From: an uncultured Clostridia bacterium
GTDB taxonomy: Bacteria > Bacillota > Clostridia > TANB77 > CAG-508
Assembly: GCA_948676835.1 (NCBI GenBank)
Contig: CAPOZU010000001.1
Span: forward strand, 58,633-122,632
Reading direction: 5' to 3'
Length of the DNA stretch: 64,000 nucleotides
Shown: positions 1-64,000 of the stretch, in pieces
How the letters are laid out: every line of letters starts with the position of its first letter
Position numbering within the stretch: the stretch's first letter is position 1
Program-made: the position numbers and the translations under genes
The notes under the pieces: model-generated
Seen by the model: the letters and a program-made list of their open reading frames with translations, nothing else
What the model was told of the DNA's origin: nothing
Database searches by the model: none

Positions 1-848
1 TATTTTTTGTATTTCCTAAAACTTCTATTTTACACTCATTTAATATTTTAATGATATTCGCTATTTTATTTATATGATTTATTGCATCTTTATTATCTGC
101 ATATTTATATACCTTGTCTTTTCTAATAATAGTTTTAATTCTATTCTCTTTTTTTCTTGTAATACTAAAACTTACAAATCTAATATCTTCAAAATTTTCA
201 TTTTTTGATACTTCTATAAAAAATGAATTTGCAAAAAAAGGAAACATTTTTTTATCTGCACTTACTAATTGCTTATAAGCATCTCTTTCTGAAAAATTCA
301 AAAATTCTTCTTCACCACAAAATGTTAATACTCGTGCATCTATATTATCATTATTAGGTAAAAAATCATCTGTATATATTACATTAGTTATTTCATAATC
401 TGGTAATGGATAATAGAATTTATATTTTAGATTTAAATTTTCTAGTATTTTCTTTATTTGTGATAAACTCAAAATATTATCATTAGACTTAACAATACTA
501 TCAAAAGCTTCTGCATCTAAATTTATTCTATCTCCTGCGAAATATTTCATTGCAAATTTATTCTTCATAGCTAAAAGAATTTTTCCATTTTCATTTAATT
601 TATTCGTAGCACATTCTAATAAATCTTTTATTTCATCTAGACTTAATTTTTCAAAAGTTCCAATTAATGTAATATAATCAAATTTATCTGTTATTTCTTT
701 AAGGTTTTCTGTAACCTTAACTTTACTTGTTTTTAATTTTAATTCTTGCAGAATATAACTATTTTCTCCTACTTGCAAAACAGTATCTTCTTCTTTAATT
801 GGATACCATGATATAATATTTTTTTTAAATTCAAGTAATTCTTCCATA
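1..848 (-). CDS. SAM-dependent methyltransferase-like protein; C-terminus cut by window start, N-terminus at 848
   Basis: Minus-strand open frame runs to position 1 with its ATG at 846-848 (MEELLEFKKNIISWYPIKEED...VLQVGENSYIL...). The glycine-containing motif resembles class I methyltransferases, and the gene sits at the edge of the Wzm/Wzt export locus. Confidence 0.45.
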
Positions 849-865
849 CTTATTTCCTTTTTATT

Positions 866-2140
866 TTAAATTTTAGAAATTTTAATTTCTGAATCTAGTC
901 TAACTAAACCAACTGTATTTTTAGTTGTTATTATTTCAATTAAAAGCGCATCATATTTTCTACTTAATGCCTCTAAATCTCCTTGAAGATTATATTTAGT
1001 ACAACTAAATGAAACTGTATATTTTCCAGGAGCTATAGGAATTTTTTGAGTAAATTCTGCAATTGCAGTTTCTCCAGCTTCAAATTTTCCAGTAATAACT
1101 TTCTCTATATTAGTATTTGTTCCAGCAACATCTTTTCCTGCAAAATCTTTTATTGTTAAAGTAAAAATTGGATCTTTAACTTGAGTATAAAACTTCACTT
1201 TAGATTTAAAAGTTATTGTATCTTGATTATCAAAAACATTCACTAAATTTTCTTCACTATCAAAACTTCCATAATCTATAACTTCTGCTTCATTATTTCC
1301 ATATTCAATCATGTTTGGATTTTTGTTTAATTTATCCTTCCAAAATTCAGCACTATTATTTTCATTTTCTTTTTTTATAATTTTCTTTGTTTCATCTTCA
1401 TCTGGATTTATTCCAACAATTATTTTTTTATATCTATTTACTCCATCTTTAACAGATCCATCGAATGTTTTTCTACCATTTTCTAAGATAATTGCTCTAT
1501 TACAATTTGATAAAACATCTGCAACATTATGTGTAACAAATATAATTGTTTTTCCTTTTTCTTTAAATTGTTCAAATTTTTTAAAACATTTTAATTGAAA
1601 TGCCATATCTCCAACAGATAAAACTTCATCTACTATAAGAATATCTGGATCAACATTTATTGCACAGGCAAAAGCTAAACGAGCAAACATACCTGATGAA
1701 TATGTTTTTACTGGTTGTGACAAATGCTCGCCAATGTCTGCAAATTCAATAATTTCTTTTTCTTTTTGTTTTATTTCTTCATCTGAAAGCCCCATAACTT
1801 GTCCATGTTGATATATATTTTCATATCCTGTAAGTTCTGGGTTGAAAGCAGCTCCAAGTTCTAAAAGCGAACTTATTTTTCCATTAACTTCTATTGTTCC
1901 AGAGCTCTGAGTTGCTACACCAGTAATCATTTTTAAAAGAGTAGATTTTCCTGCTCCATTTTTCCCAAGTATACCAAGAACTTCTCCCTTTTTTAATTCC
2001 AAATTTAAATTATCTAAAGCTCTAAAAGTATCATGTTTTTCATATCCTGGAATAATTGTTTCAAACAATCTATCTTTCTTGCTTTTAAACATTTTATATT
2101 CTTTTACTAAATTGGTAATTTTTATTACAGTATCACTCAT
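866..2140 (-). CDS. wzt: Polysaccharide/O-antigen ABC exporter ATP-binding protein (Wzt/TagH type) with an extended C-terminal domain
   Basis: Walker A GKNGAGKST and the ABC signature LSSGM are present. The 424-aa length implies an extra C-terminal domain of about 170 aa, as in Wzt carbohydrate-binding modules. Confidence 0.85.
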   Translation of the reverse strand: MSDTVIKITNLVKEYKMFKSKKDRLFETIIPGYEKHDTFRALDNLNLELKKGEVLGILGKNGAGKSTLLKMITGVATQSSGTIEVNGKISSLLELGAAFNPELTGYENIYQHGQVMGLSDEEIKQKEKEIIEFADIGEHLSQPVKTYSSGMFARLAFACAINVDPDILIVDEVLSVGDMAFQLKCFKKFEQFKEKGKTIIFVTHNVADVLSNCNRAIILENGRKTFDGSVKDGVNRYKKIIVGINPDEDETKKIIKKENENNSAEFWKDKLNKNPNMIEYGNNEAEVIDYGSFDSEENLVNVFDNQDTITFKSKVKFYTQVKDPIFTLTIKDFAGKDVAGTNTNIEKVITGKFEAGETAIAEFTQKIPIAPGKYTVSFSCTKYNLQGDLEALSRKYDALLIEIITTKNTVGLVRLDSEIKISKI

Positions 2141-2162
2141 ATAATAGATATCCTTTCGAAAT

Positions 2163-3125
2163 TTACTTTCTAAATTTTAATAGAAATCTTACTAAAAATG
2201 GAACATTAAGTATTAAAAAATTTTCTAAATTATAAACAAATCCTTCATACTTATACAATTTGAAAAATAAGTTCCATTTTCTGAAATTGATATTTTTCTT
2301 TTTCTCTAGCATTTTATAGTATTCTAATGCTTCTTTATTTAATTTTTTGATTTTTTCATCTATAAATTTATCTTCATTTTCAATAAAAACTGTAAAGTGT
2401 TCTATTTTTACACTAATAAATAAACTTCTAATTTCTTCAAAACTTTTTAATTCATCTGTTTTTTTCTTAGATCCTACTTTATTATTTTTATGTTGTCTGT
2501 ATTTTATTAAAGGTTCTTCTATATATGTTATTTTATATTTCTGACTTAATATTAATGGAATCCAATAATCATGTAATACAAATTTACTTGTATTTGGAAG
2601 TGGAAGAACTTCACTTATAAGTTCTCCTTTGGAAAGAATCGTACACCCTGTAACAAAATTATTTAAATATAAACTCTCGAAATTATTATATTTTTTTATT
2701 TTATTATAAATCCCTTTAAGTTTCCAATATGATTCATAAGTTACATTTAAATTTTCATCCACAACTTCTAAATCTGTATATACTAAATCACTATTTGTTT
2801 CTTCAAGAGTTTGTATTGATTTTTCTATTTTATTTTCTTTCCAAATATCATCTTGGTCTGAAAACATATAATATTTACTCTCTACTTTTTTTAATAAGAA
2901 TTCAAAGTTTTTTACAACTCCTAAGTTTTTTTCTTGATTAAATACTATAATTCTTTTATCTTTTTCTACATATTCAGCTAAAATTTCTCTTGTACTATCT
3001 ACTGATAAATCATCTGAAATTAGTAATCTAAAATTAGAATAACTCTGTGATAAAATACTATCTAATTGTTCTCTTAAATATTGCTGTCCATTATATGTTG
3101 CAAGTAATATATCTATTTTTTCCAT
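2163..3125 (-). CDS. Family 2 glycosyltransferase
   Basis: N-terminus ILLATYNGQQYLREQLDSILSQSY...LLISDDLSVDSTREIL and the DQDD motif are typical of GT2 (GT-A fold) enzymes. Confidence 0.8.
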   Translation of the reverse strand: MEKIDILLATYNGQQYLREQLDSILSQSYSNFRLLISDDLSVDSTREILAEYVEKDKRIIVFNQEKNLGVVKNFEFLLKKVESKYYMFSDQDDIWKENKIEKSIQTLEETNSDLVYTDLEVVDENLNVTYESYWKLKGIYNKIKKYNNFESLYLNNFVTGCTILSKGELISEVLPLPNTSKFVLHDYWIPLILSQKYKITYIEEPLIKYRQHKNNKVGSKKKTDELKSFEEIRSLFISVKIEHFTVFIENEDKFIDEKIKKLNKEALEYYKMLEKKKNINFRKWNLFFKLYKYEGFVYNLENFLILNVPFLVRFLLKFRK

Positions 3126-3142
3126 TTGTTAAACCTTCCATT

Positions 3143-3964
3143 TTATAATACATCTGCAAAATCTTTTTTAGATTTTTTAAATATAACATTTCCCCAACAA
3201 AATAAAAGTACTGTTATAACCCAAAAAATTATTGTAAATAATCCATTATTATCTGTTATAATAGTTGAATTTTCCATAAATGCTTGTCTAAATCCTTCTA
3301 CTAAATAAGTAAATGGAAATGCTTTAAAAACATATATTAATTTTCCACCCATTTTGTCTGCTATCATATCTAAATTCCAAATTATAGGTGTAAACCACAT
3401 ACATAATTGAATAACTATGTTTAATAATTGTGCAAAATCTGGTACTAATGTTGTTATGCTTGATGTAAACCTTGTTAGTGCAATTATAAAACATATTAAG
3501 CAAAATAATATATAAATTACATTTAAAATATTTGGTATATATCCAAAAAGCGATGATATGACAATTGCAATTGCCATTAAAAATATTCCTACAAAACATG
3601 ACGATGTTAATGAAATAACTGGAATAATATCTATTGGAAATACTACTTTTTTTACTAAGTAACTATAATTTCTTATTGAATTACTTGCAGTTAATATTGC
3701 ATCACTACAAAAAAGCCATATAGACATTCCTGGTAAAAACCAGACTACATAAGGATAATTTCCATTACTTCCTGTATGCAAAATATATTGAAATACTATT
3801 ACATAAGTAAGCATAAATACAAATGGCTGTGCAAATCCCCATATGGCACCTAGACCAGTGCCTGCAAATCTATTTCTAAAATCATTTTTTCCTAATTTAA
3901 TTACTAGTTTTCTATTATTAAAAAGTGTTTTAAAAAAATCCATATTTACTTCCTTTTCCACCAC
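3143..3964 (-). CDS. wzm: ABC-2 type polysaccharide exporter permease (Wzm/TagG type)
   Basis: 273-aa protein with six predicted transmembrane helices, adjacent to the wzt ATPase, with ABC-2 family architecture. Confidence 0.8.
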   Translation of the reverse strand: MVEKEVNMDFFKTLFNNRKLVIKLGKNDFRNRFAGTGLGAIWGFAQPFVFMLTYVIVFQYILHTGSNGNYPYVVWFLPGMSIWLFCSDAILTASNSIRNYSYLVKKVVFPIDIIPVISLTSSCFVGIFLMAIAIVISSLFGYIPNILNVIYILFCLICFIIALTRFTSSITTLVPDFAQLLNIVIQLCMWFTPIIWNLDMIADKMGGKLIYVFKAFPFTYLVEGFRQAFMENSTIITDNNGLFTIIFWVITVLLFCWGNVIFKKSKKDFADVL

Positions 3965-4053
3965 TAAAAATTCGAAGTTATTATATCATTAAGCACTTTG
4001 AATATCAACACTTTAATGTGTTTTCTTTGTAACTTCTTTGCATTTTTTAATAA

Positions 4054-4082
4054 TTGATTTTTTTATAAAAAAGTTGTATAAT
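4054..4082 (+). promoter_or_regulatory. Sigma-70-type promoter TTGATT-17nt-TATAAT driving GC-rich cassette 1
   Basis: TTGATT at 4054-4059, a 17-nt spacer, TATAAT at 4077-4082, about 55 nt upstream of the ribosome-binding site AAAGGAGA at 4137-4144. Confidence 0.45.
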
Positions 4083-4150
4083 ATTCTTATGTAAACACAT
4101 TTTTCGATAGCAATTTATTCTAAGGGGTATATCCCAAAAGGAGAATGATT

Positions 4151-4435
4151 ATGGCAAGACGGAACGACAAGAAACTCGCAGATCTCATGAACGCAAGAAC
4201 TTTCGTCCAACACGTAGTCGATCAACTGGAAAGATACGGCAAAACCAAACAGCAGAATTCCGCTATGGAAAGCTGTATCCAAATGCTGCCTGCGCTAAGC
4301 ACCCAACCCGCCCTAAGGAGAAGATATCTGGACATGCTCAACCGTGTCATCAAAGATAAATATTCTCCCAACATCGTACTCACTTACTTTAAGCGCGAAG
4401 ACAGTAATCTGCGTGCAAAAATCGCAGAGTTTTAA
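4151..4435 (+). CDS. Hypothetical 95-aa protein, compositionally foreign (about 46% GC); the track ATG at 4145 is an alternative start
   Basis: ATG at 4151 follows the ribosome-binding site AAAGGAGA with a 6-nt gap. Codon usage and GC are very different from the flanking wzm and galE. Protein MARRNDKKLADLMNARTFVQHVVDQLERYGK... has no recognisable family. Confidence 0.5.
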   Translation: MARRNDKKLADLMNARTFVQHVVDQLERYGKTKQQNSAMESCIQMLPALSTQPALRRRYLDMLNRVIKDKYSPNIVLTYFKREDSNLRAKIAEF

Positions 4436-4449
4436 TCAAAACACAATAC

Positions 4450-4485
4450 AAAACGAGGTGTGCCAATCCTGGCATACCTCGTTTT
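4450..4485. terminator. Bidirectional rho-independent terminator (16-bp GC-rich stem, ATCC loop) shared by cassette 1 and convergent galE
   Basis: AAAACGAGGTGTGCCA-atcc-TGGCATACCTCGTTTT with an A-run on one side and a T-run on the other. Confidence 0.7.
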
Positions 4486-4494
4486 GCTATCTTT

Positions 4495-5496
4495 TTATTT
4501 TTCTAAACTTTTTTCATAATTCCAAGAATCCCTACAAATATCTTCTATAGTTTTTTCTGTTTTCCATTTTAATTCTTTTAGTGCTTTTGTGCTATCAGCA
4601 AAATATTCTGGCAAATCTCCTGGTCTTCTATCAACAATTTTATAATTCACTTTTATATTATTTACTTTTTCAAATGTTGTTACAAGTTCTAATACACTAA
4701 CACCTTTTCCTGAACCCAAATTATAAACATTCAGTCCGTCTGGAGCATTTTGCAAAGCTTTTACATGTCCTTTCGCCAAATCTACAACATGTATGTAATC
4801 TCTTACTCCTGTTCCATCTACTGTTGGGTAATCATTTCCAAAAATATTTAAAGTATCTAATTTTCCACTAGCAACTTTCATTACATATGGCATTAAATTA
4901 TTTGGAATCCCATTTGGTTCTTCTCCAATTAATCCTGATTCATGTGCACCAACTGGATTGAAATATCTTAATAAAGTTATATTCCATGAATTATCTGAAA
5001 AGTACAAATCTTCTAATATTTTTTCAATCATAGCTTTTGTTGTTCCATATGGGCTTGTAGTTTTTCCTCTTCCCATAGTTTCAATATATTTTATTTCTCC
5101 ATTATCTCCATATACTGTTGCAGAAGATGAAAAAATAAATTTTCTAACATTATATTTTTGCATAACTTCTAAAAGATTTGTTGTTGATATTAAATTGTTT
5201 GAATAATACATTAATGGCTTTTTTACAGATTCTCCTACTGCCTTATATCCAGCAAAATGAATTACTGCCTCTATATTTTTTTCAATTTCAAATATTTCAT
5301 CAACCTTTGATTTATCAGTTAAATCATATTTATATAATTTAATCTTCTTTCCTGTTATTTTCTCAAGTTTTTCTAAAACCTCTTCCTTACTATTATAAAG
5401 ATTGTCTACAATTATTACATCAAAATTAGAATTTACAAGTTCAACTACTGTATGTGAACCTATAAAGCCTAATCCTCCTGTTACTAATATTTTCAT
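4495..5496 (-). CDS. galE: UDP-glucose 4-epimerase
   Basis: MKILVTGGLGFIGSHTVVEL... Rossmann GxxGxxG motif, a YxxxK catalytic dyad, and a 333-aa length typical of GalE. Confidence 0.85.
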   Translation of the reverse strand: MKILVTGGLGFIGSHTVVELVNSNFDVIIVDNLYNSKEEVLEKLEKITGKKIKLYKYDLTDKSKVDEIFEIEKNIEAVIHFAGYKAVGESVKKPLMYYSNNLISTTNLLEVMQKYNVRKFIFSSSATVYGDNGEIKYIETMGRGKTTSPYGTTKAMIEKILEDLYFSDNSWNITLLRYFNPVGAHESGLIGEEPNGIPNNLMPYVMKVASGKLDTLNIFGNDYPTVDGTGVRDYIHVVDLAKGHVKALQNAPDGLNVYNLGSGKGVSVLELVTTFEKVNNIKVNYKIVDRRPGDLPEYFADSTKALKELKWKTEKTIEDICRDSWNYEKSLEK

Positions 5497-5498
5497 TT

Positions 5499-6254
5499 TT
5501 ATTCCCCTTTCATTACTCTATAAATAATAAAGTTTGCAGTTTCAGCAATTCTTTCAAATCCGAAATAATGTAATTCTACATTTATTACTAGGCCTCTATC
5601 TAATACTATGTAGTTACAGTCATTATCAAATGCCATTTGCACTATATCTTCTGAAATTCCAGAATGCATTATTCTTACATATTCATTATCCTGATATCCT
5701 GTAGGTTCTCTTCTATATGCAAGTTTTATACTTGGTTCAACTTGTCTTATATATGGAACTAGCTGTTCAGATGTAAGTGCTTTTTTATTTTCTTCATCAC
5801 CTTGCCTTATTATTTCTACAACTTCCAAAACTTCATCTGGTACTTTATATAAATTATTAACTTTTTTATAATTATCCTTATTATAAATAAGTTTTCCACT
5901 TATAATTATAACTACAATTACTGCTAATGTTGAAATTACCTGTTTCGTTTTTCCATTTATACTATTTATAAATTTTACTCCTGCATATGCAATTACAATC
6001 CCAAGTGGTAACATCCAATATACTCTCCAATATACTGCATCTGTAAGTATACTTCCTACTAACTTATTAAAAATTGGATTTAAAGTTATTAATAGAATTA
6101 TAATAGAAAAATAAATTAAAAAGGCTTTTATCTTTTTATCCTTTTCTTTTATAAAAATATATATCATTGATATAAAAAATAATACAATATACATTCCAGA
6201 ACCTTGAAATTCTAGAAATGTTTGTTTTATTATTTTTATATTTTCTTCAAACAT
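5499..6254 (-). CDS. Hypothetical membrane protein (N-terminal transmembrane helices plus soluble C-terminal domain)
   Basis: 251-aa open frame with a good coding signal, three or four hydrophobic helices, and no recognisable motif. Confidence 0.45.
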   Translation of the reverse strand: MFEENIKIIKQTFLEFQGSGMYIVLFFISMIYIFIKEKDKKIKAFLIYFSIIILLITLNPIFNKLVGSILTDAVYWRVYWMLPLGIVIAYAGVKFINSINGKTKQVISTLAVIVVIIISGKLIYNKDNYKKVNNLYKVPDEVLEVVEIIRQGDEENKKALTSEQLVPYIRQVEPSIKLAYRREPTGYQDNEYVRIMHSGISEDIVQMAFDNDCNYIVLDRGLVINVELHYFGFERIAETANFIIYRVMKGE

Positions 6255-6277
6255 TATTTCCTCCTATTTTCTTACAA

Positions 6278-7390
6278 TCACTTGCACAAAAGATTATATA
6301 AATAACTTCCAGTTTCTAAAAAATATGGTGCAAAATGAAAAATTCCACAAATAATAGATGGCACGCAGCTTATTAAACATACAACCATACTTTTTATTGC
6401 TTTACCAACTTTAAATTGTTTAGATAAAATTTTATATATTTCATACGAAAACCATAAAACCATTATTATAATTGGTGGAAGTGCAGCCCCTAATGTCGTT
6501 GTGAATGTTCCCGCAAAGTTTAAAATAAGTAATAATAAAAAGTCTACAAATTTAAATCCGTTATCTTCTGCTTTCATCATAATTAACCAGGTAGCTGGTA
6601 TTATTATATTTGCAAGTACAGATTTTCCTTGCCATATACGGAAAAATAAAAATGCAAAATTAGTTCTTCCAGAATAGCCTCCCCATATAAATACAATATT
6701 TATTATTAGTAAAAATAGTATACTTGATTTTATATCTTTTTTAAACAATTCATTTGCTATTAATAAATATATAGAATAAACGATTGGAACAAATATAAAA
6801 GGTAAAATCGTATGCGATACAATTGCAGGTTGTATATTTATTAATTTTGATACTATTGCAGAATATATTGGAAATGGTCCTAATCTGTATCTTAAAAGAA
6901 ATTGCTCTCCATCATCTAATCCAGTAGTTCCTGAATATTTAAATAAAGAATCAGTTTCAAGTGTAGTAGTTGCGGTTCCGACATAAAAAGAATCATCTTC
7001 ATCTATATGTGTATAAACCAAAAATCCATATAATTGAATTCCTACTACAATTATTACTAATATTGTTAATAGTTTAGGCAATTCTTTTATAGTTTGTATT
7101 GCATATTGAAAAATTTCTTTTATTCTTATAGTATTAACAAGTAAAGATATTGCAGCAAGTACTAGCATTATTATAGAATATGTTTTTAATAATATTGTAA
7201 AAGATACTTCATAAAGAATCATTGGGACTGTAAGAATTTGCGCAATTGCAAATTCTACTAGATATCCAATTACAAATGCATAAATAAGATTATTTTTATC
7301 ATTTTTATTAAATCTTACAACTAATAATCCTACTAACTCTGGAATAATAAATAAAACTAGTAGTGACATTAACATTTTTAAAATAATCAT
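6278..7390 (-). CDS. Polytopic membrane protein, possible EpsG/Wzy-like polysaccharide polymerase
   Basis: 370 aa with about ten transmembrane helices in a polysaccharide locus. Assignment is by context only. Confidence 0.4.
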   Translation of the reverse strand: MIILKMLMSLLVLFIIPELVGLLVVRFNKNDKNNLIYAFVIGYLVEFAIAQILTVPMILYEVSFTILLKTYSIIMLVLAAISLLVNTIRIKEIFQYAIQTIKELPKLLTILVIIVVGIQLYGFLVYTHIDEDDSFYVGTATTTLETDSLFKYSGTTGLDDGEQFLLRYRLGPFPIYSAIVSKLINIQPAIVSHTILPFIFVPIVYSIYLLIANELFKKDIKSSILFLLIINIVFIWGGYSGRTNFAFLFFRIWQGKSVLANIIIPATWLIMMKAEDNGFKFVDFLLLLILNFAGTFTTTLGAALPPIIIMVLWFSYEIYKILSKQFKVGKAIKSMVVCLISCVPSIICGIFHFAPYFLETGSYLYNLLCK

Positions 7391-8709
7391 TCTTCTTTTT
7401 CATTTTCTCCTTTAATTTCTTCTGTATTATCCTGCTTTTTAGCTTCTATTATTTTTATACTATTTGCATGTAACAATGGTATAGTTAAAAAGAATATTAA
7501 ACAAATAGTATCTGAACTTCCTATTGAAAATCTTCCAAAACTTTCAAACATAATATATATTCCATAAGTAATATACATTACCAAATATAATCTTTTGAAT
7601 TTTTTATCCAAATCTGATTTTAATACTTTTTTTATAATAGTAAAATAGATAAATCCGAAATATAAGAATCCTACTAATCCTGCTGTTAATAATAAATCAA
7701 TATAAATATTATGAAATTGAGTAAATACTTTTCCATCAATATTTAATAATTTAGTGGATTGAAATCTTCCAACACCAAATATAAAATTTATTGGTGATGA
7801 AAATAATAAATCTGTACCTACTTTCCAAATTTCGGTTCTACCAGATAAATCTTTAATTCGTTCAATCCTTAAGAAATATTTATCAATAGTATTCCATAGT
7901 TTTGGAATATACATTTTAATTGCAATAAACGCTATTATTGCCAAAATGCATAAACTTACTATTGTAATTATTTTTGTTTTTTTACTAATTTTATCTGTAA
8001 ACAAAAACATTAATCCAAATAAAATTATAATAGCCATTATACCTGTTCTAGACATTGTTAATAATAAATTAAGTAAAAATATAGGTAATGTTATTTTATA
8101 TATTAATTTGTTTGATTTTTGCATAACAAAAAAGTCTGAAATAATTCCTAAATATAAGAAAAAGGCAAATTGATTTCTATTGGCAAAAAAGCTTTTTATA
8201 TTAACCCATTCTTTAGATTTTATAAATCCCATTGTAATTAAAATTTCTTTAAAATATAAAATAACATTTACTAAACAAGCTGCTAAGCTCATATATATTA
8301 TGCATTTAAAAAAACTATAGATATATTCTTCTTTAATTTTTACATTTAGTAGTAACACTATTAGTAATAAAATATTAATGAAAATACAACCAATATTTAT
8401 TATATCCATAAATGAAACTTGCCCTGTTGTAAAAAAGTTTATTGCTTGGAATGCTAATAAAACAAATGTAATAATTGATAATAAAATTAAATTGAATTTT
8501 GTTTCTTTTTCTATTTTTACTTTTTTAAATAGATATCCTACTAACATTAATATTTCTATAATAAAACAAATCATCATCGGAATAGTTCCTACTCCAAAAG
8601 ATTCTTTACTAACCATATTAGGTAAAATTAATGGTATATAATTTATTAAAATAATCATAAATAAAATTATTGGCAAATTTAATTTTTCTCTAATTTTCTT
8701 TAAAAACAT
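7387..8709 (-). CDS. O-antigen ligase/Wzy-like polymerase family membrane protein (paralog A)
   Basis: 440 aa and multi-transmembrane. The C-terminal block GRFSIGSSDTICLIFFLTIPLLHANS and an internal NRNQFAFFLYLG motif are shared with the next gene. Confidence 0.55.
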   Translation of the reverse strand: MFLKKIREKLNLPIILFMIILINYIPLILPNMVSKESFGVGTIPMMICFIIEILMLVGYLFKKVKIEKETKFNLILLSIITFVLLAFQAINFFTTGQVSFMDIINIGCIFINILLLIVLLLNVKIKEEYIYSFFKCIIYMSLAACLVNVILYFKEILITMGFIKSKEWVNIKSFFANRNQFAFFLYLGIISDFFVMQKSNKLIYKITLPIFLLNLLLTMSRTGIMAIIILFGLMFLFTDKISKKTKIITIVSLCILAIIAFIAIKMYIPKLWNTIDKYFLRIERIKDLSGRTEIWKVGTDLLFSSPINFIFGVGRFQSTKLLNIDGKVFTQFHNIYIDLLLTAGLVGFLYFGFIYFTIIKKVLKSDLDKKFKRLYLVMYITYGIYIMFESFGRFSIGSSDTICLIFFLTIPLLHANSIKIIEAKKQDNTEEIKGENEKEE

Positions 8710-10108
8710 TTTCTTTTTTTCCTTCTATATCTTCTATATTTTCATTCTCTAAATATGTGGAATTTTGTATTTCACATTTATCAATTTTTGCAATACTATT
8801 AGAATGTAATAAAGGTATTGTTATAAAAAAGATTATTCCTAAACAGTCTGAACCACCTATTGAAAATCTTCCTAAACTTTCTGAAATCATATATATAAAA
8901 TAAGTTATGTATAATATCACATATATTATTTTATATCTTTTATCCATTTTTTTAGATATTATTACCTTTACAAAAACAAATAAATATATTGATATAAAAT
9001 ACACAAGTTCAATTATACCACCAGAAACTAAAAATTCTATGTAAGTATTATGAAATTGAGTAAATGGTAATTTAGCATTATTTATAGCCTCTACACCCTT
9101 AAATCTTCCTGCGCCAAAAATAAGCGTTTGTTTGCTTTCTTTTGCAACAGATAATGCAACATCCCATATGTTCGTTCTTCCAGTTAATGTATCAATACTT
9201 TTTACTCTTATAAGCTTATCCATTAGTAGTTCTGGATTATACTCATATAAATAGGAAATTCCTTTGTATCCTACTATTCCTAAAATGATAATTAAAGCAA
9301 TTTTAGGTAAAATTTTTATTCTATCAGTAAATATTAAATATAATCCTAAAAATAATGCAGTAACTACTAGTCCTGTTCTTGATTGTGTAAATACCATATT
9401 AAATAAAAATAGTAATATACAAGCTATATAAAATACTACACGTAACACGCGATATACTTTTGATTTTATTGTTGGGGTTTTAGCAATTAAAATAACTGCA
9501 GAAACTACACAAGTAAATAATACATACGCAAACTGATTTTTTTGAGCAAAAAAGCTTTTTGATTCTATTATTTTTGTATCTATTGTTATTATTTTTAAAG
9601 AAGCTAAAATATCTTCTTTATAAATAATATAGTTATATACACAAGATACAATTCCAAATACAATCATAAGTCTCATAAAATTATATATATACTTTTCGTC
9701 CAATTCCATATTCATTAATACTACAAATAAAAATAATACATTAACAAATTTACAAGCTATATTAAATATATCATATAAATAATATGTTCCTGTTTTTACA
9801 TTTAAATATTGAACTATTGTCCACATTATAGTAACACTAAGTAATATTACAAATTGTATAATCATTGCTTTAGAAATTTTTATCTTTTTTATATAAAAGA
9901 TACATAATATTATAAATCCAATTCCAAATGCTGGTACTAATGTATCTGTCCCTGCAGCAAAGGATTCTTTGGTATTATAATTTAATTTTATCAATGTAAA
10001 ATAATTTAAAAATATCATAATAAATAGAATAATTGGTAATAGATTTTTACTCCAAATTCTTTGTATAATATTTTCTTCTTTTCTTCTTTTTAATTTTCTG
10101 CTATCCAT
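8690..10108 (-). CDS. O-antigen ligase/Wzy-like polymerase family membrane protein (paralog B)
   Basis: 472 aa. Clear paralog of 7387-8709 (GRFSIGGSDCLGIIFFITIPLLHSNS; KNQFAYVLFTCV). Confidence 0.55.
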   Translation of the reverse strand: MDSRKLKRRKEENIIQRIWSKNLLPIILFIMIFLNYFTLIKLNYNTKESFAAGTDTLVPAFGIGFIILCIFYIKKIKISKAMIIQFVILLSVTIMWTIVQYLNVKTGTYYLYDIFNIACKFVNVLFLFVVLMNMELDEKYIYNFMRLMIVFGIVSCVYNYIIYKEDILASLKIITIDTKIIESKSFFAQKNQFAYVLFTCVVSAVILIAKTPTIKSKVYRVLRVVFYIACILLFLFNMVFTQSRTGLVVTALFLGLYLIFTDRIKILPKIALIIILGIVGYKGISYLYEYNPELLMDKLIRVKSIDTLTGRTNIWDVALSVAKESKQTLIFGAGRFKGVEAINNAKLPFTQFHNTYIEFLVSGGIIELVYFISIYLFVFVKVIISKKMDKRYKIIYVILYITYFIYMISESLGRFSIGGSDCLGIIFFITIPLLHSNSIAKIDKCEIQNSTYLENENIEDIEGKKENVFKEN

Positions 10109-10116
10109 TTTTCCTC

Positions 10117-20672: not shown

Positions 20673-21644
20673 TTATTTCATTAAATATTCTGGATGTGCA
20701 ATATACCAATCTATTGTTTTTACTATTCCATCTTTAAACATTGTTTTTGGTTCCCATCCAAATTCATTTTTTAATTTTGTAGGATCTATAGCATATCTAT
20801 AATCATGTCCTTTTCTATCTTCAACATGTGAAATTAATGTTTCTGGTTTTCCAAGTCTTTCTAATATTAATTTTACAATTTCAATATTTCTTTTTTCATT
20901 GTGTCCACCAATATTATATCTTTCACCTTTTTTACCTTGGTGTAAAATTATATCAATTGCTTCACAGTGATCTTCAACAAATAACCAATCTCTAATATTT
21001 AAACCTTCTCCATAAACTGGTAATGGTTTATCTTGAAGTGCTAAAGAAATCATGTGTGGTATTAATTTTTCATGATGTTGGTATGGTCCATAGTTATTTG
21101 AACAGTTTGTTACACTTACATTCATTTTAAATGTTTCTGCATATGCAAATGCTATTAAGTCTGAAGAAGCTTTTGATGCTGAATATGGGCTGTTTGGCTT
21201 AATTGGAGAAGTTTCTGTGAAATAACCTGTTTCTCCAAGTGTTCCATATACTTCATCGGTTGATACATGTACAAATTTATTTGTACTTCCTTCTCCCCAG
21301 AATTGTTTTGCGGCTTCAAGTAATGTATGTGTTCCAATTACATTTGTATGTGTAAATATAAATGGATTTTTAATACTGTTATCAACATGAGATTCTGCTG
21401 CAAAGTGAACAACGCTATCAATATCATATTTTTTGTATGTTTCCATTACAAAATCAAAATCACAAATGTCTCCTTGTACAAATGTTATTTTGTCTTTTAT
21501 TGCATCTAAATTATGAATATTTCCTGCATAAGTTAGTTTATCAAATACAACTATATTGTATTTTCCTTCATATTTTTTTACCATTAATTCTGCAAAGTTT
21601 GCTCCTATAAAACCTGCAGCACCTGTTACTAAAATGTTTTTCAT
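20673..21644 (-). CDS. rfbB: dTDP-glucose 4,6-dehydratase
   Basis: MKNILVTGAAGFIGANF... The start at 21644 has a GGAGA ribosome-binding site 7 nt upstream (the track start at 21665 is probably too long). YxxxK motif is present. Confidence 0.9.
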   Translation of the reverse strand: MKNILVTGAAGFIGANFAELMVKKYEGKYNIVVFDKLTYAGNIHNLDAIKDKITFVQGDICDFDFVMETYKKYDIDSVVHFAAESHVDNSIKNPFIFTHTNVIGTHTLLEAAKQFWGEGSTNKFVHVSTDEVYGTLGETGYFTETSPIKPNSPYSASKASSDLIAFAYAETFKMNVSVTNCSNNYGPYQHHEKLIPHMISLALQDKPLPVYGEGLNIRDWLFVEDHCEAIDIILHQGKKGERYNIGGHNEKRNIEIVKLILERLGKPETLISHVEDRKGHDYRYAIDPTKLKNEFGWEPKTMFKDGIVKTIDWYIAHPEYLMK

Positions 21645-21657
21645 TTCTATTTCTCCT

Positions 21658-22407
21658 TTATACATCTATTTTATTATAATCTCTTATTGTTTCAGATAAA
21701 GATAAATCAAATGAATATCCATCTTCATCTATTGCAGCAACTGTCATCCAGCCACCCATTCTTTCTCCGTCTTCACTAATTTCTTCCGCATCAAGATGAA
21801 CAAATTTTACAATATTAGAAAGTTCTTTTATTTTTCCAGCAGAGTTGAATTCCTCATTTTTTAATACTTTTAATGAATCAGCAAATTCTACACTTCCATC
21901 TTTCATTAAAAATAATATAATTGGGTATGGGTCGCCATTTCCCATATGAGCATAATACACTTCTTTAACTTCTTGATTAAATCCTGTTATTTCTTTATTT
22001 TTTACTGGTTCTGTTAATTCTGAAAATAAAAATTTATAATTTTTATCTTCAATATTTGTTGTTAAAAAAGGTTTACCATCTTTTATTTCTATTTCTAATC
22101 CATCACTCGTAGCATACATTTCTGCAACTTCATAATTTACAAAACTAGAATCTGATTTCATTTTACTTGAATCGAATTCTACATCATTACTTTTTTGGGT
22201 TTCTTTGGCTTCATTTTGATTAGAAGTTTGATTTGTTATCTTATCTTTTAATTCTGCATTTTCAGCTTGCAATTTCCACATTTCTTCTGCTGTTTGTAAT
22301 TCTTTTTCAAGTTGTTTTTTATTGATATCTACTTGATATAAATAAAAAACAATTCCAAAAATAGCTAATAATATAATTACTAGTATTAATACTTTACTTT
22401 TTTTCAT
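21658..22407 (-). CDS. Hypothetical membrane-anchored coiled-coil protein inserted between rfbC and rfbB
   Basis: N-terminal transmembrane helix (KVLILVIILLAIFGIVFYLY), a coiled-coil (KKQLEKELQTAEEMWKLQAENAELKDK), and a soluble C-terminal domain. Confidence 0.5.
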   Translation of the reverse strand: MKKSKVLILVIILLAIFGIVFYLYQVDINKKQLEKELQTAEEMWKLQAENAELKDKITNQTSNQNEAKETQKSNDVEFDSSKMKSDSSFVNYEVAEMYATSDGLEIEIKDGKPFLTTNIEDKNYKFLFSELTEPVKNKEITGFNQEVKEVYYAHMGNGDPYPIILFLMKDGSVEFADSLKVLKNEEFNSAGKIKELSNIVKFVHLDAEEISEDGERMGGWMTVAAIDEDGYSFDLSLSETIRDYNKIDV

Positions 22408-22461
22408 CTTACACCTATACTCGAAAAATAAACTATAATAAATAGTTTATTTTCGTTTTTT

Positions 22462-23046
22462 CTATTTTAAATTTTTAAATAAATCTGTGTTTTTTAATTC
22501 TTCTAATGTTGGCCAAACCGCATCTTTTTCAGATGTTAAATATTCCTCTGGTTTCATTCCTGGAACTTCTGGCCATACGATTCCTATTTCTGGATCATTC
22601 CATTTTAATCCACCTTCTGCAGCATGATTATAAACATCATCGCATTTATAGCTAAATTCTGCTTCATCAGATAATACTAAGAATCCATGTGCAAATCCTC
22701 TTGGTATCATGAACATTTTTTTATTTTCCTCAGAAAGAATAACTCCTTCCCATTTACCATATGTTTTACTTCCTGGTCTTAAATCTACTGCAACATCAAA
22801 CACTTCACCTTTTATGCATCTAACAAGTTTTGCTTGAGTATTTTCCTTTTGAAAATGTAGCCCTCTTAAAACACCTTTTTTTGATTTTGATTGATTGTCT
22901 TGTACAAATTCGTTTGTAATTCCAATTTCAGCAAAATCTGGTTTACTGTATGTCTCCATAAAGTAACCTCTGTTATCTCCAAAAACTGTAGGTTCAATTA
23001 CATAAACACCATCTATTGATGTATCTAATCTTTTAAATTTTCCCAT
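22462..23046 (-). CDS. rfbC: dTDP-4-dehydrorhamnose 3,5-epimerase
   Basis: ...DNRGYFMETY...RGLHFQ... matches conserved RmlC catalytic motifs; 194 aa. Confidence 0.9.
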   Translation of the reverse strand: MGKFKRLDTSIDGVYVIEPTVFGDNRGYFMETYSKPDFAEIGITNEFVQDNQSKSKKGVLRGLHFQKENTQAKLVRCIKGEVFDVAVDLRPGSKTYGKWEGVILSEENKKMFMIPRGFAHGFLVLSDEAEFSYKCDDVYNHAAEGGLKWNDPEIGIVWPEVPGMKPEEYLTSEKDAVWPTLEELKNTDLFKNLK

Positions 23047-23093
23047 ATTATCCTTTTCTCCTTTATATAATGTTGTTAAAGAATTGTTACAAC

Positions 23094-24011
23094 TTAATTT
23101 GCATTAAATAAATCACTCTCATAAATTTCTCTATATTGTTTATAATCTTGTTCTGCAATTCTTTTTAGATACTTTCCATATTCAGTTTTCTTATATTTTT
23201 CTGCTTCTACTAACAAATCTTCTTTTGAAATCCATTCATTTCTATAAGCAATTTCTTCTAAGCAAGCTATTTGTGTACCTTGTCTTAATTCAATTGCTTT
23301 AACATAATCAGAAGCATCTGATAATCTGTCTGCTGAACCTGTATCAAACCAAGCATATCCATTTCCTAAAGGAATAACTTGTAGTTTTCCATTTTCCATA
23401 TATACTCTATTAACATCTGTTATTTCTAATTCTCCTCTTTCAGATGGTTTAATAGATTTTGCAATTTTAACAACTTCATTATCATAAAAATAAATTCCTG
23501 GAACTGCAAAATGTGACTTTGGATGTTCTGGTTTTTCTTCTATTGATAAAGCTTTTCCTGTTTTATCAATTTCAACAACACCATAAGAAGTTGGATCTGC
23601 AACTTGATATCCAAATATAATTCCACCTTCTTTTAAATGACTTGCTGCTTTTAAAACTCTTTCAACTCTTGAACCGTATATCATATTATCTCCTAATATT
23701 AATGATACACTATCATTTCCAATAAAGTCTTCTCCAAGTATAAAAGCGTCTGCTAATCCTACTGGTTTTTCTTGAACTTTGTATTCAAATTTCATTCCAA
23801 ATCTAGAACCATCTCCTAATAAACTTTTAAATGCTGGTAAATGAACTGGTGTAGAAATTATTAAAACTTCTCTAATTCCAGCCATCATTAATGTAGATAA
23901 TGGGTAATAAATCATTGGTTTATCGTACACTGGTAACATTTGTTTTGAAACTGCTAATGTTACTGGATATAGTCTTGTGGCACTACCACCTGCTAATATA
24001 ATACCTTTCAT
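23094..24011 (-). CDS. rfbA: Glucose-1-phosphate thymidylyltransferase
   Basis: MKGIILAGGSATRLYPVT...SKQMLPVYDKPMIYYPL matches the RmlA signature. Confidence 0.9.
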   Translation of the reverse strand: MKGIILAGGSATRLYPVTLAVSKQMLPVYDKPMIYYPLSTLMMAGIREVLIISTPVHLPAFKSLLGDGSRFGMKFEYKVQEKPVGLADAFILGEDFIGNDSVSLILGDNMIYGSRVERVLKAASHLKEGGIIFGYQVADPTSYGVVEIDKTGKALSIEEKPEHPKSHFAVPGIYFYDNEVVKIAKSIKPSERGELEITDVNRVYMENGKLQVIPLGNGYAWFDTGSADRLSDASDYVKAIELRQGTQIACLEEIAYRNEWISKEDLLVEAEKYKKTEYGKYLKRIAEQDYKQYREIYESDLFNAN

Positions 24012-24052
24012 TTAATTAAATCCTCCTTTATTGCTCCTCTCTAGAGCATTTT

Positions 24053-24913
24053 TTATTTTAATTCCTCTTTTAAATAATTTGCCAATGCATCTTCCCAATT
24101 ACTTGGCACTATTCCAGCATTTTTTAACTTTTCTTTTGATAACATACTGTTTTTTGGTCTATCTGATGAAGCTGGATTCATTTGTTTATATTCTTCAGAA
24201 GTTACAGGATATACTTTTGTACTTCTTCCTGCTAATTCCATTATTTTTACTGTAAAATCATACCATGTTGTAAATCCTTCGTTTGTTGAATGGTACACAC
24301 CATAAGTTGGTTCTTTTTCCATTATTTGTTCTATTATCTCGCATAATGTTGTTGTAGAAGTTGGGCTTCCATGTTGATCACATACAACTTTTAATTCGTC
24401 ATGTGTTTCTGAAAGTTTTAACATTGTTTTTACAAAATTTTTTCCACCTATTCCATAAAGCCAAGCTGTTCTTAAAATATAATATTTTCCTGCTTTAGCT
24501 GCGTTTTCTTCACCAACAAGTTTTGTTTTTCCATAAGCACTTATTGGTCCTGGAGTCATGTCTTCTGTATAAATTTTTTCTATATCTAATTTTCCGTCAA
24601 ATACATAATCTGTACTTATATGAATAAATGTACTATCATTTTCTTTTGCTGCTTCTGCAATATTTGCTACTGCTAGTCCATTTACTTTATTTGCTAAATC
24701 ATAGTTTACTTCGCAACCATCAACATTTGTATATGCTGCACAATTTATAATGTAATATGGTTTTACTTCATTCGCTTTTGCTAAAACAGCTTCTCTATCT
24801 GTAATATCCAAAGTTTGAAGTGTTGTTCCTATTACTTCATATTTTTTTTCTAATCTTTCTCTTAATTCTCCTCCAAGCATTCCATCTGCTCCGATTAATA
24901 AAACTTTTCTCAT
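24053..24913 (-). CDS. rfbD: dTDP-4-dehydrorhamnose reductase
   Basis: MRKVLLIGADGMLG... 286 aa, matches the RmlD family. Confidence 0.85.
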   Translation of the reverse strand: MRKVLLIGADGMLGGELRERLEKKYEVIGTTLQTLDITDREAVLAKANEVKPYYIINCAAYTNVDGCEVNYDLANKVNGLAVANIAEAAKENDSTFIHISTDYVFDGKLDIEKIYTEDMTPGPISAYGKTKLVGEENAAKAGKYYILRTAWLYGIGGKNFVKTMLKLSETHDELKVVCDQHGSPTSTTTLCEIIEQIMEKEPTYGVYHSTNEGFTTWYDFTVKIMELAGRSTKVYPVTSEEYKQMNPASSDRPKNSMLSKEKLKNAGIVPSNWEDALANYLKEELK

Positions 24914-24974
24914 TTTTTTCCTTCCTCTACTTTATAATTTTACTCATTTTTAAGACATACTTATTATAGCATAG

Positions 24975-25010
24975 AAAACCTTGTTGTCAAAGGTTTTCAC
25001 AAGGTTTTCA
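24975..25010 (-). terminator. Hairpin with a duplicated arm (AAAACCTT-gttgtca-AAGGTTTT, then a second AAGGTTTTCAC copy) downstream of the 25040-26470 gene
   Basis: 8-bp inverted repeat plus direct repeat of AAGGTTTTCAC. Could be a terminator or attenuator ahead of rfbD. Confidence 0.35.
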
Positions 25011-25039
25011 CATTTTTACACAAAACATTCACTTAAAGC

Positions 25040-26470
25040 TTATATAAAAATTATTGGATTTACTGTTATTCCTCCAATTAGAGTAATTAAACATAAGAAA
25101 AATAGCAGTACATTCTTATAATTTTTATCATGAAATATTGAATATAAAAATGACAATAAACATATTTCAATCATAAATAAATTTAAATACATTCTTGTTG
25201 CAATTTTCTCTGGATAACTTATAAATCCAACTACTATCATTAAAACAACAGATATTCTTATTGCAGATGTTATAGAAAATATTTTATTATCTATATGTTT
25301 TAATGTATAAAATAAAATATATACATTAGCTAAATTTACTGCTGCTATACATCTTGAAAGTGAAACATTTGAAAACAAACTTATTTTATTTAGCATTTCT
25401 GGAAATCCAGACATACAAAATACTGTTTCTAAAATCGATACTATTGTGATTGGCAACAAAAATTCAACATTATCATCATTTTTATACATATAATATAATG
25501 CAAATAGCATTGGTAATGGGAATATAGATATAAAACTACCATATAAACTATTTATTGTTAAATCTTTAAATGGTAATACTATATTGTAAAGATATGTAAA
25601 TAGGTATTGTATTCCTTTTACTTCACTTGTAATTGTATCATTGTGATGTACTTGGAAAACAATTTTTGTTATTACAGCACAAATTATTGATATTACTAAA
25701 GTAGAAATAACAACAGTTAATGTTTTTTTATTTTTTAATAATTCTTTATTTTTTATTAAAACCCAAATAATTAATGCTAAAAATACATATCCAAAAGCTA
25801 TTGCATAACCTTCAAATGTAAAGCAGTATGCTACTATACTCGCAAAAATACCAGTTGCATATATTACTCTTTTTATCTTTTTATCTTCTTTTAACAATTT
25901 ATCTAAAAGAACTATAATTAATTGCCCTAAAATTAATGAATCTATTTTTGTAAAATTCCATTGTACAGTTCCAGAAAATGCTACAACAATAGTCCCAACT
26001 ATTGAATACACCTTATTTTTATCAGTAATCAAACTAAATAGTTCATAACTTACTAACAATAATCCATAAAATTTTATATTCCACCATAAAGATAAAACAC
26101 TTTCTGTATTTAAAATCCACTCTTTTAATTCAACTTGATTCTGACAAAAGCCAAGTATTGTAGAAATAATTATCATTATTCCTGAAATTTTAAATCTATT
26201 TTCTACTATTATTGTGTATAGCTTTTTAAATCCTATAGCAAAATGTAATCCTATAAAAATATATATTCCACAAAATGTTATGTTTCTTGGAATTGAAAAT
26301 GTATTTCCAGAATTTACAAATATAAATTCTGTGATTCCTGCTAAAATTATTGATATTAATGCTACTATAAAATTTTTCCCTTTTTCTTTTTCTGTTAAAG
26401 TTTCACGTTTTATTTGCATTTGTTCTATTTCTTTTTTATTCTTTTTGTTTCCCATTTTATATCCTTTCAT
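25040..26470 (-). CDS. Hypothetical polytopic membrane protein (about 13 transmembrane helices)
   Basis: 476-aa open frame, strongly hydrophobic with no soluble domain. Possibly a polysaccharide polymerase or glycosyltransferase-C-like protein by context. Confidence 0.4.
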   Translation of the reverse strand: MKGYKMGNKKNKKEIEQMQIKRETLTEKEKGKNFIVALISIILAGITEFIFVNSGNTFSIPRNITFCGIYIFIGLHFAIGFKKLYTIIVENRFKISGIMIIISTILGFCQNQVELKEWILNTESVLSLWWNIKFYGLLLVSYELFSLITDKNKVYSIVGTIVVAFSGTVQWNFTKIDSLILGQLIIVLLDKLLKEDKKIKRVIYATGIFASIVAYCFTFEGYAIAFGYVFLALIIWVLIKNKELLKNKKTLTVVISTLVISIICAVITKIVFQVHHNDTITSEVKGIQYLFTYLYNIVLPFKDLTINSLYGSFISIFPLPMLFALYYMYKNDDNVEFLLPITIVSILETVFCMSGFPEMLNKISLFSNVSLSRCIAAVNLANVYILFYTLKHIDNKIFSITSAIRISVVLMIVVGFISYPEKIATRMYLNLFMIEICLLSFLYSIFHDKNYKNVLLFFLCLITLIGGITVNPIIFI

Positions 26471-26481
26471 TTGTGTAATAA

Positions 26482-27756
26482 CTATTTCTTCTTATAAGGT
26501 TTATTGGTCTGTCTTTCTCTTGCAATTCCCATATTATTTGATGGTACATCTTCTGTAATTGTAGACCCTGCTGCAATTAATACATCATCTCCTAAAGTTA
26601 CTGGTGCAACTAAATTTACATTTGAACCTATAAATGCTCTATCTCCAATTACAGTTTTATTTTTATTTTTTCCATCATAATTACATGTAATTGTACCACA
26701 ACCAACATTGCCATCTTCACCAATTTCAGTATCACCTAAATATATAAAATGAGGCACTTTTGTTCTGTCTCCAATTTTGGCTTTTTTTAGTTCAACAAAG
26801 TTTCCAACTTTTACATCATTTCCTATAACGCATCCTTCTCTTACATATGCATTTGGACCAATTTCACAATTATTTCCAATTATAACTCCACTTTTTATAG
26901 TAGTATTTGGATGAATTACAGTATCTACTCCAATTATTACATTATCATGAATATATGTTGAATTTGAATCTTCTATTGTAACTCCTTTTCTCATATGTTC
27001 TGCATTTATTCTCATTCTTAAAACTCTTGTTAAAAGTTCTAATTGTGCTCTATCATTTACACCTAAGATTTCTGTATTGTCTTCAACAATAACAGCACCA
27101 GTTTTTAATCCTTTATCATTCATTATTTTAATAACATCAGTTAAATAATATTCACCTTGTGCGTTATTTGGTTTTATATCCTTTAATGCAGATAATAATT
27201 CTTCTATATCAAAACAATAAATGCCTGAGTTTATTTCTTTTATTTCCTTTTCATACATATTAGCATCTTTTTCTTCAACAATTGCCTTAATATTTCCACC
27301 TTCATCACGGATAATTCTTCCATATCCTGTAGGATTTTCATATATTGCAGTTAGAAGTGTAGCATATTCTTTATTTTTAAAGCTTTTTACTATTAAATTT
27401 TCTAAAGTTTCTTTTCTTATTATCGGAACATCTCCATAAAGAATTACAACTTTACCACTTTTTCCTTCTAAGTACTTTGTTGCCTGCATAACAGCATGAC
27501 CTGTGCCTAACAGTTCATCTTGATATGCGTATTTTACAGAATCTCCAAGTACTTCTTCTACTTGTTCTCTTAAATGACCTACAACAGTAACAACTTCATC
27601 AGATCCAACTTGGAATGCTAATTCTGCTACTCTTTTTACTAATTCTTTATCATATATTTTATGAACTAATTTAGATTTTTCTGACTTCATACGTGTGCCT
27701 TTGCCAGCGGCCATAATAACAGTCATTACATATTTCTCTTCTCCATCAATAATCAT
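26482..27756 (-). CDS. glmU: Bifunctional UDP-N-acetylglucosamine pyrophosphorylase / glucosamine-1-phosphate N-acetyltransferase
   Basis: IMAAGKGTRMKS pyrophosphorylase motif and C-terminal left-handed beta-helix hexapeptide repeats (VIIGNNCEIGPNAYV...). The start is ambiguous between 27756 and an internal MTVIMAAG. Confidence 0.85.
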   Translation of the reverse strand: MIIDGEEKYVMTVIMAAGKGTRMKSEKSKLVHKIYDKELVKRVAELAFQVGSDEVVTVVGHLREQVEEVLGDSVKYAYQDELLGTGHAVMQATKYLEGKSGKVVILYGDVPIIRKETLENLIVKSFKNKEYATLLTAIYENPTGYGRIIRDEGGNIKAIVEEKDANMYEKEIKEINSGIYCFDIEELLSALKDIKPNNAQGEYYLTDVIKIMNDKGLKTGAVIVEDNTEILGVNDRAQLELLTRVLRMRINAEHMRKGVTIEDSNSTYIHDNVIIGVDTVIHPNTTIKSGVIIGNNCEIGPNAYVREGCVIGNDVKVGNFVELKKAKIGDRTKVPHFIYLGDTEIGEDGNVGCGTITCNYDGKNKNKTVIGDRAFIGSNVNLVAPVTLGDDVLIAAGSTITEDVPSNNMGIARERQTNKPYKKK

Positions 27757-27880
27757 AAAATCACCTTTCTTAAAACTTTATAGTTTTAAATAAAATTTAA
27801 CAATATTCAAAAACTTCTTTCAGAGTCTAATTCATTTTATTATATTATTATTAATTAGTCAATTGAGTTTATATAATACT

Positions 27881-28471
27881 TTATTTACTAACTCTAGTAA
27901 TTGAAAGTCCGTCACCTATTTCTAATATCTCTGTTTTTAAATTTGGATTTTCAGTTATTTCTTTTATATATTCTCTTAAATGTCTTACAGCAGTTCTTTG
28001 TTTATGTTTATTATAATTACTCATAACATAACCTTTATATAAAACATTATCTGCTAAAATTAATCCATTATTTTTTATTAATCTTATTCCCTCATCTAAG
28101 AAAATAGAATATTTACTTTTGGCAGCATCTATAAATACAATATCATATTCATTATTTAAAGTTGGCAAAATTTGGGTTGCATCTCCAATCATAATATTTA
28201 TTCTATTTGCCACACCTATTTTTTCAACATTTACTATTGCTTCTTTTGCTCTTTCTTCGTCTAACTCTATTGTATCAATTATTGCATTTTCTGCATATCT
28301 TGCAAAACATGATGCAGAATATCCAACAGCAGTTCCTATTTCTAAAATTCTTGTTGGTTTTTCTTGTTCTAAAATTTCCTTTATTTTTTCTAATGTATCA
28401 TCCATTATTATTGGAATATGATTCTCTAATGCTCTTTTTTTTACTATTTCAAATTCTTCTTGATTAAACAT
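27881..28471 (-). CDS. Class I SAM-dependent O-methyltransferase (family 3, YrrM/TrmR-like)
   Basis: LEIGTAVGYSASCFA...IVFIDAAKSKY motifs of caffeoyl-CoA-type O-methyltransferases; 196 aa. Confidence 0.7.
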   Translation of the reverse strand: MFNQEEFEIVKKRALENHIPIIMDDTLEKIKEILEQEKPTRILEIGTAVGYSASCFARYAENAIIDTIELDEERAKEAIVNVEKIGVANRINIMIGDATQILPTLNNEYDIVFIDAAKSKYSIFLDEGIRLIKNNGLILADNVLYKGYVMSNYNKHKQRTAVRHLREYIKEITENPNLKTEILEIGDGLSITRVSK

Positions 28472-28549
28472 TTTTTATCCCTCTTTTTGATTTTTTTACA
28501 GTATTTTTATATCACAAAACATATATTTTTTCAATTATATATATCAAAT

Positions 28550-28578
28550 TTGATTTTTATGTAAATCTATGATATACT
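28550..28578 (+). promoter_or_regulatory. Sigma-70-type promoter TTGATT-17nt-TATACT for GC-rich cassette 2
   Basis: TTGATT at 28550-28555, a 17-nt spacer, TATACT at 28573-28578. The ribosome-binding site AAAGGAGGAA lies 7 nt before the ATG at 28621. Confidence 0.45.
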
Positions 28579-28620
28579 TTTAGAAGCTCAAAAAAATACT
28601 TTATAAAGGAGGAACTTCGT

Positions 28621-28941
28621 ATGCGTAGTGATAATCTTGTATTTGCAATTGTTGAAGAAGCTTTACATCGGAAGATTAACCCTATTGACAAAGAACTGAT
28701 TGAGCGCCACCTCGAGCTTGAAGAATTTTGTCTCACTGTACCTGCTGATATGAATATTCTGAGAGATGCAGAATATTTCTGCAAAAATCAGGATCATTAT
28801 TACATGGTTCAGCTCGGTGAATTTCTTTCCTACAAGAATTTGGAACTGGATAAGCCGTTTGTGGCATATACCAGAGATCCTGTGGGAAGATGCGTTTTGT
28901 CAGGCAATGCCATTCACGAAATGGTAGCATACAGACCTTAA
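28621..28941 (+). CDS. Hypothetical 106-aa protein, compositionally foreign (about 42% GC)
   Basis: Strong ribosome-binding site. Protein MRSDNLVFAIVEEALHRKINPIDKELIERHLELEEF... has no recognisable family. GC and codon usage differ from the neighbours. Confidence 0.5.
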   Translation: MRSDNLVFAIVEEALHRKINPIDKELIERHLELEEFCLTVPADMNILRDAEYFCKNQDHYYMVQLGEFLSYKNLELDKPFVAYTRDPVGRCVLSGNAIHEMVAYRP

Positions 28942-28980
28942 CATTTCCTATAACTGTTAGTGGTTTTTAAGTTCGAAAAA

Positions 28981-29008
28981 AGCGGCGGTCTTTACTTTGA
29001 CCGCCGCT
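28981..29008. terminator. Bidirectional GC-rich hairpin terminator shared by cassette 2 and convergent typA
   Basis: AAAAAAGCGGCGGTC-tttacttt-GACCGCCGCTTTCTT, with A and T tracts on either side. Confidence 0.7.
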
Positions 29009-29021
29009 TTCTTATTATTCT

Positions 29022-30845
29022 CTATTGATTAGCATTTTGTCTTGCTGCTCTTTCTCTATCTTTATTATTTAAGATTTTCTTTCTTAATCTAATACTTTTT
29101 GGTGTTATTTCTACTAATTCATCATCTTGAATAAATTCAATAGCTTTTTCTAAGCTCATTTGAATTGGTGGAACTAAACGAAGTGCTTCATCTGAGCCAG
29201 AAGCTCTAGTATTAGTTAAATGTTTTTCTTTACATACATTAATTGCTAAATCTTCACTTCTTGAGTTTAATCCAACAATCATACCTTCATAAACTTCAAC
29301 ACCAGGTCCTATAAATAAATCACCTTTATCTTGAGCATTGTATAAACCATAAGTAATTGATTTTCCTGCTTCAAACGCAACTATTGTTCCTCTTACTCTT
29401 GCTTGAACATCTCCTTTATATGGTTCATAGCAATCGAATATGTGATTCATAGTTCCTTCACCTTTTGTATCAGTTAAGAATTCTGTTCTATATCCAATAA
29501 TTCCTCTTGCTGGTATTTTAAATTCTATTTTTGTATGTCCATCTTCTGCCGGCTCCATATTAAGCATTTCAGCTTTTCTTCTACCTAATTTTTCTATAAC
29601 ATTTCCAACACAATCATCAGGAACATTAACAACAAGTCTTTCCATTGGTTCGCATTTTACGCCATCTATTTCTTTGAAAATAACTTTTGGTCTTGAAACT
29701 AAAAGCTCAAATCCTTCTCTTCTCATTGTTTCAATAAGAACTGATAAATGAAGTTCTCCTCTACCTGAAACTTCAAATGAATCTGGTGTATCTGCTTCTT
29801 TAACTCTTAAACTAACATTTCTATCTAATTCCTTAAATAATCTATCTCTAATATGTCTTGATGTAACAAACTGACCTTCTTTTCCTGCAAATGGTCCATT
29901 ATTAACACTAAATGTCATAGAAACTGTTGGTTCATCTATATCTACAAATGGTATTTTTTCAGGATGTTCATAATCACAAATTGTATCTCCAATGTTTATG
30001 TCTGCAACTCCAGATAATGCAACTATATCTCCTGCTTCTGCATGTTCAACTTCAATTCTTTTTAATCCATCATATACATAAAGTTTTGCAACTCTTGCAT
30101 TTAAAACTTTATCTTCTGATTTACAGATTGCAACTGGCATATTTAAATCTATTGCTCCTCTTTCTACTCTACCAATAGAAATTCTACCAATATAATCATC
30201 ATAATCTATATTAGAAACTAGCATTTGCATAGTACCATCCATATCGCATTGTGGTGCATCTATTTGGTTTATAATTGTTTCAAATAAACATTCTAAATTT
30301 TCACCTGGTTTATCTAAATCTAAAGTAGCTGTACCTTGTTTTCCAGAAGCATATACAACTGGGAATTCTAATTGATCATCATCAGCTCCAAGTTCTATAA
30401 ATAAATCTAAAACACTATCAACAACTTTAAGTGGTTGTGCTCCTGGTCTATCTATTTTGTTTATTACAACAATTGGTTTTAATTTTAATGCTAAAGATTT
30501 CTTCAAAACCTCTCTTGTTTGAGGCATTGCTCCTTCAAAAGCATCTACTAATAAAACAACACCATCAACCATTTTTAAAACACGTTCTACTTCTCCTCCA
30601 AAGTCTGCGTGTCCTGGTGTGTCTACTATATTAATTTTGATATCTTTATAATGAACTGCTGTATTTTTTGAAAGTATAGTAATTCCTCTTTCTTTTTCAA
30701 GATCATTAGAGTCCATAACTCTTTCTGCAACTTGTTCATTTGCTCTAAAAATACCACTCTGTCTAAGCATAGCATCTACTAAAGTTGTTTTTCCATGGTC
30801 AACGTGTGCAATTATTGCTACATTTCTAATTTTTTGGTTATTCAT
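29022..30845 (-). CDS. typA: Ribosome-associated translational GTPase TypA/BipA
   Basis: [15 protein letters not shown]...DTPGHADF...NKIDR G-domain motifs. 607 aa, EF-G-like architecture. Confidence 0.9.
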
Positions 30846-30901
30846 TTTTATTTACCCCTTTTTATTTAAAGATTTACATAATTCTCTTTTACAACCATAA
30901 T

Positions 30902-30930
30902 ATTATATACTATTAGCATTTTTTTGTCAA
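30902..30930 (-). promoter_or_regulatory. Consensus sigma-70 promoter TTGACA-17nt-TATAAT for typA
   Basis: On the minus strand: TTGACA (30925-30930), a 17-nt spacer, TATAAT (30902-30907), about 55 nt upstream of the typA ATG. Confidence 0.5.
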
Positions 30931-30970
30931 CGATTGTAGATTTATATTTTATATAATTTAAAATTGGAAA

Positions 30971-31000
30971 GCGCCCCGTTATCATTTGATAACGGGGCGC
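30971..31000. terminator. GC-rich hairpin terminator downstream of the BI-1-like gene
   Basis: GCGCCCCGTTATC-atttg-GATAACGGGGCGC with flanking T tracts on both strands. Confidence 0.7.
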
Positions 31001-31022
31001 AGAGCCTTTTTCCATTTGAAAC

Positions 31023-37084: not shown

Positions 37085-39646
37085 TTATTTTGTAATCCAT
37101 TTTACTAAATTCAAGTTCTCAGCATCCATTAACATCTCATGTTTTGGCATAACTCTAAATGTATATCCAAAATTTCCACCAGATTTTAAATCAATTACAG
37201 CTTCATAATTGTATTTATGTTCTGCCTTATTCTCTGAAATTTTATTCATTGTACATGTATAAACATTTCTAACAGTTCCATTATCTAAGAATTGTCCAAA
37301 GTAAACTTGAATATCTGTATTTTCCTCATCAATATTTGGAAGATATACTTCGCAGTTAACTGTTATTTGTGTTCCTGCTACTAATTTTGCATTGTCCACA
37401 TTTCTATCTTGTTTTATTTCGATTTTTTCCCAATTCTCTTTTACATTTTTCTTCCATTTAGTAAACTCGCCAACTTTTTCTAAATCATCAAAGTATTTTC
37501 TTTTTAAATCACAAAGTGGCATATATAAATCTCTAACATAATCTGTAACCATTCTTGCTGTACTATATTTTCCAGCAGTTGTTTTAATTGAATTTTTCAT
37601 ATATGTTAGCCATTCTTTTGAAACTCCATTATTATCTTGATTATAATATGCTGGAATTATTTTGTTTTCTAAAGTATGATATAAACTATTACTATCAGCT
37701 TTATCTTGCTCTTCATATGAATCATATTGTGCATTAGTTCCAATAGTCCATCCATTTGTTCCATCATAACCTTCGCACCACCAACCATCTAGTACACTAA
37801 AGTTTACAACACCATTTACTGATGCTTTTTCTCCTGATGTACCAGAAGCTTCCATAGGTCTTCTTGGATTATTTAGCCAAACATCAACACCACTTACTAA
37901 ATATCTAGATACACCAATATTATAATTTTCTAATATAAATATTTTTCCTTTAAATTGTGGCATTAAAGAAATTTCGTGTATAAATTTTATTAAATCTTGT
38001 CCTTCTTTATCTGCTGGATGTGCTTTTCCTGCAAATACTAACTGTACTGGTCTTCTTTCATCATTTAATATTTGTGTAAGTCTTGCTATATCTTTAAAAA
38101 TTAATGTTGCTCTTTTATATGTTGCAAATCTTCTTGCAAATCCTATTGTTAAAGCTTTAGGATTTAAGCAATTTACAACTTCAGCTATTTGATCATAACC
38201 AATTCCACTATTTACATATCTTTGTGTAATATTTTCTTTAAGCACTCTCATTAATTTTTCTTTTCTAGCAATATGTTCTTCCCATAACTTAACATCTGGT
38301 ATATTATCAATTTTTTCCCATGTTGAATCAAGTTCAATTCTATCTTGCCAATATGGTGGTAAATATTCATTAAATAATTCTTTTAGGTTTGGAGCAAGCC
38401 ATGAGCAAGTATGAATACCATTTGTTACATAAGTAATTGGAGATTCATCTTCTGCAATATTTGGCCATACATCACTAAACAATTCTCTTGAAACTTCTCC
38501 ATGTAATTTACTTACACCATTTTTCTTTCCAGCAATTTTTAAAGCAAGTATTCCCATATTAAATCCAGGTTCTAATTCTTCTCCTGGCATACCCATTTTT
38601 AAGAATTCTTCTTTAGTAATTCCTAAAGTATCCCAGAACCCATTGAAATATTTTTCAACTAACCATAGTTCAAATATGTCATTTCCAGCTGGAACTGGTG
38701 TATGTGTTGTAAATACAGTTTTTACTGTTGCAATTTCTTTTGCCATTTCGAAAGAAATTTGCTTTTCTTTCATTATATTTTTTATTAATTCTAATATTAA
38801 GAATGATGAATGTCCTTCATTCATATGATATACAGAAGGATCATAACCTAAAGATTTTAAAAGACTAACTCCTGCCATTCCTAAAACTATTTCTTGGCGA
38901 ATTCTCATTTCTTTATCTCCACCATATAGACGTAGAGTTATTCCTCTGAAATCTTCATCGTTTTTTTCTATATCTGAATCCATTAAATATAGTTTTATTC
39001 TTCCAACATTTATTTGCCATATTTTTAGATATAGCGTTCTTCCATCCATTGGAATATCTATTACCATATCTTCTCCTACATTGTTCTTAACTGTAGTAAT
39101 AGGTAAATTATATAAATCTATATTATGATATTCTGAACACTGTTCTCCTCTAGAATTAATTCTTTGATGAAAATATCCATTTTTATATAATAAACCAACA
39201 GCAACAAATGGTAATCCTAAATCACTTGCAGATTTTAAATGATCACCAGATAAAATTCCAAGACCACCAGAATAAATAGGTAAAATTTCATCTAACCCAT
39301 ATTCAGCAGAAAAGTATGCAATTAAATCTTTTTTATTATTTGGATAATTTTTATTGAACCAAGTATCTGTGCTATTCATATAATTTTCATAATTATTAAC
39401 AACAGCATCATATTCTTTTAAGAAATTTTGATCATTAACGACTTCTTCTATTTTTTCTTGGCTAACCATTTTTAGAAATTTTACTGGATTCTTTTCACTG
39501 CATTCCCATAAATCGTTGTCAATTAATTTGAATAATCTTAAAAATTCAGTATTCCAAGACCACCATAAATTATTTGCTATTTCTGAAAGTTTTATAATTC
39601 TTGATGGAAGTTGTGGAACAACTGTAACTCTATTGAATATATACAT
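37085..39646 (-). CDS. glgP: Alpha-glucan (glycogen/maltodextrin) phosphorylase, GT35 family
   Basis: 853 aa. The EASGTSGEK-like pyridoxal-phosphate lysine region (EASGTSGEKASVNGV) and GT35 architecture are present. Confidence 0.85.
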   Translation of the reverse strand: MYIFNRVTVVPQLPSRIIKLSEIANNLWWSWNTEFLRLFKLIDNDLWECSEKNPVKFLKMVSQEKIEEVVNDQNFLKEYDAVVNNYENYMNSTDTWFNKNYPNNKKDLIAYFSAEYGLDEILPIYSGGLGILSGDHLKSASDLGLPFVAVGLLYKNGYFHQRINSRGEQCSEYHNIDLYNLPITTVKNNVGEDMVIDIPMDGRTLYLKIWQINVGRIKLYLMDSDIEKNDEDFRGITLRLYGGDKEMRIRQEIVLGMAGVSLLKSLGYDPSVYHMNEGHSSFLILELIKNIMKEKQISFEMAKEIATVKTVFTTHTPVPAGNDIFELWLVEKYFNGFWDTLGITKEEFLKMGMPGEELEPGFNMGILALKIAGKKNGVSKLHGEVSRELFSDVWPNIAEDESPITYVTNGIHTCSWLAPNLKELFNEYLPPYWQDRIELDSTWEKIDNIPDVKLWEEHIARKEKLMRVLKENITQRYVNSGIGYDQIAEVVNCLNPKALTIGFARRFATYKRATLIFKDIARLTQILNDERRPVQLVFAGKAHPADKEGQDLIKFIHEISLMPQFKGKIFILENYNIGVSRYLVSGVDVWLNNPRRPMEASGTSGEKASVNGVVNFSVLDGWWCEGYDGTNGWTIGTNAQYDSYEEQDKADSNSLYHTLENKIIPAYYNQDNNGVSKEWLTYMKNSIKTTAGKYSTARMVTDYVRDLYMPLCDLKRKYFDDLEKVGEFTKWKKNVKENWEKIEIKQDRNVDNAKLVAGTQITVNCEVYLPNIDEENTDIQVYFGQFLDNGTVRNVYTCTMNKISENKAEHKYNYEAVIDLKSGGNFGYTFRVMPKHEMLMDAENLNLVKWITK

Positions 39647-39886
39647 TATATATTCCTCCTTCGTATTCTTTAAAATTTAATTTCTTCTGTTATCACAATA
39701 ATAATTATCTATTAAAATGCATTTTTTGTCAATTCCTTTCTAATAATTATTACCAGTTTTATATTATAGTAAATAATACTTTTTCTTGCAATATAACAAA
39801 AGTATTTTTTTTATTACTTTTATGTAACATTAGAGTTTATTTGATTTATTTAATATATAATTATATATATTATTGGAGGTTTTTAA

Positions 39887-41362
39887 ATGAAATTAAATAA
39901 TAATAAAAATGTAATACTTTGTACAAAAGCATTATATGCTGAACAATTAAAATGTTATGCAGCATTATGTGAATGTTATGAAGCTTTAGCAAATTCTTTA
40001 GGGAGAAATGCCACAGCAGAAGATGTTCAAAAAAGATATGCTCCATATTTAAGTTTAGCTGCCAAAGGCGATTTAAGTTTTTTGGATAAAGAAAATAATT
40101 ATGTATTTTCTGAAGAGTATCTTGGAGCTAGATTTCAAAACAGTGAAGCCAAAATATTTAAAGAATATGCCAAACAAACTAGAAGACTTTATCAATTTAA
40201 AGAAGGAGCTGCAATTCTTTCTCAAGCAATCTCTTCTGAGGGTTCACCATATAAAGAAGATATAGATGCTTATACAGAATATATGAAAAAAGCTTCACCT
40301 GCAACTAGAAAATTTGATAAACAAATTTCTGAGCATTCACCAACATATATTGGACATTCTTATTATGTAACTACTCGTAAAGCTATATCAGATATAAGAA
40401 GCATTGATTCTTCACATTTAGATGGTATACCAGTTTCAATGGAAATGGCTCCACATCAATTTGGTGCAAATATATCTGGATACACAACAATAGATAAACT
40501 TATGGAAGAAACTAGACAAGAAGCTCGTTATATGGATACTAAAGAAGAACGTACAGAATATGCTCAAAAAGTTAATCCTATTGCAGAACATGGTTATAGA
40601 TTTTTTGCGAAAAACCAAAAAGGTCTTGCATTATCACTCGCAGCAATTATGGCTCTTGGATTAACAACTGGAGTTGCAAATGGAATAAGAACAGCTCATG
40701 ACTATAATTCTTTATCTATAGATACATTATCTGAAAAGGGTTATGAAACAGATTTATCTGCACAAACAATTCAATCTATAAAAAATATTGAAACATTAGT
40801 TAATGAAGCTCAAAATCAAGGTACTATTCCTACTGAAACACAGTTAAGAGATTTAGGAACTACGATAGATGATTTATTTGATGATATTTTAGAAGAAAAA
40901 ATCACACCTTCGTTTTTAGAATCTCACCCTGATGCAAAAAATGTTACTGTTGATCATTATTATAACTATACTGATCCAGATGATCCCTATAAAGCAATTA
41001 TAATTTCTTATACAGATAAAGATGGAAAACAACAAGAAGAAAGAGTTACTCACTTTAGTTCTGTTGGAGCTTTTACTCCTAATGATGTTGCAAATGTTTT
41101 TGAACATGAATATGCAACAGATAGTTCTTATTCAGAAATCAGTAACATTTTTTCAGGATCTGGAAATTATATTGATACTGGAAAAGATGTACAAGATGTT
41201 TTAAAAGGATATAGTAATAGTATTGATTTTATGAAACATTTAGCAGCACTTGATTTAAATTATAAAGATGGTGCATTGCTTGGGATTATTCCATCTTCAA
41301 TTAAAGCTGATTTTCCTGAAAAAGTTGAGAATCAAAGAGATTTTGATGATGATGAAAGATAA
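39887..41362 (+). CDS. Hypothetical protein with one central transmembrane helix
   Basis: 491-aa open frame with a GGAGG ribosome-binding site and a single hydrophobic helix (LALSLAAIMALGLTTGVANGI). No family recognised. Confidence 0.45.
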   Translation: MKLNNNKNVILCTKALYAEQLKCYAALCECYEALANSLGRNATAEDVQKRYAPYLSLAAKGDLSFLDKENNYVFSEEYLGARFQNSEAKIFKEYAKQTRRLYQFKEGAAILSQAISSEGSPYKEDIDAYTEYMKKASPATRKFDKQISEHSPTYIGHSYYVTTRKAISDIRSIDSSHLDGIPVSMEMAPHQFGANISGYTTIDKLMEETRQEARYMDTKEERTEYAQKVNPIAEHGYRFFAKNQKGLALSLAAIMALGLTTGVANGIRTAHDYNSLSIDTLSEKGYETDLSAQTIQSIKNIETLVNEAQNQGTIPTETQLRDLGTTIDDLFDDILEEKITPSFLESHPDAKNVTVDHYYNYTDPDDPYKAIIISYTDKDGKQQEERVTHFSSVGAFTPNDVANVFEHEYATDSSYSEISNIFSGSGNYIDTGKDVQDVLKGYSNSIDFMKHLAALDLNYKDGALLGIIPSSIKADFPEKVENQRDFDDDER

Positions 41363-41459
41363 TATGTAAAAAAAGAACAGTTTTAAATAAAAGCTGTTCT
41401 TTTTTCATTATAAGAACAAAAATAAACTGCTACAATTTAAAGTAACAGTTTATTTTTAT

Positions 41460-43580
41460 TTATTTTCTTTTATTTGATTTTAAACAAATCACTGCAATTA
41501 TCATTATGCTTAAACCAACTATTGTAAATATTATTGTACCAATTCCACCAGTTACAGGAAGTGTTGCTCCAGAAGTGTTTTCTATCTCTATAAATATAGA
41601 CCTATAACTTACTCCATCTTTTTCAACAACTTTTGTTCCATTATAATCTGGGTTTTCTTCAGTTTTCTCATTTGTTAAATGTACTAATTTATTAACCTCT
41701 GGAGTTTTTTTAATTGACACATTCCACTTTATTGTATCATTTTCCATTGCACTTTCAATTGTTAACTCAATCTCTTCATTTAACTTATTATATCCATCTG
41801 GTGCCTTATATTCTTTTATATAATATTTTCCTGCTGCTAAGCTTGTATATTTTGCATATCCTTTTATATCACCTTCATCACCACAAGTTAATGTAGCAAT
41901 TTTTACTTTTTCATCATTATATATTTCAAAAATTGCATTTGATAAAGTTGTTCTTTCATCATCTTGAGATTTTAATTCTGCGATTTTTGATAATTCTAAA
42001 TCAATTGAATATGTATATGTTTTATTTTCTGTTGTACGAGATTTTGAAGTACTATCATGTGGATTATCTGAATAAATTAAATATGCCTCATTTATATTAG
42101 GAACATCTCCTACATTATGATTTCCATTTAATTTGGCTTTATATTCAAAAGTTACTATATCACCTGGATTTAATTTTCCATTAGTTACTTCAGTTTTTAA
42201 ATCTCTCATAGCAATTTTAAATACTTTTTTTCCTGCATAAGATGTTATATCATCTAATTTAAACTCTGATTTATTAGCTTCTGTTAAATTTATTTCTTCT
42301 ACTGAAAAATCAATTTCTAATGGTTTACCATCTTCATCTTTTGCTGTAACTGCAATTTTTCCATTTTCATCTTTATATAAATCAAAACCTTTATCTATAA
42401 TATCTATTATATAATATTCATAGTCTGTATATTCAGCTAAATATTCTTTAAAGTGATTATTTTCAGCATTCTTAGTTTGGTTTGTTGGTATCATTGCTTG
42501 CAAACTAAATGTTAATCCGTAAATTTCATTTTCTTTTCCATAATATGTTTCTGTATTATGTGTTTCGTCAATTTTTGCTCCACCACTAACTGTTTTTCCT
42601 AAATGTGGTACGATTGATTTTACTTCCATAATAACATTACTTACAACGTTTAAGAAATATCTACTATATGCATCATCTTTATCTGGAATTTGTGAATCTA
42701 CAACTATATAATAACCAGGCTCTAATCCTGTTATCTTGTAATCATCTTTTGAACTATCTGTTTTATGTGTTGTAGTAATTCCTTTATCTTTTATTATTTT
42801 TCCAATTATTATAGAAAATTCTTTTGCATGATCTTCATGCTGAGATAAAATATCTGCTACATCTGCTGCTGTTTTGCAATTATCATAAGAACCTTGAAGA
42901 GCATATTTTTCTTTTAGTTCACTTATAATTTCATTAGCATATGGTTCAAACGCATTTCCCCATTTAATATTTGATAATACTTTTTTATCTGCTTCTGGTT
43001 GTTCATATAAATCACCTTGGAATATTTGATAAGCTTCATAAACATGTCCTTTTATTGCATTGTCTATTGTAATTGTATATCCAGATGTTGCATCAGGAGT
43101 TGTAGTATTTTCTGGTGGTATTGGTTGATCTGTATTATTATCAGTAACTGGTTCATTTGGTTTTTCACTAGGAGTTGGTGTTACTGGTGTTTGTGTTGTG
43201 CCACCATCTGATGGTGTTGTTTGAGAACTATTAGAACTTGATTGTGTTGTTGATGATGGTGTTTTACTACTAGTTGTTTGTTTAGTAGTTGTTCTTTGTG
43301 TAGTGCTTTGTTCTGTAGCATTTCTACTATTTGTAGAATTCTCGCTACTTGAAGAAGTTCTATATGTAACTCTTCCTGAAGAAGATTCCTCTTCATCTCC
43401 TTCTGCTTGTCTTATATTAAATAAATTAGAAATTTTACTTTTCTCAAGCGATTCAACACTTGATTCTGTAGTTGAATTATTTACTAATTTTAAAATTCCA
43501 GCTGTAATAAGAACTGTACAAACTGTTACAATTCCAATTGCCACTAGTATTTTCTTATTTTTAATAGATTTTTTCTTCAT
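41460..43580 (-). CDS. LPXTG cell-wall-anchored surface protein with a Ser/Thr-rich stalk and SpaA-like CnaB-type domains
   Basis: Signal peptide MKKKSIKNKKILVAIGIVTV. The stalk carries a Ser/Thr/Gln-rich low-complexity region. GKYYIKEYKAPDGY is an isopeptide-domain motif. C-terminal LPVTGG is followed by a transmembrane helix and KSNKRK. Confidence 0.75.
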   Translation of the reverse strand: MKKKSIKNKKILVAIGIVTVCTVLITAGILKLVNNSTTESSVESLEKSKISNLFNIRQAEGDEEESSSGRVTYRTSSSSENSTNSRNATEQSTTQRTTTKQTTSSKTPSSTTQSSSNSSQTTPSDGGTTQTPVTPTPSEKPNEPVTDNNTDQPIPPENTTTPDATSGYTITIDNAIKGHVYEAYQIFQGDLYEQPEADKKVLSNIKWGNAFEPYANEIISELKEKYALQGSYDNCKTAADVADILSQHEDHAKEFSIIIGKIIKDKGITTTHKTDSSKDDYKITGLEPGYYIVVDSQIPDKDDAYSRYFLNVVSNVIMEVKSIVPHLGKTVSGGAKIDETHNTETYYGKENEIYGLTFSLQAMIPTNQTKNAENNHFKEYLAEYTDYEYYIIDIIDKGFDLYKDENGKIAVTAKDEDGKPLEIDFSVEEINLTEANKSEFKLDDITSYAGKKVFKIAMRDLKTEVTNGKLNPGDIVTFEYKAKLNGNHNVGDVPNINEAYLIYSDNPHDSTSKSRTTENKTYTYSIDLELSKIAELKSQDDERTTLSNAIFEIYNDEKVKIATLTCGDEGDIKGYAKYTSLAAGKYYIKEYKAPDGYNKLNEEIELTIESAMENDTIKWNVSIKKTPEVNKLVHLTNEKTEENPDYNGTKVVEKDGVSYRSIFIEIENTSGATLPVTGGIGTIIFTIVGLSIMIIAVICLKSNKRK

Positions 43581-43780
43581 TTTACCGCCTCTATTACCCA
43601 ATATTTTTCTTCTACTATATGATATATCAATTTAAGTTATTTGAATATAAAAAATATTTAACGGTTATGTTACAAAAGCGTTACATTCTTTCTTTGCCAT
43701 TCTGCTCTTACCTTTCCTTATTTTTTAAATTTTACATTTTTTTACAAAAAAAGACTTCATACTTGAAGTCTTTTTCTTTC

Positions 43781-44173
43781 CTATAATTTAAATCCATATG
43801 GAAGTAATTCCTCAATACTATATTCTTCTACTTTTTTATCATATACTGTGTATATTTTAAAATCTTTATCTACAAACTCACTCATAAATTGTCTGCAGTA
43901 TCCACATGGTAAACATTGTTCAGGAGCTTTATCTTTCGGTCCTCCAATTACAACTATACAATCAAATTCTCTCTCACCTTCTGATATTGCTTTTGCAAAG
44001 GCTGTTCTCTCTGCACAAATACTTTGAATTCCTTGATTTTCAATATTACATCCATAATATCTTTTTCCGTTTTTACATCTTAGAGCAGCTCCTACTGTAT
44101 ATCCAGAATGTGGTGAATAAGCTCTTGTTCTAGCATCAGTTGCAAGCATTATTTCATCTTTTATATTAATCAT
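43781..44173 (-). CDS. cdd: Cytidine deaminase
   Basis: CAERTAF...PCGYCRQF zinc-binding motifs; 130 aa. Confidence 0.85.
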   Translation of the reverse strand: MINIKDEIMLATDARTRAYSPHSGYTVGAALRCKNGKRYYGCNIENQGIQSICAERTAFAKAISEGEREFDCIVVIGGPKDKAPEQCLPCGYCRQFMSEFVDKDFKIYTVYDKKVEEYSIEELLPYGFKL

Positions 44174-44182
44174 ATGTACCTC

Positions 44183-44977
44183 CTATTTATACTTTCTTAT
44201 ATTTACTAAAAACTTTCCACTTTTAGTTTCTTTTTCTATTTCATCAAAAATAAATTTTCCTTTTCCTCTAATTGTTATTATATCATTTAATTCTATTTTT
44301 TTGGAATCTTTAAATTCATTTACTGAATTTATAAATACCTTTCCTCCTTCAATAATTTCTGAAGCACGAGTTCTTGAGCATTTTGCAAGTTCTGAAACAA
44401 AATTATCTAATCTCATAGAAGAAATAACTATTTTTATATCTTCAAATTCATTTTCCACTTTTTCAATATTTTTTATATTTTCTATAGTAATTATAGATTT
44501 TTTAAATCTAGTTAAGTCATTTAAACCTTCTTGTAAATATTTTGATACATCACATAAAGAAATTATATCAGCACCAGTATTTGTAACTAAAATATCTCCA
44601 AACTTTTCTCTTTTTATCCCCAATTTCATTATTCCGCTCAAGAATTCTCTGTGTTCATAATTAAGATTATTAGGTAACTTAATTCTTATAACTTCTAAAA
44701 TTTTACTATAATTTTTCTCAACCATTTCTTTTGAAAATTTTTCTGGATAAAAAATTATAATATTTCTATCAGCATTTTCTCTTCCACCAAATATAATCCA
44801 ATTATTAATTTTTTCTTCTAAAAGTATCCTTTTTACTACGCTCATTTCAGAAATATCAAGAAAGTCTGTATATGTAATTTTATTTCTTGTTTTGCAAAAT
44901 TCAAACTTATCTGCTATTTTGGCTACTAATAATTTGTTTTCACTATCTTTATATTTTTCTCTTGATTTTTCAAACAT
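44183..44977 (-). CDS. YlmH-like RNA-binding S4-domain protein
   Basis: Architecture and TDFLD motif resemble YlmH. The N-terminus overlaps the 3' end of dxs by about 50 nt. Confidence 0.5.
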   Translation of the reverse strand: MFEKSREKYKDSENKLLVAKIADKFEFCKTRNKITYTDFLDISEMSVVKRILLEEKINNWIIFGGRENADRNIIIFYPEKFSKEMVEKNYSKILEVIRIKLPNNLNYEHREFLSGIMKLGIKREKFGDILVTNTGADIISLCDVSKYLQEGLNDLTRFKKSIITIENIKNIEKVENEFEDIKIVISSMRLDNFVSELAKCSRTRASEIIEGGKVFINSVNEFKDSKKIELNDIITIRGKGKFIFDEIEKETKSGKFLVNIRKYK

Positions 44978-46806
44978 TTCACAATACTTCCCACATCTAA
45001 TCCATATTTTTCTTCAATTTCATCAACATTTCCATGTTTTACAAATTCGTCTGGATATGCAAATTTTTCCAATTTTGAATTTAATTTATTTTCAAAAATC
45101 AAATTTTCTACTTTATCTCCAAGCCCACCTATTATTGTTCCATCTTCAATTGTAATAACTTGTTTTATCCCAACAAGATTTCTTAAAATTGTATCCTCAT
45201 CAAAAGGCTTTAAAAATCTTGCATTTATAACAGTAGGATTTATCCCATCTTCTTTCAATTTTTCTGATACTTTTATAGCTTTCGAAACCATTTTCCCAAT
45301 TGCTATAATTGCAATGTCATTTCCTTCTTCTAAAACTTCTGCTTTCCCACATTCAATTTCTTTACATTCTTTAAATGATATTTCTTCTCCTCCACGAGGA
45401 TATCTTATTAATACTGGCTTATTTAATTTTACAGCAAAATCTAACATTTTTTCCAATTCATTAAAATCTTTTGGAGCCATAATATGAAAATTTGGAATTG
45501 TATTTGTAAAAGCCATATCTAATAACCCTTGATGAGTTTCTCCATCATTACCAACTATTCCACTTCTGTCTGAACATATTACAACAGGTAAATTTTGAAT
45601 TGCAACATCATGAACTAATTGATCATATGCTCTTTGTATAAATGATGAATATAACGGAACCACTGGCACAAGTCCTGCTTTTGCCATTCCAGCTGCCAAT
45701 CCAACTGCATGTTGTTCTGCAATTCCTACATCAAAAAATCTAGTTGGATATTTTTTTGCAAATTCTGTAAGTCCTGTTCCATCTTTCATTGCTGCTGTAA
45801 TTGCAACAACTTTTGGATTTTCTTTTGCAATTTGAACTAATTTTTCACCAAATACTTTAGAATAATCTTTTTTTCCTTTTCCTAATTTTTCTCCACTTTC
45901 GATATCAAACTTTGAAGTACTATGAAATTTATCTGGATTTACTTCTGCTGGTTTATATCCTTTTCCTTTTTTAGTTAAAACATGAACTAAAATTGGTCCT
46001 TCTTGTTCTTTGCAAATATTAAAGATATTTTCTAATTTTTCAATGTTATGTCCATCAACTGGACCTAAATATCTAAAACCAATATCTTCAAAATACATTT
46101 TTGGAATTACAAGTTGCTTAATTCCTCTTTTAGCTCTTTGAACTAATTTAACAACTTTTTTTCCAACAAAAGGAATCTTGCCAATCAGTTTTTTACCTTT
46201 TAAACTAGTATTTACATATATACTTTTAGTTCTTAATTTTGAAAGCATCATTGAGATTCCTCCAACATTTTTGGAAATACTCATTTCATTATCATTCAAA
46301 ATAACTATCATATTAGTATTGCTAGACCCAACATCATTTAGTGCTTCTAATGCCATTCCACCAGTTAAAGCACCATCACCTATAACTGCTATAATTTTAT
46401 TATTCTCGCACTTTATATCTCTTGCTCTTGCCATTCCAAGTGCTATTGAAATTGATGTACTACTATGTCCTGTATTAAAATTATCATATACACTTTCGGT
46501 TGTTTTTGGAAAACCTGCAATTCCATTCATTTTTCTTAATGAATCTAATTTATTTTTTCTACCAGTTAAAATTTTATGTACATAAGTTTGATGTCCAACA
46601 TCCCAAATAACTTTATCTAATGGTGTATTAAACACTGAATGAAGTGCTATTGTAAGTTCAACAACTCCCAAGTTAGAAGCTAAATGTCCTCCTGTTTCTG
46701 CTACAGTATTTATTATTTTTTCTCTTATCTCTTGTGCTAAGATTTTTTTATCCTCTATTCTTAAAGGTTTCAAATCTTCTGGATAATCAACTTTTTCTAA
46801 AATCAT
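44926..46806 (-). CDS. dxs: 1-deoxy-D-xylulose-5-phosphate synthase
   Basis: GGHLASNLGVVELTIALH...DVGHQ TPP-binding motifs. 626 aa, transketolase-like. Confidence 0.9.
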   Translation of the reverse strand: MILEKVDYPEDLKPLRIEDKKILAQEIREKIINTVAETGGHLASNLGVVELTIALHSVFNTPLDKVIWDVGHQTYVHKILTGRKNKLDSLRKMNGIAGFPKTTESVYDNFNTGHSSTSISIALGMARARDIKCENNKIIAVIGDGALTGGMALEALNDVGSSNTNMIVILNDNEMSISKNVGGISMMLSKLRTKSIYVNTSLKGKKLIGKIPFVGKKVVKLVQRAKRGIKQLVIPKMYFEDIGFRYLGPVDGHNIEKLENIFNICKEQEGPILVHVLTKKGKGYKPAEVNPDKFHSTSKFDIESGEKLGKGKKDYSKVFGEKLVQIAKENPKVVAITAAMKDGTGLTEFAKKYPTRFFDVGIAEQHAVGLAAGMAKAGLVPVVPLYSSFIQRAYDQLVHDVAIQNLPVVICSDRSGIVGNDGETHQGLLDMAFTNTIPNFHIMAPKDFNELEKMLDFAVKLNKPVLIRYPRGGEEISFKECKEIECGKAEVLEEGNDIAIIAIGKMVSKAIKVSEKLKEDGINPTVINARFLKPFDEDTILRNLVGIKQVITIEDGTIIGGLGDKVENLIFENKLNSKLEKFAYPDEFVKHGNVDEIEEKYGLDVGSIVKCLKNQEKNIKIVKTNY

Positions 46807-46831
46807 AATTCAACTTCCCCAATTTTGATTT

Positions 46832-47488
46832 CTATACCATTAAAAAAGCCATTAATGATGTTAATAATGGTACAGTTATATTATCTGTTCCTTTTATTGA
46901 AACTGCCTCTACAATAGTCATAAGTGCAGCAATTAATATTGATTTAATTGCAACATAATCTGCCATACTATATTGCAAAAATCCTGCAATTATAAGCAAT
47001 GTTACAAAAAACATTGTACATGAACCTGCTAATGTTTTTGTACTATCTTTTATTTTATATTCTGGACTTTTTACTGATTGACCAATTACTGCTGCTAATC
47101 CGTCACCATATCCCATAACAGCAATTCCACATAAACCTATTAGTGGATTTTTTATTGGTCCAAAAGTAATTAAAGATAAAATTAATAAAGATAATGCATA
47201 ATATACTGTTCCTAAGCTTTCTTTATTTTCGTCATCTTCATCTCTTTCCATAACTTTTATAATATTCATTTTATAAGATGCATAATTTATAACAACAAAT
47301 GCTGCTGGCATTATTGCTGCAATCCATGGGCTTTCAAAAAATACCATTGCAATAATCCACCAATTTGAAAGCATTATGTGTATAAATTTTCTACTTGCTT
47401 CTTTACCTGCTTTTTCAAATAACCTTCCTGATAACATTATTACTGCTATAAATGCTATTGAAACAATTATTCCAAATATATTATTCAT
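46832..47488 (-). CDS. CTP-dependent polyprenol/diacylglycerol kinase or CdsA-like cytidylyltransferase family membrane protein
   Basis: 218 aa, about six transmembrane helices, with a GYGDGLAAVIG motif characteristic of the dolichol-kinase/CdsA superfamily. Confidence 0.5.
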   Translation of the reverse strand: MNNIFGIIVSIAFIAVIMLSGRLFEKAGKEASRKFIHIMLSNWWIIAMVFFESPWIAAIMPAAFVVINYASYKMNIIKVMERDEDDENKESLGTVYYALSLLILSLITFGPIKNPLIGLCGIAVMGYGDGLAAVIGQSVKSPEYKIKDSTKTLAGSCTMFFVTLLIIAGFLQYSMADYVAIKSILIAALMTIVEAVSIKGTDNITVPLLTSLMAFLMV

Positions 47489-47597
47489 TTTTATTCTCCT
47501 TTTAAAAGCTAGTCGTATTTTAAGCTATTACATTATACAAAAAAAAGTGCCTAATTAAAAGCACTTTTTTTTATTTTCACATATAATTCACATTATT

Positions 47598-49328
47598 TTA
47601 TAATATCTTTTTTATTTCTTCATGTCTTTTTACTTTTCCTGTTGTTGTTTTTATCATTTCTTCATCTGTTACTATTATATCTCTTATATGTTTATATGCT
47701 GGCATATTTTTATTTATTTCTGCAATATGTTTTTTCATATGACTATATACATCATCTTTTTGAACATATCCCATTATATCTTTTATTGCATCTGTATCAT
47801 AAACAATTTTTACACAAACATCTAGGTCTCCGTCTTGAGTTGGTTTTCCATAAACCATACTTTCTTTAACCCCAGGTATATGATCTATTAATATTTCTAG
47901 TTCTTCTGGGAAAATATTTTTACCATTTTTTTGAACTATAACATTTTTCTTTCTTCCAGTTATATATAAATAACCATTTTCTATATATCCTAAATCACCT
48001 GTATGGAACCAATCTCCATCTGAAAATACTTCTTCTGTTGCACTATTATTTTTATAGTATCCAATCATTACATTTGGACCCTTTACAACAATTTCACCAA
48101 TTCCTTTTTCATCCTTATTTTCTATTTTTACTTCTACTGAAGGTAATGGTTTTCCAACAGAACCGACCTTCATTGCATGATCATTTTCAACTGCAATTAC
48201 TGGTGAAGTTTCTGTTAATCCATATCCTTGATATACTTGAAGCCCAATACCAGATAAAGATTTTGAAAGTTCTTCATCCATAGCTGCTGCTCCACTTACT
48301 ATTAATCTAATATTTCCTCCAAGTGCTTCATGTATATCCTTAAATACCTTTCTTTTTATTTTTATATGAACTTTATCTAACACATTTGTAACTTTTATCA
48401 TATTGTTAACAAGTTTTAATTTTCCTTGCTTTTCAACATTTTTCATTATTCTTTTATAAATACTTTCTAATATTAAAGGAACACATACAAGTACTGTTGG
48501 TTTATATTCGCAAAGATTTTGCTGAATATATTTTAAACCATCGCAAAAACACATAAATCCTCCAATATATACAACAACATGATTTATTGTTGATTGAAAA
48601 GTATGATGGAATGGAAGAAGTGCAAGCATACCATCATTTTCATCAAATTTTATAACTTTATTTAAATCCATAACATTAGAACATACATTTTTTTGAGAAA
48701 GCATTACTGCTTTTGATATTGAAGTAGTCCCTGAGGTAAATAACATAATAGTCATTTTATCTGGATCAATTTTACTATCTAAATGGCTTGTATCTCCGTT
48801 CTCTAATAATTCATTTCCTCTTTGTATCATCTTTTTATAAGAAAGAATTCCACCTTTATCTTCTTCAAAATCAAAGCATATAAATTTTTCAATTGACGAT
48901 AATTTATTATCTTTAATTTTTTTCATTACCTCTAAATATTTTTCTTCAAAAAATATAGCTTTTGCTTCACTACGTTCTGCTAGTGAAATTATTTCATTAT
49001 CTGGTAGAGATTTATCTAAAGGTACTATAATTTTATCTCCTGTTGTAACAGCATAATATGCTACATTCCATTCATATCTATCTTTTGCTATTAATGCAAC
49101 ATTCTCATCATTTTTAATTCCTAAATCATTTAAAGCTGTTCCTATACAATCAATTTCATGTTTAAATTCCTTATAGCTCATTGTATAAAATTCTGGTGTC
49201 TCACCCTTTTTATACATTCTTTTCTTGAATTTAAAAGCTGGTCTATCTCCATACAATTCTACTGTTTGATTTAACAAATCCTTAAAATCTGTAATTTTTC
49301 TTACATTTTCATAATATATTTCCTTCAT
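47598..49328 (-). CDS. AMP-binding long-chain fatty acid-CoA ligase family protein
   Basis: LFTSGTTSISKAVMLSQKN AMP-binding motif I and YGLTET motif II; 576 aa. Confidence 0.8.
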   Translation of the reverse strand: MKEIYYENVRKITDFKDLLNQTVELYGDRPAFKFKKRMYKKGETPEFYTMSYKEFKHEIDCIGTALNDLGIKNDENVALIAKDRYEWNVAYYAVTTGDKIIVPLDKSLPDNEIISLAERSEAKAIFFEEKYLEVMKKIKDNKLSSIEKFICFDFEEDKGGILSYKKMIQRGNELLENGDTSHLDSKIDPDKMTIMLFTSGTTSISKAVMLSQKNVCSNVMDLNKVIKFDENDGMLALLPFHHTFQSTINHVVVYIGGFMCFCDGLKYIQQNLCEYKPTVLVCVPLILESIYKRIMKNVEKQGKLKLVNNMIKVTNVLDKVHIKIKRKVFKDIHEALGGNIRLIVSGAAAMDEELSKSLSGIGLQVYQGYGLTETSPVIAVENDHAMKVGSVGKPLPSVEVKIENKDEKGIGEIVVKGPNVMIGYYKNNSATEEVFSDGDWFHTGDLGYIENGYLYITGRKKNVIVQKNGKNIFPEELEILIDHIPGVKESMVYGKPTQDGDLDVCVKIVYDTDAIKDIMGYVQKDDVYSHMKKHIAEINKNMPAYKHIRDIIVTDEEMIKTTTGKVKRHEEIKKIL

Positions 49329-49400
49329 TTAAATCCTCCAATTAAAATATACATTTTTATTATATACCTAATGTAAAAAAAATTCTAGTAGAATAAGTGG

Positions 49401-49883
49401 TCAGTTTTTCAATTTATCTTTGCAATCTAAGTATACTCTATTTTCAATCCAATTTTTCTTTTCTTCTATATTATTTCTTATCTGACTGGCACTAATTGGA
49501 ACTATTTGTCTGTCATTATCAACACGTCTATCTATAATATTCATATATTCAGCAACACTTTTTCCATATTTTTCGCTACTATAAAAATGTGTTGGTTTTT
49601 CATTTTCCATAATCTTTGTTAAATACTTCATTTGAATATTTACACTTTTTTTATCTAAACCATATTGAGATGGTGGATTATGAGCAAATTTTATTTGAAC
49701 ATTGGGATATTTTTCTTTTATCCATTCAGCTCTCTTTTCAGTATCAACATCTATTACATCTGTATCATATACTACAACAATAAGCTTATCCATTTCTTTT
49801 AAGGCTGTTTCTATTAAAAATTCGTGCCCTTTATGAAACGGAGCAAATTTTCCGATTGTAAAACCTATTTTTTCATTTTTCAT
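49401..49883 (-). CDS. Small HxGH-family nucleotidyltransferase (NMN/NaMN adenylyltransferase- or cytidylyltransferase-like)
   Basis: GKFAPFHKGHEFLI (HxGH) and ISASQIR (ISxxxxR) motifs; 160 aa. Confidence 0.5.
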   Translation of the reverse strand: MKNEKIGFTIGKFAPFHKGHEFLIETALKEMDKLIVVVYDTDVIDVDTEKRAEWIKEKYPNVQIKFAHNPPSQYGLDKKSVNIQMKYLTKIMENEKPTHFYSSEKYGKSVAEYMNIIDRRVDNDRQIVPISASQIRNNIEEKKNWIENRVYLDCKDKLKN

Positions 49884-49899
49884 ATTTTAATATTCCTCA

Positions 49900-51198
49900 T
49901 TATTCATATCTTAATGCATCAATTGGATTCATTTTAGCCGCTTTATTAGCTGGATAATATCCGAAAAATACTCCTATAGACATAGAGAATATTAGTGAGA
50001 CAATTATTCCTGAAACAGAAGGTTTTGCTGGATATCCAAGTAAATTTGAAGCAAGGATTCCTCCACCTACTCCTAAAATTACACCAATTGCTCCACCAAT
50101 TAAACAAATAATCATTGCCTCCACAATAAATTGTGTTCTAATAGAAGCATTTGTAGCTCCAAGTGCTTTTCTTGTACCAATTTCTCTAGTTCTTTCTGTA
50201 ATTGAAACAAGCATTATATTCATAACACCAATACCACCAACAACTAAAGCAATTCCTGCAACAATTGATATTGCAAGTGTTATTGTAGAAAGCATATCTG
50301 TAAGCATTGTAACCATTGATCCCATAGTAATAGCTTCTATTTCATAATTTCTATTTGCTCTATAATATGGTTCAAAAAAAGCTTCAACCTTTTTGGCTAA
50401 TATATCAGCATCTGTACCAACAGTTGTTATAATTTGAAAATTAGTATACCCATTAGTTTCATGAGTAAAATTCATTGCAGATTTTAATGGAACATATAAA
50501 TCTGTTGCACTACTATCTCCAGACATATTCATTCCCATCATTGCCATGCCTTGATTTTTATAAACACCTATAATGGTATATGTCTGTATCTTACCATCAA
50601 TATTAACTTCTATATCTTTTCCAAGTGCTTTGTTTACATCTTCATCAAATAAATTCTTTACCACTTTATCTGAAACAATTGTTACATTTCTCATCTCTGT
50701 GTAATCAGATTCTGAAAACATTTTTCCACCAAGCATTTCTAATTTATTGGTTACAAAATATCCAACACTATTTCCATATAAAGTAATGTTTGCTGATTTA
50801 TTTCCAAGATTTGCTGTTCCTCTTCCTGCCCAATATTGAGCATTAATTGCATAAATATCATTTGGAAATTTATCTATCATTTCTTTTATCATTTCTTCAG
50901 TTATGTAATCACTTTCATGTAAATCCATACTATCATTTGAAATTGTACCAAATTTAGCTCCATCTATTTTTCTACTTTCTTCTTCAGATACTTTTCTGGA
51001 ATTTAGCATTACATATACATCGTTTGCACCCATTGATTGCATATTTTCTGAAACAGAAAGTGTTAAAGAATCACCAACTGTTATAATTGCAATAACAGAA
51101 CCTATACCAATTATAATTCCAAGCATTGTAAGAAGTGCTCTCATTTTATTTGAAAGAAGGCTATTTATAGCAAGAATAATATTTTCTATTAGAAGCAT
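49900..51198 (-). CDS. ABC transporter permease, MacB/FtsX family
   Basis: 432 aa, with an N-terminal transmembrane helix, a large extracytoplasmic domain, and a C-terminal FtsX 3-transmembrane bundle. Confidence 0.8.
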   Translation of the reverse strand: MLLIENIILAINSLLSNKMRALLTMLGIIIGIGSVIAIITVGDSLTLSVSENMQSMGANDVYVMLNSRKVSEEESRKIDGAKFGTISNDSMDLHESDYITEEMIKEMIDKFPNDIYAINAQYWAGRGTANLGNKSANITLYGNSVGYFVTNKLEMLGGKMFSESDYTEMRNVTIVSDKVVKNLFDEDVNKALGKDIEVNIDGKIQTYTIIGVYKNQGMAMMGMNMSGDSSATDLYVPLKSAMNFTHETNGYTNFQIITTVGTDADILAKKVEAFFEPYYRANRNYEIEAITMGSMVTMLTDMLSTITLAISIVAGIALVVGGIGVMNIMLVSITERTREIGTRKALGATNASIRTQFIVEAMIICLIGGAIGVILGVGGGILASNLLGYPAKPSVSGIIVSLIFSMSIGVFFGYYPANKAAKMNPIDALRYE

Positions 51199-51989
51199 TA
51201 TTTTTCGCCTCCTTCTTCATTATTTTCATTTTCTATATTACTTTCATCGTTTGCATTCATTAATTCCCTATTTCTAGTGATATTTTTTTCTTTATCATCA
51301 AGGTTATTTTTTACATTAATTATTTTTCCATCTCTTATTGAAATAATTCTATCAGTTTCACCTGCTAATTCATTTGAGTGAGTAATTAATATTATTGTCT
51401 TATTTTTTTCTCTATTTAATTTATGAAATAAATCCATAACTAATCTACCAGTTTTAGAATCTAATGCACCTGTTGGTTCATCTGCAAGAATAATTGCAGG
51501 ATCATTTGCCATCGCTCTTGCAATAGCAACTCTTTGTTTTTGGCCACCAGATAGTTCTTCTGGTAAATGTTTTGCTCTATCTCCCATTTCAACTAATTCT
51601 AAAAGTTCCTTAGCTCTTTTTACTCTTTCTGTTCTTTCCATTCCAGCATATAACATTGGTAATTCTATATTTTTTAAAGCATTTGTTTTTGAAATTAGAT
51701 TATATGTTTGAAAAACAAAACCTATTTTTTGATTTCTTATATTAGATAATTCAGATTCTTCCGCTTCACCAACATCTATTCCATCTAAAATATATGTTCC
51801 TGAAGTTGGCCTATCTAAAACTCCTATTGTATTCATTAATGTTGATTTACCAGAACCAGAAGGTCCAACAATAGAAACAAATTCTCCTTCTTCTACTTCT
51901 AATGATATTCCATGAAGAATTTCAAGTTCATTTGGCTGACCAACATAAAACTTTTTTACTATATTTTCTAATTTTATAATTGAACTCAT
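51198..51989 (-). CDS. ABC transporter ATP-binding protein (MacB/LolD-type)
   Basis: GPSGSGKST Walker A, LSGGQKQRVAIARA signature, and Walker B ILADEPTGALD. Confidence 0.85.
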   Translation of the reverse strand: MSSIIKLENIVKKFYVGQPNELEILHGISLEVEEGEFVSIVGPSGSGKSTLMNTIGVLDRPTSGTYILDGIDVGEAEESELSNIRNQKIGFVFQTYNLISKTNALKNIELPMLYAGMERTERVKRAKELLELVEMGDRAKHLPEELSGGQKQRVAIARAMANDPAIILADEPTGALDSKTGRLVMDLFHKLNREKNKTIILITHSNELAGETDRIISIRDGKIINVKNNLDDKEKNITRNRELMNANDESNIENENNEEGGEK

Positions 51990-52001
51990 TTTTGTTCCTT
52001 T

Positions 52002-53708
52002 CTACATTCCTGCGTCTGCACCCATCATTTCAAGTAATTCTTTCATTGAATCCCCTGCTTCTACTTTTGGTAAAACAACTCTCATATCAGATTTTAATTT
52101 ATCTGATTTTATTTCAGCATAATAAGAACCTTCTATACCTTTTATAACATCTAGTTCTTCTTTGTTTTCTCCTGTTTCGTCTTTGGCAATTTCTATATAA
52201 TTAGTACCATCTTCTCTTTCATATATTGCATTATATGGTACTGACCAAACATTTTCTTCCATCTCAGTAATTATACTTAATTTAGCATTCATACCTAAAC
52301 GTAATCTATCATTTTGACTATCTAAAGAAATTTCTATTTTATATGTAGCACTTCCTCCAGTAGTTGTTGTTGTCATTCCAGCCATTGCAGTATTGTTAGT
52401 AGCACTAGAAGCAACATATGTTATTCTTCCTTCTAATTCTTCTTCTCTAGTTGCATCTGTTTTTATTAGTACTTTCATTCCAACTTCTACATCAGGTATA
52501 TCATACTCATCAATTTCTGCTTCTATAATAAATTCTTCTGTTCCTTCTATAGTTGCAATTGTTGTTCCTGTGTATAAATCACCTTTTTTTACATTAACTT
52601 CTGTAATAGTACCAGCAACAGTTGCCTTAACTATTCCATTTTCAATTTGATCTTTATATGCATTTATTTGAGTTCTACCTGCAAGAGAGCTTGAATTTGC
52701 AGCAAGTTGAGAATTTGTTAAATTATCTCTCATTGATGCTATAGTACTATCTGATGTAGAAACTACACTATTATGTGCTGTTACCATTTTATCGTAAGTT
52801 GTTTTTAATTGTGATATTGTTGGCTCTACTTGAGCTTTTTGTGCTTCTAGACTTGCAATTTCAGTTGTTAACGAATTATATTTACTTTGAACACCATTAG
52901 CTGAATTATAACTTGATTCAGCAGTATCTAATAGACTTTTTGCATTATCCATATTTACTTTTCTTGAGTTAACTTCTATTGTTAATTCTATTATTTTACT
53001 ATCTATAGTAGTATCTGTAGAATTTTGATTTTTAAGCGCTTTTAAATACTCAAGTTCATTGTTTTTTGATAGATATTCATTATTTGCTTGAGTAAAAGCT
53101 AATTTTTTAGCTTCGTAATCAGCTTTCAAAGCTTGATATTCATTTAAAACTTGACCATTTACTTGTGCATAGTTTTTTAATTCATTTTGTTTTTGATTTA
53201 AGTTTGAATTTATATTATTTAATTGATTTATAGCATCATCATAAGCATTTTTTGCATTATTTAAGTCCTTTTGACTACTTGAAATTTGTGTATCCTTATT
53301 TGCAATTGCATCATTTAAGCTTCTTTGAGCAGATTGAACACCAAGATTTGCTTGCGCCTCACTATTATTTTGGCTTGCTTGTGCAATACTTAAATTTTCT
53401 TGAATAGTTGATGTATCAAATGTGCAAATTACATCCCCAACATTTACTTTATCACCTTTTTTCACATTTACTGATTTTATTTCTGAACCAGTAAGTGTTG
53501 CAACTACGTTTTTAGTATTACTAGAATTTATTGTTCCTGTTGCACTTATACTTTTGGCAATTGTTCTTTTTTCAATTGTTTCAATTTCAACTTTTGTAAC
53601 ATCTTCTTGATTATTCTTATTAAAATTTGAATAAATAGCTATAGCTAAAATAACTAATATTACAGCAATCACTATTTTCTTTTTTGTAATTTTTTTCTTC
53701 TTTTTCAT
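52002..53708 (-). CDS. HlyD/MacA-family efflux adaptor (periplasmic adaptor subunit) with a long coiled-coil
   Basis: N-terminal transmembrane helix, lipoyl/beta-barrel segments, and a coiled-coil of about 250 aa rich in Q/N/A; 568 aa. Confidence 0.7.
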   Translation of the reverse strand: MKKKKKITKKKIVIAVILVILAIAIYSNFNKNNQEDVTKVEIETIEKRTIAKSISATGTINSSNTKNVVATLTGSEIKSVNVKKGDKVNVGDVICTFDTSTIQENLSIAQASQNNSEAQANLGVQSAQRSLNDAIANKDTQISSSQKDLNNAKNAYDDAINQLNNINSNLNQKQNELKNYAQVNGQVLNEYQALKADYEAKKLAFTQANNEYLSKNNELEYLKALKNQNSTDTTIDSKIIELTIEVNSRKVNMDNAKSLLDTAESSYNSANGVQSKYNSLTTEIASLEAQKAQVEPTISQLKTTYDKMVTAHNSVVSTSDSTIASMRDNLTNSQLAANSSSLAGRTQINAYKDQIENGIVKATVAGTITEVNVKKGDLYTGTTIATIEGTEEFIIEAEIDEYDIPDVEVGMKVLIKTDATREEELEGRITYVASSATNNTAMAGMTTTTTGGSATYKIEISLDSQNDRLRLGMNAKLSIITEMEENVWSVPYNAIYEREDGTNYIEIAKDETGENKEELDVIKGIEGSYYAEIKSDKLKSDMRVVLPKVEAGDSMKELLEMMGADAGM

Positions 53709-53973
53709 AACTAATTCTCCTTTAAAACTTTGTAATTATATCATATTTATAGTCAAAAATCCACTTAATTAGTGCAAATTTTATAATAGAAAAAATTAAT
53801 ATTTTATTAATATCTCTATTTACATTACATTATTTCATTTTTGTAACATAATTTTAACACTTTTGTTATATTTGTTTTTCAAATATTATGTTATAATTAC
53901 TTTATTGTAACAGATCAATAATATATCTATGTTTTTGAACAAATCAATTTATTGATTTTAAGGGGGATTTAAA

Positions 53974-55617
53974 ATGCTAGACATGCCTACATTAAAATTT
54001 GACAAAAGTATAAAATACTTAGAGTCACAAATTAATATTCAAAAAAATAATAAAAATCTAATTCTAGATATAATTTCAAATATTGGATTAATTTTAAATA
54101 CATCTTCTAAAAATGACAATACTAAATTGCAATCTGTTCTAGATAAAGCAAATAATTTTTTGCAAAATATTTCAAATAATATAACAAATCTAGAACAATT
54201 AAATATAGAAATTTCTAATATAACAGCTGATTTAAATGAAATTGTGTCTTCAAAATCAAAATCTACAAAAACAAAAGAATATTATATTGCTGCTTTTTCT
54301 AATATAAAAAATAATATTATTCAATATACACAAAATTTCCAAGAACTTGAAAATAAATTAGATATTGATAATAATGCATTTAATGACTTTATAAAAGATA
54401 ACGATTTTAAATATACATTTAATACCGTAAATAATGAAACTGAAAACACATATGAACTTGCAAGTTTTTCTATTAATAATGAATCTACTTCTATATCTGC
54501 TGATATTGAGAATAAAGAGCTAAGTGAAGATGATATTATTGATAATGGTATTGAGGAAGCTATTGCTGAAAATGAAAAAAATGCTGAAGTAGAAGCTTCT
54601 ATTCAAGAAGAAACAACTTCTTCTGAAGTTAGCACTGAAAGCACTAAAGAAATTAATACTACTAATACTATTGAAGAAGTAAATTCAGCTGAAGAAATTC
54701 TTATAGATGCTTCAAACAATATTGAGGAAACAAATTCTACCGAAGACGTTATTGAAGAAACTTTAGATAACAGTGAAGAAACAGATTCTACCGAAGACGT
54801 TATTGAAGAAACTTTAGATAACAGTGAAGAAGCAGATTCTACCGAAGACGTTATTGAAGAAACTTTAGATAACAGTGAAGAAGCAGATTCTACCAAAGGT
54901 GCTGTTGATGAGACTTCTGATAATATCGAAGAAACAGATATTGATAAATTTTTTGACGAAGATTTTGATTATGATTCTGATGATGTCATTGATAATATCA
55001 TTATTGAAAATAACGAAGGAGAAGTAAATTCTGTTGAAGAAAAAAACGATATAAATTCAAATCTAAATGTAATATTAAATGACTTATTTGATGAAAATGC
55101 ATCTAATATAAAATCAGAAAAAGAAACTCACATTACTTCAATAGAAAATCCAAAAACTGAAATTACTAAGCCATCTATTGACGAAATAATAAAGAAAATA
55201 GAAAGTGCTACAGAAAAAAATAAAACATTATTAATATCTGAAAAAACAAATAAGATATACTTACCATACAGAATTTCTGAATTACAAAACTATATGGATT
55301 ATTATCCAAATGAATATAAAAATCTGTCAGATGTTGTTGAACAAGAATTTATTATAAATTTGGATACATTTATAAAACATCCTTCACAAACTAGATTTTC
55401 AGAAACATATAATTTAGTAAGAAACCGTTCTGGTAAATCTAGACTAAAAGCATTATCATATGCCTTAAAATTAAGAAATAATGGAAATATTAATCCAGCA
55501 ATTATAGCTGCTTGCAAAAATGAATATGAATTACATTGCTACTTATATTGCCTAGAGCAAAATAAAACAGAAGCATTTAAGTTTTTCAATATTATATATG
55601 ATATAAGCTTATATTAA
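53974..55617 (+). CDS. Hypothetical acidic protein with 17-aa tandem repeats
   Basis: 547 aa, with a coiled-coil N-terminal part, a central STEDVIEETLDNSEE(T/A)D x3 region, and a C-terminal domain with conserved Cys/His. Confidence 0.45.
   Translation: MLDMPTLKFDKSIKYLESQINIQKNNKNLILDIISNIGLILNTSSKNDNTKLQSVLDKANNFLQNISNNITNLEQLNIEISNITADLNEIVSSKSKSTKTKEYYIAAFSNIKNNIIQYTQNFQELENKLDIDNNAFNDFIKDNDFKYTFNTVNNETENTYELASFSINNESTSISADIENKELSEDDIIDNGIEEAIAENEKNAEVEASIQEETTSSEVSTESTKEINTTNTIEEVNSAEEILIDASNNIEETNSTEDVIEETLDNSEETDSTEDVIEETLDNSEEADSTEDVIEETLDNSEEADSTKGAVDETSDNIEETDIDKFFDEDFDYDSDDVIDNIIIENNEGEVNSVEEKNDINSNLNVILNDLFDENASNIKSEKETHITSIENPKTEITKPSIDEIIKKIESATEKNKTLLISEKTNKIYLPYRISELQNYMDYYPNEYKNLSDVVEQEFIINLDTFIKHPSQTRFSETYNLVRNRSGKSRLKALSYALKLRNNGNINPAIIAACKNEYELHCYLYCLEQNKTEAFKFFNIIYDISLY
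54736..54897 (+). repeat. 51-bp tandem repeat x3.2 inside a CDS
   Basis: The unit TCTACCGAAGACGTTATTGAAGAAACTTTAGATAACAGTGAAGAA(A/G)CAGAT repeats with one A/G difference. Confidence 0.8.
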
Positions 55618-55656
55618 AAAGAAATCCCCTCTAAATATTAGAGGGGAAATTTTATT

Positions 55657-57135
55657 TTATAGAATTATGCAAATTAGTCCTCCACTACCTTCATTAACAA
55701 TTCTTTCTAATGTTTCTTGTAGCTTCATTTGTGCTTCTTCTGGCATCTTAGCTAATTTATTTTGTAATCCTTCATTAATCAACTCATGCAAACTCTTTCC
55801 AAAAATATTAGAATTCCATATTTCTTTAGGATCATTTTCGAATCCAGAAAGTAAATATTTCACTAAATCTTCTGATTGTTTTTCACTACCAACTATAGGA
55901 GATATTTCTGTTTCTGTATTTATTTTTATCATATGAATTGATGGTGCTTTAGCTTTTAGTTTTACACCATATTTTGATCCTTGTTTCACAATCTCAGGCT
56001 CATCTAAAATTAAATCTTCTATTCCTGGAGTAACAATTCCATACCCTTTTTGATTAACTTCATGTATTGCATAAGACATCTTATCATATTCTGTTTTAAT
56101 TTTTGCAAAGTTTGATATACAAGAGAAAAGCTCTCCCTCATTTTTTATATCAACTCCTGTAATTTTTGTTAACATATTATAAAATAATGATTCATTTAAT
56201 TCAGCTTTTACACTTACTACTCCTCTTCCCAAATCAATTTCCTCAATATATGATTTTTTTATTTCATCACTATTTTCTAAATTCAAATAACATTCATTAA
56301 CATCTTTTAGTCTTTTTGTATTTTCAAATGTTTTTTTAACTGTATTAAATAAAGAAACTTTCAATTCATTATCTAAATCTAATCCATCTATCCATCTAGG
56401 GAATTTTACTTCTATATTTTCTATCATAAATTCATATAATAATTTTGAAAAAATCAAATTTATATCATCTAAATTTAGATTTAAACAATTAATCGGAACC
56501 ACTGTTGTACCATATTTATTTGACAAATCATTAGCCATATTAATACTATATGGATCATTTGGATTTTGACAATTCATAAGCATTATAAATGGTTTATTTA
56601 ATTCTTGCAGTTCTCTTACAACTCTTTCTTCAGCCAAAACATAATCTTCTCTTGGAATATCTGTAATTGTACCATCTGTTGTTATAATAATTCCCACAGT
56701 TGAATGTTCTACAATTACTTTTTTAGTTCCAAGTTCTGCTGCTGTTTCAAAGGGAATTTCATTTTCAGACCATGGTGTTTTTACCATTCTTGGTAAATCA
56801 TCTTCTAAATAACCAATTGCATTATTAACTAAATATCCTACACAATCTACTAATCTAGTTTTCATTTTAACATTTCCATTTAAGCTAATTTCTACAGCTT
56901 CATTTGGAATAAATTTAGGCTCTGTTGTCATTATTGTTCTTCCACTTGCACTTTGTGGAAGTTCATCAATAGCCCTTTCTTTTTTATATTCATTATCAAT
57001 ATTAGGCAAAACCAATAATTCCATAAATTTCTTTATAAAAGTTGATTTTCCAGTTCTTACTGGTCCAACTACTCCTATGTAAATGTCTCCATCAGTTCTT
57101 TGAGCTATATCTTGATATATTTCAAAATTCTCCAT
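55657..57135 (-). CDS. spoIVA: Stage IV sporulation protein A (spore coat morphogenetic ATPase)
   Basis: MENFEIYQDIAQRTDGDIYIGVVGPVRTGKSTFIKKFM... Walker A and full-length 492-aa SpoIVA architecture. Confidence 0.9.
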   Translation of the reverse strand: MENFEIYQDIAQRTDGDIYIGVVGPVRTGKSTFIKKFMELLVLPNIDNEYKKERAIDELPQSASGRTIMTTEPKFIPNEAVEISLNGNVKMKTRLVDCVGYLVNNAIGYLEDDLPRMVKTPWSENEIPFETAAELGTKKVIVEHSTVGIIITTDGTITDIPREDYVLAEERVVRELQELNKPFIMLMNCQNPNDPYSINMANDLSNKYGTTVVPINCLNLNLDDINLIFSKLLYEFMIENIEVKFPRWIDGLDLDNELKVSLFNTVKKTFENTKRLKDVNECYLNLENSDEIKKSYIEEIDLGRGVVSVKAELNESLFYNMLTKITGVDIKNEGELFSCISNFAKIKTEYDKMSYAIHEVNQKGYGIVTPGIEDLILDEPEIVKQGSKYGVKLKAKAPSIHMIKINTETEISPIVGSEKQSEDLVKYLLSGFENDPKEIWNSNIFGKSLHELINEGLQNKLAKMPEEAQMKLQETLERIVNEGSGGLICIIL

Positions 57136-57285
57136 AAAAAATATCCTCCTATAAATTTGTACACATCATCTTTTACTAATTTATATTTGGATATTTAAAA
57201 TTTATGACTATTTATTTCACAAAAAGTTTAGATTTTATCTGTTACAGTTTGTGAACTCCTATATTTATAATAATAAATATAGAAA

Positions 57286-58014
57286 CTACATATTATCTTT
57301 TACTAAAATATAAAATTCTCCTTTGCTTGTATCTAATTCATTTATATGATTTTTAAAAACATTTATACTTTCTAAATTTCTAGGTATTATTGGTTGTTCA
57401 TCTTGATAAATACTTATAATCTCCCCTTTTTCATTTTTTATAATATATAAAAATTCTAATTCAGAACTTCTAAAATTATATTTATTTAAAATAGAAAATT
57501 TATTATTTTCATAAATATCACTTTTTATTAATTCACTATTTTTATCAAACTTTTGATATACAATAGCTTTCCAATATAAATTATTATAAAAATAGTAATA
57601 ATCATATATTGATTTATCAATATTATAAGTATCTGAATAAAATTTATAATCATAAAATCCTATATTAACAGAACTCAAATCTTCATTTACATCTACTATA
57701 ATATTGTTTTGTAATTCATAACTTTTATTAATAGAGCATTGATAAATCTTCCCATTTATTTCACTATATGATCCTGTTCCAATATTTTTAAATTCATTAA
57801 CATTATATATAGGAATAATACTGTCACTTTCTGCATATAAATTTCGCTCTATTTCATTTTCATTTTTTGAATACATTTGCTTTATTTCTATATCTTTTGA
57901 AATTTGTATTTTTTCTTTATCACTAATTATTGAATAAATTGTTAATGTAAATATAAGCAAAAAAAGCATTATAAATAAAACAATTAGTGAAATAATTCCA
58001 TTTTCCTTTTTCAT
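57286..58014 (-). CDS. Hypothetical protein with N-terminal signal/anchor helix
   Basis: 242 aa; MKKENGIISLIVLFIMLFLLIFTLTIYSI followed by a Tyr/Asn-rich soluble domain. Confidence 0.4.
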   Translation of the reverse strand: MKKENGIISLIVLFIMLFLLIFTLTIYSIISDKEKIQISKDIEIKQMYSKNENEIERNLYAESDSIIPIYNVNEFKNIGTGSYSEINGKIYQCSINKSYELQNNIIVDVNEDLSSVNIGFYDYKFYSDTYNIDKSIYDYYYFYNNLYWKAIVYQKFDKNSELIKSDIYENNKFSILNKYNFRSSELEFLYIIKNEKGEIISIYQDEQPIIPRNLESINVFKNHINELDTSKGEFYILVKDNM

Positions 58015-58132
58015 TTTTTCCTCTTTTCTAATTAATTATATTATAGAATAAAACAATTTGTAAAGTAAGACAGAATATTTAGAAAGAAATTGTAAATAAT
58101 AGATAAAAAGTAAATTTAGTATGGAGAAATAA

Positions 58133-64000: not shown

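Follow-up and report, generated by a model that had tools for sequence, protein, structure and literature searches.

A small gene lying between the wzm and galE-like genes of a glycopolymer locus encodes a protein of a previously undescribed family, known here from sequence comparison and an AF2 model. Comparison of related genomes shows that the gene is accessory, being absent from many relatives, that it is long resident in its lineage and not a recent arrival, that lineages have exchanged the cassette carrying it through recombination inside conserved flanks, and that its GC-rich, host-rare codon usage is a trait of the whole family. Taken alone, this account of the anatomy and evolutionary history of the cassette is one that we hold with high confidence. 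The host clade is very AT-rich, about 24% GC. The features of the locus are given below in coordinates of the window, the whole stretch of 64,000 nucleotides that was analysed.

866-2140: Wzt (ABC_tran and Wzt_C; Pfam search)
2163-3125: GT2 (Pfam search)
3143..3964, minus strand: wzm, ABC-2 type permease (Pfam PF01061, E 1e-13)
3980..4008, minus strand: wzm promoter TTGATA-17-TATAAT, with TG upstream of the -10 (11/12 consensus matches)
4009..4033, no strand assigned: conserved block CACTTTAATGTGTTTTCTTTGTAAC upstream of the wzm -35 (alignment of 8 carriers)
4054..4082, plus strand: small-gene promoter TTGATT-17-TATAAT (-10 in 12/12 lineages, -35 in nearly all)
4089..4096, plus strand: ATGTAAAC, probable transcription start region, 4-6 nt past the -10 (inferred start site)
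4124..4135, plus strand: 5'-UTR hairpin GGGG-TATA-TCCC, directly adjoining the Shine-Dalgarno sequence (covariation)
4138..4143, plus strand: Shine-Dalgarno AAGGAG, 7 nt before the ATG (GGAG invariant in 12 lineages)
4151..4435, plus strand: small-gene CDS, predicted basic four-helix-bundle protein of 94 aa (translation, dN/dS, AF2 model)
4449..4496, no strand assigned: terminator hairpin and T tract, between the convergent small gene and galE
4495..5496, minus strand: galE-like NAD-dependent epimerase (Pfam PF01370/PF16363)

The Pfam assignments of both neighbours confirm the position between wzm and galE that the original prediction gave to the small gene. wzm is the first gene of a divergent wzm-GT2-wzt glycopolymer export operon. 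Its start is probably ATG 3943 (266 aa, Shine-Dalgarno GGAAAAGGAAG) rather than GTG 3964, and Wzm homologues are 262-266 aa long. The galE-like gene, convergent with the small gene, is the last of a Wzy_C-DUF6077-250aa-galE operon, an order repeated in L008-L014; a literature search on DUF6077 found no papers. Among 8 carrier lineages the wzm promoter hardly varies, and relatives that do not have the small gene possess it too. Upstream of it, the conserved block at 4009..4033 reads ..CAaagaaaACACAttaaag in the wzm sense and is a putative operator or UP-like element. The block occurs as ttCACAaagaaNACACAttaaa in the non-carriers L031, L036, L037, L045 and L047, hence it is not specific to the small protein and cannot be an operator dedicated to it.

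The small gene had been described as an orphan ORF of 95 aa; its peptide matches the predicted one exactly, but counts 94 residues. Initiation at the in-frame ATG 4145 would prepend 'MI' to the protein. Because this codon sits only 1 nt past GGAG and is mostly absent in distant homologues, we prefer ATG 4151, 7 nt after AAGGAG, as the likely start. The dN/dS values (0.044 between the window and L007, 0.085 between the window and L004, range 0.04-0.11) show strong purifying selection on a genuine protein gene. The AF2 model is a four-helix bundle (pLDDT 89.5; helices 2-29, 35-49, 53-67 and 73-93), and the protein has a pI of 10.0, with 18 K+R vs 10 D+E, so that both the all-alpha and the basic character foreseen for it hold. 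Basic charge is common in the family (pI 9.5-10.1 in 10 of 12 members), the alignment of which has invariant residues F18, L26, P47, P53, Y59 and L87. A family search detected 8 small-protein clusters among 1.84 billion representatives, to which a profile search added 3. Searches of Pfam and NCBIfam with the small protein and 9 family members returned noise only, even at E<=5, and a PDB profile search with the family gave only E>0.6; none of the three revealed a known domain or a DNA- or RNA-binding motif. Foldseek of the AF2 model found no match at E<0.001 in PDB or BFVD, and the fold matches are generic helical bundles.

Promoter, Shine-Dalgarno sequence and terminator together form a self-contained expression cassette, in agreement with the strong expression signals of its own that had been attributed to the gene. 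Promoter-like hexamers alone are not unusual in such AT-rich DNA (11 found vs 8.1 +/- 2.6 in shuffles); the predicted TTGATT-17-TATAAT promoter is found at 4054-4082 and is conserved across lineages, with the TATAAT -10 kept throughout and the TTGATT-like -35 as TTGNNN. The element ATGTAAAC is exact or nearly exact in 10/12 lineages and has a single 0-mismatch occurrence in the window; if it is the 5' end, the small-gene mRNA would start AUG-UAA. The predicted 4-bp hairpin beside the Shine-Dalgarno sequence is supported by covariation: 89.6% of cells are paired and 4/4 pairs are changed on both sides (alignment A3, 12 lineages), a score reached by 0/500 shuffles, with slid controls only 4-52% paired. 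The Shine-Dalgarno sequence and the terminator hairpin are retained in 12/12 lineages, the hairpin being found at the terminator position in every lineage with diverged sequence. In the window it spans 4449-4486, with 17 pairs including one G-U and a loop of 4 nt, followed by CTATCTTTTT, and its distance from the galE stop (4495) is 8 nt. In the minus-strand reading there is a single A.C mismatch and the tail is U-rich. Of the predicted 16-bp-stem terminator that also ends galE, the hairpin is there and its stem has 17 pairs; from this minus-strand reading it could plausibly act in both directions, for the small gene and galE, the minus-strand reading being unscored by the tool. The unit is monocistronic by gene arrangement, with no partner gene or mobile-element genes near it, and we found neither a paralogue nor a second use of the promoter signature in the rest of the window.

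Distribution and replacement of the cassette

Homologues at 24-52% identity fill the same slot in about 12 lineages. In L008-L029 the small gene is always divergent from an operon led by wzm or Acyl_transf_3, while its downstream neighbour varies (galE, DUF6020, Amidase_3 or SpaA). One subclade has the cassette inserted in reverse orientation between the galE-operon terminator and the wzm-GT-wzt promoter, and in another group it adjoins the acyltransferase-led operon. In seven non-carriers (L033, L035, L036, L037, L038, L043 and L045), whose GalE proteins share 78-86% identity, galE lies directly beside wzm in the same direction, with neither the small gene nor a remnant; relatives that do not have the gene possess Wzm proteins 72-88% identical. 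A housekeeping homologue shared by all relatives was not found: the locus holds a homologue in some relatives only, and the family has no known housekeeping role. A Wzm tree places the carriers in a single clade and in one pair apart from it. The L027/L029 lineage has two diverged tandem copies, each with its own promoter and terminator. In L044/L046 a small, GC3-rich ORF lies upstream of wzm; considered as a positional analogue, it is unrelated by hhalign.

On contig L001 a copy with 99.7% identity is linked to a higher-GC aldo/keto reductase gene, the closest relative of which lies on a contig of 44% GC; if this linkage is real, the cassette can live outside the glycopolymer locus. Records of the exact small protein come from three short contigs only, whereas its neighbours are on long genome contigs, an indication that the small gene is missed by gene callers trained on the AT-rich host. 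Atypical small genes may be systematically under-annotated.

Genome L007 is syntenic with the window over 14.4 kb at 93.7% identity and has the small gene at the same place (dS 0.41); a third lineage, L004, carries it at dS 0.73. Between the window and L007, differences at 4-fold sites amount to 0.23 in the small gene vs 0.19-0.21 in wzm and galE. Other pairs gave a different picture. The window and L021 share 90% identity in Wzm and 89% in GalE, with the small protein only 51% identical; L008 and L015 have Wzm proteins 100% identical and small proteins 81% identical. In the allele-replacement comparison dN was 0.40 in the small gene vs 0.04-0.06 in the flanks, and between allele classes the 4-fold differences at codons for identical amino acids reached 0.74-0.81 vs 0.23-0.35 in the flanks. 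Only within the cassette does the identity profile sink to 50-66%, and its boundary at the galE stop is abrupt. Since allele classes saturated at synonymous sites occur in lineages that share 85-95% identity in their flanks, these comparisons show that the cassette was replaced by recombination within conserved flanks and did not evolve in place.

Constant local hypermutation, for instance by head-on transcription, was rejected, the synonymous divergence between the window and L007 being equal in gene and flanks. A mechanism based on an invertible promoter or flanking repeats was likewise rejected, the terminator being the only convincing inverted repeat. A search of the adjacent operon for a co-varying specificity partner found none; its proteins are 84-96% identical between allele classes. 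The cassette offers a clean case of an orphan gene swapped as discrete alleles in conserved surface-polysaccharide flanks, the immediate impact of which is modest, as the hosts are uncultured gut Clostridia.

Possible roles of the small protein

We propose that the cassette is an optional self-contained unit of promoter, short leader with the hairpin adjacent to the Shine-Dalgarno sequence, one ORF and terminator, and that the small protein may act as a locus-associated regulator of the glycopolymer operon or of the operon's products, either by nucleic-acid binding or by protein-protein contact. The role is suggested because the sole constant neighbour is the divergent surface-glycopolymer promoter and the protein is small and basic. 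These traits make regulator-like the most plausible of the labels in the original prediction, although no DNA-binding domain was found. Against a regulator stands the extreme allelic divergence, which would be unusual for a regulator of a conserved promoter. The regulator role by itself is possible but doubtful; the whole explanation, of an optional, old and swapped cassette with this role included, we put forward tentatively, at somewhat below an even chance.

Discrete-allele replacement is usually tied to specificity or conflict systems, and the gene might instead be an accessory gene of the conflict type (phage exclusion, immunity or interference, for instance) that merely happens to be lodged at a permissive recombination hot spot, with diversifying or frequency-dependent selection keeping ancient alleles. 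The patchy distribution, the discrete saturated allele classes, the tandem diverged copies in L027/L029, the moron-like anatomy and the adjacent operon with no co-varying partner all fit such a gene. However, PADLOC gave no defence-model match (best E 0.0075, one member only), PHROGs gave none for the small protein, tblastn against phages and plasmids gave none, and scans of viral contigs and JGI metagenomes with peptide patterns of close relatives found nothing. One small gene, lacking an enzymatic domain and under strong purifying selection inside an allele class, is not what a conflict gene would lead one to expect, and the strict tie to the promoter side of the glycopolymer operon would be left unexplained; we regard this role as rather unlikely. 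The same searches, together with the lack of a partner and of mobile-element genes, leave the predicted toxin- or anti-defence-like character with no positive support.

The constant association with wzm/wzt or Acyl_transf_3 operons would also suit a cytoplasmic protein that assists the glycopolymer machinery as an accessory subunit or chaperone, binding for example Wzt, a glycosyltransferase or an acyltransferase and modulating export or chain length. Yet separate transcription in the opposite direction would be unusual for a stoichiometric partner, the gene is absent from relatives whose Wzm is 72-88% identical, the allele classes have no parallel variation in Wzm, GT2 or Wzt, and the fold matches are generic. 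Such a subunit therefore appears improbable.

Codon usage and the question of recent import

The small CDS has a GC content of 0.45 and a GC3 of 0.52, while wzm and galE have 0.11-0.12 and 54 host ORFs a median of 0.11; its composition is indeed foreign to the host, as had been predicted. Raised GC3 is found in all family members (0.29-0.52 vs 0.06-0.18 in neighbours). Rare codons, with less than 5% of host synonymous usage, make up 28 of the 94 codons, and 13-31% across the family, vs a host median of 2.3%. The Leu codon TTA has a share of 12% in the cassette vs 66% in the host, CTC and CTG together 41% vs 1%, and CGG 22% vs 0%. All 10 Leu codons of the window copy are CTN, 8 of them CTC or CTG (host 0-1%), and CGG and CGC are also used. 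A codon bias for high expression was rejected, the enriched codons CTG, CTC, CGG, CCC, GCC and GTC being essentially never used by the host. Polarised third-position changes came to 7 GC>AT vs 9 AT>GC (16 changes, one outgroup), and the GC3 excess appears not to be decaying AT-ward.

What keeps the codons GC-rich would be either selection for codon choice or some biased process, and the rare codons might keep translation of the small protein low or tie it to tRNA supply. A more specific form of the regulator proposal makes the cassette a moron-like chromosomal swap cassette, in which selection-maintained GC-rich codons would be a translational throttle or tRNA-supply sensor on four-helix regulators, with discrete specificity classes, that tune the glycopolymer export operon. 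We consider this composite quite improbable. The window itself is devoid of tRNA genes.

Recent horizontal transfer is the usual reading of a segment of high GC in an AT-rich genome, and the original prediction read the gene as recently acquired, in the form of a regulator, toxin or anti-defence gene imported from a donor of higher GC, with its GC content not yet decayed. The contrast in GC3 with the host (0.52 vs 0.11), the gene's own promoter and terminator, its absence from many relatives and the aldo/keto reductase linkage in L001 are what such an import would produce. The reading is not upheld, and is very improbable, being already largely refuted. L007 has the gene at the same position with synonymous divergence like that of the flanks, and L004 carries it at appreciable dS. 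Family members seen in 15 billion proteins are all in hosts of 23-30% GC except L001, the third-position changes show no AT-ward decay, and there are no defence, phage or plasmid matches. An ancestral GC3 of ~0.9 would be needed for the 0.52 of today (calculated from dS and an equilibrium GC3 of 0.11). Because the GC3 excess is family-wide and has no apparent decay, GC content is no clock for recent import here; with the anomaly extending across saturated alleles, composition alone would therefore mislead.

A structured non-coding or dual-function RNA with an incidental ORF is refuted as the main explanation: GC-rich islands of AT-rich genomes are often structured RNAs and the whole transcript folds with z = -4.9, but that value is explained by the terminator hairpin, which dominates it, the CDS reaches only z -2.4 to +0.4 against synonymous-codon shuffles over 7 lineages (no consistent excess structure), Rfam at gathering and permissive thresholds gave nothing relevant, dN/dS is 0.04-0.11 with the frame conserved at 24-52% identity, and no antisense ORF is conserved, half of the lineages having 4-6 stops. 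An antisense overlapping gene was also rejected: avoidance of TTA and TCA leaves the codon-aligned antisense frame open in some lineages, whereas six others have 4-6 stops in it.

Comparison with known systems

Unlike integron cassettes, the small-gene cassettes have their own promoter, no attC-like site (the only strong inverted repeat is the terminator) and no integrase among the neighbours. Compared with the four-helix bundles of the NasR NIT domain, FliS and CheA P1/HPt, the small protein has a sequence identity of only 5-15%, and the family lacks the invariant His of HPt/CheA-P1, H22 not being conserved.

Bacteroides UpxY/UpxZ are an example of polysaccharide regulators embedded in the locus they serve. 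Like divergent regulators of polysaccharide loci, the small gene is placed at the promoter end of a glycan operon, is separately transcribed and has locus-specific alleles. It differs from them in that the operator-like block persists in genomes that do not have the small gene, and in that the protein has no sequence or fold kinship to NusG-like or HTH regulators.

In E. coli, leuX-fimB is a case of a regulator linked to a rare tRNA. Rare-codon control of regulators is also found with bldA and UUA in Streptomyces (PMC2000904) and with AGA codons in Pseudomonas protegens (PMC4836200). The cassette resembles control of the bldA type as a small, possibly regulatory gene beside a surface-structure locus, full of host-rare codons across lineages. 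Its composition is the mirror image, the host being AT-rich and the favoured codons GC-rich; many codon families, and not one key codon, share in a diffuse enrichment; and no cognate regulated tRNA is known for it, the window having no tRNA genes.

Phage morons are single ORFs with their own promoter and terminator, of atypical composition, lying between genes that are adjacent in related phages (PMC4378225). The cassette differs from them in its location in a chromosomal cell-wall polysaccharide locus, with no phage genes nearby and no phage homologues, and in its composition, which is a stable family trait with no sign of recent import. As in morons, one ORF is bracketed by its own promoter and terminator, it sits between two genes, galE and wzm, that are adjacent in relatives, its composition departs from that of the neighbours (GC3 0.29-0.52 vs 0.06-0.18), no recombinase or target repeats are evident at it, and one lineage carries stacked copies.

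The small-gene transcription unit and its product

The region at 4054-4490, originally predicted to form a cassette of its own, holds the promoter, Shine-Dalgarno (SD) sequence, quoted peptide and terminator hairpin ascribed to it, the peptide being of 94 residues rather than 95. The locus is organized as follows.

4009-4033: conserved block just upstream of the wzm -35; the wzm sense strand reads ttCACAaagaaNACACAttaaa
4054-4082, + strand: small-gene promoter, TTGATT-17-TATAAT
62 nt, + strand: small-gene leader, 31% GC
7 nt 5' of the ATG at 4151, + strand: SD sequence, AAGGAG
4151-4435, + strand: small-gene coding sequence (CDS), 94 residues
4449-4496: terminator, a 17-bp hairpin and T tract
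Upstream of the small gene, divergent: wzm (ABC-2 permease), then a GT2 glycosyltransferase and Wzt (ABC_tran and Wzt_C)
Downstream of the small gene, convergent: GalE-like epimerase, last in an operon with a 250-aa protein, DUF6077 and a Wzy_C protein

The mechanical wzm ORF starts at GTG 3964. An alternative ATG at 3943, preceded by GGAAAAGGAAG, yields 266 aa, in agreement with homologues of 262-266 aa, and is likely the true start.

Promoter-like hexamers are by themselves common in the window DNA (11 seen, 8.1 expected), and it is conservation across lineages that makes the small-gene signals credible. The -10 TATAAT, the SD and the terminator hairpin are found in 12/12 lineages, and a TTGATT-like (TTGNNN) -35 in nearly all. 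The octamer ATGTAAAC (4089-4096) lies 4-6 nt 3' of the -10 in 10/12; if it marks the transcription start, a leaderless AUG would open the mRNA, followed at once by UAA, a start-stop. Covariation supports a 4-bp hairpin adjoining the SD (4124-4135), in which 89.6% of cells are paired and all four pairs vary on both sides; the observed score was reached in 0/500 shuffles, and slid controls collapse.

In every context compared (loci L002-L007 and L008-L029, hosts of 23-30% GC, with contig L001 the exception) the small gene and its neighbours lie on opposite strands. On the divergent side is an operon led by wzm, or by an Acyl_transf_3 gene followed by a glycosyltransferase gene and wzm. The convergent gene varies, being galE, DUF6020, Amidase_3 or one for a SpaA/Flg_new surface protein. 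For the most divergent member (L018, 31% GC host), the operon on the divergent side encodes unknown proteins and contains a glucoamylase-like gene. In one lineage (L029/L027) two diverged members, P0008 then P0005, stand in tandem, each with the full signal set of promoter, SD-adjacent hairpin and terminator.

The CDS is under coding constraint, as measured against its two closest relatives (NG86): dN/dS is 0.044 (dS 0.41) to L007, a MAG labelled 'uncultured Clostridia bacterium' that is syntenic with window 1-14428 at 93.7% identity, and 0.085 (dS 0.73) to L004. No Rfam family matched the region, and CDS structure showed no consistent excess over synonymous-codon shuffles (z -2.4 to +0.4). 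A conserved antisense ORF within 4151-4435 was rejected: the codon-aligned frame has 0-2 stops in the window, L007, L004, L021, L024 and L028 and 4-6 in others, its near openness being a by-product of TTA and TCA being avoided as sense codons. Hence the small gene is a real protein gene rather than an RNA gene.

AlphaFold2 models its product as an up-down four-helix bundle (helices 2-29, 35-49, 53-67 and 73-93; pLDDT 89.5, pTM 0.81). The protein is basic (pI 10.0; 9.5-10.1 in 10/12 family members) and has no match in Pfam, PHROGs, NCBIfam or PADLOC, nor by sequence in the PDB; the family is thus undescribed, and new to Pfam and NCBIfam. A word-indexed search of 5.8 billion clusters gave two clusters of relatives; HMMER, run exhaustively against 1.84 billion representatives, gave eight small-protein clusters, and a profile search three further ones. 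Conserved in the family are F18, L26, P47, P53, Y59 and L87, with motifs RRNxKK (N terminus), TQP, RRY and YFxRE. The exact 94-aa protein, and a 96-aa version, occur in databases on contigs <1 kb only, and for the neighbouring window proteins the NCBI contigs on record measure 265 kb and 382 kb. Gene calling in the genome assemblies apparently missed the small gene, probably owing to its atypical codon usage, and the family is therefore likely under-counted.

Accessory status and allele replacement

With Wzm as a handle we collected 24 further loci. Searching all their ORFs with the family HMM, and the loci with tblastn, recovered neither the small gene nor a remnant. Seven of the 24 carry a GalE orthologue 78-86% identical to that of the window, with galE immediately preceding wzm in the same orientation; the gap of 91-382 nt contains a terminator and the wzm promoter and nothing else. 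Absence was judged for loci other than some in which wzm is operon-internal and the upstream sequence spans 3 kb only. In the Wzm tree, the carriers (window, L007, L021, L024 and L026) form one clade with a rearranged non-carrier, L031, nested inside, and the distant pair L008 and L015 forms a second carrier group. The adjacency of galE and wzm in non-carriers, together with these groups, indicates that the cassette is an optional insertion relative to the common galE-wzm arrangement, with a history of at least two gains or transfers plus some loss; the original interpretation is partly supported, in that the element is a cassette and an accessory one.

In L031, a PMT_2-like membrane protein gene takes the place of galE, and two copies of a ~45-nt element with hairpin potential (tatgactaactgaggNtgtaacaagcaaagctttaacaNcctc) lie upstream of the wzm promoter (2683-3001). 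The ttCACAaagaaNACACAttaaa block, with two CACA-type half sites ~11 nt apart, stands at the same place in L031, L035-L038 and L043-L047, independent of small-gene presence. As an operator dedicated to the small protein the block is ruled out, because non-carriers have it too; it is probably an operator for some other regulator of the wzm operon.

Within carriers, the history of the small gene is, on sequence comparison, decoupled from that of its flanks. Between the window and L021, Wzm and GalE are 90% and 89% identical in amino acids and the small protein 51%; between L008 and L015, Wzm is 100% identical and the small protein 81%. For the window and L021, dN is 0.40 in the small gene vs 0.04-0.06 in the flanks, and synonymous divergence is saturated in the small gene (pS 0.77) and 0.42-0.56 (dS) in the flanks. 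Four-fold differences at identical-amino-acid codons, window vs L021/L024, are 0.74-0.81 in the small gene and 0.23-0.35 in the flanks. Sliding identity to L021 is 85-95% in wzm and galE, 50-66% over the CDS and 33% over the terminator; the transition at the galE stop is abrupt.

The window and L007 belong to one allele class, with equal synonymous divergence in the small gene and the flanks (four-fold differences 0.23 and 0.19-0.21). This speaks against constant local hypermutation and for discrete, anciently diverged allele classes swapped by recombination within conserved flanks. We saw no obvious co-varying partner nearby; between classes, Wzm, GT2, Wzt (C-terminal domain included) and a 530-aa protein keep 75-96% identity.

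On contig L001 (832 nt, ~2x coverage), window 4136-4529 (SD, ORF, terminator and galE 3' end) recurs at 99.7% identity, and what precedes it there is the 3' part of a ~50% GC aldo/keto reductase gene. The nearest relative of this gene (84% nt) belongs to a 44% GC contig whose genes farther downstream are unrelated. Either L001 is a chimera of assembly or library origin, or it records a move of the cassette to another organism or strain background.

A stable codon anomaly

The originally noted foreign composition is confirmed: CDS GC is 0.45 (GC1/2/3 0.51/0.34/0.52), and GC3 is 0.11-0.12 in wzm and galE, with a host median of 0.11 (54 ORFs). Since the leader is just 31% GC, the anomaly is limited to the CDS. 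Every family member has a GC3 of 0.29-0.52, against 0.06-0.18 in neighbours. Host-rare codons (<5% of usage for that amino acid) account for 28 of the 94 codons in the window copy and 13-31% in family members, compared with a host median of 2.3%. In the pooled family usage, NNC codons are enriched throughout. The codon profile does not fit a highly expressed host gene.

Codon usage pooled over 11 family members, set against the host
Codon; family; host
Leu TTA; 12%; 66%
CTC+CTG; 41%; 1%
CGG; 22%; 0%
CAG; 55%; 8%

Along the window and L007 branches, third-position changes that could be polarised number 7 GC>AT and 9 AT>GC, where ~11% AT>GC is expected under host mutation pressure alone (binomial P 1e-5, an overstatement, as polarisation with one outgroup is error-prone). 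By a rough decay calculation, GC3 ~0.5 survives the observed dS only if ancestral GC3 was near 0.9. The GC-rich codons are a family trait, not a date stamp, and, we conclude, are maintained by some process; this may be selection favouring slow or tRNA-dependent translation, selection acting on properties of the mRNA, or recombination-linked biased gene conversion.

The window holds two further compositional outliers, and small ORFs likewise divergent from a wzm-containing operon occur in two relatives:

30960-31790 (CDS 31023-31721), - strand: second GC-rich cassette, Bax1-I / YccA-like membrane protein (PF01027, 232 aa)
34242-34997, - strand: 251-aa protein, no Pfam match
L044 1501-1785 (94 aa) and L046 1494-1760 (88 aa), - strand: small ORFs

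The Bax1-I / YccA-like CDS (GC 0.44, GC3 0.50, 28% host-rare codons) has its own TGATATAAT promoter, 5' leader hairpin GTGAGATATCTCAC, AGGAGG SD and GC-rich terminator hairpin (~30967-31001), and variants of the protein are found on the same long MAG contig as L007. The 251-aa outlier (GC 0.37, GC3 0.31, 10% host-rare codons) occurs as the exact protein on 186 contigs, one an NCBI contig of 265,563 nt. The L044 and L046 ORFs (GC3 0.36-0.41, hosts 29-30% GC) have a long, apparently structured leader and a repeated ggac...aatggcc(c)tcac motif downstream; hhalign detected no relation to the small-gene family.

Possible function and likeness to known systems

Among the neighbours, only the promoter end of a surface-glycopolymer operon is constant, and the small protein is basic; for these reasons a regulator tied to the locus, with DNA, RNA or a protein of that operon as its target, is the reading we tentatively favour, with low confidence. 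The chief rival, an accessory protein of the conflict type that merely resides at a recombination hot spot, fits the patchiness, allele classes and tandem copies better than a regulator does, but it leaves the fixed position unexplained and lacks homology support; we consider it doubtful. Nothing indicates the toxin or anti-defence role first proposed, PADLOC and PHROGs giving no match. A machinery partner or chaperone ranks third and seems improbable. We largely exclude recent import from a donor of high GC; recent acquisition, as originally suggested, is not borne out by the dS to L007 and L004 (0.41 and 0.73), the synonymous divergence shared with the flanks in L007 or the family-wide GC3.

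In anatomy the cassette comes closest to the phage 'moron' as defined in PMC4378225; unlike a moron, it is chromosomal and not phage-borne. The codon peculiarity of the small gene may recall rare-codon control by bldA (PMC2000904) or through the AGA codons of Pseudomonas protegens (PMC4836200), in the opposite compositional direction.
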